Positions 1 through 64,000 of a stretch of DNA of 64,000 bases are shown here, piece by piece; within the stretch, counting starts at the first letter, position 1; the number at the start of each line of letters is the position of its first letter. Source of the DNA: Escherichia phage 172-1; sequence record NC_028903.1. The stretch is one strand, 5' to 3'. Both the position numbers and the translations under genes were made by a program. The notes under the pieces are model-generated. The model made no database searches. It saw nothing but the letters and a program-made list of their open reading frames with translations, and was not told where the DNA came from.

Positions 1-42
1 CTCCCTTCTTTTATTTAAGCTATCAACCGAGGGAGAGAATAG

Positions 43-2286
43 ATGGCTAAGCAAAAATATAGTGAAGAGGTGTTGGACGAGTTACGTGTTGACCTTCAAC
101 GTCGTTTTAATTACGCTCAAGGCTACGTAGACACAGCTGTTAAGGGCTATGCTCGTGAAGCTTGGGAATATTTCTATGGTAACTTACCTGCACCAGTAAC
201 TGCTGGCAGCTCTAGTTGGGTAGATCGTACTGTTTGGGAATCTGTTAACGGTACACTGCAAGATATTATTAACGTATTCTGTTCTGGTGATGAAGCAGTT
301 ACTTTTGTAGCTGACAACCAACAGGACTCTGATGCTGCTGATGTAGCAACTAAATTAGTTAACCAAATTCTTCTGCGTGATAATCCGGGATACAATATTA
401 TCTCCTCTGCTGCACAAGAATGTCTGGTTACTCGTAACTCTTTTATCAAATACTATTGGGATGAGCACACTTCTACTCAAACTGAAGAAGCTGAAGGTGT
501 ACCACCGGAAGCATTGGCTGCATATGTTCAGGGATTAGAAGCTGGTGGACTCAAGAATCTGGAAATCTTCACTGAAGAAAACGAAGATGGTACAGTTGAT
601 GTTAAAGTTACTTACGAACAAACTGTTAAACGTGTGAAAGTTGAATATGTTCCTTCAGAGCAAATCTTTGTTGATGAACATGCTACCTCTTTTGCAGATG
701 CACAATACTTCTGTCATCGTGTACGTCGTTCTAAAGAAGATCTGGTTGCTATGGGCTTCCCTAAAGATGAGATTGAAGCATTCAACGACTGGACAGACAC
801 GATGGATACCACTCAATCTACAGTTGCTTGGTCTCGTACTGACTGGCGTCAGGACATTGATGCTGACATTGGTACAGATACTGAAGATATCGCTACTATG
901 GTTTGGGTTTATGAGCACTACATCCGTACTGGTGTTCTAGATAAGAATAAAGAATCTAAACTCTATCAGGTTATTCAAGCTGGTGAGCATATCCTTCACA
1001 CTGAAGAAGTAACTCACATTCCGTTTGTAACCTTCTGTCCGTATCCGATTCCGGGTTCCTTCTACGGTCAATCAGTCTATGACATTACGAAAGATATTCA
1101 GGATTTACGTACCGCGTTAGTTCGTGGTTATATTGATAACGTCAACAATGCTAACTATGGTCGATACAAAGCTCTTGTTGGTGCATACGATCGTCGCTCT
1201 CTGCTTGATAACCGTCCCGGTGGAGTGGTTGAAATGGAACGTCAGGACGCTATTGATCTGTTCCCATACCATAACCTACCTCAAGGTATTGACGGCCTCC
1301 TAGGCATGTCTGAGGAGCTTAAAGAGACACGTACCGGTGTAACTAAACTTGGCATGGGTATCAACCCTGATGTGTTTAAGAATGATAACGCTTATGCAAC
1401 CGTAGGATTGATGATGAATGCTGCACAGAACCGTCTCCGTATGGTATGTCGTAACATTGCTCACAATGGTATGGTTGAATTGATGCGTGGTATTTACAGC
1501 CTTATCAGAGAAAACGGTGAAGTTCCTATTGAGGTACAAACCCCTCGTGGTATGGTTCAGGTTAACCCGAAACAATTACCAGCTCGTCATAATCTTCAAG
1601 TTGTTGTAGCCATCTCTCCTAATGAGAAAGCAGAACGTGCACAGAAACTGATTAGCTTGAAACAGCTGATTGCAGCAGATGCACAGTTAGCACCTCTCTT
1701 CGGTTTGGAGCAAGACCGTTACATGACTGCACAGATCTTTGAGTTGATGGGTATTAAGGACACTCATAAATACTTACTGCCTCTGGAACAGTATCAGCCT
1801 CCTGAGCCGTCTCCGATGGAAATCCTCCAGCTTGAGATGACTAAAGCACAGGTTGAGAACGTACAGGCTTCTTCTCAGAAGATGATTGCTGATGCATTCG
1901 ACCAGCGTGAACGTACTACATTCGAACAGCAGAAAGCTGCGGATGAATTAAGTCTGCGTCAGGAAGAGTTGCAGTTCAAGCAAGAAAATGCAGCAGATGC
2001 TATGACTCTGGAAAACCGTAAAGAAGATAACAATGCAACTCTGGAACAAGCTAAGCACAAGTTAGCTCTTATGCAACAGCAGGTCCGTCAGTATGAGTCT
2101 GTACTGAAAGAATTGCAGATGGTTATGGAACATCAGGTTGACCAAGAGAAGATTGTTCAGCAAACTCGTGTTCAGGATAAAACTTTGGAACTCCAGAAGA
2201 AAGAAGCAAATGTAACTAAGAAAGAGCAACAAGCTTCTCTCAAAGATTCACGGATTCCAGGCAAACGTCTTGGAAGTAAAAAGTAA
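43..2286 (+). CDS. portal protein (putative)
   Basis: 747-aa ORF opening the + strand morphogenesis block, directly upstream of acidic scaffold and capsid genes; charged coiled-coil C-terminal tail; call by position and size. Confidence 0.55.
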   Translation: MAKQKYSEEVLDELRVDLQRRFNYAQGYVDTAVKGYAREAWEYFYGNLPAPVTAGSSSWVDRTVWESVNGTLQDIINVFCSGDEAVTFVADNQQDSDAADVATKLVNQILLRDNPGYNIISSAAQECLVTRNSFIKYYWDEHTSTQTEEAEGVPPEALAAYVQGLEAGGLKNLEIFTEENEDGTVDVKVTYEQTVKRVKVEYVPSEQIFVDEHATSFADAQYFCHRVRRSKEDLVAMGFPKDEIEAFNDWTDTMDTTQSTVAWSRTDWRQDIDADIGTDTEDIATMVWVYEHYIRTGVLDKNKESKLYQVIQAGEHILHTEEVTHIPFVTFCPYPIPGSFYGQSVYDITKDIQDLRTALVRGYIDNVNNANYGRYKALVGAYDRRSLLDNRPGGVVEMERQDAIDLFPYHNLPQGIDGLLGMSEELKETRTGVTKLGMGINPDVFKNDNAYATVGLMMNAAQNRLRMVCRNIAHNGMVELMRGIYSLIRENGEVPIEVQTPRGMVQVNPKQLPARHNLQVVVAISPNEKAERAQKLISLKQLIAADAQLAPLFGLEQDRYMTAQIFELMGIKDTHKYLLPLEQYQPPEPSPMEILQLEMTKAQVENVQASSQKMIADAFDQRERTTFEQQKAADELSLRQEELQFKQENAADAMTLENRKEDNNATLEQAKHKLALMQQQVRQYESVLKELQMVMEHQVDQEKIVQQTRVQDKTLELQKKEANVTKKEQQASLKDSRIPGKRLGSKK

Positions 2287-2295
2287 GGACGTCGA

Positions 2296-2532
2296 ATGAA
2301 CATTAGGCATCAATTCAATAAAGAGCACGCCGCCGCTTTGGCGGCTCTCAATCTTAACGGCAGTCTTGACGCAGCATTAGAGGCATTGAAAGAAAGACTC
2401 ATGACAGAGATAGTTCAAACTGAACCTCATGAGAATAAGAAACGCGAAGATTGTTATCAAAAGTATAAAATGGTGGGTAGCTTAAAAGAGGTCATAAAAG
2501 CTGCTATCAATAGTGCAGGAGATGTTTCATAA
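2296..2532 (+). CDS. hypothetical small protein
   Basis: 78-aa ORF between portal and scaffold genes, same strand, tight spacing. Confidence 0.4.
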   Translation: MNIRHQFNKEHAAALAALNLNGSLDAALEALKERLMTEIVQTEPHENKKREDCYQKYKMVGSLKEVIKAAINSAGDVS

Positions 2533-3617
2533 TGCCACAAGATAATTATATTGACCCGAACGATTTTAAATCTTTCCTCCAACTGGATGACCTGAAAGGC
2601 TCTTTTAAAGAAGAGCTTGGTCGATTAGAATCTGAACAAGAACCAGAAGTGGACATTGACGACGAGTTCCCGGAAGATACCGGTGACAACTTCGACTTTG
2701 ATACCGACCTTCTCGGTGAAAGCGATGAGCTTAAGTTCGAAGATGAAGATGGTTGGGAAGATCATGATGAGGAAGGCGAAGTCGAAGAAGATGGGGATGA
2801 CTCTGACGAAGGTGATGAAAACACTGAAGCAGAAGAGGAAGACTCAAGCGATGCAGGATATGAAGATGATTCTGCTGACGGTGATGGTGAAGTCTTTGAT
2901 GTAGACTACGAAACCGTTATCACCCTTCCTGATGGACGTGAGATGACTATTGAAGAACTCTCCAATGGCTATCTTACTGGTGCTGACATGACTGAACGAG
3001 AATCAACTCTTCAGCGTCACATGGAAGCATTTGAGGAACGTGTAGTAGGTTTGAAGGATGTATTAGAATTAGCGTCTTTAGAAGCAGACCGAGTAATTGA
3101 AGATTACAACGGATTTGATTGGGACAAGCTTGCAGTAGAAGATCCTCAAGCATATGTTGAAAACAAACGTTTCCTAGAGAAGTACACAGCTCGTCGTAAC
3201 CAGCTTGAACAGGCTCAGATGCGTGTTAAGCAGGAAGCAGCAGCTAAAGAACAGGAAGCTTTCCAAGCCAAAAGTGTTGAGTGCGTTAATATTCTGAAAC
3301 GTGAGATTCCAAATTGGGATGAAAACTTATATCAAAACTTAATGCAATATGCAATTGACTTAGGTGCTACTGAAGAAGAAGTATTGAAGGAAAACCGTCC
3401 GTCTATTTTCCTAGCTCTCCATAAAGCATACCAATTTGATAAAGGTAAGCAGCAGGTGATGGCTAAGATTAAACGTCCCGGTGCTCCACGCAAGGTTGTG
3501 AAGTCTGATGCTGCAAAGTCTCGTACTTCCAATAAGCCAGACAACGCTAAGGTTGCCAAGGCATTCGCAGAGGGTCGCGTTAGTCACGAAGACGCATTCA
3601 AATTCCTCGTAGATTAA
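2532..3617 (+). CDS. scaffolding protein (putative)
   Basis: 361 aa, extremely Asp/Glu-rich N-terminal half, helical C-terminus, located between portal and capsid. Confidence 0.55.
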   Translation: MPQDNYIDPNDFKSFLQLDDLKGSFKEELGRLESEQEPEVDIDDEFPEDTGDNFDFDTDLLGESDELKFEDEDGWEDHDEEGEVEEDGDDSDEGDENTEAEEEDSSDAGYEDDSADGDGEVFDVDYETVITLPDGREMTIEELSNGYLTGADMTERESTLQRHMEAFEERVVGLKDVLELASLEADRVIEDYNGFDWDKLAVEDPQAYVENKRFLEKYTARRNQLEQAQMRVKQEAAAKEQEAFQAKSVECVNILKREIPNWDENLYQNLMQYAIDLGATEEEVLKENRPSIFLALHKAYQFDKGKQQVMAKIKRPGAPRKVVKSDAAKSRTSNKPDNAKVAKAFAEGRVSHEDAFKFLVD

Positions 3618-3658
3618 TCGACAAATTAATTATTTAATAGTATAGGAGCTAACATAAC

Positions 3659-4720
3659 ATGGCTAATCCAACTTTATTTGTATCGTATGACCAGAATGGT
3701 AAAAAACTTTCTTTTGCTAACTGGATTTCTGTTCTGTCCCCTCAGGATACTCCGTTCGTATCTATGACCGGTAAAGAGTCTATCAACCAGACTATCTTTA
3801 GCTGGCAGACCGATGCACTGGCAAGCGTTGATGGTAATAACGCACACGTCGAAGGCTCTCGTGCTGAAGACGGCGAAATGAAACCGACTGTTATCAAGTC
3901 TAACGTTACTCAGATTCTGCGTAAGGTTGTTCGTGTTTCTGACACTGCTAACACCACCGCTAACTACGGTCGTGGTCGTGAACTGATGTATCAGCTGGAG
4001 AAGAAAGGTAAAGAGATCAAGCGTGACCTCGAGAAAATCCTTCTGTCCGGTCAGGCTCGTACCGACGTTCTGGCTGACCAGTATCTGACTAACTCCGCAG
4101 CTGATCCGACTCAGATTGGTAAGAACGACACCCATGCAGCTCGTAAGACTGGTGCATTCCAGTTCCTGTGTGCTCACGGCGGTCTGACTGGTGGCGTTGT
4201 TGACAAAACCAAGAATGGTCCTGCTGACCCAGATACCGGTGCTGTAACTGTTAAAGTTGCACAGAACACTTCTAACCCGGCTACTAACATCGGTTTTGAT
4301 GAAGCAGATATCTTTGATATGACTCTGCAACTTTACACCGCTGGTTCTGAAGCAGATATCATCATGATTAACCCGGCTCATGCTAAGATCTTCGCTGGTC
4401 TGCAAGAAAACACTCAGGGTTCACGTAAGCGTATCTTTGAGAACACCAAGCAGTTCATCTACGAAGTTAACAGCATCACTGACCCGCTGGGCCAGAGCTA
4501 CAAAATCATCGTTAACCGTTGGATGCCTACCGATGCAGTTTACTTCTTCCGTAGCGCTGACTGGACCCAGATGGTTCTGCGTGCTCCGAAACGTACCGAA
4601 CTGGCAAAAGATGGTTCTTACGAAAAATGGATGATTGAGATGGAAGTTGGTCTGCGTCACCGCAACCCGTATGCTTCCGGTGTTCTGTTCACTGCTGCGG
4701 GAAAGGCAGTGGCGGCGTAA
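3659..4720 (+). CDS. major capsid protein
   Basis: 353-aa ORF after scaffold gene with RBS aggag upstream; size and position typical of HK97-fold capsid; followed by Ig-domain frame. Confidence 0.65.
   Translation: MANPTLFVSYDQNGKKLSFANWISVLSPQDTPFVSMTGKESINQTIFSWQTDALASVDGNNAHVEGSRAEDGEMKPTVIKSNVTQILRKVVRVSDTANTTANYGRGRELMYQLEKKGKEIKRDLEKILLSGQARTDVLADQYLTNSAADPTQIGKNDTHAARKTGAFQFLCAHGGLTGGVVDKTKNGPADPDTGAVTVKVAQNTSNPATNIGFDEADIFDMTLQLYTAGSEADIIMINPAHAKIFAGLQENTQGSRKRIFENTKQFIYEVNSITDPLGQSYKIIVNRWMPTDAVYFFRSADWTQMVLRAPKRTELAKDGSYEKWMIEMEVGLRHRNPYASGVLFTAAGKAVAA
4699..4705 (+). other. putative -1 programmed ribosomal frameshift slippery heptamer G_GGA_AAG
   Basis: GGGAAAG in capsid 0-frame (codons gga aag), 13 nt before capsid stop; -1 frame open from 4639 to 5247. 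Confidence 0.5.
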
Positions 4721-5247
4721 CAGTAGATACCATAACTGTTAGTCCTTCGTCGGTTGCAAGCCTTCCGACGGGGGCTACTCAGCAGTTTACAGCTACAGCA
4801 CAAATGAGTGATAGCTCCACATCAACAACTGGATTTGTTTGGTCCGTTGAGGGTGGTGGGGCTATTTCTGTTTCTGGACTGTACACTGCACCGAGTGCGT
4901 CGCAAGAAACCCCGATCACAGTGAAAGCTACTAAAGGTGGTAAATCCGGTACATCTACAATCTCAGCTATTGCTGACCCTGAACCTACAATTGTAAGTCG
5001 TGGTCCTATTGCTGGTAAAGTCGGTGGTTCTACTACTGCCTTCTCTACAATGTTTACTGTAACCAATTCTGCTGGTAGTGATTATGATTTTGTTGTAACC
5101 CCTACTGAAGCAGGTGCTGTCAGTGCAGCTGGTCTTTTGACTCTTGCTGATGCTGCTACTGGTACAGTCTCTGTTGCAGCTACACACAAGACTAAACCTC
5201 TTGTAACAGCCACTTGTGAATTCACAGGTGTTACCCCCAAAGCCTAA
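4699..5247 (+). CDS. capsid C-terminal extension with Ig-like (Big_2) domains, predicted -1 frameshift product
   Basis: -1 frame after slip reads GKGSGGVTVDTITVSPSSVASLPTGATQQFTATA..., a Gly linker plus Big_2-type motif that starts upstream of the ATG at 4804 of the listed ORF 4804..5247; no SD before that ATG. Confidence 0.5.
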   Translation, partial: GKGSGGVTVDTITVSPSSVASLPTGATQQFTATAQMSDSSTSTTGFVWSVEGGGAISVSGLYTAPSASQETPITVKATKGGKSGTSTISAIADPEPTIVSRGPIAGKVGGSTTAFSTMFTVTNSAGSDYDFVVTPTEAGAVSAAGLLTLADAATGTVSVAATHKTKPLVTATCEFTGVTPKA

Positions 5248-5253
5248 AACTAA

Positions 5254-5282
5254 AGCTGCCTTCGGGTGGCTTTTCTTGTTTT
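5254..5282 (+). terminator. rho-independent terminator (UUCG tetraloop hairpin + T-run)
   Basis: agctgcc-ttcg-ggtggct followed by ttttcttgtttt. Confidence 0.6.
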
Positions 5283-5304
5283 AAGACCTATACAAGCTAG
5301 TGTG

Positions 5305-5313
5305 TAATGTATA
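5305..5313 (+). promoter_or_regulatory. TAATGTATA promoter-like motif
   Basis: exact 9-mer 33 nt upstream of ATG 5347; same 9-mer recurs at 22172, 31700 and in reverse at 31628. Confidence 0.35.
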
Positions 5314-5346
5314 TTCTTTGTCTACATATAACAAGGAGGACAACCT

Positions 5347-6099
5347 ATGGCGATGCCAGAAGTGCAAAACCCGATTAACACGTATGGCTGGCTTAAGAAA
5401 GCTGTTGCCTTGTGGGCCGATCGAGACGATGATGAATTTGTTAATCAAATTCCAAACTTTATTAACTTTGCAGAGAAAGAGATTTATCGTAACTTACGTA
5501 TCCCTCCTCTGGAAAAAGAAGTGTATTTAGATATTAAAGATGGAGTAGCTTACATTCCTCCTGATTACTTAGAAGCTCAGTGGATGATGAGAGCCAAAGA
5601 TGGTACAATCTTCCAAGTAACGTCTCCTGAAGAGATTAGCTATCGTAGACAGCATGGAACAATTAACCCATCTCATTGGAATAACCAACCTGTTAACTTT
5701 GCTCGTTTCGGTAGTCGTTTCATTTTCTATCCTAGCATCGAAGCAGATACTCCTGTTTATCCTGATGATGGAAGCCCTTTGATTCCAGCAGAAAACTCAG
5801 TAATTCTCAGTTATTATGCAGACCCACCGGAATTCCATGAAGATACAGACACTAGTGCTATCCTTACTATTGCACCAGAACTTCTTCTATATTTCACTCT
5901 ACGTCATGCTTGCTTGTTTGTTCAAGATGATAATGGAGTTCAGAAATGGTCTGCATTAGGAAAAGCTATCCTTGATGAAATGGTAGAGCAGAATAAGAAA
6001 CAAGAGTACTCAGGTTCACCTATCGCAATTCCGAATAACATGACTCGGCTTCAGAGCAGCTTGCCTGACATTTATGGTATTCGTACTTCTCGTGTATAA
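5347..6099 (+). CDS. virion structural protein (adaptor or tail tubular candidate)
   Basis: 250-aa ORF with strong RBS aaggagga, positioned between capsid and tail fiber genes. Confidence 0.4.
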   Translation: MAMPEVQNPINTYGWLKKAVALWADRDDDEFVNQIPNFINFAEKEIYRNLRIPPLEKEVYLDIKDGVAYIPPDYLEAQWMMRAKDGTIFQVTSPEEISYRRQHGTINPSHWNNQPVNFARFGSRFIFYPSIEADTPVYPDDGSPLIPAENSVILSYYADPPEFHEDTDTSAILTIAPELLLYFTLRHACLFVQDDNGVQKWSALGKAILDEMVEQNKKQEYSGSPIAIPNNMTRLQSSLPDIYGIRTSRV

Positions 6100-6108
6100 G
6101 GAGATAAT

Positions 6109-8667
6109 ATGATCGTTTATAATAACCAAGCACCTGATGCAGTGAATAACGTTGGGCAGTTTGGTGCTACTGAAGGCTCTATCGGAGCTTACAAGCAAGC
6201 AGCAGAATACGCAGCTGACTCCAAATATTGGGCACTGCTAGCGGAATCTAAGTTTGGTACAATTGATGACTTGATCGCTGAAGTAGAACGTCTGTATCAA
6301 CAAGGTGTTCTGATGAAGCAGGATATTGAAGATCTTAAACAAGATTTTAAAGATCAAGATGCTCGTCTTATGACCTTGATTGCCCAGACTAACGCAGCTG
6401 TTTCTGATGCGAATAACGCTGTTGCTTTAATCAATCAGAAACTTATTGAAGTCCAGAATCAGCTTGACGTTCTGTTAGGAATGTCCGTTGATGTAACCAC
6501 ACTTCCTCCGGGAACTCCGGCTACTGGTTCTTTTAATCCTAACACTGGTGTAATCTCTCTAGGTATCCCAGAAGGCGAACCCGGAAAGGATGGTTCTGTT
6601 AAGGATTTAGACACAGCTCCTACTGGTGTTCCAGAGCTAGGTGATTTAGGTTTCTATGTTGACAAAGATGACAATACCGTCCACAAAACTACTCTAGATA
6701 ACATTGCTAACTTAATCCCATCTGTTCGTTCTGTCTCTATTAACGGCGGTCCAGCTCTTGATGGAGAGGTTGCTCTAACACTTAACAAAGAGACGGTAGG
6801 TTTAGGAAATGTTCTGAACGTCGCTCAGTACAGTCGTCAAGAGATTAATGACAAATTTGACAAGACTACCAAGACATACCAATCAAAAGCAGAAGCTGAT
6901 GCTGATGCTCAGTATCGTCAAGTAGGTGAGAAAGTTTTAGTTTGGGAAGCTACTAAGTATGAATTCTATACTGTTGCTGCTAACAAAACACTGACTCCTG
7001 TTAAAACTGAAGGTAGAATTCTTACCGTTAACTCTCGCTCTCCAGACTCAAGCGGTAATATCGATATCACGATTCCAACAGGTAACCCGTCTTTGTATCT
7101 TGGTGAAATGGTAATGTTCCCTTACGACCCATCTAAGAATATCTCCTACCCAGGAGTTCTTCCTGCTGATGGTCGTCTGGTATCAAAAGAATCTGCTCTC
7201 GACTTAGGCCCATCTCTTGTCAGTGGTCAGCTTCCTGTAGTCTCTGAAACTGAATGGCAAGCAGGGTCTAAACAATATTTCTCATGGGGTAAGCTAGCAG
7301 ATGGGATTACTGATGCGGATTCTACTAATTTCATCAATATTCGACTTCCTGATTGGACTGGAGGGGAGGCAATAAGAGCACCAGATTCTGATAAAGATTC
7401 TCAATACAATGGGTCTGTACAGGCTCAGAAACCTTATGTTGTCACGGTAAATAACCAAGCTCCTGATGAGATTACAGGGAACGTAACCCTCTCCAGATCT
7501 ATCTTGGGAGCAGCTTCTTCTGGTGCAAACTCTGATATAACATCCCTGACAGGACTCACTACAGCTCTCTCTATCGCTCAAGGTGGTACAGGAGGGAAAA
7601 CTCCATCTGAAGCTAGGGCAAACCTAAATCTTGAAAGATTTCAACAAGACAACTCGCAGACTTTGATATATTCTCCTGATTATGCCCGTCGTGTTTATGT
7701 TGACAACACTGGTGGTTCTTGGGGGTGCCAGAACGTAACAGATGGCGGTTTTATTGCTCTTGGTATTCCTCAAGGGGGTACAGGAGCTAAGGATGCTGCT
7801 GGTGCACGAAGTAATCTCGGTTTGGGTTCAGTGTCCACACTAAACAATATACCCGTAGCTAATGGAGGTACTGGAGCAACTACTGCTGCTGGTGCTCGTT
7901 CCAACTTAGGTCTTGGGAGTGTTTCTACTCTGGATAATGTACCTATTGCTAATGGTGGGACAGGGGCAGCTGATGCTGCTGGTGCAAGGTTTAATATTGG
8001 AGCACTAAGTAGCACCCCAGCAAATACAGGTGTTGGTGGTACTGGTAATCGCGTCCAACATGCATCCGGGAATGGCCTGTTTACTTTAGACATGTTTAAC
8101 TGCTACTGGTATATGCAGCCAGAGGATACTAACTTCTGGGTTGCCCACAGTGTATCATATGCAGGATCTGGTGGCGAAGCCTCTGGATACGGTCGTATAA
8201 CTTACGCAATAAAGATTGCAGATGGAACAACAAAATATGTCCATTGTCTTACAAACAAAAATACTATTACCGATGTAAGCGGTTTTATCAAAGCGGCATC
8301 TCCGGTAGTTAATATTTACGCCAACGGTCGATATGAGACGAACGATGAATCTGAGGGGGTCAATGTCATTCGGCAAGGTGTCGGTGAGTATTTGATTACC
8401 GGTTGCCTAGGCTTAAACGCAGATGCAAAATGGGGAGGTATCGACGGCGGCTTTGAAATCCCTATTGACCGCAACAAACAGCCTAGGGTTTGGCTTGATT
8501 ATGAGGTTAAAGAAGATGGTTCTATTTTAGTCAAGACCTATCACAGAACCCATTCAACATCCCCAGTTTTTGCTAGAAACGAGTTGGAAGGTTTTTCTGA
8601 CGGTGACCCAATCGATATCCCTGCCGATGCTTTCGTATCAGTTCGTGTTGAAATGCCTTCTAATTAA
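6109..8667 (+). CDS. tail fiber protein
   Basis: 852 aa; tandem fiber-type repeats GGTGA..AAGARSNLGLGSVSTL(N/D)N(I/V)P(V/I)ANGGTGA in the central region. Confidence 0.6.
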   Translation: MIVYNNQAPDAVNNVGQFGATEGSIGAYKQAAEYAADSKYWALLAESKFGTIDDLIAEVERLYQQGVLMKQDIEDLKQDFKDQDARLMTLIAQTNAAVSDANNAVALINQKLIEVQNQLDVLLGMSVDVTTLPPGTPATGSFNPNTGVISLGIPEGEPGKDGSVKDLDTAPTGVPELGDLGFYVDKDDNTVHKTTLDNIANLIPSVRSVSINGGPALDGEVALTLNKETVGLGNVLNVAQYSRQEINDKFDKTTKTYQSKAEADADAQYRQVGEKVLVWEATKYEFYTVAANKTLTPVKTEGRILTVNSRSPDSSGNIDITIPTGNPSLYLGEMVMFPYDPSKNISYPGVLPADGRLVSKESALDLGPSLVSGQLPVVSETEWQAGSKQYFSWGKLADGITDADSTNFINIRLPDWTGGEAIRAPDSDKDSQYNGSVQAQKPYVVTVNNQAPDEITGNVTLSRSILGAASSGANSDITSLTGLTTALSIAQGGTGGKTPSEARANLNLERFQQDNSQTLIYSPDYARRVYVDNTGGSWGCQNVTDGGFIALGIPQGGTGAKDAAGARSNLGLGSVSTLNNIPVANGGTGATTAAGARSNLGLGSVSTLDNVPIANGGTGAADAAGARFNIGALSSTPANTGVGGTGNRVQHASGNGLFTLDMFNCYWYMQPEDTNFWVAHSVSYAGSGGEASGYGRITYAIKIADGTTKYVHCLTNKNTITDVSGFIKAASPVVNIYANGRYETNDESEGVNVIRQGVGEYLITGCLGLNADAKWGGIDGGFEIPIDRNKQPRVWLDYEVKEDGSILVKTYHRTHSTSPVFARNELEGFSDGDPIDIPADAFVSVRVEMPSN

Positions 8668-8676
8668 TTTAACAAC

Positions 8677-8695
8677 GCTCCCTTCGGGGAGCTTT
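8677..8695 (+). terminator. UUCG-tetraloop hairpin, weak terminator
   Basis: gctccc-ttcg-gggagc followed by ttt only. Confidence 0.3.
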
Positions 8696-8707
8696 AAGGA
8701 GATTTAA

Positions 8708-10915
8708 ATGGCTAGAGAATTAATGCCCAAATCTGGCATAATGATGCCTCATGTAGTTGTGACTAGAGATGCGGCAGTTGTTGGTGTTTCTACAGTAGAT
8801 GGTCAGGCAGGAGCTGTGAATCTGACTGATAAATACTTACAGAAGACAGACGCAGCTGCTACATATCAAACTAAAGTGGAAGGAGCATCTAAAGATTTTG
8901 TACTGGATTCGATTCAACCTATTATGTCTGGTGCCCTATTCAGGGAAGATCCTTGGGTTGTTAACGACACTCCTTTCCGTTCTACTGGCGCTAACGGTGT
9001 AGAGTCAGTTGATATGATGAAGGTTACTTCTGATAACTCAATCAAGATTGGTAGCTATGCCTCTTCAGTTCAAGGGGTAGAGATTCATTCTGCCGGACGT
9101 CTTCAAGTAGTAGACCAGAACGACTCTGGAGTAGAAACTAAATATCCAGTTTATTCTAAACGTTATCGCCCAGAGATTGAGGATTTGCCTTTTGCTGCAA
9201 TTGGTTCTTATGTCAAAGATTCTAAGGGTCGTACTGTTGGGGTTACTCGTACAGGGATTAACTCTGATATCAAACAACTCACACAGAAGGTTACTTTCTC
9301 TCAACCTGTAACTGTTCCTGATGCAGTTGGAGATTATGATGCAGTTACTTTGAGGCAGCTTCGTAATAGCGGTGGTGGTTCTGGTGGTCCTACAATGAGT
9401 GGCATTTCTAACTTTGGGGTTGGGGATTTTCATTTACGTGATAGTCGTGCTTTCATCCCAGCTTTTGAGGTGGTGTCTGATGGTCAGCTTTTAAACCGCG
9501 CTGACTATCCAGATCTGTGGGCTTACGCTCAGCTCTTATCCCCTATTTCTGACGAGGTTTGGAAATCCTCAATGTACAACAGAGGTAAGTACTCTACTGG
9601 CGACGGTTCTACTACTTTCCGCGTCCCTGACCGAAATGGTGTGCAGAGAAATGGTGTTAATGGCTTTACTGGTGAAGACTCTCTCGGTGCCTTATATGGT
9701 AGAGGTGATGGTGGAGGGTCTTCTAGCAATGGCCTCGTTTTTGATTCAGCAGCGCCTAATATCACTGGTTTTATTAGAACAGCTACAAATGCTTCTGTTT
9801 TCGAGTCTGGGTTAAATGGAACATCTGGTGTTTTTTATGGAGAAGAGTTTCAGAGGTATGCAAACATACAGCCAACAGAGGGGGCGACAAGCTCCTACCC
9901 AAGAACTGTCCAGTTTAATGCATCTAGGAGTAGCCCTATCTATGGACGCTCTGATGGTGAAATCATGGGTCGTAACTTTGTTGGTGTTTGGACTATTCGT
10001 GCTCATGGTGGCTTTACTGCTGCTAACACTTCTTGGTCTGTTATTAATAGTGATGCTTCAGAACAACCTTCAGGTACTCCTATTACTGGTGGATTGGTTT
10101 CTTCTAAGTATGTAGTTGGAGGTGTGGATAAGTATCGGTCTTCTATCCAGTTGATAGGGTCTAATGAAGTTGATTTATCAACTAGAATTACGACTATAAA
10201 TGATAGATATTCCATCGGGGCTGCAACTTGGGATTTTAAGTTAGATGGTAAACTTGTGTTCAACAAGAGTCTGAATCCTATGGGAACAGGGAATTCTCCT
10301 GGAAACACCTATTTAACTCTAGCTAATACTTGGATGAGTTCTTCATACGCTGGATATGTAGGGCTTGTTGGTGGTGGGGTTGGGGTTTCTAACGGAGGTT
10401 GGAGAAACTTCATTTCTTTAGGCGCTCTAATCTACCCGAACAGTGCTCACCCAACTGCTGTTATTTCTCAGGTTTATGACTATGACCTTCCTACAGGAAA
10501 TCAACCTAATGGAGATATTGTCAGAAACACCTCTTTCAATGCGGAGAGCTATGATATCACTTTCGGGAACAACAGTGGGACTACTAATTACATCTTCAGT
10601 AAATCTCCAGTCTCTGACGAGCGTCTAAAACATAGCATCAAAGAGGAGGGGACAGCCACAGCTCTTTCTAACCTAAACAAGATGGAGTATAAAACCTTTA
10701 TCTATAATTATGATGAGAAAGCAACTGTAAGGCGTGGGTTTATTGCCCAGCAACTTGAAGCTATTGACCCTCAATATGTTAGGAAGTATAAAACCTTCAA
10801 AGGTACTGATACCCTAGCTTTAGATGAGAATGTGTTGCTTTTAGATGCAATTGCTGCTATCCAAGAGCTTTCTAAAAAGGTTGAGGCTTTAGAAGCAAAA
10901 CTAGCAGAGAAGTAA
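8708..10915 (+). CDS. tail spike or fiber with C-terminal intramolecular chaperone (peptidase S74-like) domain
   Basis: 735 aa; C-terminal ~100 aa begins VSDERLKHSIKEEG and ends in a coiled coil, matching the autoproteolytic chaperone domain of endosialidase-type spikes. Confidence 0.6.
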   Translation: MARELMPKSGIMMPHVVVTRDAAVVGVSTVDGQAGAVNLTDKYLQKTDAAATYQTKVEGASKDFVLDSIQPIMSGALFREDPWVVNDTPFRSTGANGVESVDMMKVTSDNSIKIGSYASSVQGVEIHSAGRLQVVDQNDSGVETKYPVYSKRYRPEIEDLPFAAIGSYVKDSKGRTVGVTRTGINSDIKQLTQKVTFSQPVTVPDAVGDYDAVTLRQLRNSGGGSGGPTMSGISNFGVGDFHLRDSRAFIPAFEVVSDGQLLNRADYPDLWAYAQLLSPISDEVWKSSMYNRGKYSTGDGSTTFRVPDRNGVQRNGVNGFTGEDSLGALYGRGDGGGSSSNGLVFDSAAPNITGFIRTATNASVFESGLNGTSGVFYGEEFQRYANIQPTEGATSSYPRTVQFNASRSSPIYGRSDGEIMGRNFVGVWTIRAHGGFTAANTSWSVINSDASEQPSGTPITGGLVSSKYVVGGVDKYRSSIQLIGSNEVDLSTRITTINDRYSIGAATWDFKLDGKLVFNKSLNPMGTGNSPGNTYLTLANTWMSSSYAGYVGLVGGGVGVSNGGWRNFISLGALIYPNSAHPTAVISQVYDYDLPTGNQPNGDIVRNTSFNAESYDITFGNNSGTTNYIFSKSPVSDERLKHSIKEEGTATALSNLNKMEYKTFIYNYDEKATVRRGFIAQQLEAIDPQYVRKYKTFKGTDTLALDENVLLLDAIAAIQELSKKVEALEAKLAEK

Positions 10916-10919
10916 GATA

Positions 10920-10937
10920 AGCCCCTTCGGGGGCTTT
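10920..10937 (+). terminator. UUCG-tetraloop hairpin, weak terminator
   Basis: agcccc-ttcg-ggggct then tt. Confidence 0.35.
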
Positions 10938-10986
10938 AGTAGTGAGTACCCTTAGTAAGTAATGAAACTAATATATCCCAAGAGGT

Positions 10987-10995
10987 TAATATATA
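10987..10995 (+). promoter_or_regulatory. TAATATATA promoter-like motif (1 mismatch to TAATGTATA)
   Basis: 12 nt upstream of the ATG at 11008, ahead of the lysis genes. Confidence 0.25.
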
Positions 10996-11007
10996 GGAGA
11001 CAATCAA

Positions 11008-11226
11008 ATGAAAATGATGAAACAGGCTGCATACGGTTTAATCTGTTTAGGTGCAGGTGTTGTGGTGTCAACCGCAGTTCCTGTAAGCGCAGTTCATCCA
11101 TTAGTAACTGTCCCTGCTCCAGTAGAGAAGCTTAGCTCTCAATGTAAGCAGAGAACAATTCAAAATAACCTAGTTGTTATTTGTCCTGATGCTGAATCTA
11201 ACGCTCTGAGAAAGATACTACCTTAA
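11008..11226 (+). CDS. small membrane or secreted protein, holin candidate
   Basis: 72 aa with one N-terminal hydrophobic segment AAYGLICLGAGVVVSTAVPVSAV, directly upstream of endolysin. Confidence 0.3.
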   Translation: MKMMKQAAYGLICLGAGVVVSTAVPVSAVHPLVTVPAPVEKLSSQCKQRTIQNNLVVICPDAESNALRKILP

Positions 11227-11254
11227 TTTAAAGGGACTACAAAGGAGGTTAGAA

Positions 11255-11746
11255 ATGGATAACGCCGCATTGCCACCTGTACAACTAAACTTAAGCCCAG
11301 CTGGAATGGAATTCATCATGAAGCATGAGGGTATGAGAACCAAAGCTTATAAAGATTCCGCAGGTATCTGGACGATATGTGTAGGGGCTACGCGCGATAT
11401 GAATGGTTATCCGGTTAGACAAGGATTAACGTATTCTATAGAGGATTGTCTAGCTCTGCTAGATAGAGACACACAAGACTCTGTTCGTGCTACTCAGAAG
11501 AACATAAAGGTTCCTTTACTAGTTCACGAGTTTGATGCACTCACTTCTTTCAACTTCAATGTTGGCAGTGGTGCTTTGAGAACATCTAAGTTAAGGAAGG
11601 TTATCAATGGAGAAGTGAAAGGGGATGTTTATTCCGAATTTCTTCGTTGGGATAAAATAACGGTCAGGGGAGAAAAGCAGAGAAGTCAGGGTCTTCATAA
11701 CAGAAGGGTTGCAGAAGCTGATCTTTACACTGAAGGTAAATATTAA
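11255..11746 (+). CDS. endolysin, GH24 (T4-type) lysozyme
   Basis: MEFIMKHEGMRTKAYKDSAGIWTICVGAT... matches the E/D/T catalytic region and fold signature of phage lysozymes. Confidence 0.75.
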   Translation: MDNAALPPVQLNLSPAGMEFIMKHEGMRTKAYKDSAGIWTICVGATRDMNGYPVRQGLTYSIEDCLALLDRDTQDSVRATQKNIKVPLLVHEFDALTSFNFNVGSGALRTSKLRKVINGEVKGDVYSEFLRWDKITVRGEKQRSQGLHNRRVAEADLYTEGKY

Positions 11747-11758
11747 TGGAGGTGCCTT

Positions 11759-12562
11759 TTGGCTATCGAAACTAATGCGGTAGTTATTACCGACTTAAAC
11801 CCACTCTATCCTAGAGACAGGGATTACATCTACGAAGGGGCGGCTCAAATCCGCCTCATTAAACAAACACTACAGAATACATTCCCCAATGTTACAGAAC
11901 CAGTTGATATAGATTCTGATACCTTTAAGATTATGTCAGAGAAGCTCAAGTTTACTGGCGATGCAATGGATGTTGGTGGTCTGATGATTAAGAACGTCAC
12001 TCCGGGGACTGGTGACAAAGATGTTGTTACTAAGGGTCAGATGGAAGCGTTCATGAAGAACTGGATGGAGAATAAACTCTATCGAATTGGCTCTTACTAT
12101 ATCACTGAAGAAGATATTAACCCCGGTGATTCTATCTCCTTAGGGTTTGGCTCTTGGGCTAAAGTGACTGGTGTTATCATGGGTACTGGTGTTGTAAACC
12201 CTGATGGCTCTGTTCCTAATGCTCAGAGAGTTGAGTTCCAAGCAGGTGGCACAGGTGGTCGTGTCTTCAATACTATTCGTACAGAGAACGTACCTTTGAT
12301 GACAGTTAATGGCTCTAGCTTCTCCTTATCCAGCAACACCCATAGTCACAACATGGTGTTTGGTCGTGGGGATGCTAGTGGTCATAACAGCTCACCTAAC
12401 TGGTATAGTCCGGGTGGTGGTTACAGTCAGAGAACAGAGAATGATACACACTCTCATACAATCTCTGGTAGTGTAAGTCTTGGTCGTGATGATATCTCTC
12501 GTCAACCTATTAACACTTTGCCACCATTCAGAGCGGCTCACATTTGGAGACGTATTAGCTAA
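11759..12562 (+). CDS. virion or tail-associated protein, hypothetical
   Basis: 267-aa ORF in the structural block, no recognised motif. Confidence 0.4.
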   Translation: MAIETNAVVITDLNPLYPRDRDYIYEGAAQIRLIKQTLQNTFPNVTEPVDIDSDTFKIMSEKLKFTGDAMDVGGLMIKNVTPGTGDKDVVTKGQMEAFMKNWMENKLYRIGSYYITEEDINPGDSISLGFGSWAKVTGVIMGTGVVNPDGSVPNAQRVEFQAGGTGGRVFNTIRTENVPLMTVNGSSFSLSSNTHSHNMVFGRGDASGHNSSPNWYSPGGGYSQRTENDTHSHTISGSVSLGRDDISRQPINTLPPFRAAHIWRRIS

Positions 12563-12571
12563 GGAGGAATT

Positions 12572-15500
12572 ATGGCGCTGTATCCAATAAAGTCACTAGG
12601 TGCTGTAGGCGTTATCGCTGATCAAGCTCCGACAGACTTAGCTCCTAATGCTTTCACTAATGCTATAAATGCTCGATTTGTTGAGCAGAGAGTATTTAAG
12701 ACGGGGGGCAATGCCCCTCTTTCTTATGTAGACGAAGATAAGGACTTAACCCCTCTGTCTTTCGTGTCTATGCCTTTCGATTATTATAGCGCAGGTAATA
12801 GCTTTCTTGTTGTAGGTACGGATAAGAAGTTATATAAACTGACAGATGAAAGCTTGACTGACATTAGCCGTAAGGTTGCTACAGTCACTAAAAAGGCTTC
12901 TGCCTCAATTAAGATTTATCCAGTTGTTTCTCAAATCGTTCCTAAAGAATCAACCATCTCAATGAACTTCAATCAGACTAAGAATCTAGAAGTTTCTCTT
13001 CTTCCTGCTGATGCTAACAATACCGATCTTGTTTGGGAGGTTAGTAATTCAACCTATGGGAGTATTACAGTAGACCCTGATGATTCTAAACTTGCTACTC
13101 TAACATCTTTTGAGAGAGAGGGTAATCTTGTAGTAACCATCTCTACTGCTGATGATTCTGTAGTGGCTCAGATTGCTGTGAACATTATAGATGGTGATTC
13201 AGGCATCTTCTTGAGTCAAGATACTGTTACTATCCGTAAAGGAGGGACTACCACTCTTACGGCTGTTACTGGTAAAACCCCTGTAACTTGGTCCAGCAGC
13301 AATGCTTCTATTGTATCCGTAACCCCTAACGCTAATTCCCTAACTGCTGTTATTGCTGCTAATGGTGAGGGCAATGTAACAATCACTGCTGATAATGGAA
13401 CGAAGACTGCTTCTTGTGAGGTTGTTTCCATTCCTCAGATTGACAGTATCACTTTAAGCCAGTCAGATGTGATAGTTAGTAGAGGTTCTCAATACATCTT
13501 AACTGCTACCCTTTCTCCTGCTAACGCCCCTAATCAAAACATTACTTGGACTTCTTCTAATCCAAATATTGCAACAGTATCAGGGACCAGCACACAAGGG
13601 ACGATCAATGCTTTACTTGCAGGCTTTACTGAGATTACGGCTACCACTGAAGAAGGTAACAGGGTTGCTGTCTGTACTGTACGTGTAGATTTAGCTGGTA
13701 GGACAATGAGAACAAGTGCTATGGCATTTGCTGCTCCTGTATCAGAGCCAATTGGATCACAAGAGGAAGAAGTAGTAACTCCACCTGAAAGTGAAGAGAC
13801 GGTTTATTTTGCTGAGCCTACGTCTGGTATTGACACATCTGGTATGTACGAAGGTAACAGCTTCTACGACTATTCTAACGTAAACGATATTGAAGGTTTT
13901 GCAAGAGCTTCTTTGTTCGCAACTCCTTTGTCATCCGTAACCTTAGATGTTGTCAGCGCTTCTCTCGATGTTGGTGAAGAGATTGTTATCACAGCTACAG
14001 CTTCTCCAGAAGGTGAGTATTCCTATCAGTGGTCTGTTGATAAGACTGGTTATGTTTCTACAACTTCAGTTACTGGTAAATCTATCAAACTGGTTGCTCT
14101 TCGTAAAGGAGAGGTTAACGTAACATGTACTGTCAGTCAGATGACTCAGAAGGATTACGATGCTTTTGATGACTATCCTTGGTATCACGCTGTTATCTCT
14201 AACTGTGCAGTTGCTACAACCCACTATGAAACTCCTCAGGTAAAAGAATTCGAATCAGAATACTTTGTAGACCTTCCGGGATGGGGTGAGCAAACAGTTG
14301 TTGATAACGATGGAAACCCTTCAGTCAAGAAGTTTAACTGGAAATGTGAGAGAGTAAGATCTTTTAACAACCGTCTTTTTGCTCTGAATATGAGAGAGGC
14401 TAATGCTTCTGGTGTTACCACTAACTACCCGCTTCGTCTTCGTTGGTCTAACTTTGCCAATGAGAACAAAGCTCCTACACTGTGGGATGACTTTGCCTAT
14501 GATCGAGTTGTGTCTTCGGACTTAGCTTCTAATATCGTAGGACAGACTCAGGCTTTGGAGAATGGGTATGCTGGTTACATTGACCTAGCGGACTCTAATG
14601 GTAGCTTGATTGATATTCTTCCTCTTAAAGATTACTTGTTCGTTTATACAGAGTTTGAAACGTATATTGGTTCTCCGACTAATAACACATACCAACCTCT
14701 GATGTTCAAGAAACTCTTTAATGACTCTGGTATCCTTGCTCCTGAGTGTGTGGTTGAAGTAGAAGGTAGCCACTTCGTAGTTACTCAGAACGATGTAATC
14801 CTACACAATGGTGCAACCAAGAAGTCAATTGCATCTAACCGTGTTAAGAACATGCTGATTAATGAGGTGTGTCTGGTTAACCCTCTAGCAACTCGAGTAC
14901 ACTTGCATCAGGATAAGAAAGAAGTTTGGGTTCTCTATGTAGGTCCGGGAGAGCCGAAAGAAAGCTTCGCTTGCACTAAAGCTGCTGTATGGAACTACGA
15001 GTTTGATACTTGGTCTTTCCGTACTATCCCTTATGCTCAGTGTATCGGTCTGGTTGATCCTCCTGTTCTAGAGAGAGGTCCAATCTGGTCTGACTTCCAA
15101 GAGATCACTTGGGATGACCCATCTATCAAAGAACTCGTTTGGAGAAAGGATGCAACAAACTTTAGACAGAGGGTTACGATAGTAGGTTCGTTCTTGAGGG
15201 GATTCTACCAAGTGGATGTAGGTGCTCTTGATTATTTCTATGACAGGTTAAATGATGTTGTTATAGAGAAGCCTCTGGAGATGAGGTTGGAGAGAACTGG
15301 TCTAGATTTTGATAATGTGACAAATGAGTGGAATCAGAAGCATATTAACAGATTCCGTCCTCAGACAACCGGCTCAGGCACTTATACCTTTGAAGCTGGA
15401 GGTAGTCAATTCTCAAATGAATATGGACACCCACACACATCTAAGACTTATACAATCGGTGTTGACAGGCATGTCTCGGTGAGACTGAACCATCCATACC

Positions 15501-15589
15501 TTTTCTATAATGTTATAGATAATGATGTTAACAGTAATGCTGCTATCAATGGGTTAACGATAGAGTTTGCTGTTGGCGGACGGAGATAA
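12572..15589 (+). CDS. large virion protein with multiple Big_2 Ig-like domains
   Basis: 1005 aa; repeated Ig-like segments (VTIRKGGTTTLTAVTG..., ITLSQSDVIVSRGSQYILTATLSPANAPNQNITWTSSN...). Confidence 0.55.
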   Translation: MALYPIKSLGAVGVIADQAPTDLAPNAFTNAINARFVEQRVFKTGGNAPLSYVDEDKDLTPLSFVSMPFDYYSAGNSFLVVGTDKKLYKLTDESLTDISRKVATVTKKASASIKIYPVVSQIVPKESTISMNFNQTKNLEVSLLPADANNTDLVWEVSNSTYGSITVDPDDSKLATLTSFEREGNLVVTISTADDSVVAQIAVNIIDGDSGIFLSQDTVTIRKGGTTTLTAVTGKTPVTWSSSNASIVSVTPNANSLTAVIAANGEGNVTITADNGTKTASCEVVSIPQIDSITLSQSDVIVSRGSQYILTATLSPANAPNQNITWTSSNPNIATVSGTSTQGTINALLAGFTEITATTEEGNRVAVCTVRVDLAGRTMRTSAMAFAAPVSEPIGSQEEEVVTPPESEETVYFAEPTSGIDTSGMYEGNSFYDYSNVNDIEGFARASLFATPLSSVTLDVVSASLDVGEEIVITATASPEGEYSYQWSVDKTGYVSTTSVTGKSIKLVALRKGEVNVTCTVSQMTQKDYDAFDDYPWYHAVISNCAVATTHYETPQVKEFESEYFVDLPGWGEQTVVDNDGNPSVKKFNWKCERVRSFNNRLFALNMREANASGVTTNYPLRLRWSNFANENKAPTLWDDFAYDRVVSSDLASNIVGQTQALENGYAGYIDLADSNGSLIDILPLKDYLFVYTEFETYIGSPTNNTYQPLMFKKLFNDSGILAPECVVEVEGSHFVVTQNDVILHNGATKKSIASNRVKNMLINEVCLVNPLATRVHLHQDKKEVWVLYVGPGEPKESFACTKAAVWNYEFDTWSFRTIPYAQCIGLVDPPVLERGPIWSDFQEITWDDPSIKELVWRKDATNFRQRVTIVGSFLRGFYQVDVGALDYFYDRLNDVVIEKPLEMRLERTGLDFDNVTNEWNQKHINRFRPQTTGSGTYTFEAGGSQFSNEYGHPHTSKTYTIGVDRHVSVRLNHPYLFYNVIDNDVNSNAAINGLTIEFAVGGRR

Positions 15590-15595
15590 CAACAA

Positions 15596-15620
15596 GGGGC
15601 TTCGTGCCCCTTTTATTGTT
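15596..15620 (+). terminator. rho-independent terminator
   Basis: ggggc-ttcg-tgcccc followed by ttttattgtt. Confidence 0.6.
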
Positions 15621-15632
15621 TTGGAGGAACTT

Positions 15633-16601
15633 ATGGGTGCAGGTGGTTTTCGTAAGAACACTGGTCGTAATAACACCACACTCCCGTACAACGTTGGGTT
15701 TCTCAATAATGTACAGGACACAGAAACATATAACGTAGCCGTATATGACGAGCTACAGAAAGTCAGTACAGCTACTAACCAAATGTTCCAAGCTATTGAT
15801 GAGATTCACGATGAGATTGATGTTCGTATCAAAGCTCTTCATGCGATGAATCTACAATTTGATGAGCTTGAGAACAGAATTACCACAGAGATTGAAACAG
15901 CTATCGCAGATATTATAACACAGATGGGGAATCTCTCCACTGAAGATATTTGGGATAATTCTGTTCAACCTCCTGTAAAATTAGAAAGCACTGTATCTGG
16001 CTTTAAGACAAGTATTGAAGGTAACACAACTAAGATTCAAACGGTAGAAGGGATTGTTAACGACCAAGGTCAAGAGATTGCTTTAGTTCAGACAGAGATT
16101 CAAAATATCAATGGAAGCCTCTCTCAGTATATGAAGCTTTCTGAGTATGAAGCTACTTGGGGTGTTAACTCTACGGTCAACGGAAGATACGCTGGGGTCA
16201 AGTTAACTAACAACGGAACAAACAGTCAATTCCAAGTAACAGCTAACAAGTTTATTGTTGGTGATGGCAGCTCTGGTAATACCCCTTTTGTATTTGAAGG
16301 CGGAAGAGCTAGGATGGAATTCGCTGACATAAAGAACGTCAACATCACAACAGCTCAGATTGCCAACGCTAGAATTCAATGGGCACAGATTGATAACGTA
16401 TCTATCTCCAATGCTCAAATTCAGAACTTATCAGCGGATAAAATCACTGCTGGTTCTATGTGGGGTTCTAACTGGAGACTTACTGTTGGGGGTGACTTTG
16501 TTATGGGTGGCACAGGTGGTTCTCAGTTGTGGATGAATGGTAATAGAATAGATTTTTATGATGGGAGTGGAACTCTTCGCATAAGAATAGGGAGTTGGTA
16601 A
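15633..16601 (+). CDS. virion protein, hypothetical
   Basis: listed ORF 15567..16601 trimmed to the ATG at 15633, which has RBS ggagg and lies after the terminator. Confidence 0.45.
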   Translation: MGAGGFRKNTGRNNTTLPYNVGFLNNVQDTETYNVAVYDELQKVSTATNQMFQAIDEIHDEIDVRIKALHAMNLQFDELENRITTEIETAIADIITQMGNLSTEDIWDNSVQPPVKLESTVSGFKTSIEGNTTKIQTVEGIVNDQGQEIALVQTEIQNINGSLSQYMKLSEYEATWGVNSTVNGRYAGVKLTNNGTNSQFQVTANKFIVGDGSSGNTPFVFEGGRARMEFADIKNVNITTAQIANARIQWAQIDNVSISNAQIQNLSADKITAGSMWGSNWRLTVGGDFVMGGTGGSQLWMNGNRIDFYDGSGTLRIRIGSW

Positions 16602-16602
16602 T

Positions 16603-17637
16603 ATGGCGTATGGAATATGGACAAGACCGGTCGGTCCGGGGCCAGCAGCACCTGCTGATATTTACATTGACAGTGGTAGCACATTCCCTCAGTTAAGAAA
16701 CAGGGTCAGTGGTAATTTTTCTTTTAATGGTAACACATGTGATCTACCTATAAGCGGTTGGGATGGAAGTGGTCAGATAGTTGTAGTCCCAACAGGGTCT
16801 GTTGTTTGGGAGAGATACATACCTCCTAATGTAACATCTGATGTGTATTGGCTAACGGATATATCTGTTATTAATAACTCAACCTTCAGAGTTACTATGG
16901 ATTATAATGTAAACGGTTGGGTATTTGATATGGCTTTTAATGTATATCAAATATGGCCTAGAGCTAACAGGAACTATGGAATCACATTCTCCAACTCTGC
17001 TGACTATTTCTCAATCTCTGATTCTGGAGTTGTTGGTCAATGTATTTGGGCTTGGGAGGGTGACATAAATGGTGCTCTTCAAATACCAGATATTGGTGGT
17101 TTTGATATGAGCCGAGCAACTGTCTACGCGAATTGGAGTAACGGCGGAGCAGGTCTGCTATACAACCCATCCAATAGGGTTGTTTATGTGTACCAGAACA
17201 GGTCTCATGATAATGGTAACACAAACCAAACAGGGTACATTGGTGGTGTTAGGATTGCCGTCTTCTGTGATGGTTCGGGAGTACCAACCCACAATGGAGG
17301 TTTAAATATCTTTTCTCCAAATGGGTCTCAGTGTGTTTTTTCTACATATAGAACCCCTTTTAGTGTTGAGGGGTTTATGCCTATGAGTGGTGGTAACACA
17401 TCTTTGGCCTATCCAATGATACCTCTATCTTATGGTGCTGGAGCAATAAGAGGTAAGGCTAGTGGTTGGTATTTTCAACACACAAGATCTCACATGATGA
17501 ATGGCTCTTCTTTTGGTACAGGTTTCGGAAGGATGATTTACTCTTGGAGTAGTCAATATGATTTAGGAGGGGGTGGTGCCCTCGGGTTAAGTATTCCAAT
17601 ATTAGATGCTAGAAAGATATTCAGGAGTATACAATAA
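16603..17637 (+). CDS. virion protein, hypothetical
   Basis: 344-aa ORF, start overlaps the previous stop. Confidence 0.4.
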   Translation: MAYGIWTRPVGPGPAAPADIYIDSGSTFPQLRNRVSGNFSFNGNTCDLPISGWDGSGQIVVVPTGSVVWERYIPPNVTSDVYWLTDISVINNSTFRVTMDYNVNGWVFDMAFNVYQIWPRANRNYGITFSNSADYFSISDSGVVGQCIWAWEGDINGALQIPDIGGFDMSRATVYANWSNGGAGLLYNPSNRVVYVYQNRSHDNGNTNQTGYIGGVRIAVFCDGSGVPTHNGGLNIFSPNGSQCVFSTYRTPFSVEGFMPMSGGNTSLAYPMIPLSYGAGAIRGKASGWYFQHTRSHMMNGSSFGTGFGRMIYSWSSQYDLGGGGALGLSIPILDARKIFRSIQ

Positions 17638-17646
17638 GGAGATATT

Positions 17647-18429
17647 ATGGCAATTAGAATGGGTATCGAAGAACTAGACCCAATGGTACAGCAAGCTTCA
17701 AAGAAGTATGGGATTCCTGCTGCTTTGATTCATGCTGTAATCCAAAGAGAGTCTAGTGGACGTCCTAAAGTAGCCTCTGGAACTGGTCCTGTAGGTCTAA
17801 TGCAGATCAGTAAAGGGTTGGCTAAAGACTATGGATACAAACTAGAAGATAGACTGGACCCAGCAAAGAATATTGACATGGGTGCTCGTTATATCAGAGA
17901 TAACTTAAAAGCTTTTAATGGTGATGTTAAGAAAGCAATGGTTGGTTACTCTGAAGGGACAGGGGGTGCTAGGCAGATGTTTGCTGGTAAGAAAGGGTTT
18001 ACCCCTCAGGCTCTAGACTCAATGAACAATAAACATTTTCTTCCTTTTTACGGTGATGCAGCTTCTCAGATTGCTAACCCAATTGGGGCTTTACAAGCTG
18101 TTCAACCAGCCAATCAGTTTAATCCTGACCTGTTAGATAGAGAGAAGGCTGCACAAGCTCCCACTCAGGCAGAGATTGCTGCTTCTAAGACGGGTGCTTT
18201 AGGTGGTAATCCGGTAGAGTTTTACTCTGATGAAGTACAGGAGGGTGAAGACCAGAAGCCTCAACAGAACTTTGGTAATGCAGTATTAGGAGTAGCTGCT
18301 ATGCTTGCTGGTAAACCTCCTACTTCTCAAACAGTTCAGAGGGCAAGTGCACCTCATGCAGCAGGTTCTCAGTACAGTCCACAAACACAAGCAGTGCTTA
18401 GACGTTTGGCTAGCATTGGTGTTAAGTAA
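17647..18429 (+). CDS. lytic transglycosylase (SLT domain) virion protein
   Basis: ALIHAVIQRESSGRPKVASGTGPVGLMQISKGLAKDYGY matches the SLT catalytic region (ES...GLMQ). Confidence 0.65.
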   Translation: MAIRMGIEELDPMVQQASKKYGIPAALIHAVIQRESSGRPKVASGTGPVGLMQISKGLAKDYGYKLEDRLDPAKNIDMGARYIRDNLKAFNGDVKKAMVGYSEGTGGARQMFAGKKGFTPQALDSMNNKHFLPFYGDAASQIANPIGALQAVQPANQFNPDLLDREKAAQAPTQAEIAASKTGALGGNPVEFYSDEVQEGEDQKPQQNFGNAVLGVAAMLAGKPPTSQTVQRASAPHAAGSQYSPQTQAVLRRLASIGVK

Positions 18430-18448
18430 TAGTCATTAAGGAGGACTT

Positions 18449-19501
18449 ATGTCTTTATTTGGAAAATCAGCTTCTAGCAAAACCACAGTGGCTCCTTCCT
18501 CTCAGGTTGATGCCCTGCTGAAGCAGATTGTTGCTAATGCTCAGAATATGCAGAACAACGATCAGGGATTTATTTCCCAACAGCTGGCTGGGTTTAATGG
18601 CAACCAACAAGGTGCTCTGAATAACTTAGCAGCTTCTACAACTCAAAAACAATTGGCTGATATGTACACACCTCGTACACAGCAAGGTTTGGACCAACTG
18701 AACTCTCTTGCCAAACAGTATCAGAATATTGTTAATGGTGGCGGTTTAACTGCTGATGGTGTTAACAACTTTAGTAAAGGATTAAATAGCTCAGCTCTTT
18801 CTCAGGCTACTAGCAAAGCAGCTTCTAATGTTTCTCTTGGCAATGGCTCTGATTCAGGCTCTCTCCGTAGGGCTGCGGCTCAAGGGGCGGCTTTGAATGG
18901 TGCTAATACAAATCTATCTCGTACCATCAATGGTAAGAACATGGGAATCAGTGCTCTTCAACAAGACCAGAACTTCCAGAGAGGTTTGCTTGGTGCTCAG
19001 TCTGGTTTAGCTGGACAGAATCTCAATCTTGGTGCTCAAGGTGTTCAGTCAACTCAGCAAGCTATCCAGAATCAACTTATGGCTGGTAATCTACAACAGC
19101 AACAAGCTCAAGCTCAAGCAGATATCAATTGGCAAAACGCTATTGGTTCTCAGCAGTATGGATGGAATCAGCTTAACAACCAGCTTAATGTATTAAACAG
19201 TGTAAGCCCGATGGCTGGATACACAATTAAGAATGCTGCTCCGGGAGTTAATACTGGACAACAGCTCCTAGGTGCTGGTATCACTGGCTTGGGTATTGCA
19301 GGTCGTTTGGGTGCTTTCTCTCCTAACCAACAGACCCAGAATGCTTGGAGTTCCTATAACAACTCAGGTGGGCAGTCTGGTATGGCTGGTCCTATGATTG
19401 GAGGTTCTAATCTTTCTCAACAGAAAGGTCAGTCTAACTGGTTATCCACAACGGGTAATAATATCTTAGGCGGCGTCTTAGGGGCATTCGGAGCAAACTA
19501 A
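18449..19501 (+). CDS. Gln/Asn/Gly-rich low-complexity virion protein
   Basis: 350 aa; paralogous to the next ORF (shared MxLFG..SKTT N-terminus and GFN.NQ..ALNNLA motif). Confidence 0.5.
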   Translation: MSLFGKSASSKTTVAPSSQVDALLKQIVANAQNMQNNDQGFISQQLAGFNGNQQGALNNLAASTTQKQLADMYTPRTQQGLDQLNSLAKQYQNIVNGGGLTADGVNNFSKGLNSSALSQATSKAASNVSLGNGSDSGSLRRAAAQGAALNGANTNLSRTINGKNMGISALQQDQNFQRGLLGAQSGLAGQNLNLGAQGVQSTQQAIQNQLMAGNLQQQQAQAQADINWQNAIGSQQYGWNQLNNQLNVLNSVSPMAGYTIKNAAPGVNTGQQLLGAGITGLGIAGRLGAFSPNQQTQNAWSSYNNSGGQSGMAGPMIGGSNLSQQKGQSNWLSTTGNNILGGVLGAFGAN

Positions 19502-19513
19502 AGGAGATTTAAT

Positions 19514-20482
19514 ATGGCACTTTTCGGAGGCGGGGGTAGTAAGACTACTTCTCAAATGATTCGCCCTGAATACATCCAACAGTATATTGACCAGCTTAAT
19601 CAACAGATTGGTAATACTAGTTCAGGGGATTATGTTTATCGTGACAATGTAGGATTCAATAACAACCAGACAGAAGCTCTTAACAACTTAGCACAATCTG
19701 GTGCCCTAGGGACTCTCTCACAGCAATACATGGATGCAGCAGGTCAAGGGTTGGGTTATCTAGATAATGCCTATAAAGGCTATCAGAGCCTCTCTGGACA
19801 AGGTGGGATTACTGGGGAACAGATTGGTGCTCTTGCTGGTCAACTGTATGATGACGATGCTGTTCAGGCAGCTATTACAGCTAATAATGAACAAGTTCAG
19901 CAGAACCTAGCACGCAACGCTCTTCCTCAGCTAGCTCAGCAGTATGCTGGTCAGCAGGGTTCAGGTGCTCGTATGGCTAAATCTTTTGCTCAAGGTGATG
20001 CTCTGAATCAGATGCAAAGCCAAGCAACAGATATTACTAACAGTGCTTATAACTCGGCTATCAACCAAGCTGAAAGCATTCTCTCTGGTAATAGACAGAA
20101 TCAGGCAGCTGCTCTCTCAGGTCTTTCTACTATTGGTTCTAACCTTTCCAATTTAGGTCAACAAGGTGCTGATCTATCTCAACAACAAATATTAAACCAA
20201 TGGAAGGCTGGGTTGCAGCAACAACAGCAACAACAGAATGAATATGATAATGCCTACCAGAATGCTCAGAACGCAGCTAATTGGGGATGGCAAGATATCA
20301 ACAACCAACTCGGTGCAGCAGGTGTACTTAACGGCGCTCTCGGACAAACTACAACTACTAAAACATCTGGTGGGGGTGGTGGCTTCTTAGGTGGAGCTAT
20401 GAGTGGTGCAGCAGCTGGCTCTTCTTTTGGTCCTTGGGGTGCCTTGGCTGGAGGGGTGATTGGCGGGATGGCTAGTTCTTAA
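19514..20482 (+). CDS. Gln/Asn/Gly-rich low-complexity virion protein (paralog)
   Basis: 322 aa; paralog of 18449..19501. Confidence 0.5.
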   Translation: MALFGGGGSKTTSQMIRPEYIQQYIDQLNQQIGNTSSGDYVYRDNVGFNNNQTEALNNLAQSGALGTLSQQYMDAAGQGLGYLDNAYKGYQSLSGQGGITGEQIGALAGQLYDDDAVQAAITANNEQVQQNLARNALPQLAQQYAGQQGSGARMAKSFAQGDALNQMQSQATDITNSAYNSAINQAESILSGNRQNQAAALSGLSTIGSNLSNLGQQGADLSQQQILNQWKAGLQQQQQQQNEYDNAYQNAQNAANWGWQDINNQLGAAGVLNGALGQTTTTKTSGGGGGFLGGAMSGAAAGSSFGPWGALAGGVIGGMASS

Positions 20483-20495
20483 TTAGGAGATAAAT

Positions 20496-22151
20496 ATGCA
20501 ACAGACAACTTACGCTCAGGTCAGAAGTCGTGACCCGAGAAATACTTTCTATGGTGTTAATCCGGGAGCGGCTTCGGCCTCTCCTTATATGGCTAGACCT
20601 ACTCAGACAGCGGATGTTTCTATGTACCAGCGTCCTGCTGTACCTTCATCTCTCGCAGGTCTTGTCTCTCAGGCAGAAGAAGATCAGAATGCTATGGTGA
20701 ATCCGGGATTCCAGCAACGTCTTATGGAACAACAGAATCAAGGAACCCCAACAAGTCTTCAGGGTATTGACATTGGAGCACCAGCCCCTGTAGCAGCTAA
20801 TCCTAATTTATCTACTGATCAAGGTTTGCAGGATGCTGGACTTATGCCTAGTGACCCTCTTCCGGTGACACCTCCTGCCAAGCCACTAGAAACTGGTCCT
20901 ATGGAGTTTACTCCTTCTCAGGTTGAACAAGCACAAGGTGTTGTTAATACTCTTGCTCAAGGACAAGACACCGGTGACGGAATGGCTGCTGCTACTCGTA
21001 CTAAAGATCAAGAGCGTGTTAACAATGATATCTTGCAAGTTGCAAAAGCTAAAGATCCTTCAGAAGCTTGGAAGAAGTTACAGAAAGAACCTTTCTATCA
21101 GAACTCTAGTTTCTATACAGGTTTAATGGGTGTAGGTCTTTCTATCATGTCAGGTAAATCTCCTATCGAAGCATTCCAGATTGGTCAGGGGATGGCTAAT
21201 CAAGATGAGACTAAAAAGCAACTGGAAGCTAACCGTGATGCTCTGATTGAACAAGGTTTCTCTCAAGACTCAATTGCAGCTGCTATAGCTCAGGGTGATC
21301 CTTCTCTTCTGAAGATGAAAGCTAAAGACCCTCTTCAACAGGAAGCTCTGTATGCTGCTCGTGAAGAACGTCAGAATGCTGAATGGGATAGACGTCAACA
21401 GATTCAAGAGCAGTCTATGCGTGAACGTGCTGAGGAAACTCGTCGTGCTGCTGAAAAGAGAACTGACATGAACTTTGAACGTCAGAAAGAGTTGATTGGT
21501 TATCGTGATAAAGTTAAGGCTGAACGTGCTGAACAAGTTGCTCAGAGTTTTAACTTCCCCACGAAAGAAATTCGTAACGCTCAGAATACAGCTGAAGGTA
21601 CAATTGCTAAGCAGTGGGCAGAGAAAGGTGGCCTGTTTAACCAGTCTAACAAAGACTTGGATTTGGCTGATAAAGCTGTTAAGGACAAGGATTACCAGAC
21701 GGCCCGTTCTGCTTACATGCAGGCTATCATGAACTCCGCAAGGGCTGAAATCGGCTCTACTCGTTCTCTTACTGAAGAAGACTTGGGACATTTTGCAGAA
21801 GACCCATCAATCTTTATCCGTGTAGGTAACAAGTTCGCTCTGAAGTCTGGGTGGCGTCCTACTGATTCTGCTCTTGCTTATGCTCGTAAACAGGCTAACG
21901 TCGGTCATACCTCTGCTATGAAAGGTGTTGCTGATGCTAAGAGAGATACTATCAACGCTTATGTTGGTTCTGGTATGGATAAGAAGAGAGCTACTGCATT
22001 GGTTAACCGTGCAATTCCTTCTGGCGGTTTCTATGACCCTCTCGGTGTTTTCTCTGATGAAGCAGAAGATTATGTTGGTGGTGCAGCAACCAACCCTAAA
22101 CTGAACGGTGCTTTATCAGCTGTCGAAGACACTAGCTGGTTCACGCAATAA
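20496..22151 (+). CDS. internal virion protein, hypothetical
   Basis: 551-aa ORF in the late block. Confidence 0.45.
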   Translation: MQQTTYAQVRSRDPRNTFYGVNPGAASASPYMARPTQTADVSMYQRPAVPSSLAGLVSQAEEDQNAMVNPGFQQRLMEQQNQGTPTSLQGIDIGAPAPVAANPNLSTDQGLQDAGLMPSDPLPVTPPAKPLETGPMEFTPSQVEQAQGVVNTLAQGQDTGDGMAAATRTKDQERVNNDILQVAKAKDPSEAWKKLQKEPFYQNSSFYTGLMGVGLSIMSGKSPIEAFQIGQGMANQDETKKQLEANRDALIEQGFSQDSIAAAIAQGDPSLLKMKAKDPLQQEALYAAREERQNAEWDRRQQIQEQSMRERAEETRRAAEKRTDMNFERQKELIGYRDKVKAERAEQVAQSFNFPTKEIRNAQNTAEGTIAKQWAEKGGLFNQSNKDLDLADKAVKDKDYQTARSAYMQAIMNSARAEIGSTRSLTEEDLGHFAEDPSIFIRVGNKFALKSGWRPTDSALAYARKQANVGHTSAMKGVADAKRDTINAYVGSGMDKKRATALVNRAIPSGGFYDPLGVFSDEAEDYVGGAATNPKLNGALSAVEDTSWFTQ

Positions 22152-22171
22152 GACCTAAGTCCTGCCTTCTA

Positions 22172-22180
22172 TAATGTATA
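22172..22180 (+). promoter_or_regulatory. TAATGTATA promoter-like motif
   Basis: exact 9-mer 38 nt upstream of ATG 22219. Confidence 0.35.
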
Positions 22181-22218
22181 TAGGGGGTAGGACATTTTTA
22201 TTTATAAAAGGAGACGTT

Positions 22219-25200
22219 ATGGCTAACATTAAACCGTGGGAAGAAGCTTCCAAAGCTCCTGCGTATCTGAATGCCTCTCCGGAGCAGCAAGCTCAAATGA
22301 GAGAACAATATAAGGCAGCAGGTGGCTCTATTCCTGAGGAACAGCCAGTAGCACAACCACAACAAGAAGAACGTGGTGTTATAGGTGAGTTTGCTCAAGG
22401 TGTGTCAAATGCTCTTCAATCTGGTGGTGCAAATATTGCAGCTAGTGCTGCTAAAGGTATTGGTGGTTTAGTTGAGATTGGTGAGAATCTAGCTGGAGCA
22501 CAAACTAGTTATGGAAAGCGTATCCAAGAGAACTCTCAGAACCTTCTGAAAGAACGTATGGATAAGATTGAGGATGGGATTGGTAAAACTGCTGGGCAAT
22601 ATGCTGGCGTTGTTGGTGATATTGGTTTGACTGTTGCTAACCCATTAGCTGCCGCTGCTATCATTGCAGGTCGTGAGACAGGTCGTGCATATGCAGACCA
22701 AACTCCTGAAGAGGGAGAAGATAAGTCTGTTCTGGATGCCGCTCTAGTTGGTGGTGCTAACTATGCAGCTCAGAGAATCCTTCCGGGTGCTGTTGGTACA
22801 GCTGAGTCTACACTTGGTCGTATTGGTCAGAACGTTGCTAGTAACGCAGTGGCTGGTGCTAAAGGTGGTGCTCTTGTAGGTGCTGCTGAAGCTCAGAACA
22901 AACATGGTGATGACACAACCTTTGCTAATGTCTTAGAAGGTGCTATTGAAGAAGGCGCTATGGGTGCTGCATTCGGTGGTGCAGTTGGTGGTGTTCATGG
23001 TTTGATTAGTCGTCCAGATTCTACTGTCTTCAAGAATACTCCAGAGTATGCGAAGACTGATATTGCTGCTGATGATGAACTGATTCGTAGTGCTAAGAAT
23101 GTTGATGAACTGAAAGAAGCTTATTCTAAAGCTGAAACTGCTAACGCTGCTTCCGCTCTTAATCTTCTGGATGAGAATGGATTCCGTATTACTGATGCTG
23201 TTGCTGTAGACTCTCCTGCTGCTCAGCGTATTCTTAATACAGACCAAGCTCGTGCTGAGAAAGCTGCTTCTGCTCAGAAAGAGCATTCTAACATTCCAGG
23301 ACTCAATCCTTTGGCTTCTCCTGCTAAGGTTCGTGGTAAAGCATTCGCTGATAATGAGCACAATCAGAAGCAAGCTGTCGCTATGAAAGATGCAATGGCT
23401 GACTACACCAAGGATAACACGAAAGCTCTTACAGATGTTCTAGATAACCTAGACCGTGAATTAACTTCTCTTAGAGCATCTGGACACTTCACCGGTAGTC
23501 CACTTGACGTTAAGAATCGCACACAAGCTGACCGTGATTTCATTGATGCTTACAAGACTTTCTACAACGAGGCGAATCGATTCAAAGCTCGTGATGGTGA
23601 AGACTTTAATAACTTTGTAGAGAAAGCTGCTGAGCTACAGAAGATGGCTGATAACGTTTCTCCAGAGATGAAGAAAGCTATTGGCGGGTTGAAGAAACTG
23701 AAAGGTATGCCTGAAGGTTTTAATCCCATTCAAGATGCCTACACTCTGAACAATACAGCTAAATTCATGAGCAACCAAGACCGTGGTTGGACTTCCCTGA
23801 CTGATGATGGCTTCCGTGAGACTTCTTCTCCTAGTCTGGTTATGAACACCCTTGGTGCTGCTAAGTATGCTATAAACCGCTTCTCTTCTCAGCGTGCTCG
23901 CTCTCAACGTGTTAAGCAACAAGAGGCTAACAGTGAAGCTATCCGCTCTCTGGCTCGTGGTGATTTGGAAGTTGCTCGTGCTAAATCTACTGCTGATGAA
24001 GCTCGTGCTAAAATGGAAGAAGAACCAGTTGTTGATGACATTAAATTCAAGACGCAAAATGACGTAGAAACCGAACCGGTTCGGGAGCCTTCTTCTAGTA
24101 CTGTGACGGAAGAAAATCTTCCTTCTTCTGCTCCTCAAGAATCTCCTCTTACAGCTCGTGATTTAGTTGCGCAAAGACGTGCTATCCGTCAGGCTGAACA
24201 GCGTCGTGCTGAAGAAGAGGCAGCTGCTGCTCAAGAAGCTCCGGTTGAACAGGCTCCACAGGCTGAACCACTCCCTGCTCGTAATCCTTTAGAGGAACGT
24301 CGTGCAATGGAACAGCAACGTGCTCAAGAAGAGGCCGCACAGGCTCCAGAACCAACCGTAGAGGAACCAACAGCCAAAGCTGAGCCATTACCTGCTCGTG
24401 CTCCTAAAGCTCCTGAGGAAGCTGTACAGGACGTTAAACCGGAAAGCGGTATAGAGTACCTAGCTGCTATGTCAAGTACTGCTCGTCAAGTTGCTAGAGA
24501 TCGTGCAACACGTTTTGCTAAATCCTTATACTCTAAGGCTGCTAAGGCTAAAGCTACTGCTGAAAACTTCTTAGCTTACAAAGGCGACCCTTTGGAGTTG
24601 ATGCGTCGTATTCGTCGGGAAGATAATGCTATCAACACTGAACGTCATGAAGAGATGGCTCGTAATCAGTTAGCTTCTCAGCAAGGTATTGCTACTGCTA
24701 AGAACAACACTGTACGAACTAATTTTGCTGAATGGGTTAAGGAACGTGGTCTGCCAGAAGACATTGCTACTAAGGCATTACGTGCTGAAGAGAAAGGTTT
24801 AGGTGGGAACGTGACTAACTTAGATAGTCTGAAACGTCGTGCTGAGAGATTGTATCAGAAGCAGCGTGAGGATGAGTTTGATAGGCTGTACCAAGAAGCT
24901 CTGGAAGAGAACAAAGCTTTCGATAAGAAGGATGCTCCTAAATTGGTTGACCAGAAGAAAGAGCTTCAGTCTGAGATTGATACTTTGATTGATTCAGAAC
25001 CTTTACGTCCTGCTCAGAAAGATGCTATGCGCAAGCTGATGAATGATTATGTAGATGGGAAGTTTAAATCTTCAGAGAAGGCTGGTAGAGAAGAGGCTTT
25101 GGAAGTTGGTCAGATGAAGGATGTTTGGGATGGGTTTATTAACACCTATAACAGAGAAGTGAATGCCTTCAACAAAGCTAACAAGAACTCTCAATACGAA

Positions 25201-26640
25201 GCTGCTGCTAAACACTTGCAGGCTCGTGAAGAACGTCTTGCTACTCTGAGAAATAAAGCTCAGGCTCGTTCAGATGCTAAAGCTGCTGTTGAAAATGAAC
25301 GTAAAACTCTAGAGGCTATTGCAGCTCAGAAGAGTGAGATTGAGAAGATGATGGAAGGTTTACCTAAGCCTGTTCGTGAAGCTCAGGAATCTCGTACATT
25401 GAAACAGTTGGCTGCTCACCATGATAAGAACTCTCCAGTTCCTCCAGAGAAGTTCCGTAGTTACATTGAACGTATCCATAACGCCGAGTCAGATTACCTT
25501 GACCGTCAGCGTCGTTTAACTGATGCAGAGGAAGATGCTCGTCAGGCTAAGTGGAATAAGATGTATGAGCAAGCGGAAGAGATGGACCGTAAATTTGATA
25601 TAGACAAAAGAGTTAAACGCAGTGAAGAGCTTAAAGCGGCTCAGAAGCGTGAGAATGATCTCATGGCAGTACAACGTCAACGTGACGACATTCATCGTCG
25701 CCTGATGCATACTTTGGAAGATAAAGGCATATCTAAAGAGGATGCTGAAGCATTTGCTGGTTCCTACATGGATAACCGTTATGCACTTCTTGATAAGCCT
25801 ATGACTCCTACTGAACATCAGAATGCTCGTTCTCGTATCGAAGCTGATGTTGAGAAGTTTGCTAAGAAGTACGAATCAATGACCCCTATCGAGAAAGAGA
25901 TTGTTAAGATTACTGGAGATACTGAAGGTAAGCTTGATAACTTGGATGCGGATACTAGGAAGGCTGTTGAGGAGGCTCAGAAGGTTGACTCTGATATTAA
26001 GAAACTGCAAGAGGAAGAGTTGGAGATGGAGAAGATTCGTTCTGCTCTGCCTGACGATGAAAAATCTCAAGCAAATTCTGATATCTTGGAAAGTATTAAA
26101 CAGCAGGAAGAAGTCTTTGCTGATAAAGTAGAGAAAGCTTTCTTGAGTGGGAAGAGCTTGGATGAGTTGGCTAGTGTGGCTGAAGTTTTAGACAGGGTTC
26201 ATGGTGCAGACAAGGCTGGTAACAACCGTCGCTTTGTACGTGCATTGCAGACTGCTGCTGAAAACAAGAAGAAGTATGGTGATAATCCGGTAGCTTGGTT
26301 TAGTGCTGATGATTATTCTGCTATTGCTAAACTTGGTGCTTCTTCCGCAGGTGGTAACAAATCTAGAGCACTGGAGAAGATCTTTGGTTCTACAGCTGAA
26401 CAAGCTAAGAGTAAGTTGCTTGGTAGGGATGATGTAGCGAAGATGAGACGTGTAATTGAAGAGAACCCTGATGTTAAGATTCCTTCTTACAAGACAACGA
26501 ATCGTACTGAGTACTTGCAGTTCTTGGAGAAGTTTAATGACGAAGGGAAGCCGAAGATTAAACGTGGCTCATTGTCAGAGAAGCTTGAACGCAGTAAGCG
26601 TCAATCGAGACTCCGTGTAAGAGTTCGACCTAAGGAGTGA
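22219..26640 (+). CDS. large internal virion (ejection or core) protein
   Basis: listed ORF trimmed to the ATG at 22219 with RBS aaaggaga; 1473 aa, Ala/Glu/Lys-rich coiled-coil with internal repeats. Confidence 0.55.
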   Translation: MANIKPWEEASKAPAYLNASPEQQAQMREQYKAAGGSIPEEQPVAQPQQEERGVIGEFAQGVSNALQSGGANIAASAAKGIGGLVEIGENLAGAQTSYGKRIQENSQNLLKERMDKIEDGIGKTAGQYAGVVGDIGLTVANPLAAAAIIAGRETGRAYADQTPEEGEDKSVLDAALVGGANYAAQRILPGAVGTAESTLGRIGQNVASNAVAGAKGGALVGAAEAQNKHGDDTTFANVLEGAIEEGAMGAAFGGAVGGVHGLISRPDSTVFKNTPEYAKTDIAADDELIRSAKNVDELKEAYSKAETANAASALNLLDENGFRITDAVAVDSPAAQRILNTDQARAEKAASAQKEHSNIPGLNPLASPAKVRGKAFADNEHNQKQAVAMKDAMADYTKDNTKALTDVLDNLDRELTSLRASGHFTGSPLDVKNRTQADRDFIDAYKTFYNEANRFKARDGEDFNNFVEKAAELQKMADNVSPEMKKAIGGLKKLKGMPEGFNPIQDAYTLNNTAKFMSNQDRGWTSLTDDGFRETSSPSLVMNTLGAAKYAINRFSSQRARSQRVKQQEANSEAIRSLARGDLEVARAKSTADEARAKMEEEPVVDDIKFKTQNDVETEPVREPSSSTVTEENLPSSAPQESPLTARDLVAQRRAIRQAEQRRAEEEAAAAQEAPVEQAPQAEPLPARNPLEERRAMEQQRAQEEAAQAPEPTVEEPTAKAEPLPARAPKAPEEAVQDVKPESGIEYLAAMSSTARQVARDRATRFAKSLYSKAAKAKATAENFLAYKGDPLELMRRIRREDNAINTERHEEMARNQLASQQGIATAKNNTVRTNFAEWVKERGLPEDIATKALRAEEKGLGGNVTNLDSLKRRAERLYQKQREDEFDRLYQEALEENKAFDKKDAPKLVDQKKELQSEIDTLIDSEPLRPAQKDAMRKLMNDYVDGKFKSSEKAGREEALEVGQMKDVWDGFINTYNREVNAFNKANKNSQYEAAAKHLQAREERLATLRNKAQARSDAKAAVENERKTLEAIAAQKSEIEKMMEGLPKPVREAQESRTLKQLAAHHDKNSPVPPEKFRSYIERIHNAESDYLDRQRRLTDAEEDARQAKWNKMYEQAEEMDRKFDIDKRVKRSEELKAAQKRENDLMAVQRQRDDIHRRLMHTLEDKGISKEDAEAFAGSYMDNRYALLDKPMTPTEHQNARSRIEADVEKFAKKYESMTPIEKEIVKITGDTEGKLDNLDADTRKAVEEAQKVDSDIKKLQEEELEMEKIRSALPDDEKSQANSDILESIKQQEEVFADKVEKAFLSGKSLDELASVAEVLDRVHGADKAGNNRRFVRALQTAAENKKKYGDNPVAWFSADDYSAIAKLGASSAGGNKSRALEKIFGSTAEQAKSKLLGRDDVAKMRRVIEENPDVKIPSYKTTNRTEYLQFLEKFNDEGKPKIKRGSLSEKLERSKRQSRLRVRVRPKE

Positions 26641-26649
26641 TAAAAGAAA

Positions 26650-26683
26650 AGCCCCAACCGAAAGGAAGGGGCTTTATTTATTT
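26650..26683. terminator. bidirectional rho-independent terminator at the convergence point
   Basis: hairpin agcccc...ggggct flanked by A-run on one side and T-run on the other; ends both convergent blocks. Confidence 0.6.
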
Positions 26684-26919
26684 CTAGATTTTCTTGTAAG
26701 TGATAGTTCCTTCTTTAACAGCTTTATCATAAGCCGCTTTGAACTTTTTCATCATATCAATTTTGCTCTGTTTTATCTTTTCAAAAACCATCAAATTCGT
26801 CATACATCCCAATTCTCTTCAGAAGTCTGGATGTTCATCTTCAAAGCATCCTGAGATGCCTCCGTAGAACCAATCTGATTTACTGCCAAGGATAACAACT
26901 TCTTCATTCATATACCCTC

Positions 26920-27081
26920 CTAGATTGTGTTTATAAAATTAGTAAGTTTCTCTTCGCTTTCATCAAAAGCTTTTCCAGCTGCTTCCATCTCCCAAGTCTC
27001 GGCATTGTCAATAAAGCTCTGAGCTTCTAATAGATCGTGGATTAAGTCGAAGAGTTTATTTTTATCTGCTTGTGTGATCAT
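26920..27081 (-). CDS. small ORF (53 aa), hypothetical
   Basis: ATG with aggaa RBS; reads MITQADKNKLFDLIHDLLEAQSF...; not in the ORF track (under 60 aa). Confidence 0.3.
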   Translation of the reverse strand: MITQADKNKLFDLIHDLLEAQSFIDNAETWEMEAAGKAFDESEEKLTNFINTI

Positions 27082-27089
27082 GTCAGTTC

Positions 27090-27317
27090 CTAGATTAAAT
27101 CGTAATACTGAATAATGTCAGAGAGTTTGAACTCTCGAATCTCATCTTTCTCTATATCTATCGCTGTCATAATCCAACAAGGTTTGCCACCGTTATGAAA
27201 ACGGGAGCTAGCAACGGAGGTTCGGAGTGGAATAACGGACCGGTCAGCAACCTCGCCTCTCCAATTGCGATAGCGAAAGCGAAGCACTTGTTGCGTAGAT
27301 TTTTGATCATCACTCAT
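27090..27317 (-). CDS. hypothetical protein
   Basis: listed ORF trimmed to the internal Met (MSDDQK...) just downstream of the HNH gene stop. Confidence 0.35.
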   Translation of the reverse strand: MSDDQKSTQQVLRFRYRNWRGEVADRSVIPLRTSVASSRFHNGGKPCWIMTAIDIEKDEIREFKLSDIIQYYDLI

Positions 27318-27762
27318 TTCCTTTTTTGAATTGTTTTCTTGCATCATTCTCTTCTTTTGTTTTAATCTTATGACAAGGGTCTTTACATAGAACCTGAAAA
27401 CCCTCTTTCTCACACAGAGCACGAGAGATGATTTCATCCCAAGTTGCTTCATGGTCAAGAGGAACTATAGGCTCTATGTGGTCAATAGCCATATCCTTTA
27501 CAGGGTGGTCAGAACCACACATGGCACACTTAAAGTGCATTGCCAGTCTGCCTGTCTTTGGATTAATCTTCTGCTCTGTCTTGGCGTCTGCTAGTGCATC
27601 GAACATGGGCTTCCACTTTCTAGTCAGAGAACGAATCCCTGACTTGATGAAAGAATTATAACGAGCTTCAGTCCACATGCCGGAGCATCTAGTTTTCTCA
27701 GACTTCGCCATAATCAGCTTCTTCCCATACGCGCTTACCCACTCGATGTGATACTTTTTCAC
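27310..27762 (-). mobile_element. HNH endonuclease
   Basis: motifs AIDHIEPIV and VLCKDPCHKIK (HNH with Cys/His zinc ligands). Confidence 0.6.
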
Positions 27763-27890
27763 GCTTTTCTTTAATATAGCGACTTCCTAATTCATGGCTA
27801 TACTTAATGCGCTGCTCCTTACGAGATTCACGATTGGAGGAGTTTTCATCATATGAACGATAATCAAATTTACCCATTATAATATCCTTA

Positions 27891-28709
27891 TTACCAAGAT
27901 TTGTCTAACCATGTCCAGTCGAACAGGTCTTCCGGAGTCTGACCAACAAAGAGCAGCCGAGCATTCTCAAGCATCTTCTCTTCATCTTCAGTATCGAACT
28001 TCTTATAATACTCCATTCGTACTATATGATACATGGTCCATTTGTCTGTAACACCAGCCAACAACTTAGCTGCTGCTTTCTTCCCTACTCCTTGGCGTCG
28101 AAGCTGAAGCTTACCGCCCCACATAACTTCTTTACGTTCTCCACATCCGGGGATATTATCTGTTCCATCTCCAATCAACATCTGATAGAAGAAGTTTTGC
28201 CATGAAACTAAATCAGATACATAGTGAGGAGGAACTTCTTTCTGCCTTTCTCCACAAGCCCAACGGTAGTGCCATCCGGGAGTTATCAACAAATCTTTGT
28301 CTCTAGTACAGATGATAGTGTTCTTATCTCTACGTTGCCTTTCAGCTAGTGCATCATCAGCCTCTCTCCCAAATACATCTATGTATTCATATTTACCTTT
28401 AATATAATCACCAACATTTTGCCAGTGAAAAGGTCTTTCTCCGGGAGGTCTATTTGCCTTGTAGTCTTGCTGCTTAGCAACATCGAAACGGAAGTTACCA
28501 CCTTCGCTGAAGTAGAACACAACCTTACTGCAACCTGAGCGAGCAATGATAGTATCTATCTTGTACTGAAGTCGTTCAATCATGAAATTGTAATCAACTG
28601 GAACACGTCCTGTGTCAAGGAAAGGATGCTCCTGAGTAAGAGCACCCACTTCATATCGAAGAACGTCAGCATCCACTATAGCTACTTCAGGGAGCTTAAC
28701 GTCTTCCAT
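27891..28709 (-). CDS. 5'-3' exonuclease / flap endonuclease
   Basis: LIGDGTDNIPGCG matches the Pol I 5'-nuclease / FEN signature (GDxxDNIPG). Confidence 0.65.
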   Translation of the reverse strand: MEDVKLPEVAIVDADVLRYEVGALTQEHPFLDTGRVPVDYNFMIERLQYKIDTIIARSGCSKVVFYFSEGGNFRFDVAKQQDYKANRPPGERPFHWQNVGDYIKGKYEYIDVFGREADDALAERQRRDKNTIICTRDKDLLITPGWHYRWACGERQKEVPPHYVSDLVSWQNFFYQMLIGDGTDNIPGCGERKEVMWGGKLQLRRQGVGKKAAAKLLAGVTDKWTMYHIVRMEYYKKFDTEDEEKMLENARLLFVGQTPEDLFDWTWLDKSW

Positions 28710-28710
28710 A

Positions 28711-29234
28711 TTATTCTCCTAACAGCTTACGAATTTCATTGCGGAAATTATCATACTCTTCAGGGTATTCAAACCCACATTCGAGAAGAGCGTAGTGAAC
28801 AACCTTCAACAAATCCTGAGCCTTATTCTTATCCTTGTGTCGATAAGCATATTTGATCATGTTGGTTTGTTGGAAGTTCAACTGAGGGTTTGCATGGTAA
28901 AACTCAACAGGCTGAATTATCTTATTATTGGGATTGTAGTGAGAACCTCCCACCATAGATGCTAGTGCTGGATTGCCTTGAGATGCCATTTCTAATTGCT
29001 CCGTGTGGTCATGTGAGTAGTCTACTAAAGAAGCCTTGTTACCAGTCACTTTAGGTAAAATTGCTCTAGCTATTTCTATGTACTTACCGCCATCAACATT
29101 AATTTGAAACTCCACAAGTTCATCCTGTAGTTCATACCCTGATAAACTTGATAGCCCCTCTAGCTCATCTCTGAGAAAATCTAAAAGTTTGCTTTTAATT
29201 GCAAGAGCTTTCTTTAAAGATATCATCCCTTCAC

Positions 29235-29244
<10 letters not shown>
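28711..29244 (-). CDS. DUF3310-like protein
   Basis: HYNPNNKIIQPVEFYHANPQLNFQQTNMIKYAYRHKDKNKAQDLLKVVHYA resembles the DUF3310 signature. Confidence 0.4.
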
Positions 29245-30528
<1,284 letters not shown>

Positions 30529-30776
30529 AATGCATCTCTTTATAAACGGTTTCCGTGTTCTTCTTCCAGCTAGATAAACCGGTAAGAACTCTCTGAGCAA
30601 CTTCATCGGCTGCCTTACTTCTTTCAATCTCTAACTCTTGTTGATGTTTCTCTTTGTCTAGATTACTACTGTCTGTTTGGTACTCATTAAACTTCATACC
30701 ACCAAAGAATACAAGAGCTGAGAAAACGATAAACCCTAAGTTATCACTTAATGTGTTTTGCATGTTGTCTCCAACG

Positions 30777-30799
30777 AAAAAAGCCACCCGAAGGTGGCT
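30777..30799 (-). terminator. rho-independent terminator (minus strand)
   Basis: agccacc-uucg-ggtggct + UUUUU on the minus strand, just after the SSB gene. Confidence 0.5.
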
Positions 30800-30821
30800 A
30801 AGCTATAACAAGGAGAGTTAC

Positions 30822-31568
30822 TTAGAATGGGCTATCGTTGTCGTCTTCATAAGTAGAAGCAGGTTCTTTATCAATCGTAGGGATTGAAGGAGTAGCTTCT
30901 TTCTGTTCTGTTTCAGAAGCACGAGTAATTTCACGACCAGCCAGAGGCATGTTCTTAGCGTCATTAGCTTGAGTAAGCAGGTTGCGCTGGAACGGGAACA
31001 TCAGTTGATAGGATGCTACGTTCTCATCGGTTTCTGCATACGGTTCGAAGAATACCAGAGGACTGCGAGCTTCACCAACTGCTGCACGATATTTGGTTGG
31101 GATTGGAGAAATGGTTTTGATGGAGTTTTTAACTTCACCAGCTTTATTAGTGTAAGAGTTAACCAGAATGTTAACAGGCTGACCTAACAGCACATCCTTA
31201 AACCAAGACAGATCACCTTTCAGTGCTTGAATGCTTGGGTCAATCATCTTGCAGAGATCAAGGATACCAGAGTTCTTAGCTCGTGGGTTTACATCATAGC
31301 TCTTGAACTGGCAAGCAGGACGTGGTTCTAATGCCTTACCATCGGAATCTTTACCAGTAGCATCAACACCAATCAGCTCGAAAGCCAAATCCATACGGAA
31401 AGCTGGATTCTTAGGAGTTACTGCTTTGGTCTTCGGGTCAATCCAAGGGTCACGATTGTGAACACCCAAACCTACTACACGAACAATACGTGCTTCGTAC
31501 TCACCATCAGGGATGACGTCGTAGTTGGATTTACGGGAAGAAGTTGCGATAGTTGGAATCATAGACAT
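30822..31568 (-). CDS. single-stranded DNA-binding protein
   Basis: 248 aa ending in acidic tail EDDNDSPF (compare SSB C-terminal DDDIPF). Confidence 0.55.
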   Translation of the reverse strand: MSMIPTIATSSRKSNYDVIPDGEYEARIVRVVGLGVHNRDPWIDPKTKAVTPKNPAFRMDLAFELIGVDATGKDSDGKALEPRPACQFKSYDVNPRAKNSGILDLCKMIDPSIQALKGDLSWFKDVLLGQPVNILVNSYTNKAGEVKNSIKTISPIPTKYRAAVGEARSPLVFFEPYAETDENVASYQLMFPFQRNLLTQANDAKNMPLAGREITRASETEQKEATPSIPTIDKEPASTYEDDNDSPF

Positions 31569-31984
31569 ATTTTAATTTCCTTATTTAATTTGAAAGATTG
31601 TTGCTCTCTTTGAGCGGTTATGTATAGTATACATTACGCTTATACCGATAAGAGTACTATATAATATAAGTATCTTTGGTAGTAGATATAACACACTAGT
31701 AATGTATATATTGTATAGCTGATAAAGTTATTGCAGGCTTGTATATTGGGCAATTCACAGAATCCCTTGCAAGTACCGAAGGGCAGGAGCCACCTGCGAG
31801 ATAAAAATAGAGAATTAAGGAATCCTTGATTTAGGTTGTAGGGACTCCTAGGGACTTTGATTCTCTATTTAAAAGAATATTAATTACTTACTACCTAAAT
31901 AATTAACTAACTTACTTAAACCAAATTCAAGAATGATAGATAAAAAGATTATTCCTAAGAAAGCTAAGAAGTAAAGTATATAAG
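31569..31984. promoter_or_regulatory. AT-rich noncoding regulatory region (promoters, possible origin)
   Basis: about 416 bp without ORFs; TAATGTATA in both orientations (31628-31636 reverse, 31700-31708 forward); 11-bp inverted repeat AAATAGAGAAT/ATTCTCTATTT (31805-31815 / 31860-31870); direct repeat TAGGGACT x2 (31839-31856). Confidence 0.4.
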
Positions 31985-32114
31985 TTACCATTCAAGTAAA
32001 CCTTTAAAGTTAGATTGTTCTACTATCCTCTGATAACGAAGATTAGAATCAGCTTGTTTCTTTAACATCTCATTATATTTATCTCTGATAGAGTCTTTAT
32101 AAACTACAGGTTCT

Positions 32115-32615
32115 TTAAATAACGAGATCTTCTTTTCTTCTTTCATCGAAAACCTTCCTAATCTCTTGCAGAGAAACAGCTTTATAATCAATTTGCTCCA
32201 TTGATGTACAGAAATATCTCCAATCATCAATTACATGGTTATGTGTATGAGCATAAATATTAAACTTCCCTCTCATTTCATCAGAGTGAATAGGGATATG
32301 AGTTACCCAAAACTCTTTATATTTAAAATCACCAGAGATTCTACGAAAGACTTTCATCATATCAGGGAGAAGTTCTAACCTATCATGATTCCCTAAGACC
32401 AGATGCTTCTCTCCTTTTACTTCAGCGATAATATCAAGGGCATACTTTTCAAATACCCAATCACCAGTAAAAAAGATTTTATCACGTTTGGTTACGTGGT
32501 CAAAAGCAGCTAGAATTGCTTTGTCATGTTCTTCGATGTTTTTAAATTGCTTACGAAAACTACAGATGTTTCGATGACCTAAGTGACCATCTCCTGCAAA
32601 ATAAACTTCAGCCAT
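32115..32615 (-). CDS. metallophosphoesterase (calcineurin-like phosphatase)
   Basis: GDGHLGH ... GNHD ... THIP ... HTHNH metal-binding motifs. Confidence 0.65.
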   Translation of the reverse strand: MAEVYFAGDGHLGHRNICSFRKQFKNIEEHDKAILAAFDHVTKRDKIFFTGDWVFEKYALDIIAEVKGEKHLVLGNHDRLELLPDMMKVFRRISGDFKYKEFWVTHIPIHSDEMRGKFNIYAHTHNHVIDDWRYFCTSMEQIDYKAVSLQEIRKVFDERRKEDLVI

Positions 32616-32624
32616 AAAGACCTC

Positions 32625-33107
32625 TTAGATAGTTAATTTGTGATCTTCCTCCGCTCTGTTTCTAACAGAGACGGCTTCCTCTAGGGTTGAGAAAGTTCCT
32701 AGGTATTTAGTTTTACCCTTAATGTGGATATTGGCTATGTACTTCCCTCTTGAATTGAGGTATACACCCTTAGCCCCTGATGTGTTGTTAGAGTTCAAAC
32801 CCTTGTTCCAAGAATTATTCTCGTTGTTAACTTCTCTAAGGTTGCCTATGGAATCATTGGAAGGGTTTCGATCAATGTGATCTATTTGATCTTTAGGTAA
32901 AACGCCATTAGCAAAATACCAAATGATGTGGTATCTGTAAATGGATCTTCCTTTCACTCGGATAAGTACTCTTCCATCCTTTTTTGAAGTTCCTGCCTCA
33001 TCGCCCCGCCTGCATTTTGTTCCGTTGTGAATTCTCCAGAACACTTTTCCAGATGATAAATCACAAACAAAGAACTCATCCAGAAGATCTTCTATCATAT
33101 CATGCAA
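32625..33107 (-). mobile_element. HNH-AP2 homing endonuclease
   Basis: IDHIDRNPSNDSIGNLREV (HNH) plus AP2-like DNA-binding segment GKYIANIHIKGKTKYLGTFSTLEEA. Confidence 0.6.
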
Positions 33108-33295
33108 CCATCACATACGAAATCCCCGCTCAGAGATTCTTGTAACAAACGACTTTGTTCATCGGAGACTAATTGATTAACAACTTTCTGTAACTCCAGC
33201 AGTTGATCAAAATCTATATATCCCCCTTCTTCAAGGACATTGGTTTCAATTCCCCATAAAGGTGATGGCATGTTTCCACTTGCTTTAAAAATCAT
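33095..33295 (-). CDS. hypothetical small protein
   Basis: 66-aa ORF with RBS taaggag. Confidence 0.3.
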   Translation of the reverse strand: MIFKASGNMPSPLWGIETNVLEEGGYIDFDQLLELQKVVNQLVSDEQSRLLQESLSGDFVCDGCMI

Positions 33296-33304
33296 TATAT
33301 CTCC

Positions 33305-33448
33305 TTAGCTCCAAGATTTAGCTTTTACTTCAACGTAGGTTTTAACCTCACCTTTCAGTACTTCCTGAGAAGCATTTGCACTTTCTTCAGAGGTGTGCAC
33401 AACGGTGATCTCTTTCTTTCCAATCTTATAAGTGTGAACCCAAATCAT
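33305..33448 (-). CDS. small ORF (47 aa), hypothetical
   Basis: ATGA overlap with the upstream small ORF; not in ORF track. Confidence 0.25.
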   Translation of the reverse strand: MIWVHTYKIGKKEITVVHTSEESANASQEVLKGEVKTYVEVKAKSWS

Positions 33449-33612
33449 TCCTCTTCCTCGTATTCCCAATTTCTTTCATAATATCCAGAGTTGTAGTTTA
33501 GGGCGCATTTCTCAGCCTCTTCTATGTCATCGGTATTTAGGATATTAACCCATCCACCAACTTCATCAAAACCTTCATCTACTTCATTAAACCATACACT
33601 GTACTTTTTCAT
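33445..33612 (-). CDS. small ORF (55 aa), acidic C-terminus
   Basis: ATG overlaps the stop of 33609..34001 (ATGA coupling); reads MKKYSVWFNEVDEGF...; not in ORF track. Confidence 0.3.
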   Translation of the reverse strand: MKKYSVWFNEVDEGFDEVGGWVNILNTDDIEEAEKCALNYNSGYYERNWEYEEEE

Positions 33613-34001
33613 CGAATCACCAGAGGCTCTTCAGAGTACACAGGAGCGGCTATTTCTACAGGAGGTGCTGCCCTAAGGTCGTTGAGTCTTACGCCCTTCA
33701 GCATCCCATCTAGGTGGTCCTTTTTGGGGATTCCAACAGGGAAGTCGTCAATCCAGATATCTACAAAGAAACCTAGTTGTCGACATACATCATCCTTCTG
33801 GACACCATTGCAAAAGATGATAGGAATTTGCAAACACTCTGCATCAATCTTAATGTCGTGATTATCATATCCATTAGGCTCTGCAAAGCGATAAGTTACA
33901 AAACGTACATCATAACCCTTCGCTTGCATTAATGTCACCACAGAGCGCCACAGCTCCTTATCTGAGGTGTAAGTATCATCATAATCTAAACCAATATTCA
34001 T
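33609..34001 (-). CDS. hypothetical protein
   Basis: 130-aa ORF; N-terminal IGLDYDDTY is weakly HAD-like. Confidence 0.4.
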   Translation of the reverse strand: MNIGLDYDDTYTSDKELWRSVVTLMQAKGYDVRFVTYRFAEPNGYDNHDIKIDAECLQIPIIFCNGVQKDDVCRQLGFFVDIWIDDFPVGIPKKDHLDGMLKGVRLNDLRAAPPVEIAAPVYSEEPLVIR

Positions 34002-34234
34002 TTCTAAATCCTTTAGACAAGAAAAGCCGCCCTAAGGCAGCTTCTTATTTAACTATTCACTTTAGCTTCAAGAGTTTCATTTTCAATACTCAAGTCAATC
34101 ACTACACCAGTAAGCTCAACAACTGCTTGGCGAAGGGCATCTTTACCCATAGAGTGTACTTGAGATAAGAAGAAAGCTTTACCTTCTTCAGTGGACAGGG
34201 TTTCTTTTAATTCAGAAGCAGTCATTGATATTCC

Positions 34235-34429
34235 TTATGTTATGTTATAAATTCGCATGATTGTACCGCCATTGGCTTCAATAGCAGCAACCATTTGGTT
34301 TCGTTCTTCATCCGTGTAAACTAACACACTTCTAAACTCACCCGTTGCATCAGTATAAAGGATGTTGTATTTCGGAGGTGGCTTACGGTAGATACCTTCC
34401 ATCATTCTTTCTCCTCTCGTTCTTTCCAC
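34235..34429 (-). CDS. hypothetical small protein
   Basis: 64-aa ORF in the minus block. Confidence 0.3.
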   Translation of the reverse strand: MERTRGERMMEGIYRKPPPKYNILYTDATGEFRSVLVYTDEERNQMVAAIEANGGTIMRIYNIT

Positions 34430-34585
34430 AGTTCAGCAAGTTCTAAATAAAACTCAGCTTCATCAGGACGTCCTTGTTCATTACAGATGGCGCTCTGACG
34501 ATAACACCAATCCGATGGCATCTCTTCCACTTCAATCTCCTTGTTACGAACCAATCAATAAGAATAGTTCATTCGTCTTATTTAT

Positions 34586-34777
34586 TCACTCTACCAACGC
34601 AGGCACTTCTATCCTTTTAACTGTGAATGTCTTGTTTGGAAACTTTCGAACTAACTCTGCTGCTTTGGTTATTGCTAAGTTCTCTGTCTCAAAGATACAC
34701 AGTTGACCATTTAATGCTACAAGAGTGGAGCCACCACTGAAGATGGCCCAAGATTCATAATAACCTTTAACACTCAT
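34586..34777 (-). CDS. hypothetical small protein
   Basis: 63-aa ORF immediately upstream of the polymerase gene. Confidence 0.3.
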   Translation of the reverse strand: MSVKGYYESWAIFSGGSTLVALNGQLCIFETENLAITKAAELVRKFPNKTFTVKRIEVPALVE

Positions 34778-34785
34778 AATTTACC

Positions 34786-36630
34786 TTAGTGCGTATGCAT
34801 CCAGTTGAGTCCAATCTGACAATCAGATGCCAGAGGACATTCCATGTTCAAATACTCACCAGCCTTCTTAACACAAAGCTCGGTGTGCTCTTTGAGTTTC
34901 TGTACATCATTACGATTAACTGAGAACTGGCCCTCATCATGCATATCAATTACCTTAGCACAACGAACTCCATCCTTCTCAATCCACTTGTTAAGGAACA
35001 TCATAGCATATTTCATAACAACAGCACCAGCACATTGCAGGAGAGTGTTAAGTGCTTTATGAACCATAACCTTACCAGTGGCATCTCGTCTCATTGTAAT
35101 CTTACGACCATCAACACCAATCAAGTACCCTTGAGCTGCTTTCTCTGTCATACGATCAATGAGGATTGCAATACATGGGTTCTCTGCCAAGAAACGTGCT
35201 CGCATCACTGAACCTTCATCAGCCCCACCACCTACAATTGAACCAAGCTTAGCATCACCAGCACCATAGTTGAATGCGTAGATAAACGTCTTAGCGTTGT
35301 CACGAGTAGGAAGACCAGCAAGTCTCTGGTTGTGGGAGTGGATATCACCTTCAAGGAGAATATCACGATACATAATAGCAGAAGCTAAACCACGTTCTGC
35401 CAGAGCTTTCTTAGCTGGATTATTCTCTTCTATTGCTTCAGCAAGCATATCCCTACACTCTTTAATGAGGTAGTGTGCGAGCATACGCAATTCTAATCCA
35501 GAACCATCATACCCTAAGAATACTTCTTTACCAGCGGGTATGTAATATTTGTAAGCACCTACAGGTTTGTCTTTCTTCCCCGGCTTACCTTTCTCATAAA
35601 TTACGTTAGTACCTTTTCGTATATAACAACCATCAGGAACAACGTTAGTAATAACGAAAGGACGAGAGTGATCATCATCTGAGTTATAGTCAGACTCAAA
35701 CAAACCGCGACACTCATGACCAAACAAACCACGGGAGGGAATATTAACCACGATACGATGTTTGAATCGAAAAGTCGGAGTAGCGCAGCTGTTAGCTTCT
35801 GCCGAAAGTTTACCATCTTCGCGTTCCTTTGCTATAAGTCCACTGATAAGACCTAGCCTGTGAGCCGCTACAACGCGTCTCTTAAGCAAACTTCCGACAC
35901 TCCCTAGCTCACCCCCTAACCCTTCTTCAAGAGTCTCCTCGAGGTTTGTAGGAGCTGTAGGCCACTTGTTTGAGGTAGCTAGTGCTATCTTAATCTCATC
36001 AAAAGTGATAGGTCTACGTCGGTTAGGATTTAAACCTAAACCAAAAACATAAGCCTTCATGTAGTTCTTAGTTTTAAACCTAAAGTGCTTCTCTAAGAAC
36101 TTTCTGATATCAGCGTCAACCATCTCGGCTGTCTGCTTCTGTTTAGAATTACCTCGCATCCAAGCTGAATACCATGCTTGGTATGTTCCATACTTTCGCA
36201 TATCTTTCTTGATTTCAAAAGTATTCCAAGGTTTCTTTGATACGTTAAACTCTGGAGGAAGAAAACCCTCATCCATAAGGGCTTCTTTAACTCGTGCATC
36301 TTTCGATGGGTCAAAGTCCACGTATTCAACACAGGTGAATGCTCCACCAATGTCCTCTCTCTTAAGTCCAACTCTATCACAATAGGCTTGAGGCCACTTC
36401 TGTAAAGCTCCAGACTTCTTAAATGGCTTCATATAAGTAGAGCCATCTAATCTCATCTTAGGTAAGAGAGGAATTAATTCTTTGTCAATATTAACAATAA
36501 TCTCTTTAAGGAGGTGAACATACCACCGAGCATTTCTTTGGTTGAAACTCACTCCGTGCTTCGCTTGCTTAGAGATTATATCAGCGACAGTCATCTCTGT
36601 CAAAAATGGGAGAGCGTCCGGGTTGCTCAC
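34786..36630 (-). CDS. DNA polymerase, family A polymerase domain
   Basis: motif A GYDGSGLELRMLAHY, motif B RDNAKTFIYAFNYGAGDAKLG, motif C VIDMHDEG; no exonuclease motifs in this ORF. Confidence 0.8.
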   Translation of the reverse strand: MSNPDALPFLTEMTVADIISKQAKHGVSFNQRNARWYVHLLKEIIVNIDKELIPLLPKMRLDGSTYMKPFKKSGALQKWPQAYCDRVGLKREDIGGAFTCVEYVDFDPSKDARVKEALMDEGFLPPEFNVSKKPWNTFEIKKDMRKYGTYQAWYSAWMRGNSKQKQTAEMVDADIRKFLEKHFRFKTKNYMKAYVFGLGLNPNRRRPITFDEIKIALATSNKWPTAPTNLEETLEEGLGGELGSVGSLLKRRVVAAHRLGLISGLIAKEREDGKLSAEANSCATPTFRFKHRIVVNIPSRGLFGHECRGLFESDYNSDDDHSRPFVITNVVPDGCYIRKGTNVIYEKGKPGKKDKPVGAYKYYIPAGKEVFLGYDGSGLELRMLAHYLIKECRDMLAEAIEENNPAKKALAERGLASAIMYRDILLEGDIHSHNQRLAGLPTRDNAKTFIYAFNYGAGDAKLGSIVGGGADEGSVMRARFLAENPCIAILIDRMTEKAAQGYLIGVDGRKITMRRDATGKVMVHKALNTLLQCAGAVVMKYAMMFLNKWIEKDGVRCAKVIDMHDEGQFSVNRNDVQKLKEHTELCVKKAGEYLNMECPLASDCQIGLNWMHTH

Positions 36631-36646
36631 TTTATACTCCTTTAAA

Positions 36647-37069
36647 TTATTGGTAAATCAAATCCGTAAATGCTTGATTGTCTTCTATCACATCTAACAC
36701 GGTAGCTTCATAACTGTAAGCCCTAACCGCCCCGTTAACAACTATCCGAGGAGTAGGTGGAGGTGGTGCATGGTTAGCCCTAGCTTCACGAGGTTGCTCT
36801 CGTACTAAATGAGCCACAACCCTTTGGTTAGCGACTTCTTCTCTTTCTCGAATAGCTCTCTGAATGTAAGCTAACTTCATACCCCAAACTTCTTCAAACT
36901 CTTGAGGGTGTTTATCGCTGATAACTACATACTGACGTTCAGGAATACCAGAGCGAATCTCTGACAAAAGCTCATGGAACAAATCAAGTTCATGTTCAGT
37001 GAGATTCATTTCGATATCATCCCACTTGAGAACTAGGAATCTGTTTTGGTGTCTAGCTGGTAATGGCAT
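36647..37069 (-). CDS. hypothetical protein
   Basis: 140-aa ORF upstream of the polymerase gene. Confidence 0.4.
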   Translation of the reverse strand: MPLPARHQNRFLVLKWDDIEMNLTEHELDLFHELLSEIRSGIPERQYVVISDKHPQEFEEVWGMKLAYIQRAIREREEVANQRVVAHLVREQPREARANHAPPPPTPRIVVNGAVRAYSYEATVLDVIEDNQAFTDLIYQ

Positions 37070-37232
37070 TCTACTCCACCTCTACTCTAACGTAAGTTCT
37101 CTCGCCAACATCATCTTTCCAGACCCATGCCTTGGCATCTTCTTCAGACTTAAAAGCTTTCACAACGCTGTATCCACCTTCCCATTCATCACCGAACCAG
37201 CGCTGTCCTACGTAAACATATTCTTTCATTAT

Positions 37233-37508
37233 TTAACCTTTTGGGAATGGCATTAAAGATTCCATAGCAGATTTAATTTCGCTATTGATTCGAGCATCTC
37301 GATAAGAGATAAACTTACCTTTGCTATCTCGTAACATCACATGGGTTCTAGCTGTTACGTGGGGAAGTAATGTAATACTAGTTGGGATAGTGTCAATCCC
37401 TACAGAAAATTTGTCAATAGTCTTGCTTTCACTTAACAGATAAGACCAAGTTTGCTTCGGATGGTTAGGGTATGTGTCTCGAATTTGAACCATAGCTAAC
37501 TTATTCAT
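37233..37508 (-). CDS. small protein, paralog pair member
   Basis: shares ..TART.V.LR...GKFISY.......LxPFPKG with 37510..37761. Confidence 0.45.
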   Translation of the reverse strand: MNKLAMVQIRDTYPNHPKQTWSYLLSESKTIDKFSVGIDTIPTSITLLPHVTARTHVMLRDSKGKFISYRDARINSEIKSAMESLMPFPKG

Positions 37509-37509
37509 A

Positions 37510-37761
37510 TTAAACTCCTTTAGGGAATGGGATGAGGTTTTCTACTGCAACACGGAACTCTTTCTCTACGTTTTTATTCTTATAAGAAATGAATTTACCA
37601 TCAGCCCCACGGAGGATTACGTTAGTACGAGCTGTTTTTGGGTTATGACCAATCTGGTTTGCAATAATATTAGCAATGCCGTGGTTATTGGTAAATTTCC
37701 ATTTAACCATACGATTGTTAGACATTACATCAATGATATTTACAGATTTTACAATAGACAT
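37510..37761 (-). CDS. small protein, paralog pair member
   Basis: paralog of 37233..37508. Confidence 0.45.
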   Translation of the reverse strand: MSIVKSVNIIDVMSNNRMVKWKFTNNHGIANIIANQIGHNPKTARTNVILRGADGKFISYKNKNVEKEFRVAVENLIPFPKGV

Positions 37762-37795
37762 ATTTATTACCTAAGAAGTTTAATTTGGTTTATAT

Positions 37796-37824
37796 AAAAG
37801 AAAAGGCCACCCATTTGGGTAGCC
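37796..37824 (-). terminator. rho-independent terminator (minus strand)
   Basis: ggctaccc-aaau-gggtggcc + UUUUCUUUU on the minus strand. Confidence 0.5.
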
Positions 37825-37829
37825 TCATA

Positions 37830-38153
37830 TTACGATGAGCTTAAAGCTCCTTTTCGCTTAGCAGCACCAGCTGCTTTTCCAGCTCGATTACCACTTTTGC
37901 CGCCGTTTGAACGGTTTGAGCTGACTGATTCAACACGTAAGTTGCTTGACGCATTAGAGCCTCCAGACTTGACAGCTCGTTTGTGTCCAACATCTTTACC
38001 TCTGACAGCAGCTTTTCCATCGCGCTTTTCAACGATGCGACGTGCACGGTGGCGCTGAGCATCTCCGCTCTTGCTCCCAACGCCTGTCTCACCACGGGCA
38101 ATTGCGGTACGTCTTTCTTGTGCATAATCTCTCTTTCCTACATGATCTGCCAT
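37830..38153 (-). CDS. basic low-complexity protein
   Basis: strong RBS aaggag; T-rich third codon positions like other genes here; Lys/Arg/Gly/Ser-rich. Confidence 0.4.
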   Translation of the reverse strand: MADHVGKRDYAQERRTAIARGETGVGSKSGDAQRHRARRIVEKRDGKAAVRGKDVGHKRAVKSGGSNASSNLRVESVSSNRSNGGKSGNRAGKAAGAAKRKGALSSS

Positions 38154-38209
38154 TTAAAACTCCTTAATATATCAGTGTACACTAAGGAGTATACATTATA
38201 AGTTGCTGT

Positions 38210-38947
38210 TTAAGCTTTCTTTTCCATTGCTTTAACAATAGCTTTACAGAAACCAGAACGAACAATGTCATCTGATTCGCCGTCTACAATCTCAGCGAAC
38301 TCATACAGATCATGTTCATCAATAAAGTTAGTAGCCCAAGTAAGACCACTCTCACGACCACGCATATCATGCTGGTTAGTGTCACCCATGCAGAACAATT
38401 GAGAGGTTTCTCCCAATCGAGTCATGATTGAGAAGGCTTCATCTTTAGTGGTGTTCTGGAACTCATCTACGATAACAATAGCATCGTTGAAAGAACGACC
38501 ACGGAGATACTCCAGAGGTACGAACTCAATATTACTGTTACCGAGCTGGCATTCATAGAACCCTTTACCATATCGCTGAGTAATAACATCAATGATAGGC
38601 ATCAAATATGGTTCAAACTTCTCACGCATCCCTCCCGGAAGCAACCCAAGAGAATTACCCATGCCGACCGAAGGGCGACTCAGGATAATCTTCTGAATCT
38701 TACCACTCTTCAGTGCATCGATAACCGTGGAAGTGATTACAAAGGTCTTACCACAGCCCGCAGGAGCGTCTGTGAACACAACTTGTTTAGTCTTGATAGC
38801 ATTGAGCAGTTCAGACTGGAACTGGTTCTGAGGGACTACAGGCTTTGCTAAAACCACCTCTTCAAACTCGCGCTTACCCTTACGAGTGACAAGTACTTCC
38901 CGACGAAGGTCTTTCCGTGATTCTTTCCGTGATTGACGACGACTCAT
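38210..38947 (-). CDS. phoH: PhoH-like ATPase
   Basis: DAPAGCGKTFV Walker A and conserved PhoH core (ILSRPSVGMG..LGLLPGG, IVIVDEFQNTT). Confidence 0.7.
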   Translation of the reverse strand: MSRRQSRKESRKDLRREVLVTRKGKREFEEVVLAKPVVPQNQFQSELLNAIKTKQVVFTDAPAGCGKTFVITSTVIDALKSGKIQKIILSRPSVGMGNSLGLLPGGMREKFEPYLMPIIDVITQRYGKGFYECQLGNSNIEFVPLEYLRGRSFNDAIVIVDEFQNTTKDEAFSIMTRLGETSQLFCMGDTNQHDMRGRESGLTWATNFIDEHDLYEFAEIVDGESDDIVRSGFCKAIVKAMEKKA

Positions 38948-39156
38948 TTACGCTCTCCAATTTCTTCGTAATGACATTCAGTAGTTAAACAATCTTTACA
39001 GATTGCTGTATAAACCCTGACGTTAGTAAATCGTTTGTTCTTCCCTTTGGTTGGAGAGCCTTTGGCAAGCTCTCTGATAACCTTGTTACTTAAATGAAGG
39101 TTTGTCCCTTCACATCTAGAGCACTTCACCACAATGTCCATTCGGTAAGAGACCAC
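38944..39156 (-). CDS. zinc-ribbon small protein
   Basis: CSRCEG ... CKDCLTTEC Cys pairs. Confidence 0.35.
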   Translation of the reverse strand: MVSYRMDIVVKCSRCEGTNLHLSNKVIRELAKGSPTKGKNKRFTNVRVYTAICKDCLTTECHYEEIGERK

Positions 39157-39326
39157 AGAGAGTCACCTATGTGGGCATTGTCATTCCTGATGAGGTCTTT
39201 GATTTTATCAACATCAGTTAAGTGAGTCACATTCAAAATATCCTCAACATCTGGGGCATATTTAAATATGGCAACAATACTGTTGTGATCTTCAGCATAT
39301 CTTTCTAGAACATAAACTACGCTCAT
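39126..39326 (-). CDS. hypothetical small protein
   Basis: 66-aa ORF. Confidence 0.3.
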   Translation of the reverse strand: MSVVYVLERYAEDHNSIVAIFKYAPDVEDILNVTHLTDVDKIKDLIRNDNAHIGDSLWSLTEWTLW

Positions 39327-39646
39327 GCGAAGTTAACCTCTTTATGAAGTCTGTAAACAGCTGTCGCCATACAAGCAACAGCTTCGTTATGTGGGAGATG
39401 CATCCCTGTAGAACCATCCCAATCTTTGAACTCATTGTCAAAGACTCCGGTAGGCTCTGGATACAAGGCTTGCAACTCAACCAAATCGTTAGCAACTTGT
39501 TGCCATTTATCATCAGACCAGATAGGGTCATCCAACCAGTAATACAAATAGGAATGGATGATCAATTGCCTTCTGTGCCGATTGATTACTTCAGCGGGAC
39601 TTATCTCACTTCCATTTGAAGTCCTAAATGTATTACTGTCAATCAT
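39323..39646 (-). CDS. hypothetical protein
   Basis: 107-aa ORF. Confidence 0.35.
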   Translation of the reverse strand: MIDSNTFRTSNGSEISPAEVINRHRRQLIIHSYLYYWLDDPIWSDDKWQQVANDLVELQALYPEPTGVFDNEFKDWDGSTGMHLPHNEAVACMATAVYRLHKEVNFA

Positions 39647-39891
39647 TTCACAACCTTAAATTTGAATGTTGTTGGGTGATAATAATGCAACCTGTTAATG
39701 GTGTGCTTTGTTTCAAGATATATCCTACAAGAGTGACACATCACATGATTCAGACCAGTTACAGGATTAGGTTTAAAGTTGGCGATAGGCTTCTCTTTCT
39801 TACAGAAGCTACAGACTTTCTTTTCCATCTTTTCTCCAGTGGTCAACGAACTGCTGAAACACTTTACGGTCAAATGTGAAATTACGAGCAA
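39643..39891 (-). CDS. zinc-finger small protein
   Basis: CSFCKK ... CHSCR motif; true start may be the internal Met. Confidence 0.35.
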   Translation of the reverse strand: MLVISHLTVKCFSSSLTTGEKMEKKVCSFCKKEKPIANFKPNPVTGLNHVMCHSCRIYLETKHTINRLHYYHPTTFKFKVVK

Positions 39892-40042
39892 TTCCGCATT
39901 CTCTAAAAGTGGCAGGCATATAATCTACATCACCTTCAGATGTATGACCATAGACTTGAATAAGTTTCTTAATCTTATCCTTCTCTCTTCGAGGAAGCAT
40001 TCTAAATGCCTCCTGAATATCTGTAATATGTTTTATCTTCAT
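39809..40042 (-). CDS. hypothetical small protein
   Basis: 77-aa ORF. Confidence 0.3.
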   Translation of the reverse strand: MKIKHITDIQEAFRMLPRREKDKIKKLIQVYGHTSEGDVDYMPATFRECGIARNFTFDRKVFQQFVDHWRKDGKESL

Positions 40043-40188
40043 CAGAAATTCCTGCTAATCCTCTGAGTTGTGGGAACAGCAATATTCACATACTCCACAA
40101 CAAGGGCAAATTTCTACACTTGGGTCATATGCATCATCAACTGTCATCCCACACTTGGTGCAGAACACATCATCATCTTCTTCCAATA

Positions 40189-40845
40189 TTAATTCTCCAA
40201 AGTTTTCTTCAGAGCTGCCCACGAGATTGGGTAGAGTTTAGCCATCTCTTCATCCAGAGATTGAGCAAACACTCGAACTTCATACTGAGCATGGGAGGAT
40301 AGTCGCTGACGACACAACTCAAACCAGCCATACAAAGAACCAGTCCACACCCACTCAGTGATCATTCCCTGAGGAAGAACAAATCGGGCTTGTTCTGGTG
40401 CAACGAACTCAATCAACTTGTCATATGCTGCTAGAGAAGCTTCATATGCATCGTTAATCAACATTAATGCTTCAGCTCGCTCTCCATTGATGAGTTGAAC
40501 CCCTGAACCTGCATGGAGGTCCGAAGGTCTCGCAAAAATCTCTTTAGGGATGAAGACTTCAACTGCTCCGTCTTTATACCTCCGGGACATTTCGTTCCAC
40601 GAAAACCCAATTTGGTGCTTGCCCAACTGTCTCGCAATTGCGATAGGTGCTTTGCATCGGAAACTGACTTGTGGGTGTCGGAATGGAGTAACATGCTTCT
40701 CTCTTGCGAGGAAGTTGATGAGACGTTCATCACGTTCATTTAAATCACCTTCACGGGTTACGCCAAAGGAAACTCGAGCTGCGTTTACTACGCTACGATC
40801 ACTTCCCATAGCTTCGATTAATGTTGCTTGTAATTGTTCATTCAT
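40189..40845 (-). CDS. thyX: flavin-dependent thymidylate synthase
   Basis: AARVSFG ... HVTPFRHPQVSF ... ARQLGKHQIGFSWNEMSRRY resembles the ThyX signature region (RHR-x7-S..SxRY). Confidence 0.7.
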   Translation of the reverse strand: MNEQLQATLIEAMGSDRSVVNAARVSFGVTREGDLNERDERLINFLAREKHVTPFRHPQVSFRCKAPIAIARQLGKHQIGFSWNEMSRRYKDGAVEVFIPKEIFARPSDLHAGSGVQLINGERAEALMLINDAYEASLAAYDKLIEFVAPEQARFVLPQGMITEWVWTGSLYGWFELCRQRLSSHAQYEVRVFAQSLDEEMAKLYPISWAALKKTLEN

Positions 40846-40860
40846 CCGTGAATTTCCTTA

Positions 40861-41070
40861 TTAATATTCTTTTACATAATAAACCACTAAGGTTCCCATC
40901 TCTGACAATGTTGATTTATGTAAGCTTACTTTACTATAAATCTTTGGGGCCATCTTAAGAGCCTTCTTAAAACGGCGAGCATCTTTACGAGTAGCAAAGT
41001 GCTCTGTAACAGGTATAGCCGGGTCTTGGTAGAGGTAATATACCACCGTCCAATATTTTTTCATAATCAA
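40861..41070 (-). CDS. small protein, paralog family B
   Basis: MKK.W.V ... TRK.ARRFKK ... VYY pattern shared with 42925, 43134, 43343. Confidence 0.4.
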   Translation of the reverse strand: MIMKKYWTVVYYLYQDPAIPVTEHFATRKDARRFKKALKMAPKIYSKVSLHKSTLSEMGTLVVYYVKEY

Positions 41071-41393
41071 ACACCTAGGGCAGTAGTTAAGAATGCTTTC
41101 AGGTTTGCTTCGGTCTGCATACCAGAGAGACTATAGTGTGCACCACTATTACGGTCAGGTACAACGAAAGCAGGGATGCTTCTTACACCATACTTAACAG
41201 CTTGTTCACGACCATCACCTTCAAGGATGTTAATCTCTTCTACTTCTACATCGAACTCCTTAACAACCTTCTCAAAGGTAGGAGCCATTGCTTTACATGG
41301 AGCACACTGATCACTATAAAACTTAATCACTTTAGACATTCTATTCCTTGTTAATAAACAGGTTGATATGACGTTGGGTAGCAGGAACAACAA
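41067..41393 (-). CDS. thioredoxin-like protein
   Basis: CAPC active-site motif in a 108-aa thioredoxin-sized ORF. Confidence 0.6.
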   Translation of the reverse strand: MLFLLPNVISTCLLTRNRMSKVIKFYSDQCAPCKAMAPTFEKVVKEFDVEVEEINILEGDGREQAVKYGVRSIPAFVVPDRNSGAHYSLSGMQTEANLKAFLTTALGV

Positions 41394-41529
41394 TAAAAGA
41401 TTTATACTGACCTTTTGCTAAGTCATGAGCAATCTTCTTTGTCTGACCAAGACCCATCACACAGCCACTAACAATAATGGCGTGTGCTTGCAACTCTTCA
41501 GGGAGTTTTAGTTTCATTCTTCAGGTTCC

Positions 41530-41715
41530 TTACAGCATAGCAAGAATGATAATAAGAGGTAATGTTATAGCGAAATTAATAAGAACAGCGCTGCCTAGCT
41601 TGATAGCTTTAACATCCTCTTCTGATGGGTTTTCTTTAATTGCTAAATTTCGAGCTTTATATATAACAGTACCAATTATTAACGACCACACGGCCCACAC
41701 AATCAGTGAAATCAT
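41530..41715 (-). CDS. small two-TM membrane protein
   Basis: 61 aa, two hydrophobic helices; paralog of the adjacent unlisted ORF. Confidence 0.4.
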   Translation of the reverse strand: MISLIVWAVWSLIIGTVIYKARNLAIKENPSEEDVKAIKLGSAVLINFAITLPLIIILAML

Positions 41716-41724
41716 ATCAAACCC

Positions 41725-41904
41725 TTATGCAGTCAGGAGGTGAAGCAGGAATGGGATAACAACAGCTACGACAACCATGATGGTTGATGCTGTTTGAATC
41801 TCACCTTTCTTGTCAGGAGTTTCTTCAATAAGCTTGCCAGAAGCCCAATAGATACCACCACCAATAAAGACAGCCCAAATACCCCATACGATTGCTGATA
41901 ACAT
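41725..41904 (-). CDS. small two-TM membrane protein (paralog, unlisted)
   Basis: 59-aa ORF MLSAIVWGIWAVFIGGGIYWASGKLIEETPDKKGEIQTASTIMVVVAVVIPFLLHLLTA, similar to 41530..41715. Confidence 0.3.
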   Translation of the reverse strand: MLSAIVWGIWAVFIGGGIYWASGKLIEETPDKKGEIQTASTIMVVVAVVIPFLLHLLTA

Positions 41905-41965
41905 ATATCTATATCCTTATAAATAAGTTCGCCCCACCTCGGGTTAGGAGACAGGGCGGAGGTTT

Positions 41966-42565
41966 TTAGTAAGACACATCGCCACTTGAGTGGGACATGT
42001 TGCTCTTGACGAAGTAGCAATACTTGCCAAGACCTTCATTAATTTCTTGAAGCATACTCTGATCAACTGGATAAGTGGCTAAATCACCATCAAACTCATC
42101 CATCTTCTCAATAATACACATCAAGGTCATGCACATATCAGAGAGCATACCGTCCATATCTAGGTCAGCATTACCCTCTGAGAACCAAGCATGGGAGAGA
42201 TAATTGGCTGCTGTGGCGTCCACTTTAACACAGTGGTAACGCATACGTTCAGCAATACGATCTCCTACTTGTCGTGCGTAATCTTCCAGCTCATCAAACA
42301 TACCATGAACACCCTGAAATCCTGCACCAGAGACGTTCCAATGGTAGTTTTTAGCTTTGATATGCAAGAGTTCCATGTTAGCTTGTAAGCAGCTCAGGAT
42401 GTGTTCTAGGCTGTTTCCACTAATCATACCCTGCATTGTTTCAAGGCGAGAGATTGAAAGCTCGGACCGGTCTAACATATTGTATTCGACACGACCAATA
42501 TCAGGTAAATCAAAGACATTCTTATGCATTTGGGTTATCTCCATCAAGTTCAACTGAATTAGCAA
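41966..42565 (-). CDS. Dps-like ferritin-fold protein
   Basis: NYHWNVSGAGFQGVHGMFDELEDYARQVGDRIAERM matches the Dps ferroxidase-site region. Confidence 0.6.
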   Translation of the reverse strand: MLIQLNLMEITQMHKNVFDLPDIGRVEYNMLDRSELSISRLETMQGMISGNSLEHILSCLQANMELLHIKAKNYHWNVSGAGFQGVHGMFDELEDYARQVGDRIAERMRYHCVKVDATAANYLSHAWFSEGNADLDMDGMLSDMCMTLMCIIEKMDEFDGDLATYPVDQSMLQEINEGLGKYCYFVKSNMSHSSGDVSY

Positions 42566-42851
42566 CGTTACGTTCGATGTTTGCCATCACTTGCTGCGTT
42601 ATGACAATACAGTTCTGTGGGTCTACTGACTTAGAACGCCCCATTTCAGGGTCATACACCTTAACTCGCTTAGCAGTTGAACCTGTAACCTGAAGAACCT
42701 TCAACAGATATCCCTGATTACCAATAGACCAAGCAACAACATCACGATTCTTGATAAAGCGACCAAGCATATCACGATGATAAAACTGTTGCATCACCTT
42801 GGATTTTGTAATCTCTTCAGTGGGCGGGGCCACTTTACTCAAATCTAACAT
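42522..42851 (-). CDS. hypothetical protein
   Basis: 109-aa ORF; AAATGTATA motif about 41 nt upstream (42892-42900, reverse). Confidence 0.35.
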   Translation of the reverse strand: MLDLSKVAPPTEEITKSKVMQQFYHRDMLGRFIKNRDVVAWSIGNQGYLLKVLQVTGSTAKRVKVYDPEMGRSKSVDPQNCIVITQQVMANIERNVANSVELDGDNPNA

Positions 42852-42924
42852 AACTCTCTCCTGTAAAAATACAAATTCTTATTGTACTCTATATACATTT
42901 GAGAGTTACCATATCTACTACCAA

Positions 42925-43134
42925 TCAGTAGTAAACATTCCGAGATAGCATACAAGTACTTTCTGAGAATTCAACCCAACGGTGTATGCTAACATGCTCA
43001 ACCGTACCGACCAGAGCTTTCATATTCTTTTTAGCAATACGAGCCTCTTTGCGAGTGTTAAACAGTTTGATATTATCTTTTCCCAAGTGTTGCTCGTGAT
43101 TCCAAACAACACGAATAGCCCACATCTTTTTCAT
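42925..43134 (-). CDS. small protein, paralog family B
   Basis: tandem paralog (..TRKEARIAKKNMK ... VYY). Confidence 0.45.
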   Translation of the reverse strand: MKKMWAIRVVWNHEQHLGKDNIKLFNTRKEARIAKKNMKALVGTVEHVSIHRWVEFSESTCMLSRNVYY

Positions 43135-43343
43135 CAGTAGTGTACCTTTCCGCTGATATAAACACGACCAGAGGAATACTCTCTGGCCTTATGAATACTG
43201 ATGCTCTTGATCATATCTATATTAAACATGGACTTTTTAAAATCTCGAGCTTGTTGGCGAGTAGGTAGTGCAGTCATAGTCATACCGCCTGATGCCCACT
43301 TAATCTTTGCTAACCAAAACTGTCTCATAGTGATTGGTCTCAT
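43134..43343 (-). CDS. small protein, paralog family B
   Basis: tandem paralog (..TRQQARDFKKSM ... VHY). Confidence 0.45.
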   Translation of the reverse strand: MRPITMRQFWLAKIKWASGGMTMTALPTRQQARDFKKSMFNIDMIKSISIHKAREYSSGRVYISGKVHY

Positions 43344-43540
43344 TAATAATAAACCTTGCTGTTGGCAAAAAGAGCACCTTCGTTATTCACAATAGCTTTT
43401 CCTATTGTAACCTTATTGAGTCTAAAAGTAGACTTGTATTGGTTTTTGACCCTACGGGCGTGTTCTCGAGTATTAACAAAATCTACAGCTACTAACTCTC
43501 CAGTCGTGTTATCATGTACACGAACAATCCACTTTTTCAT
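43343..43540 (-). CDS. small protein, paralog family B
   Basis: tandem paralog (..TREHARRVKNQYK ... VYY). Confidence 0.45.
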   Translation of the reverse strand: MKKWIVRVHDNTTGELVAVDFVNTREHARRVKNQYKSTFRLNKVTIGKAIVNNEGALFANSKVYY

Positions 43541-43743
43541 TTTACTAAACCCTTCATAAAGTTATAAAGATCATTAGAGGCTTTACCCCATTCAAGGTGC
43601 TTCTTATCCATATAGCTCTTACATGCTTCTTTACTACTTTCGACGCATATATCAAATTGATGACATGCTCGACCAAATGTCATAGCTTTTAATTGAACCT
43701 CGGTAGTCAAACCTTTCAGTTCTTGGAACTCTTCTTCAGTCAT
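43537..43743 (-). CDS. hypothetical small protein
   Basis: 68-aa ORF. Confidence 0.35.
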   Translation of the reverse strand: MTEEEFQELKGLTTEVQLKAMTFGRACHQFDICVESSKEACKSYMDKKHLEWGKASNDLYNFMKGLVK

Positions 43744-44277
43744 TTACACACCCTTAGATGCAACAACACCTTCAGAGTTATTATAACGACCCTTCACTGC
43801 ATAGGAATGTTCCCCTGCATGAGAGTGCTCAAACATCACCATCTGACCAACACGCATACCAGCACGAACTCGTAAGCTATGATGCTTGGTTACGTTGTGG
43901 AATTCAAACGTCAGCTTACTGCTATTAAATCCAGCATCAGCCCATCCAGCATGTAGGTGGTTCAAACCACAACGAGCCATAGATGAACGAAGAACAAACA
44001 GGCTTGAGATATTATCTGGAAGATTAAACTCCTCCATGGAGTGAGCCAAGAAGAACTGACCCGGAGTGATAACCAAACCCTCTTCAGGAATCTTTACTTC
44101 CTTCCACTGAAGATTTTCTTTCGCATCAATATCAACGATGCCATCAGCCTGTTCTTCAACAAGGATAGTATCACCAATACGGATATCCACACTAGCAGCG
44201 TTAACATACTTATGCTCCGCATCCAGATAGCCATTGTCAATTACATCGTGCAGTTCAACACTTCCTAGTAAACTCAT
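43744..44277 (-). CDS. dCTP deaminase / dUTPase-family protein
   Basis: VDIRIGD ... ITPGQFFLAHSMEEFNLP ... LRSSMARCGLNH ... FEFHN ... GMRVGQMVMFEH parallels E. coli Dcd. Confidence 0.7.
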   Translation of the reverse strand: MSLLGSVELHDVIDNGYLDAEHKYVNAASVDIRIGDTILVEEQADGIVDIDAKENLQWKEVKIPEEGLVITPGQFFLAHSMEEFNLPDNISSLFVLRSSMARCGLNHLHAGWADAGFNSSKLTFEFHNVTKHHSLRVRAGMRVGQMVMFEHSHAGEHSYAVKGRYNNSEGVVASKGV

Positions 44278-44286
44278 TCTTATTCC

Positions 44287-45699
44287 TTAGTTATTTGTTT
44301 CCATGTCAAAAGAGATTCCACGACCCGCTTCATCGGCAAACCGAACTGTACGGGTTTGAGGCTGCAATACTTCAGGGTTATCAGCAACAAAGCGATCAGC
44401 GAGACTGCGGCTGACGGTCTCAGCTAATTCACCATGAGAAGGGATATTAAGATCGGCGAGATTATCAACCACATCTTGGGCCACGTCTTCATCAGTCCAT
44501 ACAGCCCTAACAGGTGCGTTGAAACTCTGACCAGAGAACTGGTGACGGCTAACAGTCAAACCATTTGATTGACCATTAGAACGTCTAGACAACCACTGCT
44601 CAAATGAATCGCCAGTAACACCAAGAGCTTCTTCAAAAGATGTTCTACGAGTAGAGCTTAGATTTCGTGCTTCGTTTGCTCGACGTCTTGCAGGGGCTAC
44701 AAACACCCCTTCAACTGCATTGTGCCGATTAGGTTCATCTTCTCGACCAAGGAGATCTCCTCCTGTATTAGTTGTTAAGTTTGTCAACCCTTCAGACCAA
44801 TATGCACGAATCTGGCTAGAGCCATGAACACTTGACATTAACTGAATCTCTTCGTAAGGTATTCCAAAGAATAGACTCATGTCTCGGTTAACACAGTATT
44901 GAGCACTTGTTGTATCCTCAATAAGAGAAACCTGACCTAATCCATTAACCAGATGACTAACTGGCTGAGGTGTAGGAAGGTATCGAGTTTGGGCCATATA
45001 TTGATATGCAACAGATGGAGCTGAGAATCTTAACACTTGTGAATTAGGCCACTTTTTGTGAACGTATCTGATTTCACGACTAGAAACAACCACAGGGCAA
45101 GGAGCGGTCATAGCTAAATATCCATGAGGAGTCATGAATAGGTTGTCAAGAGTCATCGCACCACGGCACATCATAGGAAAATTATCCAATACCTCTTCAA
45201 TAGAAGTAGGATAATTAAACATGAATTGAATGCGGGTTCCATTCCACTGAAACTCAATAATATCAGTGAATGTTAATTGAGAACCCCCAGCATATGATTC
45301 GTTTGTAGCTTCAGCAAGAAGGGATGCATACTCGATATCTTGTGATTCAAGCCACTCTTTCACATTGCTTTCAATCTCTCGTCCAAGAGCTTGCCAATGA
45401 TCAACTGTAGTGAAAGTATTTTGAGTCCCTGGCGTCTGTCCTCTGACAACGAAGATATCAATATCGTGAGGTGCTATGTTATTAAGCACGGCATCACGAA
45501 CAGCCCCACCAGTAATGATAGGGCAAATGCCGTCTGGAATCAAGTTGTTGTTAATCAACTGTTCAATGAAGTGACGACCAACAGTGATATCAGGTTGTTG
45601 AGCAACCTTATCTTCAATTCGGTTAATCGGGATAACAATCATTTTACATTTTCCAATATAATGAAGGTGGGTCGTAAGGGTCAAATCCCGTGAGTTCAC
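44287..45699 (-). CDS. nucleotidyltransferase, CCA-adding enzyme / poly(A) polymerase-like head domain
   Basis: [23 protein letters not shown] matches the class II NTase signature GGxVRD...DxD. Confidence 0.55.
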
Positions 45700-46198
45700 A
45701 CAAGTATTTATAAACCTTAACGGTTAAGTTAACGTCCTGTTCACAGTAAGTAAACATATCTTCAGTGAAAGCATCCCATGCTTCCTCTTGCTCACCGTAG
45801 TCTCCTTTAAGTTCCTCTAAGAACTCACCCCATTGCTTCAAACCATGACCTCTTGGGCCATGTCTAGGGTCACCTTTCGGATACTCAGGACTGTCACCAA
45901 TACGGTCAGGTTTAAGATATCGACTAAGACACAAGGTGTCGAAGACGTTAAAACGATAGTCGATCAGATTGGGATACATCTTCTTCAGAGCACAAAGGTC
46001 GAAGTCAATAATATTATGACCTACGAGCACATCAGCTTCTGTAAGTTTACGAATCCCATCTTCAATTTGGTGAGGCCGATAGCCCCACCTTTCACCAGTT
46101 TCAACATCGAAGATGTAAATACACCACACTTTAGTTATGTCATCGTACAGTGCATTACTCTCGATATCAAATGCAAACACTTTCTTTTTCTTTACCAC
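45644..46198 (-). CDS. 3'-5' exonuclease (DEDDy, DNA polymerase proofreading-like)
   Basis: Exo I FAFDIES, Exo II HNIIDFD, Exo III YCEQD. Confidence 0.65.
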
Positions 46199-47982
46199 GG
46201 TGAAGCTCCATCTGCTTGATTGACGAGAGAAGCTGCATCCTCTCCGTTAGTCAAAACGAATGGATTATCTTCATCAACTTCAAAGTCTTCCCTTTCTACA
46301 AGTCTACCGGTTTCGCTGATATACTTAGTATAACAGACACCCGTCTGACCATAGTTACGTTCTTTCAGTAATCGAATGACTGAGAGGTTCTTAGCTAAGC
46401 CGTCAGCTTGCTTATCACGCTCAAAGCCAATGATACACTGACACCAACGCATAAGAGAACGAGAGCCAGTGAACTGTACTTCACGTACCTGTCCACCTTC
46501 TTCGTGAGGAGCACCACCTGCCGGAGCATTAAGGTGAGATAGCACGAAAGCGGTAAAGTCTAATTCTTTACACATACCAGCAAGCTCGGAAGCAATCTTA
46601 CTGATTTCAGTGTTAATCTCTGAAGGTGTTAAATGAGATACCAGAGCGGTAATGTTATCAAGAATGATGAACTTACACTGGTTTTCAACTACCCAGAAAC
46701 GGATACACTGTTTAATATCTTCCCATTCGTTCTGCCCAAAGTTGTCATACAAGAAGAATTTGTCTGCATAACGAAGTGCTTCATTACGCAAATCCTCCTC
46801 GTCATATTCAACATCGGGTCGGTGGAAAGGAATTGATGCTGACTTACCAGCGATGTTCTTAACAGACATGCCTACCTTCTCTTCCAAGAAGAAGCCACCC
46901 CCATTAAAGCCATGCTCTAAGCACAGATGAGCAACCAGTTCGTGAGCAATTAGTGTTTTACCACTACCTACACCACCACCGATGGCTACTACCTCTCCCC
47001 ATCGAATACCGAAGGTCATCTCATTAAGAGTTTTCCACGGATATGGAATACCCCACTCCGCTTTCTTCAGAGCATCATCAAGGCAATCAAAGATTGTTAC
47101 AGCACCAGCAGGAGATTCCCGCTTTGCTGAATACTTGAGAATGTTGAATAACTCTTGACCACGACCAGACAGAAGCATGTCATTCGCATCCTTAATCTCT
47201 TTCTCCACACCGTTGTATGGGAAAGTTCCTTTAGGAATACGAGCAAACTTGACATGAGGGAATAAAGAACGACCTTTTGTTAAAGCTATCTCACCTGCAT
47301 CGTCATTGTCCATGCAGAGCACAACCTCCTCAAAACCATTTACGAAGTCTCGATTACGAGACAACACAGAAGAGATTGAACCTGCACCGAACGGTAAAGA
47401 AACACATGCTGGCTTAATATTTGTTGCATTTGTAAAAGCTGTAAGGACATGGAAACCAGACATACAAGATAGCGGGTCTTCAAAAATAAACAGCTTCTTG
47501 TTGTACACATCTCCACGTTGAGCTTGTGCCATACCAAATAAGTCTGCTTCTTTCACACTGCCAACGTAATAAAACTTCTTACTATCTAGCAGCTTAACCT
47601 CGTAACCAACAATGTTTCCATCACGTTCACGAGGAAAGAAGTAGCTGTCTGGAGTCTGACCATCAGTCTGACTTAGACCAATGCGACACTCAAAACGCTC
47701 TGATACAGCTTTAGGGATTAAACGTCGAGTAAGTTCACCCTGAGGAAGCTCTAAGCAATCATCTAAGACTTCTCTCAATTCTTCAGGGGATAACTCTTTC
47801 TTCTCGTTTGGAGTGGGTGTAGTGCCCTTTTCGAACACTTCGTAATTCCCACAACGGTTACAACTTCCCCACTCCTCACCTGTCTCTTCGTTACGGAAGA
47901 GAATCATGTGGTTGTGGGTTTTATCACGACCATGAGAGATACATTCCTTACAACCTGTGTCTCCCAAAATGATCTTTGACAT
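46192..47982 (-). CDS. DNA primase-helicase
   Basis: N-terminal Cys4 zinc ribbon (CKEC...CNRC), central primase region, C-terminal Walker [10 protein letters not shown] helicase. Confidence 0.8.
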
Positions 47983-48008
47983 GCTCTTCCTCCTTGGAAT
48001 CCTTGAGC

Positions 48009-48212
48009 TTAGTAGAACGAACGAATTTCATCCCACACTTGTTCCTGTTCTTTCCTATAAAAAGAAAGTTGGGTCTTGAACATCTCCACTGATGATTCAA
48101 AGTTTTTAGATTGTGCAGCTTCAACGAAACGTTCATGTCGGTTGATTTTGCACCGTAGCATTAAATACTTGGCTTCAAGTCTCCGAAGAGCCTGTCTTTT
48201 CTCAAGATTCAC
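48009..48212 (-). CDS. hypothetical small protein
   Basis: 67-aa ORF ending 27 nt upstream of the primase start. Confidence 0.3.
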   Translation of the reverse strand: MNLEKRQALRRLEAKYLMLRCKINRHERFVEAAQSKNFESSVEMFKTQLSFYRKEQEQVWDEIRSFY

Positions 48213-48621
48213 TTTTCAGATACTCTGACCAGTCGCCAGATTCAACCAGAACGTCTTGTTCTTCGTCAATGTGATAAATCCAAGCGATAACAGTTTCACC
48301 TGAGTCCAGCTTAACGGCAATCTGGGTGCGTTGATAGAAGCTATCTTCAGGGCTACGTTTGTTGTAACCTTCCAGTCGGTCATATGGACCTTCCAGACCT
48401 GCTTTGTCAGTAGCAAACACTTCTACACGAACAGGCTTATTGTTATTGCTGTGTGCGAGAGAGATGCTTGGGAAGTAGGAACCACCATAACGGAACAGAT
48501 CGAAGTTGTCTTCAGTCCAACCTTCACCGATTGACTTAGCACCAGCTCGGTCATTAACTAAATAGTTAGCTTGACCACGACGAAGAGAACCATAAGTTGC
48601 TACGTAAATTACTTCTGACAT
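48202..48621 (-). CDS. gamma-glutamyl cyclotransferase-like (GGCT/AIG2 family) protein
   Basis: YVATYGSLRRGQANY matches the GGCT-fold YGSL motif. Confidence 0.5.
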   Translation of the reverse strand: MSEVIYVATYGSLRRGQANYLVNDRAGAKSIGEGWTEDNFDLFRYGGSYFPSISLAHSNNNKPVRVEVFATDKAGLEGPYDRLEGYNKRSPEDSFYQRTQIAVKLDSGETVIAWIYHIDEEQDVLVESGDWSEYLKSES

Positions 48622-48690
48622 TATCTATACCTTTGTTGGTTTGTTTAGTTTATCCGAACTAGCCTCCTCTTTCGAAGAGGCTAAAGCAGA

Positions 48691-48876
48691 TTACTCTGTA
48701 ATAAAGATTTTGATTACACCGCAGATTACTTCATCATTAAAAGAAGCAACAACTTCTTTATCCTGACAGAACTCTATCTTATTGTTATAAGAGTTGAAGT
48801 AATCAGCGTCAATATCCATTGCTCGCATTTCGCCAGCTGCATTGGTATCTTTAAACAGAACTTTATATTTATTCAT
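48691..48876 (-). CDS. hypothetical small protein
   Basis: 61-aa ORF. Confidence 0.3.
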   Translation of the reverse strand: MNKYKVLFKDTNAAGEMRAMDIDADYFNSYNNKIEFCQDKEVVASFNDEVICGVIKIFITE

Positions 48877-49121
48877 AGATAAGTTACTCCCTTGTCTTGT
48901 TGTGCTTCAGTGATGATACGTTCTACGCATTCCATAGAGTATTTATCACCACGTTTTAGGAAAGTCACAATTGCGGAGAACTGATTACCAATCATTCGCT
49001 GATTAGTAATACCCCACTCCTCACACAAATTACGCAACTCTTTACGAGAGCCTACAATAAGAGGCTCTTTTTGTTCCATCATTCCATTTTGTACTAGATC
49101 TTCCAATGAAAACATATCCAT
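48873..49121 (-). CDS. hypothetical small protein
   Basis: 82-aa ORF. Confidence 0.3.
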   Translation of the reverse strand: MDMFSLEDLVQNGMMEQKEPLIVGSRKELRNLCEEWGITNQRMIGNQFSAIVTFLKRGDKYSMECVERIITEAQQDKGVTYL

Positions 49122-49127
49122 ATATCC

Positions 49128-50324
49128 TTAGTAGTTTACAACAGTGCCATCATTCAGGGTAAGGCTATTAATCTGCAACACACGACCAAGCTGACGATCA
49201 CTAATTGGTGCGTTCCATCCAGAGCGGTAGAAGTTACGACCACAGAAGAACAAGATCACATTACTTGCTACAGTCGAACCGTTTTCAGGATGCTTGATGT
49301 TAGCGATATAATAGCCACGACGTAGATTACGACGGGTTACCGGGTTGATCTCTAACCCTTGTTCTTCAACTTGCATTGTTTCAGGAACAGGCTCCGAAGA
49401 CTCTTCAGCAACTGGCTCAGCTGACAATGCGAAGTTCTCGTCATCTGCTGATTCAGCAAATTCTTCTTCCACTTCTTCAACAGGCAGTTCGTAAGCAACG
49501 CGGTAGTCAGGATCAACACCAGAGAAGCTCTTAACAAACTCAACAATATTATGAGTGTAAGTTTCTAGAGTTGTTCCAGTCAGGCCCGGAGCTGTATTAA
49601 CTTCCAGAACCCAAGCGTTAGTACCTTTGCTAATCAGGTCAACAGCACCGAAGTTCAAACCCAGAGCAGATACAGCTTTGTGAGCTTGAATCAGAACTTG
49701 ATCAGGAGGCGCTTCAGTGAAGGAGTTAGAATAAACCCAACCAGTGTGATGGTTACGAATATCTTCACGATATGTTGACAGATCGCGATAACCGTTACGA
49801 CGAATCTTCTTCTGAACGTAAGTGATAACGCCTTCGAACACATGAACACGCCATTCACGACGTGGGCCTTGAATACCTTTGGTATATAGAGGGGCACGGG
49901 AAATACCTTCCGTCGGAAGACGAACAATAATACCTTCACCGGAGTGCCCATTTAGGATTCCACGCTCATAAACAATTTCGTTCTGGTTCCAATCTGAAGC
50001 CACACTCTGACTTACGGTATACTCTACAGTAGATACTCCAGCAGCTTCCAAAGTTTGAAAAGCTGTAACCTTATTAGCTGCTCGGTTCAATGCCACTACA
50101 GAGTTCAATACAGTTGCCCCACCAAAGAAAGAATCGTTGTATCGACGGTTTCCGTAGTTGACAACAATATCACCAACCCGAGAACGATAACGAGAACCCT
50201 CTGATACCAGAGACATTACGTTAGCGTTTAAGCGGAGTTCCTGAATCTTAGTGTTAATTGCAGAAGTAAGTTCACGAACTGAATCAGAAGGGCCATAAGG
50301 AAGAACACGGATACGAGTAGTCAT
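49128..50324 (-). CDS. ATP-grasp ligase (RimK-like) with acidic linker and C-terminal domain
   Basis: GAVDLISKGTNAWVLEVNTAPGL matches the ATP-grasp C-terminal motif (GVD..x..VLEVNxxPG). Confidence 0.6.
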   Translation of the reverse strand: MTTRIRVLPYGPSDSVRELTSAINTKIQELRLNANVMSLVSEGSRYRSRVGDIVVNYGNRRYNDSFFGGATVLNSVVALNRAANKVTAFQTLEAAGVSTVEYTVSQSVASDWNQNEIVYERGILNGHSGEGIIVRLPTEGISRAPLYTKGIQGPRREWRVHVFEGVITYVQKKIRRNGYRDLSTYREDIRNHHTGWVYSNSFTEAPPDQVLIQAHKAVSALGLNFGAVDLISKGTNAWVLEVNTAPGLTGTTLETYTHNIVEFVKSFSGVDPDYRVAYELPVEEVEEEFAESADDENFALSAEPVAEESSEPVPETMQVEEQGLEINPVTRRNLRRGYYIANIKHPENGSTVASNVILFFCGRNFYRSGWNAPISDRQLGRVLQINSLTLNDGTVVNY

Positions 50325-50326
50325 TG

Positions 50327-50551
50327 TTAGATACCTTTAAGTTTAAGAATTTCGTTACGAGTTTTTTGAATCTGAGCTTCAATTTCGAAGTAGTCGTTGA
50401 ACGCATCGTTCTCTACTTCATCGGATGGTGCATCAATCAGACCGAAAGCGAACGGATACAGCTTTCGCTGCTCCGTTACTAATTCGATATGAACTCCTAT
50501 GTAATACTGTAGGAGAGTGATCTTCGGTTTCTTAGGAACCAGATTTGACAT
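50327..50551 (-). CDS. hypothetical small protein
   Basis: 74-aa ORF. Confidence 0.3.
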   Translation of the reverse strand: MSNLVPKKPKITLLQYYIGVHIELVTEQRKLYPFAFGLIDAPSDEVENDAFNDYFEIEAQIQKTRNEILKLKGI

Positions 50552-50765
50552 GAGGTTCTACCTTAATGCCTTTGATTTTTACATAATCAGCAAGTACGTT
50601 ATTGATCACCGTTGGGAAAGGAACCTCAACCTGTGTCTCAAGTACTTGACCAATACCAGCTTGCATCCACTTCTGGATTGCACGAAGGTTGTCACATCCT
50701 GTGCTCGTCATCGGGATACGTCGAGTAGTTACAACGTTATCCAGCATCATCTTACGAATTTCCAT
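50532..50765 (-). CDS. hypothetical small protein
   Basis: 77-aa ORF. Confidence 0.3.
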   Translation of the reverse strand: MEIRKMMLDNVVTTRRIPMTSTGCDNLRAIQKWMQAGIGQVLETQVEVPFPTVINNVLADYVKIKGIKVEPHVKSGS

Positions 50766-50767
50766 AC

Positions 50768-52799
50768 TTAACCTCTATTCAATGAACATTTAGGAGAATT
50801 ACAATAAACTTGATTCATAGAACCAAGCGTACAACTTTCAGCATCGCGCCACGGAATCTGCTTAAAACACTCTGAGCAGTAGCCGAGGGTTGACCACATG
50901 GCTTTGGTGAAGTCAGTGCTTCGGTTTCCGTCGAAGCTGACAACAGTTTTGCGGAGAGCTGTTCGTGATTCAGGAAACACACCTGCTTTCTCAGCAGGTT
51001 CCTCCTTTTTTGGCTTAGTTGAGATTGCAAAAACACTGTTGCTACGTTTCTCAACATAAGCATCAACAACATCCTCCAGAGTGATGCCTGTCTGTTTCGC
51101 TGAGGAAGGTAATACAGTCATACGACCAATCATATCTTCAGTTACACGTAAAGCAAATTCAGGACGGCGGGCGTTTGTTGTATCTGTTGCTTTAATCCAG
51201 ACATAACCATCTTTGATTGTAGCATTAGATACTTTCTTCTTTACATCTACAGCGCAGACTTTACAGATATCTTCACCACGAAGACGACTAAGCTCTTCAT
51301 CGAACTCATTCTCCGTTTTAACTTCACCACAGATTTCACAAACACCAATAGGAGTTTCCTCCTCTTCTTCATCTTTAGGTTTAGTCAAACCTTCCAGACA
51401 TTCAGGGTGCCAGTAGCACTGATATGCGAAGACTGCTTTAGGTGCATCCTTCCAATCAATGTGTTTGTCACAACCACCACAATCACCATGAGAGTGTGCT
51501 TCCCAGAATTTACGAGTGATAGTAACGCCATTCTTATTGACGAAACTATCATTCATGTCAAAAGGGATATCATCATCGAAGTCAGCAGTAGTAGACTCAG
51601 GCTCCTTTTTCTCCAGAGATGGGTCAACAAAACGACCTGCTGTGATTACTAAACGAACCATAGCATTAACTTCGGAGATGCAGGATACTGTCCCACGGTA
51701 AACGATTTTAGGGTCTTTCAGGGCATCCTGATAAGCCTTAATGTCTACGTTATGAACATCGCCTTCAATATACTCTTGAGACTTCTCATCGTAGATATAA
51801 CCAATCATCTTACCACGAGAAGGAACAGCACCAGCTGTTGCATAAGGAACAAACTCATGTGGTGTGATTTCCACAGTCATGTCGCGGCGAATGTCAATGT
51901 TTCGATCGCTTGCGATTTTGTTTTGACTTACCACTGCGTTTCTTCGACGAACGTCTGCCGCTGTCACTCCCGGCTTCGTGTCGTAAGGATTGCTTGTACT
52001 GCTTTTTGAGGAACTTTGATAATTGCTTTGGCTGTAGTTGTTCGAGTAGTAATTGCCCCAACGATTGATTACCGTAAAAACCGGAAGCTCGTGGGCGACC
52101 TCTTCAACTAGAGTCATACTGTTGTTTGACATATCAAAGATATATTCTGTACCAACTTTACATTCAAAGTGCTCATCAATTCGGTTTTTGTGAGACTTAG
52201 AACGCTTCAGAATCCACATCAACATGTCTTCTTCAGAAGCACCAAACCAATCTCTGTTACAACGTGCGAGATGGAAAGGACGCTCTTCATTACGGATGAT
52301 ATGAAGGCGGTTATCAGAAGCATCATGCCAGATTAAGGTGAAAGCACCATCCAGCTTTTGAATAGTCTCTGCTGCACCAATAGTGTTAATAGAGTGGCAG
52401 ATGTTCTCACTGTCTACCTCGAAGTTTTTGCTGTCAGGTAACAGATCTTGGTCCATCAAGGTTCCATTATGAACCAGCGTGATGTTACCATGTTGGAAAG
52501 GATGGGCGTTCTTGGCGTTAACTGCACCTTTCGTTGCATGACGGCTGTGACCAACAATCCATGAAGGTGCTACAGTGTAAGCTGTTTCACCAGTGGTGTG
52601 CTTCTTGTACTCATCTTGAAGGATGAATGCGAAAGAAAGGAAGAGCTTCTTTATAAGTGAAGACTTCCTTAGTGCTCTTACGCTGACCAAAGATACCAGA
52701 GGAATGTTGCCCTCGGAATACTCCAGCATAAAAGAGTTGGTTAAATACGTCTAAATCAGTGCTTGACAGATTACCGCCAGCTAATACGATGCCACAAAT
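50768..52799 (-). CDS. class II (Ntn) glutamine amidotransferase domain protein with Cys-rich C-terminal domain; frame-disrupted with apparent AUU start
   Basis: listed ORF 50768..52729 has GHSRHATKG..NAHPF..LVHNGTL (GATase II) but lacks Cys1; the upstream frame encodes (M)CGIVLAGGNLSSTDLDVFNQLFYAGVFRGQHSSGIFGQ starting at ATT 52799 with SD aggtgg 8 nt upstream; the frames differ by +1. Confidence 0.5.
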
Positions 52800-52878
52800 T
52801 TTCTAATCCACCTGAAGGGTAAACCCTTTCATCTAATTAACCTTTAAATTGTGCCCCTTTTTCAGAGGCACCCATTGA

Positions 52879-53982
52879 TTACAGCGCTTGCTCTAACTGA
52901 TTTTCCAGATGATCTGGAATGTACCTTGTGATATTGCTATCACTGTGACCTGACTCACGCAGTAAGTCAAAGATAGCACGGATACGTTGTTCTGGAGCGT
53001 GTCTTACTTGAGACAGGTCAGTTGTACGAAGCATAACCAGAATCTCTTGGTACAAGTTGTTAGCATTCCCTCGGACATACCCAAGGAATCCGTAGAAGTC
53101 TGACATATAACGTAAGTCAACAAGAACATCTCCGTTGGAGTTGGTTCGACGTAAACGAATACGACCAGACTGCTCTACTTCATGAGAACGGCAATACAAA
53201 ACATCACGGGCCATACAATACCCTGAATGCAAATCCGACTCGTCCAGATTGTAATCCAGAGGAAGGTAAGGAAGCATTGGGGCAAATCGTACAGTATTTA
53301 AATGCTCAATAAACTGATCATTGCTCATCTCTGCGTTATCTAAAGCCAGCTTCTTCAACATCAAGAAGCGGTTAACCAGATTGAGAAGTTGACCACGTTT
53401 CCACTTAGGCTCGCTGATACGGAACTCAATTGAACCGTATTGGGCAAGTGGCAGAAGATTCAGGGATGTATACTTATCCCATGAACGAACCAGACGGTTG
53501 AAGAACTCTTCATCGTCGTAGTTAAATGCGTCAGAGGCATTCATTACTTGTGCTTGTACCACTGCGAAAGCAGGGCAGAAGTTGCTACGGTAACGATGAT
53601 AGCCTGAACACTTGAACAACATCTTTTCATAGAAGGTCCAAGCGAGAATGGTTTTCTTGAGGATATTACTATCAGCATCCCTCATATCCATATGAACGTG
53701 AGTAGAGCAACGCCAAGTCCCCTCGGCGTGCGATTCAGCTACTGCTTCACTCAGGTTGTTGATAGCGTCTAACAACTCCTGTCCGTTGTAAGGTCGTGAA
53801 CATACCATTTCACAACCATTACGCAGGGAACCATCCTCTGTACAATCCCACATATCTGCTTCGATATGATCGGAACCTTCGAGTTCAAGTTCAATACCGA
53901 CACCGCACTGAAGTGCAATTGAACTATGCGCCTCAGTTAAACGACCTTCTCGATATCCAAAAGTTTGCGCTACAGTTGTCAT
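52879..53982 (-). CDS. carboxylate-amine (COOH-NH2) ligase-like, amidoligase family
   Basis: GVGIELELEGSD and STHVHMDM motifs resembling the glutamine-synthetase/GCS2-type amidoligase metal-binding pattern. Confidence 0.45.
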   Translation of the reverse strand: MTTVAQTFGYREGRLTEAHSSIALQCGVGIELELEGSDHIEADMWDCTEDGSLRNGCEMVCSRPYNGQELLDAINNLSEAVAESHAEGTWRCSTHVHMDMRDADSNILKKTILAWTFYEKMLFKCSGYHRYRSNFCPAFAVVQAQVMNASDAFNYDDEEFFNRLVRSWDKYTSLNLLPLAQYGSIEFRISEPKWKRGQLLNLVNRFLMLKKLALDNAEMSNDQFIEHLNTVRFAPMLPYLPLDYNLDESDLHSGYCMARDVLYCRSHEVEQSGRIRLRRTNSNGDVLVDLRYMSDFYGFLGYVRGNANNLYQEILVMLRTTDLSQVRHAPEQRIRAIFDLLRESGHSDSNITRYIPDHLENQLEQAL

Positions 53983-54596
53983 AACGAATCCACCAACGTA
54001 ATATTGTAATTGCTAAGGTTTTCAGAAATGTGATGAAAGTGTTCCAGAAGTCGCATCGGTTGCTGACCGTAAGAGTCACGAGGCGCTTCCAGATCTACTT
54101 GCCCTACCAGTGCACCTTTATAGTGCACCTTACCATCAGTAGGGTTGATGTAAATGTAACGAGTGACCAATCCATCAAACTCAGGATTGAACAAACTGTA
54201 AACCATCTCCCCAGAGATAGAACGACCAATCCCAGGAGCATTTCGAATCTTGTTACCCATCAAACCCTTCGCTCTCTGACGAACAGGGTTAATATGAGTC
54301 CAGCTTACAGTGTTACCGTTATGGAACAGATAACCAACATCAGGTGATTCAAGAATCAAGGTTGGGTCGAACACTGGAATGTTCATCGTAGTGTTTCGAA
54401 GATTCCCTTGCTCGTTCTTGTACCATTGCTCTACAACAAAGTACAGAGCCTGTTCTGCTTCGTGAGAGAAGTCATCACTGCGGAAGTTACCGCTCTGCTC
54501 AACACCGATCACAAAACACGGAAGGTTGATATTACCTGCTCGTTTAGCAATCCATGTACCATTATAGTAATGAGAAAAATCAGCTACTAAGCTCAC
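53979..54596 (-). CDS. hypothetical protein (ligase cluster member)
   Basis: 205-aa ORF translationally coupled to both neighbours. Confidence 0.4.
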   Translation of the reverse strand: MSLVADFSHYYNGTWIAKRAGNINLPCFVIGVEQSGNFRSDDFSHEAEQALYFVVEQWYKNEQGNLRNTTMNIPVFDPTLILESPDVGYLFHNGNTVSWTHINPVRQRAKGLMGNKIRNAPGIGRSISGEMVYSLFNPEFDGLVTRYIYINPTDGKVHYKGALVGQVDLEAPRDSYGQQPMRLLEHFHHISENLSNYNITLVDSL

Positions 54597-54605
54597 GATA
54601 ACCTC

Positions 54606-55412
54606 TTATGCTACCTGAAGGAGTTTGATCTGCTGGTCCGCTTCTTTAACATTGTTGCCGTTAATGATTTCATGAAGCTTCTCAATCGGAAGGCGAGAGT
54701 GCAATGCCATCAGAGTGGACATATCACACTGCTGAACAACTTTGTCAACCTGATCGTAAACAAACTTACGGTTTTCACGATCACTAATCCAGAAGTTAGA
54801 CAGTGAACGATACTCAATACCATAATCTTTATAACGGATTGCAGACGCTTTACCGTAGAGTTCTTTACGGCGAGTATCTTTATCCATAATAACTGCTGGG
54901 AGGGACAGGAAGTAGTCACACAGCACACCCAGCATCATTTGAGTTTGCAGGGTGATATCCAAAGCACCAACTACGCCAAGATGTACGTGACCACCGGCAG
55001 TACGAAGCCCCTTGTTCTGAGAAGTCGGGGATGGATTCTTCTGACCAGTGAAAGCGTTGAAATCAGGAGTACATCCGAAGATGAACGCTGATTCATTGAA
55101 AGTCTTCATCTCTTCTTCAGTGAAGATGTGAGAGCTAACACCCGGAGCTGTTTCCATGTCCAGTTTGTTCAGGACATTGTTGGTGAGATCGATACCACGT
55201 TGCATGTTATCGTTAAACGCGTCAAAGCCGCTCTGTGGGTCGATATCAAACTCAGCCAGTACGTTGTCCTCTTGAAGACGAACATCCTTAGCCAGAGTGA
55301 TCTTATCATCCTTAGAACAGCCTAACAGACCAGCCACAGAAGTGATGATGCCATTGCTGGTACGAACAAACATTTCAGGATCAGAGCCGATAAGGAATTT
55401 GCGCTTAGTCAT
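54606..55412 (-). CDS. GCS2/YbdK-like carboxylate-amine ligase-like protein
   Basis: LIGSDPEMFV and GGHVHLGV resemble YbdK motifs (GIELEM, GQHVHVG). Confidence 0.4.
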   Translation of the reverse strand: MTKRKFLIGSDPEMFVRTSNGIITSVAGLLGCSKDDKITLAKDVRLQEDNVLAEFDIDPQSGFDAFNDNMQRGIDLTNNVLNKLDMETAPGVSSHIFTEEEMKTFNESAFIFGCTPDFNAFTGQKNPSPTSQNKGLRTAGGHVHLGVVGALDITLQTQMMLGVLCDYFLSLPAVIMDKDTRRKELYGKASAIRYKDYGIEYRSLSNFWISDRENRKFVYDQVDKVVQQCDMSTLMALHSRLPIEKLHEIINGNNVKEADQQIKLLQVA

Positions 55413-56376
55413 TGTAATACTCCACTAGTTCAGAAAAGAGAGATGAGATTGTGTTACCAACTTCTTCAGTAGTAAGGCCAGAGCTTGGGCCAGTACGCTG
55501 AATTAGTCGGGCTGTAAAGTTTTGTACTGTAATGTTTTCCAACTTATTGTCTATTGCTTCACGTTTGTGACCATGGCAGTTGGACCAGAGTTGTAACCAC
55601 TCTGACATTGTTTGGTACTCGTCCGGGTCTTGATCTTTAGCTTGAGCAAAAGCAGTCAGAGCCTCTAGGTCGTGGTTTCGAACATAACCGTTGTGGTTTC
55701 TACCTTCACCAAACATACCTTGCACCCACACCTGATCTGTATACTCATCAGAGTCTACAACCAAAGGTAAGAATGCTGCTGCTGACATATCACCATTAAT
55801 GGCAACAGATGTACTTTCACTTGAGCTGTTAGCTCTTCCTCGTTGAGACCACCCACCGAAGAAGTCACGACCCAACCCAGCTAACACTAGAGCGATGCCG
55901 ATGCGTTTACGCTTCAGCCACTCTTCCCTGTCTTCAATTCCTTCTGCTAGGAAATCCATTCCACGATACTGCCCTTCCAGAATACTACGGAAAAGCATAA
56001 GTCCTGTGAAGATTTGATCTGCTGGATGCTCACGGAGGTTGACAGCTACACTATTCGCTGAAGTGATTGTAAATACATCACGATAGCAAGACATAGAGTT
56101 CATAATGTCTGCTGTTTCAACCAAGTTCCTTTCAATATAAGATGTAGTCTGACCATGAAAAGAGTGAGTCCAGTAATTCAACATCTCCAATTGCAAGTTG
56201 ATATCACGGTTGAAGCGTCTATAACGCCCATCTTCAGTGATAACTTCACCATTAATATCATTTACACACTGGCCTTGCATGTAGTTGTGGATACCGAAGC
56301 ACCCACGACCTAAGAACTTCTGTTCCCCTAAATCCTGTTGAAGATTCAGAGGTACGATCGTTGTGGAGATTGACAT
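55405..56376 (-). CDS. hypothetical protein (ligase cluster member)
   Basis: 323-aa ORF overlapping its neighbour's start. Confidence 0.4.
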   Translation of the reverse strand: MSISTTIVPLNLQQDLGEQKFLGRGCFGIHNYMQGQCVNDINGEVITEDGRYRRFNRDINLQLEMLNYWTHSFHGQTTSYIERNLVETADIMNSMSCYRDVFTITSANSVAVNLREHPADQIFTGLMLFRSILEGQYRGMDFLAEGIEDREEWLKRKRIGIALVLAGLGRDFFGGWSQRGRANSSSESTSVAINGDMSAAAFLPLVVDSDEYTDQVWVQGMFGEGRNHNGYVRNHDLEALTAFAQAKDQDPDEYQTMSEWLQLWSNCHGHKREAIDNKLENITVQNFTARLIQRTGPSSGLTTEEVGNTISSLFSELVEYYND

Positions 56377-56386
56377 AACTAACCTT

Positions 56387-57580
56387 TTATTTTCCTAAAA
56401 ATAATCCGCTCATAATACCATCCCACTCAGAGGATGGAATCACTGAATACACTGAACTTTGGTCCATAGTTCCACTACTAAATCGCTGAACAATGTTATA
56501 AATGTTGAACAGATCTTTAGTCTCAGCACGGATGCCGTAGATTAGACTATTAGCTGTTCTCTCATCTTTAGATACGCGACGGGTAAAGTTAATCAGAAGG
56601 TTGTCACATTTCAGGATTTCTGATTCATTCTCTACTAAATCAGGGTGCATCACCGGCAAGAACATCGAGTTATTAACTCGTAATTCTGCTGTTTCATCAT
56701 TCTCATAATGAATCCACTTAAAGTCTTCATCACGGAAGTGACCACACCCATCCCTATACGACTGTTGACGCCAAGGTACTTGGAATGCTTCAGCATACTT
56801 ATCAGCCATGCCTACTGTAAACAGCGACGCTGGGAAAATACAGGCATCCCAATCATTACCAACCAGAGTTGCTTTTGTTTCACCCAAGAGGTTAGTGTAA
56901 GTGCTAACCATTCGTGAGTAAACGTAAGCCTGAAGAATTGTCCAGCCTTCAACCAACCATTTATGAAGGAAGGTTTCAACTTGACTCTCTTCATCATCAC
57001 AATAGAAGGTTCGATCTAACATTAAATAGAACAGACAACGATCAGCAGGAACATTCTCAGTTGCTACACCCATAAAACCTTTTTCGTGCCAGCGTAAACA
57101 GGAGGGACGATCTTTGTCCACAAATGCTTCCATAGCTTCCAGTACAGCACGAGGTGAGGTTTGATACTCAGGGTTTTTATCATTCCAGTGCTCAATGTTA
57201 TTTTTAAGCTCGCCTTCGTGATCAATTGCACCCCAACCTAAATCTGCGGATACAGGTTTTTCATCACGCCATCGTCTAAAACCTAACATCTTCATGTGAG
57301 TTCCTGAGTTCCAGATATGTTTGATTTTACACATATCCATCTCTCGGCTTAGCAGGAATTCTTCCCCATCAGCACTACGAACGTTAGCTTCTTCATGCCA
57401 CACTCGAACGTGCATATTCCACCCATGAGTTGCCTCATACATGTTAGGGTCGAAGTATTCATCTTCGTAATCATCTTCATCAACGCCACCATTATAGTTG
57501 CGAAGCTGAAGGAACCCATAACAAGGAGGGTGGACCGTTAAAACATTACCTTCAGTATCTTCTAATGTTACTGGAAACAT
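56387..57580 (-). CDS. hypothetical protein (ligase cluster member)
   Basis: 397-aa ORF, first gene of the cluster in transcription order. Confidence 0.4.
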   Translation of the reverse strand: MFPVTLEDTEGNVLTVHPPCYGFLQLRNYNGGVDEDDYEDEYFDPNMYEATHGWNMHVRVWHEEANVRSADGEEFLLSREMDMCKIKHIWNSGTHMKMLGFRRWRDEKPVSADLGWGAIDHEGELKNNIEHWNDKNPEYQTSPRAVLEAMEAFVDKDRPSCLRWHEKGFMGVATENVPADRCLFYLMLDRTFYCDDEESQVETFLHKWLVEGWTILQAYVYSRMVSTYTNLLGETKATLVGNDWDACIFPASLFTVGMADKYAEAFQVPWRQQSYRDGCGHFRDEDFKWIHYENDETAELRVNNSMFLPVMHPDLVENESEILKCDNLLINFTRRVSKDERTANSLIYGIRAETKDLFNIYNIVQRFSSGTMDQSSVYSVIPSSEWDGIMSGLFLGK

Positions 57581-57591
57581 TATACCAACCT

Positions 57592-57954
57592 CTATTGGTT
57601 TTTAATCAACTCAATCGACTTACGGATATAAAGAATATCTCGGAAGTTTCGATAGTTGTTCATAAATTGGTGCTTCTGGAAAGTAGCTTCTTCCAGAGCT
57701 TTCTTTGCTTCTGCGTAGTTTTTACGGGCAAGATGTACAACCCGCTCTGGTAACACATTTGCACGACGGATGATATACTTGTGAGCTTTCATGTTGCTTT
57801 GCTCACGAGTAATCTTACCTTTAGCAACTTTGATACCATTTGCAATCCAAGCAAGTTCTTGCTCAAGCTCATCGTTGGACATTCCACCGAGATTTGATGC
57901 AACCTTGTTCAGAGTTTCAATATTAACGTTGCCCTTAATGGGACGTGTATTCAT
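57592..57954 (-). CDS. hypothetical protein
   Basis: 120-aa ORF. Confidence 0.35.
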   Translation of the reverse strand: MNTRPIKGNVNIETLNKVASNLGGMSNDELEQELAWIANGIKVAKGKITREQSNMKAHKYIIRRANVLPERVVHLARKNYAEAKKALEEATFQKHQFMNNYRNFRDILYIRKSIELIKNQ

Positions 57955-57956
57955 AC

Positions 57957-58109
57957 TTACTCCTGTTGTTTACACTCGTCAATAACCCACTGATAAGTGG
58001 ATTGCCCAGAAAAGAAACACTGAATAAATCCAGATGTTCTCTGCGTTACCAGTGCTAGTGCACAAATCACTACCGCTGCTGCTAGCAGTTTTAAATCTAA
58101 TTTAGACAT
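57957..58109 (-). CDS. small hydrophobic protein (50 aa, unlisted)
   Basis: ATG with RBS gagagg; MSKLDLKLLAAAVVICALALVTQ... has a signal/TM-like segment. Confidence 0.3.
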   Translation of the reverse strand: MSKLDLKLLAAAVVICALALVTQRTSGFIQCFFSGQSTYQWVIDECKQQE

Positions 58110-58128
58110 ATTTCCTCTCATTGAATTT

Positions 58129-58153
58129 AAAAAAGGACTCTCCGAAAAGAGTC
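58129..58153 (-). terminator. rho-independent terminator (minus strand)
   Basis: gacucu-uuucgg-agaguc + UUUUUU on the minus strand. Confidence 0.45.
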
Positions 58154-58335
58154 AAGCTTTAAATCCAAAAAGATATTACCCAATATCTGTGGATAACCTG
58201 CTCTTAAAATATCTATCCGACGGATGTTTGAGGATTATTCCTCGCCCTAGCATCGGCCCCATACGGGAAATATATTAAGATTAGGTTAGTTGAGTTAGAA
58301 TAACTCACATAGCCCTCCGAAGAAGGCTATAAATG

Positions 58336-58800
58336 TCACTCTATCTTAACTGAAGGGCAGTATTTCTCTTTCTTGCTGCGATACATCACAACAATCCAGT
58401 TTGAATCACGACGTTGCTTTTTAAGTCGTTTCTTTTCAGCACGAACTTCATATGTACTGTTTCGACGATCTCGGAGTTTGTCACGCACCTTAGATAAAAG
58501 CCACGTTGCGCCAATTATGAAACCGACTAGGCTTCCAGCAGCACCTAAACCAACCATAGGAGCAGCAAACCAAGTCCACCATACAAACGTACCTGCTGTA
58601 TCATGTCCTAGCAGTACACCACCAATAAGGCTTAACGCTGCATATACCATAGCGGATAGCACTATTAATATGGCAAAGTTTTGCACTGTTCGCCAGAAGT
58701 ATTCACAGAAGTTAGTCATGTTGTCCCAATGATAATTAGGGAGGCTTGACATGGCTTTGTTGAATTTGTGCAACCAGCCGTTCTTGTTAACCTTGATCAT
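58336..58800 (-). CDS. integral membrane protein (about 3 TM)
   Basis: hydrophobic helices FAILIVLSAMVYAALSLIGGVLLG, WWTWFAAPMVGLGAAGSLVGFIIGATWLL; basic C-terminus. Confidence 0.45.
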   Translation of the reverse strand: MIKVNKNGWLHKFNKAMSSLPNYHWDNMTNFCEYFWRTVQNFAILIVLSAMVYAALSLIGGVLLGHDTAGTFVWWTWFAAPMVGLGAAGSLVGFIIGATWLLSKVRDKLRDRRNSTYEVRAEKKRLKKQRRDSNWIVVMYRSKKEKYCPSVKIE

Positions 58801-59033
58801 TACTCACCTTTCTTGGCACGATCTTTGGCAGTTTTGCCAGTGCGGATACGATGGGAAACGTTAACCAGAGTGCCACCATCAATTACGGTAACGCTCTTGT
58901 TTTTAGCCAGATCAAACACAGTCTTCTCTGTGCCACCCAAGCGAATTTGCTTAGGCTCGCTGAAGGTTTGGGTTGATTTGGATTGGAACTGGAACGGTTG
59001 ACGGATTGCATCGATTGCGCTTACTTTAGACAT
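58800..59033 (-). CDS. hypothetical small protein
   Basis: 77-aa ORF. Confidence 0.35.
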   Translation of the reverse strand: MSKVSAIDAIRQPFQFQSKSTQTFSEPKQIRLGGTEKTVFDLAKNKSVTVIDGGTLVNVSHRIRTGKTAKDRAKKGE

Positions 59034-59264
59034 AGGGGAAATTCCTTAAAAAGTTATGGCTGCGTAGAGGGAATTCCCTACGCAAATTGGGCCGCCCACA
59101 GAGAGGCGTCATAGTACTAAAAGGAGGAGAGAAGAGGGCTTATTTAGCTACCTTTTTCTGTCCATTTACGAACCAGATAATTGAACCATCAGGCTGTCGT
59201 TGACCGAAGCCTTTCTGGTTAATCATATCGTCATAAGAATATGCTTTACGTCTCATTTATTTTC

Positions 59265-59507
59265 CTATGGAGTTAAGATAATTTCAGCCTTACTAAACTT
59301 CTCACCAACTTCAAGAGTATCAGCAACAGGACGGGGCACACCTGTACCCAAACAAACAGCCCTTCGATACCCTCCAGTCACAGGCATCATCAAATAGATG
59401 ATCTGATTATCATCTTCTTTTAAAGTGAAGATATCAGCGATCGATAGATCTTTAACAAAGAGTTTCTTTTCTTCTTCATGATGAACTTTGATATGTATTG
59501 TGCTCAT
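59265..59507 (-). CDS. small protein, paralog family A (divergent member)
   Basis: tandem array position and size; weaker motif match. Confidence 0.4.
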   Translation of the reverse strand: MSTIHIKVHHEEEKKLFVKDLSIADIFTLKEDDNQIIYLMMPVTGGYRRAVCLGTGVPRPVADTLEVGEKFSKAEIILTP

Positions 59508-59509
59508 AC

Positions 59510-59755
59510 CTACTCCTGAACAACTGACATACGAATCATTTCAACCTGTTCGTCAGCACCTTTAACACACAGCACACCTGTTAATAGATTCACTACAGGA
59601 ATCCAACCACTGGCTATACGGATGTTACCAGAGGCATTTTCAACCCTCATATAATACTGAGGGGAGGCACTTCCGTGCTGAATCACGAAAGGGTTTCCGG
59701 GAATGATTGTTTCCAATCGTACAGTATTATCCTTTTTCTTTGGGATGATTTTCAT
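59510..59755 (-). CDS. small protein, paralog family A
   Basis: VRLETIIPGNPF ... GNIRIASGWIPVV. Confidence 0.45.
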   Translation of the reverse strand: MKIIPKKKDNTVRLETIIPGNPFVIQHGSASPQYYMRVENASGNIRIASGWIPVVNLLTGVLCVKGADEQVEMIRMSVVQE

Positions 59756-60003
59756 TATGTGTTATCCACCAAAAGTTCTGCTGACACAGGAACAACTTGG
59801 CACCAGCTAGACGGTGCTGTTACGTTACCATCAGATAGACGGAGAGTGAGTACTCGATCAGAGTTAACGGTTACATTAGGACTTTCAGATACAATCCCTT
59901 TGACGTAGAGAGTATCACTCTCAGGGAATTTAAACACTGCTCCGCTGGGAAGCGCGTTGAGATCAACCTTGGTCACTTCTTCTTTCTTGTGAGTAATCTT
60001 CAT
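59755..60003 (-). CDS. small protein, paralog family A
   Basis: VDLNALPSGAVF ... GNVTAPSSWCQVVPV. Confidence 0.45.
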   Translation of the reverse strand: MKITHKKEEVTKVDLNALPSGAVFKFPESDTLYVKGIVSESPNVTVNSDRVLTLRLSDGNVTAPSSWCQVVPVSAELLVDNT

Positions 60004-60251
60004 TTAGAACCCTTAATAACGTTAGCTTCAACTTGGACAGGGATCACTTTGGTTGTTCTTAACGGACAACGTATCTTACCATTTGCTATATCAACAACAA
60101 CCATACGATCTGAGCTGACTTTTAAATACTCAGAGTAACTAGGTTCCGCAAGAATCATCACGTTATCATGAAGAGATCCCATCCGGAAAGTCTCTCCCGG
60201 TCTGATGTTCTGTAATTGGACCTGAAGAGGGTTTGGCATATTTACTTTCAT
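60000..60251 (-). CDS. small protein, paralog family A
   Basis: VQLQNIRPGETF ... GKIRCPLRTTKVIPV. Confidence 0.45.
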   Translation of the reverse strand: MKVNMPNPLQVQLQNIRPGETFRMGSLHDNVMILAEPSYSEYLKVSSDRMVVVDIANGKIRCPLRTTKVIPVQVEANVIKGSK

Positions 60252-60259
60252 ATTGATTC

Positions 60260-60571
60260 CTATTTAAGTTTGAGGCTAATGTTAAGGTGCATACATGCCC
60301 TGTTCTGTACAGCAGCATAGCTTCTACCGAGCATGTCAGCCATTCTCTGAATAGACATGAACCCAGCATTACGGATAAGGAACTGGTCTTCTTCTTTAGA
60401 CCACTTGACTCGGATTGCAGCTCTTGATATACCAAACTTAGTACAAGCTGTATTAACTGCATTCTCCGTTACATTCATAATCTGAGCAACCTCTTGAACA
60501 GAGTACTCTTTGATTAATCTCCGAAGATTTTCAATCTGCATCGGAGTCCATATAGTTCTTCGAGCTTTCAT
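60260..60571 (-). CDS. HTH DNA-binding protein (putative transcriptional regulator)
   Basis: two HTH-like segments YSVQEVAQIMNVTENAVNTA and SIQRMADMLGRSYAAVQNRA. Confidence 0.45.
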   Translation of the reverse strand: MKARRTIWTPMQIENLRRLIKEYSVQEVAQIMNVTENAVNTACTKFGISRAAIRVKWSKEEDQFLIRNAGFMSIQRMADMLGRSYAAVQNRACMHLNISLKLK

Positions 60572-60862
60572 ACATCCTCCAATTAAACATTTATATAAGA
60601 CTTGCTTAGATAAAGATTCAATAAAATAGGGGGAGGGGACGAATCCTCCCTTATCCTATTAATTAAGTTTGCATGTAAGATCTAACAATCGGTTGCCTTT
60701 GTAGGAATAAGCGTTATGCCAATCCAGCACTAAACTCCCGCCCCCTTAGTGGGCTGGGTTATTAAAGGGTAACGCCCTTATGGGCTAGTTACATGAATGT
60801 TAGTTTGATAGGAGATCTGAAGTCCTATCTCAAAGGACTCTCGTAAGAATCCTTCACGATAG

Positions 60863-61054
60863 TCACCCTTTATAGGTGGTACAGATTAATGTTGCATGTC
60901 TTTGGTTATACAGTTCGAAGTAACGAGGCTTGCTCCAGTCTCTGTCTCTGGTAAATGATTGAAGGATGAAGTGTCTGTCACATCCAAGCCACTCAGAAAC
61001 ATCCATCGCTAGACGTATAGGAGAACCTCTGAACTCTCTTCGCTCCATAGCCAC
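60863..61054 (-). CDS. hypothetical small protein
   Basis: 63-aa ORF. Confidence 0.25.
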   Translation of the reverse strand: MAMERREFRGSPIRLAMDVSEWLGCDRHFILQSFTRDRDWSKPRYFELYNQRHATLICTTYKG

Positions 61055-61386
61055 CCCTTAATATTACTTATTCATCTCTCGTCGGCTATCTCTCCAAGCC
61101 AACCAAGTGTAGGTTTTCAGCTCTTCAAAATCTTCTGGAGAGAATAGGTATTCTTTGAAGGTATCACCAAACCATTTTAAAAACTCTTCAGTCATAAAAC
61201 CTCTTAACAAGATTGATCACAAGGCTGATCTCCACATGTTTTACAGATCACTGGTGAATAACTACAGGCAGGATATACTGACACGCCATCAAACGTTTCA
61301 CACCCACAGTCAGGGCATTCTCCATTAGAAGTCATGTCATCGTCGTCATCCACTTCACCGCCACCATAACAGCTCATATGAACCCC

Positions 61387-61608
61387 TTAATAAACTAAAC
61401 CTATAGCCTTTGCGTCAGGCTGAGGGACTACTTTTGCATTAGGGCGATAGCCATCTACTGAGCCATTCCAAAGATTGACACAGGTAATATACCCATCGTT
61501 CAAGTAGTCTGTTTTAATCCAGAAGTGTTTATCATGACCAAAAATACTTCCGTTTGGCAGCGTGGACAGTTCAACAGTTTTAAGAGATTGTTTAGAATCT
61601 AATTTCAT
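61387..61608 (-). CDS. small protein, paralog family A
   Basis: VELSTLPNGSIF ... GSVDGYRPNAKVVP. Confidence 0.4.
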   Translation of the reverse strand: MKLDSKQSLKTVELSTLPNGSIFGHDKHFWIKTDYLNDGYITCVNLWNGSVDGYRPNAKVVPQPDAKAIGLVY

Positions 61609-61617
61609 ATAAGTTCC

Positions 61618-61815
61618 TTAATACACCAAGCCATGTAAGAGAAACACTCTCTTAGTTAACTCTGCTTTAGCTCTGTAATAAGCCTTAGAACCTAACAGGC
61701 GGCGTTTAACAAAGAACTTAATGTCATTGCTAACATCTTGTATTAAACGCTCCTGTACAGCTTCTGAGGAGCTATTAATCGAATCAATTAACACCTTTGT
61801 AGATGTATAATTCAT
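61618..61815 (-). CDS. hypothetical small protein
   Basis: listed ORF trimmed to the Met at 61815 with RBS taaggag. Confidence 0.35.
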   Translation of the reverse strand: MNYTSTKVLIDSINSSSEAVQERLIQDVSNDIKFFVKRRLLGSKAYYRAKAELTKRVFLLHGLVY

Positions 61816-61816
61816 A

Positions 61817-62116
61817 TCACCACTCCTTACCGGTTGTAGTCGTAGAGCCACCACACCACAACGCTGTGTCAATCACAACATTGTCTGGCGTAGACTTCTC
61901 TTCATTGATAGAAGGATTAGCATTAGAGCAGGTTGCTCCATTCCAGCGCATATCAATCTCACCAGAAGGAACCTTCTCACCTTTATGCCAGCGAGATACA
62001 CAAATACCATCCACTGCTACTGCACACCATCCATCAGGACGGCTCTGTACGCAGCCTGTAAGGGCCACACAGACAAGGAAGATACAGATTAAGGATATTA
62101 CACCACCCCAACTCAT
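61817..62116 (-). CDS. Cys-rich lipoprotein, superinfection-exclusion candidate
   Basis: signal peptide with lipobox LTGC (MSWGGVISLICIFLVCVALTGC); small mature domain with several Cys. Confidence 0.5.
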   Translation of the reverse strand: MSWGGVISLICIFLVCVALTGCVQSRPDGWCAVAVDGICVSRWHKGEKVPSGEIDMRWNGATCSNANPSINEEKSTPDNVVIDTALWCGGSTTTTGKEW

Positions 62117-62135
62117 AACAACCTCTCATTCAATT

Positions 62136-62212
62136 TGGCGCACCGTGGAGGATTCTAACCTCCAACCAATTTCTTAGAAGGAAACTGCTCTATACAATTG
62201 AGCTAACGGCGC
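62136..62212 (-). tRNA. tRNA-Arg (anticodon UCU)
   Basis: hand-folded cloverleaf: acceptor GCGCCGU/ACGGUGC, D stem GCUC/GAGC, anticodon stem GUUUC/GAAAU with loop CUUCUAA, T stem GGAGG/CCUCC with loop UUAGAAU, discriminator G and encoded CCA. Confidence 0.65.
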
Positions 62213-62220
62213 AGAATTAT

Positions 62221-62529
62221 TTATAAGGAGAAAGACTTCTTACAATCCTTCTCTTCAAAAGTGTAGTAGCCTGTTGTATCAGGGAAGTAGGCATACTTTG
62301 TTTCTTTGCCATCAATAACCATGACACGATTACCAGAAGTTGTTTCTACAAACAGAAGCCCATCTCTTACCATACCATGAGATTCTTTGATACCAGTTAA
62401 GCTATGCTCTTTAAGAGTGCATTGCTGAACACTCTGATACTTAACTCCAATCTCTGCACTATTAACAGAGATGATACCAATGGTTGTCATTAGTAGTAAG
62501 GTTGAGATGATAAAATGCTTTTGTTTCAC
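62221..62529 (-). CDS. secreted (periplasmic) protein
   Basis: N-terminal signal peptide MKQKHFIISTLLLMTTIGIISVNSA. Confidence 0.45.
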   Translation of the reverse strand: MKQKHFIISTLLLMTTIGIISVNSAEIGVKYQSVQQCTLKEHSLTGIKESHGMVRDGLLFVETTSGNRVMVIDGKETKYAYFPDTTGYYTFEEKDCKKSFSL

Positions 62530-62547
62530 ATTAACCTCTGAATTTGT

Positions 62548-62757
62548 TTAACTGAAGATACGCAAGGCCACATCATGACCTATATGACCGGGAACTTTAT
62601 GCTGCTCTATTTTCAAACAGCGTTTACAGATACGAGATACACGAGATTCTTTTCTCTCGACTGGAGTGTCTTTAGCGTGAGTGATTTGAAGATTCTCAGT
62701 GATCACCCACTCATGTTTACACTCAGAATCTTCGGGCTTTTTCTTACGGAAGAACAT
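62548..62757 (-). CDS. zinc-ribbon small protein
   Basis: C..H ... CKRC pattern in a 69-aa ORF. Confidence 0.35.
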   Translation of the reverse strand: MFFRKKKPEDSECKHEWVITENLQITHAKDTPVERKESRVSRICKRCLKIEQHKVPGHIGHDVALRIFS

Positions 62758-63051
62758 AACACCCCTTAGATTACATCACGATGACTGACTTCACCACACA
62801 CCTTACACTGGATAATGTAACGTGTGCCCTTGTCATTGTTTCCATCTGAATCTGTATAGACCAGAGGGCGAGTATTAATAATCTTCCAATCATGACAATG
62901 AAAGACACGCTTTAGCCACTTGAACATAGTTAACCTCAACTATTTACCGAAGATTCCATGCATACACATACTGAATACAATACCAAAGCAAAAACATGCA
63001 GCAGCGAATCTAATCAAGTCCCATCCAGTACACACTTCATTCATATTAACC

Positions 63052-63303
63052 TCAAGCACAAGCAGGGAGAGTAATGATTTTATACTTGCCATCAAACTCG
63101 CTAAATAAACCCAAGAATGTAGGACTGTAAGTACCAGTACAAACAAACTCATCAAACAGTTCGTTATAACTAGGCTTAATTTTCCAAGCCCATACATAAC
63201 CCATCTTGTCAATTGCAATGTAACGAGTGTTCAGAGGAACAGTCATCATCACATCATCAACTTCGATCACTTTAGTTATTGGTGCAGCTTGGAAGTTTTT
63301 CAT
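63052..63303 (-). CDS. hypothetical small protein
   Basis: listed ORF trimmed to MKNFQAAP with RBS aggagag; ATGA overlap with the upstream gene. Confidence 0.4.
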   Translation of the reverse strand: MKNFQAAPITKVIEVDDVMMTVPLNTRYIAIDKMGYVWAWKIKPSYNELFDEFVCTGTYSPTFLGLFSEFDGKYKIITLPACA

Positions 63304-63524
63304 CCTACTCTCCTGACGTTTAGGGTAGCTTGATAAAATTTGACAGGACAACTTCTGTCAAACGTAAATCTTGTTTCAGGGTTATTTATACAGATAGCAT
63401 GTCTGTGCATAACCTTCATATATAAAGGAGGTTTTGTATCCCCATCTATCTCTAGAGAGAACACATCACCATTACGTAGACTACCAAAAGTATTATCTCT
63501 AGGCTCAGAGCGGATGATAATCAT
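63300..63524 (-). CDS. hypothetical small protein (possible family A relative)
   Basis: 74 aa; FGSLRNGDVFSLE is loosely like the family A motif. Confidence 0.35.
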   Translation of the reverse strand: MIIIRSEPRDNTFGSLRNGDVFSLEIDGDTKPPLYMKVMHRHAICINNPETRFTFDRSCPVKFYQATLNVRRVG

Positions 63525-63697
63525 ACTTTACCTTTAATAAAAATGTCATTACCACAGACACAGCATGAACGAACAACAGTAGCGCCACGCTGAACGATAC
63601 GAACCTCTTCCTTAACCAGATTAACACGAGCACCACAGCAAGGGGAGTTAACATAAGAGTAACCAGCTTGTGTATTCTTGATTGTTTGCTTAGACAT
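63521..63697 (-). CDS. small Cys-rich zinc-ribbon protein (58 aa, unlisted)
   Basis: ATG with RBS aggaag; MSKQTIKNTQAGYSYVNSPCCGARVN...SCCVCGND; ATGA overlap with the downstream gene. Confidence 0.3.
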   Translation of the reverse strand: MSKQTIKNTQAGYSYVNSPCCGARVNLVKEEVRIVQRGATVVRSCCVCGNDIFIKGKV

Positions 63698-63740
63698 TTG
63701 AGCTTCCTATTGTTAGTTTAAGTAAGAGCTATCCCTTAAT

Positions 63741-63785
63741 TAAAACAACAAAGGCCACCCGATTGGGCAGCCTTTTATTTATTTC
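63741..63785. terminator. bidirectional hairpin terminator
   Basis: ggccaccc-gatt-gggcagcc flanked by A-run and T-run. Confidence 0.4.
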
Positions 63786-63988
63786 TGTTTTAAACCAAGC
63801 AGACGGTTTTGTAAAAACTCATCTTCTGCGTTATAAAGGAATGCGAACATTAATTCCTTAGCCATATCTCTTGAGCAATTAAGACACTTAGAGATTTGCG
63901 TTAGTTGCATGTTGCGATCAGTGTGTTCCATCAAGGCAATGCGAATGATCTCTCGCATACCTATTACATGGGTTGTTTTAACCGGCAT
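63779..63988 (-). CDS. hypothetical small protein, possible DNA-binding
   Basis: 69-aa ORF followed by the terminator. Confidence 0.35.
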   Translation of the reverse strand: MPVKTTHVIGMREIIRIALMEHTDRNMQLTQISKCLNCSRDMAKELMFAFLYNAEDEFLQNRLLGLKQK

Positions 63989-64000
63989 AGGTCCAATTAC

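What the first reader, a model, noticed from the sequence alone, without database searches (positions are those of the whole stretch)
40861..43540. Paralog family B: small basic proteins with T-R-x-[EQ]-A-R-x-x-K-K core and C-terminal V-Y-Y
Three tandem ORFs (42925, 43134, 43343) plus one 2 kb away (40861) are 65-69 aa, begin MKK/MR, share W-x-(V/I)-(R/K)-V near the N-terminus, a central TR(K/Q/E)(E/Q/H)AR..KK block and end in (V/I)(Y/H)Y. They are interleaved with nucleotide-metabolism genes. No function is evident; the basic conserved block suggests nucleic-acid or protein binding.
Basis: seen in the sequence. Interest (0 to 1): 0.6.

Follow-up and report, generated by a model that had tools for sequence, protein, structure and literature searches.

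The report
Small basic phage protein paralog family
Four small, strongly basic genes in this phiEco32-like E. coli phage are true paralogues of an uncharacterised family confined to this phage lineage; they are real, conserved and fast-evolving, probably bind nucleic acid, and their function is unknown.

Summary
The window is a Kuravirus (97% identical to phage NJ01). Four minus-strand genes (43343-43540, 43134-43343, 42925-43134, 40861-41064) are homologous: pairwise BLASTP E 1e-4 to 5e-8, and leave-one-out HMM E 1e-6 to 2e-9 against 0.03 or worse for any other ORF. All four match phrog_4939 (unknown function). There is no fifth copy.

The family is tiny: 30 clusters among 1.84 billion representatives, nearly all from phiEco32-like podophages. 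It occupies two deeply conserved slots: an array of 1 to at least 4 copies after dCTP deaminase, directly upstream of the P68 middle promoter, and one copy between thioredoxin and ThyX.

The copies are under purifying selection (dN/dS 0.12-0.30) but evolve much faster than flanking genes, with shuffled alleles and variable copy number. All members are basic (pI 9.5-11.1) and carry an invariant Arg-Arg-Lys stripe.

Best guess, inferred only: sub-functionalised small nucleic-acid-binding factors. The main rival is host-takeover or anti-defence protein binders. This is an ordinary kind of phage feature of modest interest.

The parts
43343..43540 (-). Family copy 'D' (65 aa, MKKWIVRVHDN...SKVYY); first gene of the tandem triplet; orthologue of phiEco32 phi32_71. 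Its start overlaps the stop of the upstream 68-aa gene by 4 nt (ATGA).
   Evidence: ORF; phrog_4939 E 6.7e-28; alignment; orthologue mapping; junction sequence
43134..43343 (-). Family copy 'C' (69 aa; the conserved core starts at MRQFW...; ends GKVHY); orthologue of phi32_70. This is the most widely conserved lineage and the only copy in phage Bas93. It shares 1 nt with each neighbour (TAATG upstream, TGATG downstream).
   Evidence: (E 6.2e-28); AlphaFold model pLDDT 82.7
42925..43134 (-). Family copy 'B' (69 aa, MKKMWAIRVVW...NVYY); orthologue of phi32_69; last gene before the P68 promoter. It is the most variable lineage (58-96% aa identity within Kuravirus, where flanking genes are 95-100%).
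   Evidence: (E 1e-27); AlphaFold model pLDDT 84.5, pTM 0.69
40861..41064 (-). Family copy 'A' (67 aa from the ATG at 41064; an alternative TTG lies at 41070), sitting between thioredoxin and ThyX. It is accessory within Kuravirus (absent from phiEco32, SU10 and IMEP8), but the slot is conserved in distant relatives.
   Evidence: (E 9.5e-26)
42892..42902 (-). AAATGTATATA, a match to the phiEco32 gp36-sigma middle/late promoter consensus (tAATGTAtA). It lies in the 73-nt gap between copy B and the 109-aa gene and corresponds to the experimentally mapped P68. It marks the triplet as the 3' end of the early transcription unit.
   Evidence: Motif search (7 sites against 2.2 expected); sequence; literature PMC4281155, PMC8948821, PMC12276001
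43744..44277 (-). Context anchor: dCTP deaminase. It lies directly upstream of the family array in every relative examined.
   Evidence: Pfam DCD E 3.5e-34; synteny
43537..43743 (-). Context: 68-aa gene between dCTP deaminase and the array (phrog_2347, unknown function). It is not a family member and is absent from phiEco32.
42522..42851 (-). Context anchor: highly conserved 109-aa protein (phi32_68 orthologue, phrog_10984, unknown function). It is the first middle gene and always follows the array.
   Evidence: (95-100% identity within Kuravirus)
41966..42436 (-). Context anchor: Dps/ferritin-like 'DNA-binding protein' (phi32_67 orthologue). The start codon is uncertain; the mechanical ORF extends to 42565, and the orthologue annotations imply a start near 42529.
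   Evidence: Pfam Ferritin E 1.6e-7, phrog_3636 E 1.4e-55
41067..41339 (-). Context anchor: thioredoxin, directly upstream of copy A.
   Evidence: Pfam Thioredoxin E 2.5e-13
40189..40845 (-). Context anchor: flavin-dependent thymidylate synthase ThyX, starting 15 nt downstream of copy A.
   Evidence: Pfam Thy1 E 8.8e-44

Best explanation
SHOWN: The four ORFs are genuine protein-coding members of a small, lineage-restricted multigene family (phrog_4939). Members are 65-80 aa, single-domain and strongly basic, with a predicted beta-hairpin / alpha-helix / beta-hairpin fold. The family is found in phiEco32-like (Gordonclarkvirinae and related) prolate podophages.

It occupies two anciently conserved slots in the leftward replication and nucleotide-metabolism cluster:
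(i) an array of 1 to at least 4 translationally coupled copies between dCTP deaminase and the P68 middle promoter, that is, the last genes of the sigma70-driven early unit;
(ii) a single copy between thioredoxin and ThyX.

The family evolves by birth and death. The A, B, C and D lineages predate the split of three genera and each has its own conserved signature. All are under purifying selection, but they evolve several-fold faster than their neighbours, with allele shuffling.

INFERRED (mechanism): Each copy is a small polyanion binder, most likely of nucleic acid (RNA or DNA). Binding would use the family-invariant basic stripe on one side of the single helix (R28, R32, K35 and usually K39, all within a 60-degree arc) together with conserved aromatic and His residues (W5, H51, C-terminal Tyr). 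The lineage-specific beta3-beta4 hairpin and loops would give each paralogue its own target or partner. On this reading they are sub-functionalised accessory factors acting on phage or host nucleic acid around the early-to-middle switch and the onset of replication. The stated confidence applies to this inferred mechanism. Confidence that this is a real, selected paralog family is above 0.95.
For: Homology and coding:
- establish homology.
- dN/dS is 0.12-0.30 for the four lineages across 6-11 genomes.

Restriction to one lineage:
- 103 clusters, all from Kuravirus-like contigs.
- Only 30 representative clusters at E below 1e-3 among 1.84 billion proteins.
- None found in 185,579 bacterial and archaeal genomes, although that scan detects close relatives only.

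Fold:
- Two independent AlphaFold models (pLDDT 84.5 and 82.7) give the same b-b-a-b-b topology.

Synteny and copy number.

Early/middle boundary:
- Promoter motif at 42892-42902.
- Literature.

Basic character and motif:
- Every one of 37 diverged members is basic: pI 9.5-11.1, net charge +5 to +12.
- W, R28 and R32 are invariant; T27, A31, K35 and the terminal Y are at least 90% conserved.
- Helical-wheel angles are R28 100, R32 140, K35 80 and K39 120 degrees, next to the core-facing A31/A34/M38/L41 side.

Sub-functionalisation:
- Only about 9 columns share a consensus across the four lineages, while each lineage has strongly conserved lineage-specific segments.

Weak hints, all below significance, all to RNA-binding alpha/beta modules:
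- CELF1 RRM RNP1-alpha2 segment, E 0.013.
- KH-type RNA-processing protein, E 0.025.

Neighbouring genes act on DNA, RNA or nucleotides: dCTP deaminase, a CCA-adding-type nucleotidyltransferase, exonuclease, primase/helicase, Dps-like protein, thioredoxin and ThyX.
Against: - Basicity is not rare among small proteins of this phage: 10 of 48 others have pI of 9.5 or more.
- The invariant Arg, Lys, Trp and Tyr residues could be purely structural, for example cation-pi pairs or a salt bridge to the C-terminal carboxylate.
- T27 and E30 look like a helix N-capping box.
- Fast evolution, allele shuffling and variable copy number are more typical of host-interaction or anti-defence genes than of core nucleic-acid-handling factors.
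- There are no experimental data on any member.
Confidence: 0.4

Rival explanations
1. Host-takeover or anti-defence protein binders. Each paralogue is a small inhibitor or adaptor that binds a different host protein (or a variant of one), and the family diversifies in an arms race. The conserved core is only a scaffold.
For: - The triplet lies at the end of the early (host-takeover) transcription unit.
- Copy number ranges from 1 to at least 4-5 between related phages.
- Within Kuravirus the copies are 52-100% identical or absent while flanking genes are 95-100% identical, and alleles are shuffled between phages.
- Median dN is 0.06-0.23 against 0.00-0.03 for flanks, and omega is 2-5 times higher.
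- Substitutions in copy B cluster in the loops and the beta3-beta4 hairpin.
- Gordonclarkvirinae are reported as highly resistant to tested defence systems with no known mechanism (PMC11990801).
Against: - All members, across at least six lineages, keep the same strong positive charge and the same invariant R/R/K stripe. That points to a common ligand class rather than diverse protein targets.
- Known small phage inhibitors of DNA-binding defence proteins are typically acidic (general knowledge, not tested here).
- The genes sit in fixed, deeply conserved slots among replication genes, not in the hypervariable right-hand early region.
- dN/dS is well below 1 overall.
- Dmd dropped out of the top 60 for the second model.
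- There are no PADLOC matches, though that library holds defence systems, not anti-defence proteins.
Confidence: 0.28
2. Accessory or regulatory subunits of the neighbouring enzymes, such as modulators of dCTP deaminase, ThyX/thioredoxin, the Dps-like protein or the 109-aa gp68. They would be kept adjacent to their partners for co-expression.
For: - The adjacency is extremely conserved. The order thioredoxin, copy, ThyX (about 15 nt spacing) holds in the window, Paul, WFI101126, MN05, EcoN5 and the distant contigs L005, L006 and L010.
- The order dCTP deaminase, copies, 109-aa gene, Dps-like gene holds in every context long enough to show both flanks.
- The tandem copies are translationally coupled.
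Against: - Copy A is absent from phiEco32, SU10, IMEP8, SU7, O18-011 and Bas93 although ThyX and thioredoxin are present.
- The enzymes are nearly invariant while the copies diverge strongly, with no sign of co-variation.
- An experimentally mapped promoter separates the array from gp68 and Dps.
Confidence: 0.12
3. Sponge for nucleotide-based immune signals or other small phosphorylated ligands. Oligomers of the small subunit would sequester cyclic oligonucleotides or ADPR-derived messengers using the conserved Trp, Tyr, His, Arg and Lys residues.
For: - The conserved residue set (W, Y, H, R, R, K) is of the kind used to bind nucleotides.
- The proteins are small, early-expressed and phage-restricted.
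- The subfamily is broadly resistant to defence systems.
Against: - No sequence or fold similarity to Acb2, Tad1, Tad2 or other known sponges appeared in the PDB searches.
- There is no evidence for oligomerisation.
- The resemblance rests only on residue types.
Confidence: 0.05
4. A very distant branch of the bacterial DUF2188 (PF09954) superfamily, whose function is itself unknown. The shared pattern would be W-x-V, T-x-x-E-A, I-H, G, Y.
For: - The pattern resemblance was recalled from memory. The recalled consensus was verified as DUF2188 at E 6.7e-29.
- hhalign places the two profiles in the expected register over 28 columns.
Against: - hhalign probability is only 2.4%, P = 0.02, against a profile of 120 real DUF2188 proteins.
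- No DUF2188 hit for any of 37 members at E up to 10.
- The T-x-x-E-A segment is a generic helix N-capping motif.
Confidence: 0.1
5. Chance similarity, or non-functional, decaying duplicates.
For: One relative (L008/L009) carries a shorter 61-aa member that lacks the C-terminal hairpin. Copies are lost in some phages.
Against: - Leave-one-out E values are 1e-6 to 2e-9.
- dN/dS is 0.12-0.30 with intact ORFs in every genome.
- Each lineage is conserved across three genera.
Confidence: 0.02

Closest known systems
PHROG family phrog_4939 (unknown function); 'hypothetical proteins' phi32_69/70/71 of phiEco32, SU10_069-071, NJ01_076/083/084/085
   Same: All four window proteins match the family model over its full length (E 1e-26 to 6e-28). 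They are 59-100% identical to the NJ01 orthologues.
   Different: Nothing differs; this is the family. It has no assigned function, and its paralogy, synteny and evolution are not discussed in any paper I could search. NJ01_076 is annotated 'putative ABC transporter', which nothing here supports.
RRM / ferredoxin-like RNA-binding modules (CELF1 RRM, ribosomal protein bS6) and 'palm' sub-domains
   Different: The topology is b-b-a-b-b with one helix, not b-a-b-b-a-b. There are no RNP1/RNP2 motifs, no Pfam RRM hit, and all scores are below significance.
DUF2188 (PF09954)
   Same: Similar size, similar order of secondary-structure elements, and a similar W-x-V ... T-x-x-E-A ... I-H ... G pattern. 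hhalign aligns the profiles in that register.
   Different: Not statistically supported (probability 2.4%; no hmmscan hit). DUF2188 is bacterial and lacks the R/R/K stripe and the C-terminal Tyr terminus.
Small phage-encoded inhibitor proteins with alpha/beta folds (T4 Dmd antitoxin, AcrIIC3)
[not shown]
   Different: There is no evolutionary or functional connection. Sequence identity is 8-14%. The match is a generic sheet-plus-helix arrangement.

Membership tests
phrog_4939 | Significant full-length match to the family HMM | tested here: met
   E 9.5e-26, 1e-27, 6.2e-28 and 6.7e-28, covering profile positions 1-67 of 67
phrog_4939 / phiEco32 gp69-71 orthologues | Syntenic position between dCTP deaminase and the gp68 / Dps-like genes | tested here: met
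   the same order holds in the distant contigs L002, L003, L005, L026 and L028
DUF2188 (PF09954) | Pfam HMM match above the gathering threshold | tested here: not met
   No hit for the four proteins at E up to 10 or for any of 37 family members
DUF2188 (PF09954) | Profile-profile similarity to an alignment of real DUF2188 proteins | tested here: inconclusive
   hhalign probability 2.4%, P 0.02, 28 columns aligned in the expected register. The DUF2188 profile was shallow (Neff 2.9).
RRM (RNA recognition motif) | b-a-b-b-a-b topology with RNP1 and RNP2 motifs | tested here: not met
   Predicted topology is b-b-a-b-b. No Pfam RRM hit. Only a sub-threshold local match to CELF1, with per-domain E of 8.8 and 69.
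[not shown]
   [not shown]
AbrB/MazE swapped-hairpin DNA binders (same nominal b-b-a-b-b order) | Pfam SpoVT/AbrB match, or structural match to AbrB-N or MazE | tested here: not met
   [not shown]
Known anti-phage defence proteins (PADLOC-DB) | HMM match | tested here: not met
   No family at E up to 1
Nucleic-acid-binding proteins (functional class) | Demonstrated binding to DNA or RNA | not testable with these tools
   Only indirect support: pI 9.5-11.1 in all 37 members and an invariant basic stripe
phiEco32 early gene class | Transcribed from sigma70 early promoters, upstream of the first gp36-dependent promoter (P68) | tested here: inconclusive
   The P68 motif is present directly downstream of copy B. 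The SU10 paper lists CDS25-68 as middle and CDS74 and above as early. Copy A lies inside the middle cluster.

The most novel reading that the evidence does not exclude
The family is a previously unrecognised small nucleic-acid-binding fold that is universal in Gordonclarkvirinae. Its members would coat or mark phage DNA (or bind phage transcripts) early in infection. [quoted passage not shown] Alternatively, they could supply the postulated antitermination or processivity function needed for the very long polycistronic leftward transcripts (PMC8948821).
Probability: 0.08. Interest if true: 0.7.

Novelty: new member of a known kind. Interest (0 to 1): 0.3.

Why it matters
Small lineage-specific gene families in phage early regions are commonplace, and most turn out to be host-interaction or accessory factors. 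On present evidence this finding is an ordinary example.

Three things lift it slightly above background:
1. Its position is deeply conserved at the early/middle boundary of the replication cluster across very diverged phages, while the genes themselves turn over quickly.
2. It has an unusually sharp invariant signature (W, T-R-x-x-A-R-x-x-K, C-terminal Tyr) on a confidently predicted fold with no recognisable relatives.
3. It is present in every Gordonclarkvirinae genome examined here. These therapeutically used phages have broad, unexplained resistance to bacterial defence systems.

BASEL isolates Bas86-93 now plate on a modified E. coli K-12 (O16 O-antigen restored), so deletion and complementation tests are practical.

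Tried and rejected
1. Pfam on the four proteins and on 37 family members at E up to 10: only scattered single-member noise.
2. NCBIfam and PADLOC: nothing significant.
3. Profile search of all PDB sequences: only a sub-threshold CELF1 RRM match.
5. DUF2188 lead (from memory): the consensus was verified as DUF2188 and 120 real members were collected. hhalign gave 0.7% against the single sequence and 2.4% against the profile. Not supported.
6. A possible fifth copy at 33305-33469(-), which recurred weakly in leave-one-out searches: hhalign probability 0.1%, rejected.
7. IMG/VR scan: only three kuravirus loci. The scan of bacterial and archaeal genomes found no relative.
8. tblastn of the distant members P0113 and P0127 against isolate phages: no close matches, so they come from uncultured phages.
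9. The primary phiEco32 genome and macroarray papers could not be read, so the temporal class rests on secondary statements.
10. Literature searches for locus tags, the PHROG id, anti-defence or toxicity screens: nothing on these genes.
11. Basicity as a discriminator within this genome: weak, since 21% of other small proteins are equally basic.
12. A resemblance of T-R-x-x-A-R-R-x-K-K to the arginine-rich motifs of lambdoid N proteins was considered from memory only. It was not tested and is not relied on.
Full report
IDENTITY OF THE WINDOW

Bases 40000-45000 are 97.1% identical over their full length to Escherichia phage NJ01, and 87-97% identical to about 90 other phiEco32-like phages. NJ01 is classified as Caudoviricetes; Gordonclarkvirinae; Kuravirus. 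The finding lies in the leftward-transcribed cluster. GC skew is negative from about 28 kb onward, and all the relevant genes are on the minus strand.

CHECKING THE OBSERVATION

The four ORFs exist as described, on the minus strand: 43343-43540 (65 aa, 'D'), 43134-43343 (69 aa, 'C'), 42925-43134 (69 aa, 'B') and 40861-41070. The last one ('A') more plausibly starts at the ATG at 41064, giving 67 aa beginning MKKYW. That matches its orthologues and its upstream sequence.

MAFFT alignment gives invariant M1, W5, T27, R28, A31, R32, K35 and the terminal Y. Pairwise BLASTP of B against D, C and A gives E 1e-4, 5e-8 and 1e-6.

To avoid circularity I built HMMs from three copies at a time and searched all 765 stop-to-stop ORFs of the window. 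Each held-out copy was the next-best hit (E 9e-7 to 2e-9). The best unrelated ORF scored 0.03-0.9. Independently, all four match phrog_4939 end to end at E about 1e-26 to 1e-28.

A recurrent weak hit at 33305-33469 is not a member (hhalign probability 0.1%), so the window has exactly four copies. Nucleotide identity between copies is 51-60%, so these are old duplicates.

HOW WIDE THE FAMILY IS

The word-indexed search of 5.8 billion proteins with the four-member profile returned 103 clusters. None has a Pfam domain, and those on long contigs sit on contigs of about 70-79 kb, the size of these phage genomes. Each cluster falls into one of the four orthologous groups at 59% identity or more.

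An exhaustive HMMER search of 1.84 billion cluster representatives, using a 29-sequence profile, found only 30 clusters at E below 1e-3 and 11 below 1e-10. All are 47-82 aa single-domain proteins.

Foldseek against predicted viral structures recovered family members in Escherichia, Salmonella (SE131), Cronobacter (GAP52, vB_CsaP_009) and Aeromonas (LAh_8) phages, and otherwise only uncharacterised proteins. A pattern scan of 185,579 bacterial and archaeal genomes found no relative, although that scan detects close relatives only. IMG/VR held only three kuravirus loci.

Across 37 diverged members the signature reduces to:
- W in strand 1;
- T-R-x-x-A-R-x-x-K-(K/R) at the start of the helix;
- usually H in strand 3 and G in the last turn;
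- Tyr as the very last residue.

ANATOMY AND CONTEXT

The three tandem genes share one nucleotide at each junction (TAATG, TGATG). The first overlaps the upstream 68-aa gene by ATGA. The AAGG Shine-Dalgarno of each downstream copy is supplied by the K-V codons of the conserved C-terminal K-V-(Y/H)-Y of the copy before it.

The 73-nt gap after copy B contains AAATGTATATA at 42892-42902. This octamer core occurs seven times in the window against 2.2 expected. [quoted passage not shown] One of the six experimentally mapped promoters precedes gene 68, and P68 has been used as the model middle promoter.

In phiEco32 the triplet is phi32_71, 70 and 69. It lies directly between dCTP deaminase (phi32_72) and phi32_68. 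The SU10 paper assigns CDS25-68 to the middle class and lists CDS74 and above as early products. The triplet is therefore the 3' end of the sigma70-driven early unit. This is an inference from position, because the primary macroarray paper could not be read. No terminator-like site separates it from P68. Copy A lies within the middle cluster, between thioredoxin and ThyX.

The neighbours are:
- dCTP deaminase;
- a CCA-adding-type nucleotidyltransferase;
- a 3'-5' exonuclease and a primase/helicase upstream;
- a 109-aa conserved protein of unknown function;
- a Dps/ferritin-like protein;
- two small hydrophobic paralogues;
- thioredoxin and ThyX downstream.

CONSERVED SLOTS, VARIABLE OCCUPANCY

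I fetched contigs for eight of the distant members. In every contig long enough to show both flanks, the order is dCTP deaminase, family copy or copies, a 109-111 aa protein, then a Dps-like gene. The exception is the weakest member, P0129 (E 1e-3), which lies next to a DNA polymerase A gene. Several also have a copy immediately upstream of ThyX: after thioredoxin in L005 and L010, and with other small genes intervening in L006.

HMM counts across loci:

| Phage or contig | Tandem copies | Copy upstream of ThyX | Other | Total |
|---|---|---|---|---|
| Bas93 | 1 | 0 | | 1 |
| L003 | 1 | 0 | | 1 |
| SU7 | 2 | 0 | | 2 |
| L026 | 2 | 0 | | 2 |
| phiEco32, SU10, IMEP8, O18-011, EP335 | 3 | 0 | | 3 |
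| EcoN5, ECBP2 | 2 | 1 | | 3 |
| Window, NJ01, Paul, WFI101126, MN05 | 3 | 1 | | 4 |
| L005 | 2 | 1 | 1 divergent copy before thioredoxin | 4 |
| L002 | at least 4 | 0 | contig starts inside the array | at least 4 |
| L008 | 3 | contig ends before this slot | 1 shorter 61-aa member lacking the C-terminal hairpin | 4 |

A neighbour-joining tree is only indicative for such short sequences. It groups lineages A, B, C and D each across Kuravirus, Suseptimavirus (ECBP2) and Nieuwekanaalvirus (EP335), so these duplications predate those genera. The distant arrays add further lineages. This is birth-and-death evolution within two fixed slots.

EVOLUTIONARY RATE

Amino-acid identity to the window within Kuravirus, and dN/dS by Nei-Gojobori over 6-11 genomes:

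| Gene | aa identity to window | median dN | dN/dS |
|---|---|---|---|
| Copy C | 87-99% | 0.058 | 0.12 |
| Copy D | 71-100% or absent | 0.077 | 0.27 |
| Copy A | 52-100% or absent | 0.18 | 0.29 |
| Copy B | 58-96% | 0.23 | 0.30 |
| Flanking genes | 95-100% | 0.00-0.03 | 0.02-0.09 |

The flanking genes compared are dCTP deaminase, gp68, Dps-like, thioredoxin, ThyX and the exonuclease. They depart from 95-100% identity only where a homing endonuclease is associated with allele replacement.

Allele combinations are reshuffled between phages. NJ01 has D at 100%, C at 88% and B at 59%. phiEco32 has D at 86%, C at 99% and B at 61%. The copies are therefore functional and selected, but evolve faster and recombine more than their neighbours.

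Within copy B the scaffold segments stay constant (MKKMWAI.VVW, KDNIKLF.TRKEARIAKK, HRW). The beta1-beta2 loop, the loop after the helix and the beta3-beta4 hairpin vary. Each lineage has its own strongly conserved signature, for example EYSSGRVYISGKVHY in C. Only about nine columns share a consensus across the four lineages. This is the pattern of sub-functionalised paralogues on one scaffold.

STRUCTURE

AlphaFold2 on copy B gave pLDDT 84.5 and pTM 0.69 with a 29-sequence alignment. On copy C it gave pLDDT 82.7 and pTM 0.64. Both show the same order of elements: strand, strand, 11-12-residue helix, long strand, strand.

Simple helical-wheel geometry puts R28, R32, K35 and K39 within 80-140 degrees. 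They sit next to the core-facing A31, A34, M38 and L41. That makes a continuous basic stripe about three helical turns long. T27 and E30 look like an N-capping box (inference).

SEARCH FOR KNOWN RELATIVES

- Pfam: nothing for the four proteins and only single-member noise for 37 members at E up to 10.
- NCBIfam: one sub-threshold KH-type hit (E 0.025).
- PADLOC: nothing.
- PDB sequences: only a sub-threshold local match to the RNP1-strand/alpha2 segment of CELF1 RRMs (whole-sequence E 0.013; per-domain E 8.8 and 69).
- DUF2188: I recalled from memory that the pattern resembles this family. I verified the recalled consensus (E 6.7e-29 to PF09954), collected 120 real members and ran hhalign. The register was as expected, but the probability was only 2.4% (P 0.02, 28 columns). 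Membership is not established.

PHYSICO-CHEMISTRY

All 37 aligned members are basic: median pI 10.0, range 9.5-11.1, net charge +5 to +12. In this genome 10 of 48 other small leftward-cluster proteins also have pI of 9.5 or more. Basicity alone is therefore not distinctive. The informative point is its retention across every lineage.

LITERATURE

No searchable paper mentions these genes, their locus tags or the PHROG. SU10 proteomics did not detect CDS69-71. That is uninformative for 7-kDa K/R-rich proteins.

[quoted passage not shown] It speculates about the adjacent dCTP deaminase/nucleotidyltransferase locus. The 7-11 paper notes that an antitermination strategy for the long leftward transcripts 'remains to be defined'. 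Both are open phenotypes for which this family is an untested candidate.

INTERPRETATION

What is shown:
- a real, selected, lineage-restricted family of small basic alpha/beta proteins;
- two conserved genomic slots;
- variable copy number and ancient sub-functionalised lineages;
- accelerated evolution relative to neighbours.

What is inferred: I consider nucleic-acid (or other polyanion) binding through the invariant basic helix stripe the most likely mechanism, at about 0.4, with lineage-specific loops conferring specificity. The reasons are these. Positive charge and the R/R/K stripe are the only features conserved across all lineages. The genes are embedded among DNA, RNA and nucleotide enzymes. 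The only hints of similarity, all non-significant, are to RNA-binding alpha/beta modules.

The main rival, at about 0.28, is that they are protein-binding host-takeover or anti-defence factors. Their early position, copy-number variation, allele shuffling and raised dN favour this reading. Lesser rivals are enzyme accessory subunits (about 0.12), a remote DUF2188 relationship (about 0.1, not exclusive of the others) and nucleotide-signal sponges (about 0.05). Chance or pseudogenes are excluded.

VERDICT

The family is already catalogued but uncharacterised. As a kind of thing, a small lineage-specific paralog family in a phage early or replication region, it is ordinary. It is a new, functionally unassigned member of that kind. 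Interest is modest (0.3). There is a small chance (about 0.08) that it underlies the unexplained defence resistance or transcript processivity of these phages, which would be considerably more interesting.

Noticed in passing
window 41530-41715 (-) and 41725-41904 (-): A second tandem paralog pair. The proteins are 61 and 59 aa, hydrophobic (likely small membrane proteins), and both match phrog_9296 (E 1.7e-29 and 5.2e-34). They lie between the Dps-like gene and thioredoxin. Copy number also varies between relatives: phiEco32 and SU10 annotate one 59-aa gene here, while ECBP2, SU7 and WFI101126 annotate two or three small genes.
   Followed up: partly
window 5306, 16939, 22173, 31701 (+); 31628, 38190, 42892 (-): The phiEco32 gp36-sigma promoter core AATGTATA occurs 7 times against 2.2 expected. 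The three minus-strand sites fit the positions of middle promoters P40, P58 and P68. The plus-strand sites fit late promoters. This gives one more site than the six experimentally mapped promoters in phiEco32.
   Followed up: partly
L017 (EcoN5) 2815-3324; L020 (O18-011) 2882-3391 and 6086-6577; L015 (SU7) 6086-6577; L005 7367-7876: HNH homing endonuclease genes are inserted next to dCTP deaminase or ThyX in several relatives. Where an HNH gene follows dCTP deaminase (EcoN5, O18-011), the deaminase allele is only 59% identical to the window's, against 98-100% in the other Kuravirus-level genomes compared. ThyX drops to 79% where an HNH gene precedes it (O18-011, SU7). This suggests allele replacement or co-conversion linked to homing.
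   Followed up: no
L001 (NJ01) 2362-2565; L017 (EcoN5) 4605-5168; L018 (IMEP8) 4605-5168: Apparent database misannotations. The copy-A orthologue NJ01_076 is called 'putative ABC transporter'. The Dps/ferritin-like gene is called 'integrase' in EcoN5 and IMEP8. Small ORFs are labelled 'isoleucyl-tRNA synthetase' and 'anti-restriction nuclease' with no support seen here.
   Followed up: no
window 43134-43145, 43343-43356 (-): The conserved C-terminal Lys-Val codons (AAG GTN) of each tandem copy double as the AAGG Shine-Dalgarno of the next copy, and the stop and start codons share one base (TGATG, TAATG). Part of the C-terminal conservation may therefore reflect a dual coding and RBS constraint. 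K-V is less strictly kept in the last copy (B), which has no overlapping downstream gene.
   Followed up: partly
window 42522-42851 (-): The 109-aa protein that always follows the array (phi32_68 orthologue, phrog_10984) is among the most conserved genes in the region: 95-100% aa identity within Kuravirus and 90-95% in the other Gordonclarkvirinae genera compared, with dN about 0. It was detected in SU10 proteomics. It has no Pfam, NCBIfam or PADLOC match and no known function.
   Followed up: partly
window 44287-45642 (-): The nucleotidyltransferase (CCA-adding / poly(A) polymerase head domain, weak Pfam hit E 0.003) is unusually variable for an enzyme in this cluster: 79-96% identity within Kuravirus and about 31-35% in Suseptimavirus and Nieuwekanaalvirus, with dN/dS 0.20. 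The BASEL paper speculates that it takes part in an unknown DNA modification.
   Followed up: no
L008 2738-2923 / L009 2-223: A shorter family member of about 61 aa retains the F-Y-K-T-R-E-E-A-R-K-A-K-K motif but lacks the C-terminal hairpin. It sits at the head of a tandem array in an uncultured relative and may be a decaying or truncated copy.
   Followed up: no

What the first reader, a model, noticed from the sequence alone, without database searches (positions are those of the whole stretch)
48202..57580. Clustered ATP-grasp, class II amidotransferase, two carboxylate-amine ligase-like genes and a GGCT-like gene: candidate peptide-ligation or metabolite-synthesis module
Within about 9.4 kb of co-directional, tightly packed genes the translations show: a GGCT-fold protein (YGSLRRG, 48202..48621), an ATP-grasp enzyme (VLEVNTAPGL, 49128..50324), a class II Ntn amidotransferase with a large Cys-rich C-terminal domain (50768..52799), an amidoligase-like protein (GIELELEG / THVHMD, 52879..53982), a second YbdK/GCS2-like protein (GSDPEMFV / GGHVHLGV, 54606..55412) and four sizeable proteins with no recognisable motif (53979, 55405, 56387, 57592). 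Three independent amide-bond-forming chemistries plus a gamma-glutamyl-cleaving fold in one phage operon suggest synthesis or ligation of a gamma-glutamyl or peptide-like moiety onto a protein, nucleic acid or small molecule. From memory, comparative-genomics work has predicted such amidoligase systems in phages, but I cannot verify that here and know of no biochemical characterisation. The target and role (virion modification, host takeover, anti-defence) are open.
Basis: partly seen in the sequence, partly recalled or inferred. Interest (0 to 1): 0.85.

Follow-up and report, generated by a model that had tools for sequence, protein, structure and literature searches.

The report
Phage glutamyl-amide ligase gene cassette
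This is the phiEco32-type "amidoligase" gene cassette of Kuravirus phages, predicted by comparative genomics in 2009 but never tested biochemically; its enzymes most likely build and then trim glutamate-based amide links on a still unknown target early in infection.

Summary
The window is a Kuravirus (phiEco32/NJ01-like) phage, about 96% identical to published genomes. The reported genes are real, co-directional and tightly packed. Profile searches confirm a GGACT-like cyclotransferase, a RimK/MptN-like ATP-grasp ligase, a class II glutamine amidotransferase, an Amidoligase_2 protein and a "phiEco32-like COOH-NH2 ligase type 2". That last Pfam family is named after this phage group, so the system is already known as a 2009 prediction. 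I found no biochemical study of it.

New details:
- The amidotransferase starts at a conserved ATT codon that public annotations miss. In this window alone it is broken by a one-base insertion.
- The 205-aa protein is a universal core member of the cassette.
- The 323- and 397-aa proteins are paralogues with a phage-only fold.
- In 78 viral contigs the four enzymes travel together, nearly always just upstream of the primase/helicase. 64 of the 78 also carry a GGACT-like enzyme, a Peptidase_C26 gamma-glutamyl hydrolase, or both.

This supports gamma-glutamyl build-and-trim chemistry. The acceptor is unknown: I favour a small amine or cofactor, then a protein. A DNA modification that would explain the unexplained restriction resistance of these phages is possible but unlikely.

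The parts
56387..57580 (-). u397: 397-aa protein of unknown function, first large gene of the cassette; paralogue of u323
55405..56376 (-). u323: 323-aa protein of unknown function; paralogue of u397
54606..55412 (-). COOH-NH2 ligase type 2 (glutamine-synthetase-like amidoligase, PF14395)
   Evidence: Pfam 2.1e-8, above cut-off. PHROG 'COOH.NH2 ligase' 6.6e-118. Invariant QEDNVL..E, SH, LRxAGxHxH and GxEYR motifs across 8 phage lineages. Present in 72 of 78 viral loci.
53979..54596 (-). u205: 205-aa universal cassette protein that always lies between the two GS-like ligases; function unknown
   Evidence: Start overlaps... its stop overlaps the amidoligase start by 4 nt. Orthologs in all lineages. 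hhalign links it to the ~226-aa and ~208-aa proteins at the same position in metagenomic cassettes (96.7% and 96.5% probability). No solved relative by sequence profile.
52879..53982 (-). Amidoligase_2 (glutamine-synthetase-like amidoligase, PF12224)
   Evidence: Pfam 3.9e-8, above cut-off. PHROG 'amidoligase enzyme' 4e-159. Invariant GxExExE, SLRxGxE, RxSTHxH and GxxExR motifs in 9 lineages. Present in 78 of 78 loci.
50768..52799 (-). Class II (Ntn) glutamine amidotransferase with a ~450-aa C-terminal extension carrying three Cys4-type motifs; ATT start at 52799; split here by an extra T at 52636-52638
   Evidence: GATase_6 9.8e-15. N-terminus I/M-CGIVLAGG in a second frame. One-base insertion relative to NJ01 and L010. 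Repaired protein is 676 aa. Alignment to the E. coli GlmS glutaminase domain keeps the R, HNG and D(S/T)E glutamine-binding residues. Intact 672-677-aa ORFs from ATT in 5 relatives.
50532..50765 (-). s77: small conserved protein (DUF7195) directly after the amidotransferase
   Evidence: Orthologs in EK010, GAP52, YP1, Vp_R1, LAh_6 and LUZ24 gp20, with invariant R15, P18, P49, P51, I54 and no conserved C-terminus. Precomputed Pfam PF23825 on the orthologs.
49128..50324 (-). RimK/MptN-like ATP-grasp ligase with a ~130-aa C-terminal extension
   Evidence: NCBIfam MptN 5.3e-9, rimK_fam 1.6e-8. Solved alpha-L-glutamate ligase 7qys 8.6e-4. E-x-N motif VLEVNTAPGL. Ortholog passes the Pfam RimK cut-off. 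Present in 76 of 78 loci.
48202..48621 (-). GGACT/AIG2-like gamma-glutamyl(amine) cyclotransferase
   Evidence: Pfam GGACT 2.8e-17. PHROG 1.1e-44. YGSLRRG and RLEGY motifs. Orthologs in 7 lineages. Present in 35 of 78 loci, partly complementary with Peptidase_C26.
57592..57954 (-). u120: 120-aa protein upstream of u397; seen only in the Gordonclarkvirinae-type relatives; membership of the cassette uncertain
   Evidence: Found by tblastn only in NJ01 and EK010. A 119-aa gene sits at the same position in L009. No family hit.
48691..50551 (-). Small lineage-specific ORFs interspersed in the cassette: s74 50327-50551, s82 48873-49121, s61 48691-48876
   Evidence: ORF list. Conserved only in NJ01 and EK010. 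No family assignment beyond PHROGs of unknown function.

Best explanation
This is the phiEco32-type amidoligase cassette, an early-transcribed multi-enzyme pathway that uses ATP, glutamate and glutamine.

Shown here: two glutamine-synthetase-fold ligases (PF14395 and Amidoligase_2), a RimK/MptN-type ATP-grasp ligase and a GlmS/PurF-type class II glutaminase form an obligate set with a 205-aa partner protein. A gamma-glutamyl-cleaving enzyme accompanies them in most phages: GGACT-like here, Peptidase_C26 in many relatives.

Inferred from the established chemistry of these folds:
1. One GS-like ligase phosphorylates the gamma-carboxylate of glutamate and joins it to an amine on the acceptor.
2. 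The ATP-grasp enzyme adds a further alpha-linked glutamate or other amino acid.
3. Amidoligase_2, together with the adjacent amidotransferase, converts a carboxylate to a carboxamide with glutamine-derived ammonia.
4. The cyclotransferase or C26 hydrolase later removes the gamma-glutamyl group as 5-oxoproline or glutamate. Glutamate would then act as a carrier or protecting group, as in the Puu pathway or butirosin synthesis.

My committed guess is that the acceptor is a soluble amine-bearing metabolite (a polyamine, cofactor or nucleotide-like compound) needed around the time of phage DNA replication, rather than a protein or DNA. In this particular genome the amidotransferase is frameshifted. 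Either the sequence has an error or this isolate lacks that step.
For: - Family assignments and intact catalytic motifs.
- Co-occurrence in 78 viral loci: Amidoligase 78, ATP-grasp 76, COOH-NH2 ligase 72, GATase 67, all co-directional.
- The cassette is syntenic from E. coli Kuravirus to Pseudomonas LUZ24 gp14-22 and marine Zobellviridae.
- The u205 family is universal.
- Gamma-glutamyl chemistry: GGACT-like in 35 loci and Peptidase_C26 in 42, with at least one of them in 64 of 78. The C26 representative scores 6.5e-20 in Pfam, and its nearest NCBIfam models are gamma-glutamyl-CDP-amidate hydrolase and PuuD.
- Leaning towards a small molecule: the ATP-grasp's best models are the cofactor glutamyl ligases MptN and CofF, ahead of S6-RimK. 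Five or more enzymes is typical of a metabolite pathway. No small cassette protein has a conserved terminus that could serve as a tag. Relatives have PRPP synthase, NAMPT, NUDIX, RNR or glutaredoxin next to the cassette.
- Early expression: the ATP-grasp, GATase and YtfP-like proteins were detected as 'early gene products' in SU10 proteomics (PMC4281155). No phage-sigma-type TAATGTATA motif lies upstream (the consensus is recalled from memory).
Against: - No product, substrate or phenotype is known for any member.
- The order of steps and the choice of acceptor are inference only.
- Four conserved proteins (u205, u323, u397, s77) have no predicted activity and could be substrates or scaffolds, which would favour a protein target.
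- RimK itself modifies a protein.
- The amidotransferase's long Cys-rich extension is unexplained.
- The scores to MptN, CofF, PuuD and Cj1417 are far below those families' cut-offs, so they show family-level resemblance only.
- The neighbouring metabolic genes differ between lineages and may simply share the early region.
Confidence: 0.45

Rival explanations
1. Protein modification. The ligases attach glutamate or a short peptide to a host or phage protein, in the manner of RimK on ribosomal protein S6, PafA/Dop pupylation or tubulin glutamylases. This would redirect host machinery. The GGACT or C26 enzymes would reverse or recycle epsilon-(gamma-glutamyl)-lysine links.
For: - The ATP-grasp belongs to the RimK family, and solved RimK proteins are among its hits.
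- GGACT enzymes act on epsilon-(gamma-glutamyl)-lysine (established knowledge of the family).
- Conserved non-enzyme-like partners (u205, u323/u397, s77) could be substrates or adaptors.
- The amidotransferase carries three Cys4-type motifs that could mediate macromolecular binding.
- Iyer et al. 2009 framed these ligase families as peptide modifiers of proteins (title as cited).
Against: - No conserved C-terminal acceptor or tag motif in s77.
- The lysines that are invariant in u205 among close lineages are lost in the broad alignment.
- Known tagging systems need one ligase plus one hydrolase, not four amide-forming or amide-transfer enzymes.
- The glutaminase keeps a free-glutamine binding site.
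Confidence: 0.25
2. Cell-envelope modification. The enzymes alter murein stem peptides or precursors, for example by adding glutamate or amidating it as MurT/GatD does, to exclude superinfecting phages or to time lysis. This is the function attributed to Iyer et al. 2009 by later papers.
For: - PMC10580990 reports that Iyer et al. suggested cell-wall modification preventing superinfection for phiEco32.
- The ATP-grasp also resembles D-Ala-D-Ala ligase.
- Amidoligase plus GATase is formally analogous to glutamine-dependent amidation of iso-glutamate.
Against: - No signal peptide, membrane anchor or Mur-ligase or transpeptidase partner among the core proteins.
- The cassette is conserved across hosts with different envelopes and always sits with replication genes, not lysis genes.
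- Superinfection-exclusion genes are usually variable, not ancient and syntenic.
Confidence: 0.08
3. DNA or nucleotide-pool hypermodification. The cassette adds an amino-acid-type (glutamyl or amide) group to a base, which protects the genome from restriction enzymes.
For: [quoted passage not shown]
- Sites of the enzymes recalled as tested in that study (the enzyme list is from memory, not retrieved) are present in this window: EcoRI 14, EcoRV 34, EcoKI 10, EcoP1 97.
- The cassette abuts the primase/helicase in 55 of 78 loci.
- Lee et al. found amidoligase and amidotransferase genes next to thymidine-hypermodification genes in viral metagenomes (PMC8989533).
Against: - No 5-hmdU kinase, aGPT-Pplase, dUMP/dCMP hydroxymethylase, TGT/DpdA or glycosyltransferase was found in the cassette, in the ten largest replication-module ORFs or among the commonest neighbours.
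- The phage has ThyX, which makes ordinary dTMP.
- Strong avoidance of GATC (131 against 306 expected), CCWGG (6 against 98) and 16 absent six-base palindromes shows the DNA is exposed to sequence-specific enzymes. That is unusual for fully hypermodified genomes.
- No known DNA modification uses GS-like ligases.
Confidence: 0.1

Closest known systems
phiEco32-type phage amidoligase system (Iyer, Abhiman, Burroughs and Aravind 2009, Mol Biosyst; Pfam PF14395 and PF12224)
   Same: It is this system. The window is a Kuravirus about 96% identical to NJ01. It has PF14395, PF12224, a class II amidotransferase and an ATP-grasp gene in the published neighbourhood.
   Different: Nothing essential. This copy has a frameshifted amidotransferase. 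Added here: the ATT start, the universality of the u205 family, the paralogy and orphan fold of u323/u397, and the Peptidase_C26 alternative to GGACT.
Gamma-glutamyl-polyamine pathway of E. coli and Pseudomonas (PuuA/PauA GS-like ligase plus PuuD/PauD Peptidase_C26 hydrolase)
   Same: A GS-fold ligase that gamma-glutamylates an amine, paired with a gamma-glutamyl hydrolase. The C26 proteins in related cassettes hit PuuD at 7.5e-6.
   Different: The phage ligases belong to other families (PF14395, PF12224), not the GlnA-like PuuA family. The phage system adds an ATP-grasp and a class II glutaminase, and has no oxidase or dehydrogenase. This window has GGACT rather than C26.
Butirosin side-chain pathway (BtrJ ATP-grasp plus BtrG GGACT-like cyclotransferase)
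   Same: An ATP-grasp ligase adds glutamate as a transient protecting group, and a GGACT-fold enzyme removes it as 5-oxoproline. The ATP-grasp and GGACT genes are adjacent in LUZ24 (gp21, gp22).
   Different: No acyl carrier protein or aminoglycoside genes. No direct sequence comparison with BtrJ or BtrG was possible here; the resemblance is recalled, not tested.
RimK / MptN / CofF / LysX family of alpha-L-glutamate ligases
   Same: These are the best profile matches of the ATP-grasp protein.
   Different: Scores are far below the family cut-offs (35.6 bits against 350 for MptN; 34.3 against 143 for rimK_fam). There is an extra ~130-aa C-terminal region (PHROG 20552). No S6-like or LysW-like acceptor was identified.
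Thymidine hypermodification clusters of phages (Lee et al. 2022, PMC8989533)
   Same: Those authors report amidoligase and amidotransferase Pfam domains in some such clusters. Both are phage-encoded and lie near replication genes.
   Different: The defining enzymes (5-HMUDK, aGPT-Pplase, dUMP hydroxymethylase or TET/JBP) are absent here and in the neighbours surveyed.
Campylobacter O-methyl phosphoramidate pathway (Cj1417 gamma-glutamyl-CDP-amidate hydrolase)
   Same: Glutamine or glutamate is used as a carrier and released by a C26-type hydrolase. Cj1417 is the best NCBIfam model for the cassette-associated C26 protein (2.2e-9).
   Different: Score 37.7 bits against a cut-off of 250. No glutamine kinase or cytidylyltransferase homologs. 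The C26 gene is absent from this window.

Membership tests
phiEco32-type amidoligase system | A PF14395 (COOH-NH2 ligase type 2) protein | tested here: met
   34.2 bits against a cut-off of 25, E 2.1e-8.
phiEco32-type amidoligase system | A second GS-like ligase (Amidoligase_2), a class II amidotransferase and an ATP-grasp gene in the same co-directional neighbourhood | tested here: met
   Same order as in NJ01, EK010, GAP52 and LUZ24 and in 78 viral loci.
Class II (Ntn) glutamine amidotransferase | Catalytic Cys as first residue after the initiator | tested here: inconclusive
   ATT-TGT at 52799 with a Shine-Dalgarno sequence 8 nt upstream. In this window a one-base insertion separates it from the rest of the domain. 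It is intact in relatives.
Class II (Ntn) glutamine amidotransferase | Glutamine-binding Arg, oxyanion Asn-Gly and Asp of the GlmS/PurF glutaminase domain | tested here: met
   Alignment to GlmS 1xff: GHSRHAT, NAHP, VHNG, VDSE. GATase_6 55.2 bits against a cut-off of 27.
ATP-grasp, RimK family | Score above the curated family threshold | tested here: not met
   Pfam RimK 16.1 against 21 and Dala_Dala_lig_C 18.3 against 24. rimK_fam 34.3 against 143. The YP1 ortholog passes Pfam RimK (34.1). So the ATP-grasp fold is secure, but membership of RimK proper is not.
ATP-grasp, RimK family | C-terminal Mg/ATP-binding E-x-N motif | tested here: met
   VLEVNTAPGL aligns with VMEVNSSPGL of solved ligase 7qys.
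GGACT/AIG2-like gamma-glutamyl cyclotransferase | Pfam threshold, plus the YGxL motif and the acidic residue of the LxxYE/LEGY motif | tested here: met
   63.8 bits against 22.8. YGSLRRG and RLEGY are read from the translation.
   Only PF14395 was reported at E<=0.1 and there was no GCS2 hit. The protein belongs to the same superfamily according to the Pfam description, but not to that family.
Phage thymidine hypermodification pathway | 5-hmdU DNA kinase, aGPT-Pplase, dUMP hydroxymethylase or TET/JBP | tested here: not met
   No such Pfam hit in the cassette proteins, the ten largest replication-module ORFs or the 20 commonest neighbour clusters. Small ORFs were not all scanned.
Known anti-phage defence or counter-defence proteins in PADLOC | Match to any PADLOC model | tested here: not met
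   No hit for 10 cassette proteins.
phiEco32-type amidoligase system | Demonstrated product or activity | not testable with these tools
   No biochemical study was found in nine literature searches.

The most novel reading that the evidence does not exclude
The cassette installs a covalent glutamate- or amide-type group on phage DNA or on a deoxynucleotide precursor. This would be the missing explanation for the broad restriction-modification resistance of Gordonclarkvirinae, which have no known modification or anti-restriction genes. It would also be the first DNA modification pathway built on glutamine-synthetase-fold ligases, with the orphan-fold u323/u397 paralogues as the DNA-handling components.
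Probability: 0.1. Interest if true: 0.9.

Novelty: already known. Interest (0 to 1): 0.4.

Why it matters
The cassette is one of the most widely conserved unexplained gene sets in lytic podophages. It is found from therapeutic E. coli and Pseudomonas phages (Kuravirus, LUZ24-like) to abundant marine phages, and it takes up 9-12% of their genomes. Finding its product would reveal either a new phage-made metabolite, a new host-takeover protein modification, or a new DNA modification. It might also explain why Kuravirus phages ignore restriction systems, which matters when choosing and engineering therapeutic phages. The corrected gene model (ATT start) is needed for anyone who wants to express an active amidotransferase.

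Tried and rejected
- The two key primary papers (Iyer 2009; Savalia 2008) are not in the held library. Their content is known here only through citing papers.
- Sequence searches of solved structures found nothing for u397, u323, Amidoligase_2 and the u205 family.
- The afdb50 library was unavailable.
- An exhaustive HMMER search with the u323 profile found only 23 representatives and no informative fusion.
- hhalign could not link the two ligase families beyond the RxxxHxH motif. It linked u397 and u323 only weakly; Foldseek settled their paralogy.
- Larger orthologs of the ATP-grasp, amidoligase and GATase showed no extra Pfam domains.
- s77 as a ubiquitin-, Pup- or LysW-like tag: rejected, because it has no conserved terminus.
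- u205 as a lysine carrier: weakened, because the invariant lysines vanish in the broad alignment.
- A programmed +1 frameshift in the amidotransferase: rejected, because the extra T is private to this sequence.
- A structured RNA upstream of the amidotransferase: one 8-bp hairpin, but the overall fold is not significant, z = -1.3.
- A phage-sigma promoter in front of the cassette: no motif found.
- PADLOC gave no hits.

Full report
**What the window is.** Megablast of 48202-57954 against phage records gives 98 hits, 64 of them near full length. The best are Escherichia phages XT32, PE006 and NJ01 at 96-97% identity. NJ01 is classified as Gordonclarkvirinae, Kuravirus, the phiEco32-like podophages. 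All genes from about 27 kb to 64 kb lie on the minus strand. The finding sits between a block of small early genes (58-64 kb) and the replication module: primase/helicase 46192-47982, polymerase exonuclease subunit 45644-46198, a poly(A)-polymerase-like nucleotidyltransferase 44287-45699 and a dCTP-deaminase-like protein 43744-44277.

**Checking the observation.**
- Pfam confirms GGACT (2.8e-17), GATase_6 (9.8e-15), Amidoligase_2 (3.9e-8) and PF14395, 'Phage phiEco32-like COOH.NH2 ligase-type 2' (2.1e-8).
- The ATP-grasp assignment is below Pfam cut-offs in this protein. It is backed by NCBIfam MptN and rimK_fam (5.3e-9, 1.6e-8), a solved alpha-L-glutamate ligase, a PHROG match of 1e-187 and an ortholog that passes the RimK cut-off.
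- The 205-, 323-, 397- and 120-aa proteins have no Pfam, NCBIfam or PADLOC match.

Three corrections are needed.
1. The amidotransferase is not a single ORF here. The Ntn N-terminus (I/M-CGIVLAGG...) starts at 52799 and stops at 52611, while the main ORF (52729-50768) is in another frame. Alignment with NJ01 and EK010 shows one extra T in CTTCCTTTCTTTCGC. A 98.9%-identical contig and five IMG/VR relatives lack it and encode uninterrupted proteins of 672-677 aa. The insertion is therefore private to this sequence. It is a sequencing error or a recent inactivating mutation, not a programmed frameshift.
2. The start codon is ATT. An in-frame TAG two codons upstream excludes the GTG, and AGGTGGA lies 8 nt upstream. 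The ATT is conserved in NJ01, EK010, L009 and five IMG/VR genomes. More distant lineages have ATG-TGT. Public annotations of NJ01 and EK010 start at internal ATGs and omit the catalytic cysteine.
3. The 268-aa protein is PF14395, not YbdK/GCS2 itself.

**Anatomy and conservation.** tblastn and annotation tables show the same gene order in Suseptimavirus EK010, Cronobacter GAP52, Proteus YP1, Vibrio Vp_R1, Aeromonas LAh_6 and Pseudomonas LUZ24 (gp14-gp22). The order is [u397][u323][COOH-NH2 ligase][u205][Amidoligase_2][GATase][s77][ATP-grasp]...[GGACT], followed by primase/helicase. Pseudoalteromonas RIO-1 has a shuffled version.

A scan of IMG/VR with the RxSTHxH motif of the amidoligase returned 78 loci. 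Local HMMs found Amidoligase_2 in 78, ATP-grasp in 76, COOH-NH2 ligase in 72 and GATase in 67; the shortfalls are mostly at contig ends. A GGACT-like gene was present in 35. A primase/helicase lay within 10 kb downstream in 55. Everything was on one strand.

The ~200-aa protein between the two ligases is universal. The u205 profile matches the proteins at that position in the two metagenomic architectures with 96.7% and 96.5% hhalign probability.

**Are the enzymes competent?**
- Both GS-like ligases keep invariant acidic, HxH and ExR motifs across lineages.
- The ATP-grasp keeps the E-x-N motif.
- The GGACT-like protein keeps the YGSL and LEGY motifs.
- The repaired amidotransferase aligns with the GlmS glutaminase domain through the Arg, His-Asn-Gly and Asp-Ser-Glu residues that hold free glutamine. 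Its ~450-aa C-terminal part has three Cys4-type motifs and no family match.

**Evidence for gamma-glutamyl chemistry.** The commonest additional gene in the 78 loci, present in 42, is a Peptidase_C26/class I amidotransferase-fold protein (6.5e-20). Its nearest curated models are gamma-glutamyl-CDP-amidate hydrolase and gamma-glutamyl-GABA hydrolase PuuD. C26 alone occurs in 29 loci, GGACT alone in 22, both in 13 and neither in 14, many of the last group being truncated. The window has GGACT and no C26. Up to three enzyme types that recognise a gamma-glutamyl group with a free alpha-amino-acid end therefore accompany ligases whose fold classically activates the glutamate gamma-carboxylate.

**What is known.** PF14395 is named after this phage group. 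Citing papers attribute the prediction to Iyer et al. 2009 and report that those authors suggested cell-wall modification and superinfection exclusion. Genome papers merely list the genes. SU10 proteomics detected the ATP-grasp, amidotransferase and YtfP-like proteins as early products. Nine literature searches found no biochemical or genetic study of the cassette. The finding is a correct re-discovery of a known, named but uncharacterised system.

**Mechanism.** From the folds' established chemistry I infer an ATP-driven pathway. It gamma-glutamylates an amine, extends or caps the product with an alpha-linked amino acid (ATP-grasp), amidates a carboxylate with glutamine-derived ammonia (Amidoligase_2 plus the adjacent GATase, the pair that persists in minimal versions according to PMC10580990), and finally removes the gamma-glutamyl group.

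I favour a soluble acceptor for four reasons. The nearest models of the ATP-grasp and C26 enzymes act on cofactors, polyamine derivatives or nucleotide amidates. The pathway has many steps. No tag-like small protein was found. Nucleotide and cofactor genes often lie nearby. All of this is inference, and a protein target remains a serious rival.

**The DNA-modification reading.** The BASEL-II study reports that Gordonclarkvirinae are remarkably resistant to restriction systems without any known modification pathway or inhibitor, and it guesses at dU-containing DNA. In this window EcoRI, EcoRV, EcoKI and EcoP1 sites occur at ordinary frequencies (14, 34, 10, 97), so site loss does not explain resistance to those enzymes. 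Lee et al. noted amidoligase and amidotransferase genes beside thymidine-hypermodification genes in viral metagenomes.

Against this reading:
- None of the defining hypermodification enzymes is present here or among the commonest neighbours.
- The phage encodes ThyX (8.8e-44), which also argues against simple dU substitution.
- The genome strongly avoids GATC, CCWGG and many six-base palindromes (total 664 against 960 expected). This is the signature of DNA that sequence-specific enzymes can still read.

I give this reading about 10%.

**Verdict.** The system is already known as a prediction and its function is still open. The additions made here (ATT start, private frameshift, universal u205 family, orphan-fold paralogues, C26/GGACT alternation, site census) sharpen the experiments but do not identify the product.

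Noticed in passing
window 52797-52799 (minus strand); L001 7792; L002 ~7854; L011-L014, L018: The amidotransferase starts at a conserved ATT codon, with Shine-Dalgarno AGGTGGA 8 nt upstream and an in-frame TAG just before it. This holds in E. coli Gordonclarkvirinae, while other lineages use ATG. GenBank/RefSeq annotations of NJ01 and EK010 begin at internal ATGs and so lack the catalytic Cys.
   Followed up: yes
window 52636-52638 (minus strand): A private one-base T insertion splits the amidotransferase into a 62-aa N-fragment (52799-52611) and a 653-aa ORF (52729-50768). All relatives examined lack it. It is either a sequencing error or a natural amidotransferase-null.
   Followed up: yes
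whole window (64 kb): Strong restriction-site avoidance: GATC 131 against 306 expected, CCWGG 6 against 98, and 16 six-base palindromes absent (PstI, SacI, KpnI, BamHI and others). EcoRI, EcoRV, EcoKI and EcoP1 sites occur at normal frequency. This bears on the unexplained restriction resistance reported for this subfamily.
   Followed up: partly
window 40189-40845, 43744-44277, 44287-45699 (minus strand): ThyX (Thy1, 8.8e-44) is encoded near the dCTP-deaminase-like gene and a poly(A)-polymerase-like nucleotidyltransferase. A thymidylate synthase argues against the published guess that these phages replace T with dU.
   Followed up: partly
window 52800-52878 (minus strand): The 79-nt gap between the amidoligase and the amidotransferase holds an 8-bp hairpin (GUGCCUCU/AGGGGCAC), kept in EK010 through a T:A to C:G change. 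A second small hairpin abuts the ribosome-binding site. The overall fold is not significant (z = -1.3). It could be an attenuator or translational control element for the ATT-initiated gene.
   Followed up: partly
L009 1-9000; L003 1-1200; L006 16100-19250; L005 24475-24798: In relatives the cassette's region also carries TerD, TerC and vWA-TerF-like genes, PRPP synthase, nicotinamide phosphoribosyltransferase and a NUDIX hydrolase (an NAD-salvage-type set). None of these is in the window's cassette.
   Followed up: no
window 48622-48690 vs L001 3422-3631: NJ01 has an extra 69-aa ORF (NJ01_093) between the GGACT-like gene and the next small ORF. The window has only a 69-nt gap there. This indel accounts for the two-piece megablast alignments.
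   Followed up: no
window 58126-58155 (minus strand): The sequence TTGACT-N17/18-TTTAAA lies in the 214-nt intergenic region just upstream of the first small gene before the cassette. It overlaps a terminator-like hairpin. It may be a host-type early promoter for the operon; the match is at consensus level only.
   Followed up: no
window 5305, 16938, 22172, 31700 (+); 31628, 38190 (-): There are exact TAATGTATA motifs at these positions and none between 43 and 64 kb on the minus strand. The motif is the phiEco32 sigma-dependent promoter consensus as I recall it. The pattern is consistent with the cassette being early, host-polymerase-transcribed DNA. The overall count is not above chance.
   Followed up: partly

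What the first reader, a model, noticed from the sequence alone, without database searches (positions are those of the whole stretch)
52611..52813. Amidotransferase catalytic Cys is encoded upstream of the annotated ATG in another frame: apparent AUU start plus a +1 frame disruption
The listed ORF starts at ATG 52729 (MLEYSEG...) and contains GHSRHATKG...NAHPF, but class II amidotransferases need Cys as residue 1 of the mature protein. Immediately upstream, in the frame offset by one, the sequence reads K-I-C-G-I-V-L-A-G-G-N-L-S-S-T-D-L-D-V-F-N-Q-L-F-Y-A-G-V-F-R-G-Q-H-S-S-G-I-F-G-Q, a textbook amidotransferase N-terminus (compare MCGIVG...RGQDSAGI). That frame opens right after a TAG, and the codon before Cys is ATT (52799-52797) with SD AGGTGG 8 nt upstream, so initiation at AUU is the only way to place Cys at position 2. 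The N-terminal frame ends at TGA 52613-52611, so a +1 shift (or a 1-nt deletion, possibly a homopolymer error in the ctttctttc run) is needed within about 52611-52729 to join the two parts. Either the enzyme uses a rare start plus recoding, or the gene is broken or mis-sequenced.
Basis: seen in the sequence. Interest (0 to 1): 0.8.

Follow-up and report, generated by a model that had tools for sequence, protein, structure and literature searches.

The report
AUU-started phage amidotransferase gene, frame broken
This is the phiEco32-type phage glutamine amidotransferase gene, which really does start at a conserved, rare AUU codon (already annotated that way in the reference phage), but the frame break is one extra T found only in this genome, so it is a mutation or a sequencing error and not programmed frameshifting.

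Summary
On the minus strand, TAG-AAA-ATT-TGT opens a frame that encodes CGIVLAGG… and stops at TGA 52613-52611. The rest of the GATase lies in the +1 frame.

The window is a Kuravirus (phiEco32-like) phage. Relatives carry one continuous 676-codon gene. The window has one extra T (TTT 52638-52636, where relatives have TT).
- All 60 listed rows of 84 phage records map 81 nt of the window onto 80 nt.
- The insertion allele has no exact match in IMG/VR or in the metagenome contigs; the normal allele occurs in five metagenome contigs.
So the break is private to this genome, not conserved recoding. These tools cannot tell a real mutation from a base-call error.

The ATT start holds up.
- The phiEco32 (2008) and SU10 records already begin the CDS at this ATT.
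- Orthologues in other phages have ATG at exactly that position.
- No canonical start lies between the upstream TAG and the Cys codon, and AGGTGG sits 8 nt upstream.

Two further findings:
- The 45 nt before the Cys codon are identical between Kuravirus and Suseptimavirus, although synonymous sites are only 59% identical.
- ATT or ATC precedes the Cys codon in 8 of 59 homologue clusters from IMG/VR.

Overall this is an ordinary broken gene carrying a rare start codon that is already annotated but has not been studied.

The parts
52797..52841 (-). 45-nt leader directly upstream of the Cys codon (GTTAATTAGATGAAAGGGTTTACCCTTCAGGTGGATTAGAAAATT, read on the minus strand). It is strongly conserved at the nucleotide level.
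   Evidence: SU10 and SU7 are identical at 45/45 positions, while third positions of identical codons in the gene are 59% identical. Aeromonas phage BUCT695 matches at 39/45, with 53% protein identity. A 70-nt query spanning the leader is 100% identical in 67 records.
52803..52832 (-). In-frame mini-ORF ATG AAA GGG TTT ACC CTT CAG GTG GAT TAG (MKGFTLQVD*). Its stop lies 3 nt before the ATT.
   Evidence: It is also present in SU7 and BUCT695 (MKGLTLQAD*). Whether it is translated was not tested.
52815..52828 (-). Short hairpin AAGGG-TTTA-CCCTT inside the leader
   Evidence: Seen in the sequence. It is retained in BUCT695 with only a loop change. Its folding energy is not better than shuffled sequence.
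52808..52813 (-). Shine-Dalgarno sequence AGGTGG, 8 nt upstream of the ATT
   Evidence: conserved across relatives.
52797..52799 (-). ATT, the inferred initiation codon (AUU)
   Evidence: The annotated CDS starts of phi32_83 and SU10_085 map here. ATG occupies this position in P59, GAP52, SE131 and PJNS034 and in 65 of the 79 IMG/VR loci tallied.
52794..52796 (-). TGT, the catalytic Cys1 codon of the class II (Ntn) glutamine amidotransferase domain
   Evidence: CGIV is invariant in alignment A2. Family assignment rests on Pfam GATase_6/7 and a PDB profile search that hits GlmS, PurF and AsnB.
52611..52799 (-). The N-terminal reading frame as it stands in this window: 62 sense codons from ATT, then TGA 52613-52611
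52636..52638 (-). TTT run containing one extra T relative to all relatives (TT); this is the frame break
   Evidence: Alignment A1. All 60 listed rows of 84 phage records map 81 nt onto 80 nt. It is private against both NJ01 and phiEco32. The allele is absent from IMG/VR and the metagenome contigs.
50768..52635 (-). Remainder of the gene in the +1 frame, including the stop codon: the rest of the GATase domain plus a ~430-aa C-terminal region of unknown function with CxxC pairs
52879..53982 (-). Upstream neighbour: Amidoligase_2 protein
   Evidence: Pfam PF12224, E = 3.9e-8.
49128..50324 (-). Downstream neighbour annotated as an ATP-grasp enzyme in relatives
   Evidence: Annotations. The only Pfam matches (Dala_Dala_lig_C, RimK) fall below their cut-offs.

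Best explanation
The locus is this Kuravirus phage's copy of phiEco32 gene 83. That gene has 676 codons. Its first ~240 residues form a class II (N-terminal-nucleophile) glutamine amidotransferase domain.

**Start codon (inferred).** Translation starts at the conserved AUU 52799-52797, served by AGGTGG 8 nt upstream. The initiator methionine is then removed, exposing the catalytic Cys1. AUU initiation and Met removal are inferred from comparative evidence and from what is established for PurF and GlmS; no N-terminal data exist.

**Frame break (shown).** In this genome one extra T in a TT run (TTT 52638-52636) shifts the frame. The AUU-initiated product would stop after 62 sense codons. The remaining ~615 codons are out of frame and lack the nucleophile. 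The insertion is unique to this sequence, so it is either a real loss-of-function mutation in an accessory early gene or a residual base-calling error. It is not programmed +1 frameshifting.

**Likely role of the weak start (inferred).** The AUU sits in an invariant leader. I propose that together they throttle or regulate translation of the enzyme, as at infC and pcnB. Ribosomes terminating at the UAG of the mini-ORF 3 nt upstream may also contribute.
For: **Identity of the locus.** It is 96-99% identical to 67 Kuravirus records.

**Intact gene in relatives.**
- SU10 reads through as KICGIV…EALPSFAFILQDEYKK… for 676 codons.
- Three of the metagenome contigs with the normal allele also read 675 aa from Cys to the stop; a fourth stretch ends before the stop.

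**The break is a private insertion.**
- It is one alignment column, TTT versus TT.
- All 60 listed rows of 84 records map 81 nt onto 80 nt, and none reaches 100% identity.
- It is private against both NJ01 and phiEco32.
- The insertion allele has 0 matches in IMG/VR and 0 in the metagenome contigs; the normal allele has 5 metagenome matches.
- It is the only conserved ORF of 80 aa or more split by an indel that is private against both NJ01 and phiEco32.

**AUU is the start.**
- The phi32_83 and SU10_085 CDS begin at this ATT.
- The in-frame codons back to the upstream stop are only TAG AAA ATT.
- Homologues place ATG at the same position. The tally over 79 IMG/VR loci is 65 ATG, 12 ATT, 1 ATC and 1 GTG.
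- Each ATT or ATC case has its own Shine-Dalgarno sequence 7-9 nt upstream.
- The four ATT loci parsed for this (L034, L052, L065, L067) have no canonical in-frame start between the upstream stop and Cys. L033 also lacks one in the stretch read.
- Eight of 59 clusters at 70% identity use ATT or ATC.

**The protein is made during infection.** SU10 gp85 was detected by mass spectrometry with 9 peptides (PMC4281155).

**The leader is under constraint.** It matches at 45/45 positions where synonymous sites match at 59%.

**AUU is a usable start in E. coli.** In a reporter it was 6-8 fold below AUG, and about twofold better in the infC arrangement with a stop 3 nt upstream (PMC3592434).
Against: - There is no protein-level evidence for the N-terminus. 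The SU10 supplements held contain no peptide lists, and the paper's 63.8 kDa figure matches a truncated gene model.
- The leader shows no statistically unusual fold (z = -0.1 to -1.1) and no covariation, so its mechanism is open.
- In BUCT695 the mini-ORF lacks the AAAGG motif that precedes its ATG in Kuravirus. This weakens the reinitiation idea.
- No reads are available, so error and real mutation cannot be separated.
- The two other private 1-nt insertions (30821, 42865) are intergenic and uninformative.
Confidence: 0.85

Rival explanations
1. The extra T is a sequencing or assembly error. The real phage has the intact 676-codon gene.
For: The difference is a single base in a run of identical bases. 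No other public sequence carries it. The gene is otherwise 98-99% identical to intact relatives. All three isolated private 1-nt indels in the window are insertions.
Against: A 2→3 base run is not a typical error-prone homopolymer. The assembly is otherwise clean: this is the only conserved ORF of 80 aa or more split by an indel private against both NJ01 and phiEco32. The same gene is also disrupted in another isolate, myPSH1131, by a 76-nt tandem duplication, so natural loss is plausible.
Confidence: 0.4
2. The extra T is a real frameshift mutation that inactivates an accessory early gene in this isolate.
For: The same facts as for the sequencing-error rival apply. In addition, it is the only coding-frame split private against both relatives in ~60 kb. 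There is independent disruption in myPSH1131. The gene is absent from many related phage groups and therefore accessory.
Against: The gene is intact and highly conserved in the other ~95 Gordonclarkvirinae records, which argues that it matters to the phage.
Confidence: 0.55
3. Programmed +1 ribosomal frameshifting joins the two frames, for example tRNA-Phe slipping from UUU (52634-52632) to UUC.
For: A UUU-C slip would give …EALPFFAFILQDE…, one residue different from the normal …EALPSFAFILQDE… (inference).
Against: The frame break is absent from every relative. There is no stop or rare codon at the site, and no Shine-Dalgarno-like stimulator upstream of it. The 0-frame stop lies 6 codons downstream. 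No Rfam frameshift element reaches its threshold.
Confidence: 0.03
4. AUU is not the start. Translation begins at the mini-ORF ATG 52832 and reads through UAG, and a 12-residue propeptide is then cleaved to expose Cys, as in the Bacillus subtilis PurF propeptide.
For: The mini-ORF is in frame with the gene, conserved in three lineages, and 12 codons from Cys.
Against: This needs amber suppression, and the only tRNA in the window is Arg(TCT). In 65 of 79 homologous loci, Met directly precedes Cys with no propeptide. The other ATT lineages have different or no upstream in-frame ORFs.
Confidence: 0.03

Closest known systems
phiEco32 gp83 (phi32_83, ABY52884.1) and SU10 gp85 (SU10_085), annotated 'glutamine amidotransferase'
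   Same: Orthologous gene at ~97-98% nucleotide identity, with the same leader, the same ATT start and the same neighbours: amidoligase upstream and ATP-grasp downstream.
   Different: Those genes are continuous for 676 codons. The window has one extra T at 52638-52636 that breaks the frame.
E. coli infC (IF3) and pcnB, the classical AUU-initiated genes
   Same: AUU is the start codon. At infC a stop lies 3 nt upstream (UAA GGU AUU); here the arrangement is UAG AAA AUU. In both cases a weak start limits translation (PMC3592434).
   Different: This is a phage enzyme gene. IF3-dependent autoregulation is untested here. The upstream ORF is a 9-codon mini-ORF rather than a full gene.
Class II (Ntn) glutamine amidotransferases: GlmS, PurF, AsnB
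   Same: Cys immediately follows the initiator codon, the N-terminus reads CGIV, and the motif GH.R.AT.G…N.HPF is present. Pfam GATase_6/7 match, and a profile search hits 1xff, 6lbp, 1ecb and 8sue.
   Different: There is no recognisable synthase or isomerase domain. Instead there is a ~430-aa C-terminal region without Pfam matches that carries CxxC pairs. The acceptor substrate is unknown.
Phage amidoligase–GATase–ATP-grasp cassettes (Iyer et al. 2009, as cited in PMC10580990; LUZ24-like phages, PMC3890496)
   Same: The same three enzyme types are adjacent, in the same order as in UFV-P2 and LUZ24-like phages.
   Different: The function is only predicted (cell-wall or peptide modification, or metabolite synthesis). 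Nothing was tested here.
prfB (RF2) type programmed +1 frameshifting
   Same: A +1 shift would be needed to read through.
   Different: The break is not conserved in orthologues, and there is neither an in-frame stop at the shift site nor an upstream Shine-Dalgarno stimulator.

Membership tests
Class II (Ntn) glutamine amidotransferase | Catalytic Cys as the first residue after the initiator codon | tested here: met
   ATT-TGT in the window. Cys1 is invariant in 7 aligned homologues and directly follows the start codon in the 79 IMG/VR loci tallied.
Class II (Ntn) glutamine amidotransferase | Sequence match to class II GATase domain models and to solved members | tested here: met
   Pfam GATase_6 1e-14 and GATase_7 3.6e-6, both above their cut-offs. 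Profile hits to GlmS 1xff (7.5e-7), PurF and AsnB.
Class II (Ntn) glutamine amidotransferase | One continuous polypeptide joining Cys1 to the rest of the glutaminase fold | tested here: not met
   Met in all relatives, but broken in this window by the extra T at 52638-52636.
Class II (Ntn) glutamine amidotransferase | Glutaminase activity and ammonia transfer | not testable with these tools
   Requires biochemistry.
AUU-initiated bacterial or phage genes (infC/pcnB type) | No canonical in-frame start between the upstream stop and the first conserved residue | tested here: met
   The in-frame codons are only TAG AAA ATT. The same holds for ATT lineages L034, L052, L065 and L067.
AUU-initiated bacterial or phage genes (infC/pcnB type) | Shine-Dalgarno sequence at functional spacing from the AUU | tested here: met
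   AGGTGG 8 nt upstream. GGAGG-like motifs lie 7-9 nt upstream in the other ATT lineages.
AUU-initiated bacterial or phage genes (infC/pcnB type) | Orthologues carry AUG at the homologous position, and the AUU is conserved within its lineage | tested here: met
   ATG-TGT in P59, GAP52, SE131 and PJNS034. The 70-nt stretch that includes the ATT is matched at 93-100% identity in 97 records.
AUU-initiated bacterial or phage genes (infC/pcnB type) | Experimentally determined N-terminus or a start-codon mutagenesis effect | not testable with these tools
   No peptide-level data were found.
Programmed +1 ribosomal frameshift (prfB type) | Frame break conserved among orthologues | tested here: not met
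   No relative examined carries it: no listed phage record maps 81→81 nt, and the allele has 0 matches in IMG/VR and 0 in the metagenome contigs.
Programmed +1 ribosomal frameshift (prfB type) | Shift site with a slow or stop codon in the A site and an upstream Shine-Dalgarno-like stimulator | tested here: not met
   The site reads CCT TTC TTT CGC. The nearest 0-frame stop is 6 codons downstream, and no SD-like motif lies in the preceding 20 nt.
Phage amidoligase–GATase–ATP-grasp cassette | Adjacent Amidoligase_2 and ATP-grasp genes | tested here: inconclusive
   Amidoligase_2 is met (E = 3.9e-8). The ATP-grasp match is only below cut-off (Dala_Dala_lig_C 1.8e-3) and otherwise rests on annotation in relatives.

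The most novel reading that the evidence does not exclude
The AUU start is a selected translational throttle, not a tolerated oddity. An invariant 45-nt leader holds a mini-ORF whose UAG lies 3 nt before the AUU (as at thrS-infC), a hairpin and a strong Shine-Dalgarno sequence. On this reading the leader makes synthesis of the phage glutaminase depend on reinitiation and/or on the host's IF3 level. The same solution (ATT or ATC directly before the catalytic Cys codon) arose independently in at least six lineages of phage class II amidotransferases.
Probability: 0.3. Interest if true: 0.5.

Novelty: new member of a known kind. Interest (0 to 1): 0.3.

Why it matters
**Annotation.** Most public Kuravirus records leave the first 26-114 codons of this gene unannotated, including the catalytic cysteine, because gene callers do not allow ATT starts. 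The enzyme is therefore routinely described in a form that could not work.

**Biology.** This would be a phage example of AUU initiation, set in a leader under far stronger constraint than the gene body. The recurrence of ATT/ATC starts in this one enzyme family suggests selection for low or regulated expression. Simple reporter constructs could test that.

**The frame break.** It has no wider significance. It should only be flagged for resequencing or pseudogene annotation.

Tried and rejected
- **Promoter for the phage sigma factor.** I asked whether the leader is a repeated promoter. The published gp36 motif is tAATGTATAtA, which the leader does not match. The leader sequence occurs only once in the window.
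- **Known RNA families.** The only Rfam matches are far below gathering score: astro_FSE 16 bits and mir-9412 19.5 bits, against thresholds of 70.
- **Stable leader structure.** RNA folds of the leader are no better than shuffles (z = -0.1 to -2.3). The Shine-Dalgarno-sequestering helix predicted for the window is broken in BUCT695. No structural claim is made.
- **Consensus promoter/terminator scan of 52500-53100.** It found nothing above the shuffle expectation.
- **Suppressor tRNA for UAG readthrough.** Only tRNA-Arg(TCT) is present.
- **Source record of the window.** It is not in the phage collection. The best match over 20 kb is NJ01 at 96.4%.
- **Peptide evidence in the SU10 paper's supplements.** None is held.
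- **Iyer et al. 2009.** The paper could not be opened and is cited only through PMC10580990.

Full report
**What is there**

Read on the minus strand, the region is: TAA (stop of an Amidoligase_2 gene, 52881-52879), a GC-rich hairpin (52871-52851), then ATG AAA GGG TTT ACC CTT CAG GTG GAT TAG AAA ATT TGT GGC ATC GTA….

The frame that opens after TAG 52805-52803 translates as KICGIVLAGGNLSSTDLDVFNQLFYAGVFRGQHSSGIFGQRKSTKEVFTYKEALPFFRIHPSR and stops at TGA 52613-52611. The long mechanical ORF (ATG 52729 to 50768, 653 aa) is in the +1 frame. It carries …VGHSRHATKGAVNAKNAHPF… and matches Pfam GATase_6 (1e-14) and GATase_7. AGGTGG lies at 52813-52808, 8 nt before ATT 52799-52797.

**Where the window comes from**

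The 2.4-kb region matches 67 Escherichia and Shigella phages of the genus Kuravirus (phiEco32-like, Gordonclarkvirinae) at 95-99% identity over most of its length. The window itself is not in the phage collection. The best match over 20 kb is NJ01 at 96.4%.

**The frame break is one private extra T**

- A five-way alignment (window, NJ01, XT32, O18-011, SU10) shows a single gap column. The window has CTTCCTTTCTTTCGC and all the others have CTTCC-TTCTTTCGC. The extra T is in the run 52638-52636.
- Without it, SU10 reads KICGIV…KEALPSFAFILQDEYKKHTTGE… through to a stop after 676 codons.
- An 81-nt query centred on the site found 84 phage records. In every one of the 60 rows listed it maps onto one base fewer, and the best identity is 97.5%, never 100%.
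- The insertion allele, searched as an exact pattern, has no match in IMG/VR and none in the metagenome contigs.
- The normal allele, run as a positive control, is present in five metagenome contigs. Three of these read 675 codons from Cys to the stop behind an exact copy of the leader. A fourth has the exact leader, but the stretch held ends before the stop.

The break is therefore specific to this one sequence. Programmed +1 frameshifting would be conserved among orthologues, and this is not. The site (CCT TTC TTT CGC) also has no stop or hungry codon and no upstream Shine-Dalgarno-like stimulator. A spontaneous UUU→UUC slip could in principle yield a near-normal protein (S→F at one position), but nothing suggests more than trace levels.

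**Error or mutation?**

I compared the whole window with NJ01 and phiEco32.

- Only three isolated 1-nt indels are private to the window, and all three are insertions.
- Position 30821 lies just 3' of a stop codon. Position 42865 (A4→A5) lies between two ORFs. Both are intergenic.
- The third is the one in the amidotransferase. Among phiEco32 ORFs of 80 aa or more it is the only frame split caused by an indel private against both relatives; the other splits are intergenic or lie in regions that differ from phiEco32 alone.

The assembly is therefore not riddled with homopolymer errors, and a 2→3 base run is not a classic error site. That mildly favours a real mutation. Another isolate, myPSH1131, has the same gene disrupted by a 76-nt tandem duplication, so loss in culture is plausible. 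Without reads the question stays open. My estimate is roughly 55% real mutation and 40% error.

**The ATT start is real, conserved and already annotated**

- *Existing annotation.* The phiEco32 record (EU330206, phi32_83) and the SU10 record (SU10_085) both annotate a 2031-nt CDS whose first codon is this ATT. This half of the finding has therefore been in GenBank since the phiEco32 record (2008).
- *Orthologues.* The codon immediately before the Cys codon is ATG in Proteus phage P59, Cronobacter phage GAP52, Salmonella phage SE131 and Escherichia phage PJNS034. It is ATT, preceded by TAG AAA, in Suseptimavirus SU7 and in Aeromonas phage BUCT695.
- *No alternative start.* Nothing canonical lies in frame between the TAG and Cys.
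- *Family requirement.* The family needs Cys as residue 1 after Met removal. This is established for PurF and GlmS. The family assignment here rests on Pfam and on a profile search of the PDB that hits GlmS 1xff, PurF and AsnB.
- *Expression.* SU10 gp85 was detected by mass spectrometry in infected cells with 9 peptides (PMC4281155). No N-terminal peptide data are available.

AUU initiation is therefore strongly supported by comparison but has not been demonstrated directly.

The 45 nt before the Cys codon (52841-52797) are identical at 45/45 positions between SU10 and SU7. In the same gene pair, third positions of identical codons are only 59% identical. BUCT695, with 53% protein identity, keeps 39/45. 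A 70-nt query spanning the leader is 100% identical in 67 records and 97-98.6% identical in 28 more.

The leader holds four elements:
- an in-frame 9-codon mini-ORF (MKGFTLQVD*) whose UAG is 3 nt before the AUU;
- a 5-bp hairpin, AAGGG/CCCTT;
- the Shine-Dalgarno sequence;
- an A-rich spacer.

The stop-3 nt-AUU arrangement is the one found at thrS-infC (UAA GGU AUU). There, reinitiation roughly doubled AUU use, and AUU was 6-8 fold weaker than AUG in a reporter (PMC3592434).

I could not establish how the leader works. Its folds are no better than shuffles, and the predicted Shine-Dalgarno-sequestering helix is not kept in BUCT695. There is no Rfam match. It does not match the published gp36 promoter motif tAATGTATAtA, and it occurs only once in the window.

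The tally of the codon before Cys over 79 IMG/VR loci that encode homologues is:

| Codon before Cys | Loci |
|---|---|
| ATG | 65 |
| ATT | 12 |
| ATC | 1 |
| GTG | 1 |
| TTG | 0 |

- The ATT/ATC cases fall into at least six groups with unrelated leaders: the Kuravirus group, L034, L052/L033/L030, L065, L067 and L088/L089.
- Each has its own GGAGG-like motif 7-9 nt upstream.
- The four parsed for this (L034, L052, L065, L067) have no canonical in-frame start between the upstream stop and Cys.
- L067's nearest relatives (L060, L063, L064) have ATG.
- After clustering at 70% identity, 8 of 59 clusters use ATT or ATC.

From general knowledge, ATT starts are well under 1% of bacterial and phage genes, so this looks like real enrichment. 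No matched control set was run. The most economical reading is selection for low or regulated translation of a glutaminase. This is an inference.

**Context and function**

The gene lies between an Amidoligase_2 gene (52879-53982) and a gene annotated as ATP-grasp in relatives (49128-50324). The same trio occurs in LUZ24-like phages (PMC3890496). Iyer et al. 2009 discussed it as a predicted peptide, metabolite or cell-wall modification system (as cited in PMC10580990). The GATase domain would supply ammonia from glutamine to a partner ligase. The ~430-aa C-terminal region has no Pfam match and contains CxxC pairs. None of this was tested here.

**Verdict**

The AUU start is genuine, conserved and already annotated in the reference genome. 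The '+1 recoding' is an ordinary private 1-nt insertion, either a mutation or an error. The residual interest lies in the constrained leader and in the recurrence of ATT/ATC starts across this enzyme family. Interest 0.3.

Noticed in passing
window 52797-52841 (minus strand); L006 356-400; L009 356-400: The 45-nt leader before the Cys codon is far more conserved than the gene. SU10 and SU7 match at 45/45 positions, against 59% at synonymous third positions. Aeromonas phage BUCT695, from a different family (Grimontviridae), matches at 39/45. What the leader does is unresolved.
   Followed up: partly
window 52803-52832 (minus strand): An in-frame 9-codon mini-ORF (MKGFTLQVD*) ends with UAG 3 nt before the AUU. 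This is the same stop-3 nt-AUU geometry as thrS-infC in E. coli. It is conserved in SU7 and BUCT695 (MKGLTLQAD*).
   Followed up: partly
IMG/VR loci L030, L033, L034, L052, L065, L067, L088, L089 (Cys codon at ~1001, or found upstream of the match): ATT, and once ATC, directly precedes the catalytic Cys codon in at least five further lineages of phage GATase genes. Each has its own Shine-Dalgarno sequence. Overall 8 of 59 clusters at 70% identity use ATT or ATC, only 1 uses GTG and none uses TTG.
   Followed up: partly
L017, L021, L019, L010, L008, L009: about 20-45 nt upstream of the start codon: Relatives with ATG starts, and BUCT695, carry TTTAAATGTAAA-like motifs just upstream of the ribosome-binding site. 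These resemble the phiEco32/SU10 gp36-sigma promoter core AATGTATA. In Kuravirus the corresponding sequence is TTTAAAGGTTAAT, which may be a decayed promoter.
   Followed up: no
public records (NJ01 CDS at L001 2144-3832; the 'none' rows): Most deposited Kuravirus genomes annotate this gene from an internal ATG or leave the 5' part unannotated. They therefore omit the catalytic Cys and up to 114 residues. NJ01, XT32 and many others are affected.
   Followed up: partly
L096 (Escherichia phage myPSH1131, MG983840.1 59701-61096): A 76-nt tandem duplication inside the GATase domain repeats HATKGAVNAKNAHPFQHGNITLVH and breaks the frame of the same gene in another isolate.
   Followed up: partly
window 30821 and 42865: There are two more 1-nt insertions private to the window when compared with both NJ01 and phiEco32: TTA[C]TTA, and A4→A5. 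Both are intergenic.
   Followed up: yes
window 52851-52871 (minus strand): A GC-rich hairpin (GUGCCUCU-GAAAA-AGGGGCAC) lies right after the amidoligase stop and is followed by AAUUU. One relative (WFI101126) annotates a terminator in this region.
   Followed up: no
window 50770-51500 (minus strand), C-terminal third of the GATase protein: Several CxxC…CxxC pairs are present (CGGCDKH…CYWHPEC; CEICGEV…CKVCA; CSECFKQ…CNSPKC), which suggests zinc-ribbon-like modules. The ~430 aa after the GATase domain have no Pfam match.
   Followed up: no
H13, Escherichia phage vB_EcoP_YF01 (OQ025076.1 56121-59014): An HNH endonuclease gene (~490 nt extra) is inserted within the region matched by the amidoligase-GATase query. 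Its exact position was not examined.
   Followed up: no
window 62136-62212 (minus strand): tRNA-Arg (anticodon TCT), as in phiEco32.
   Followed up: no
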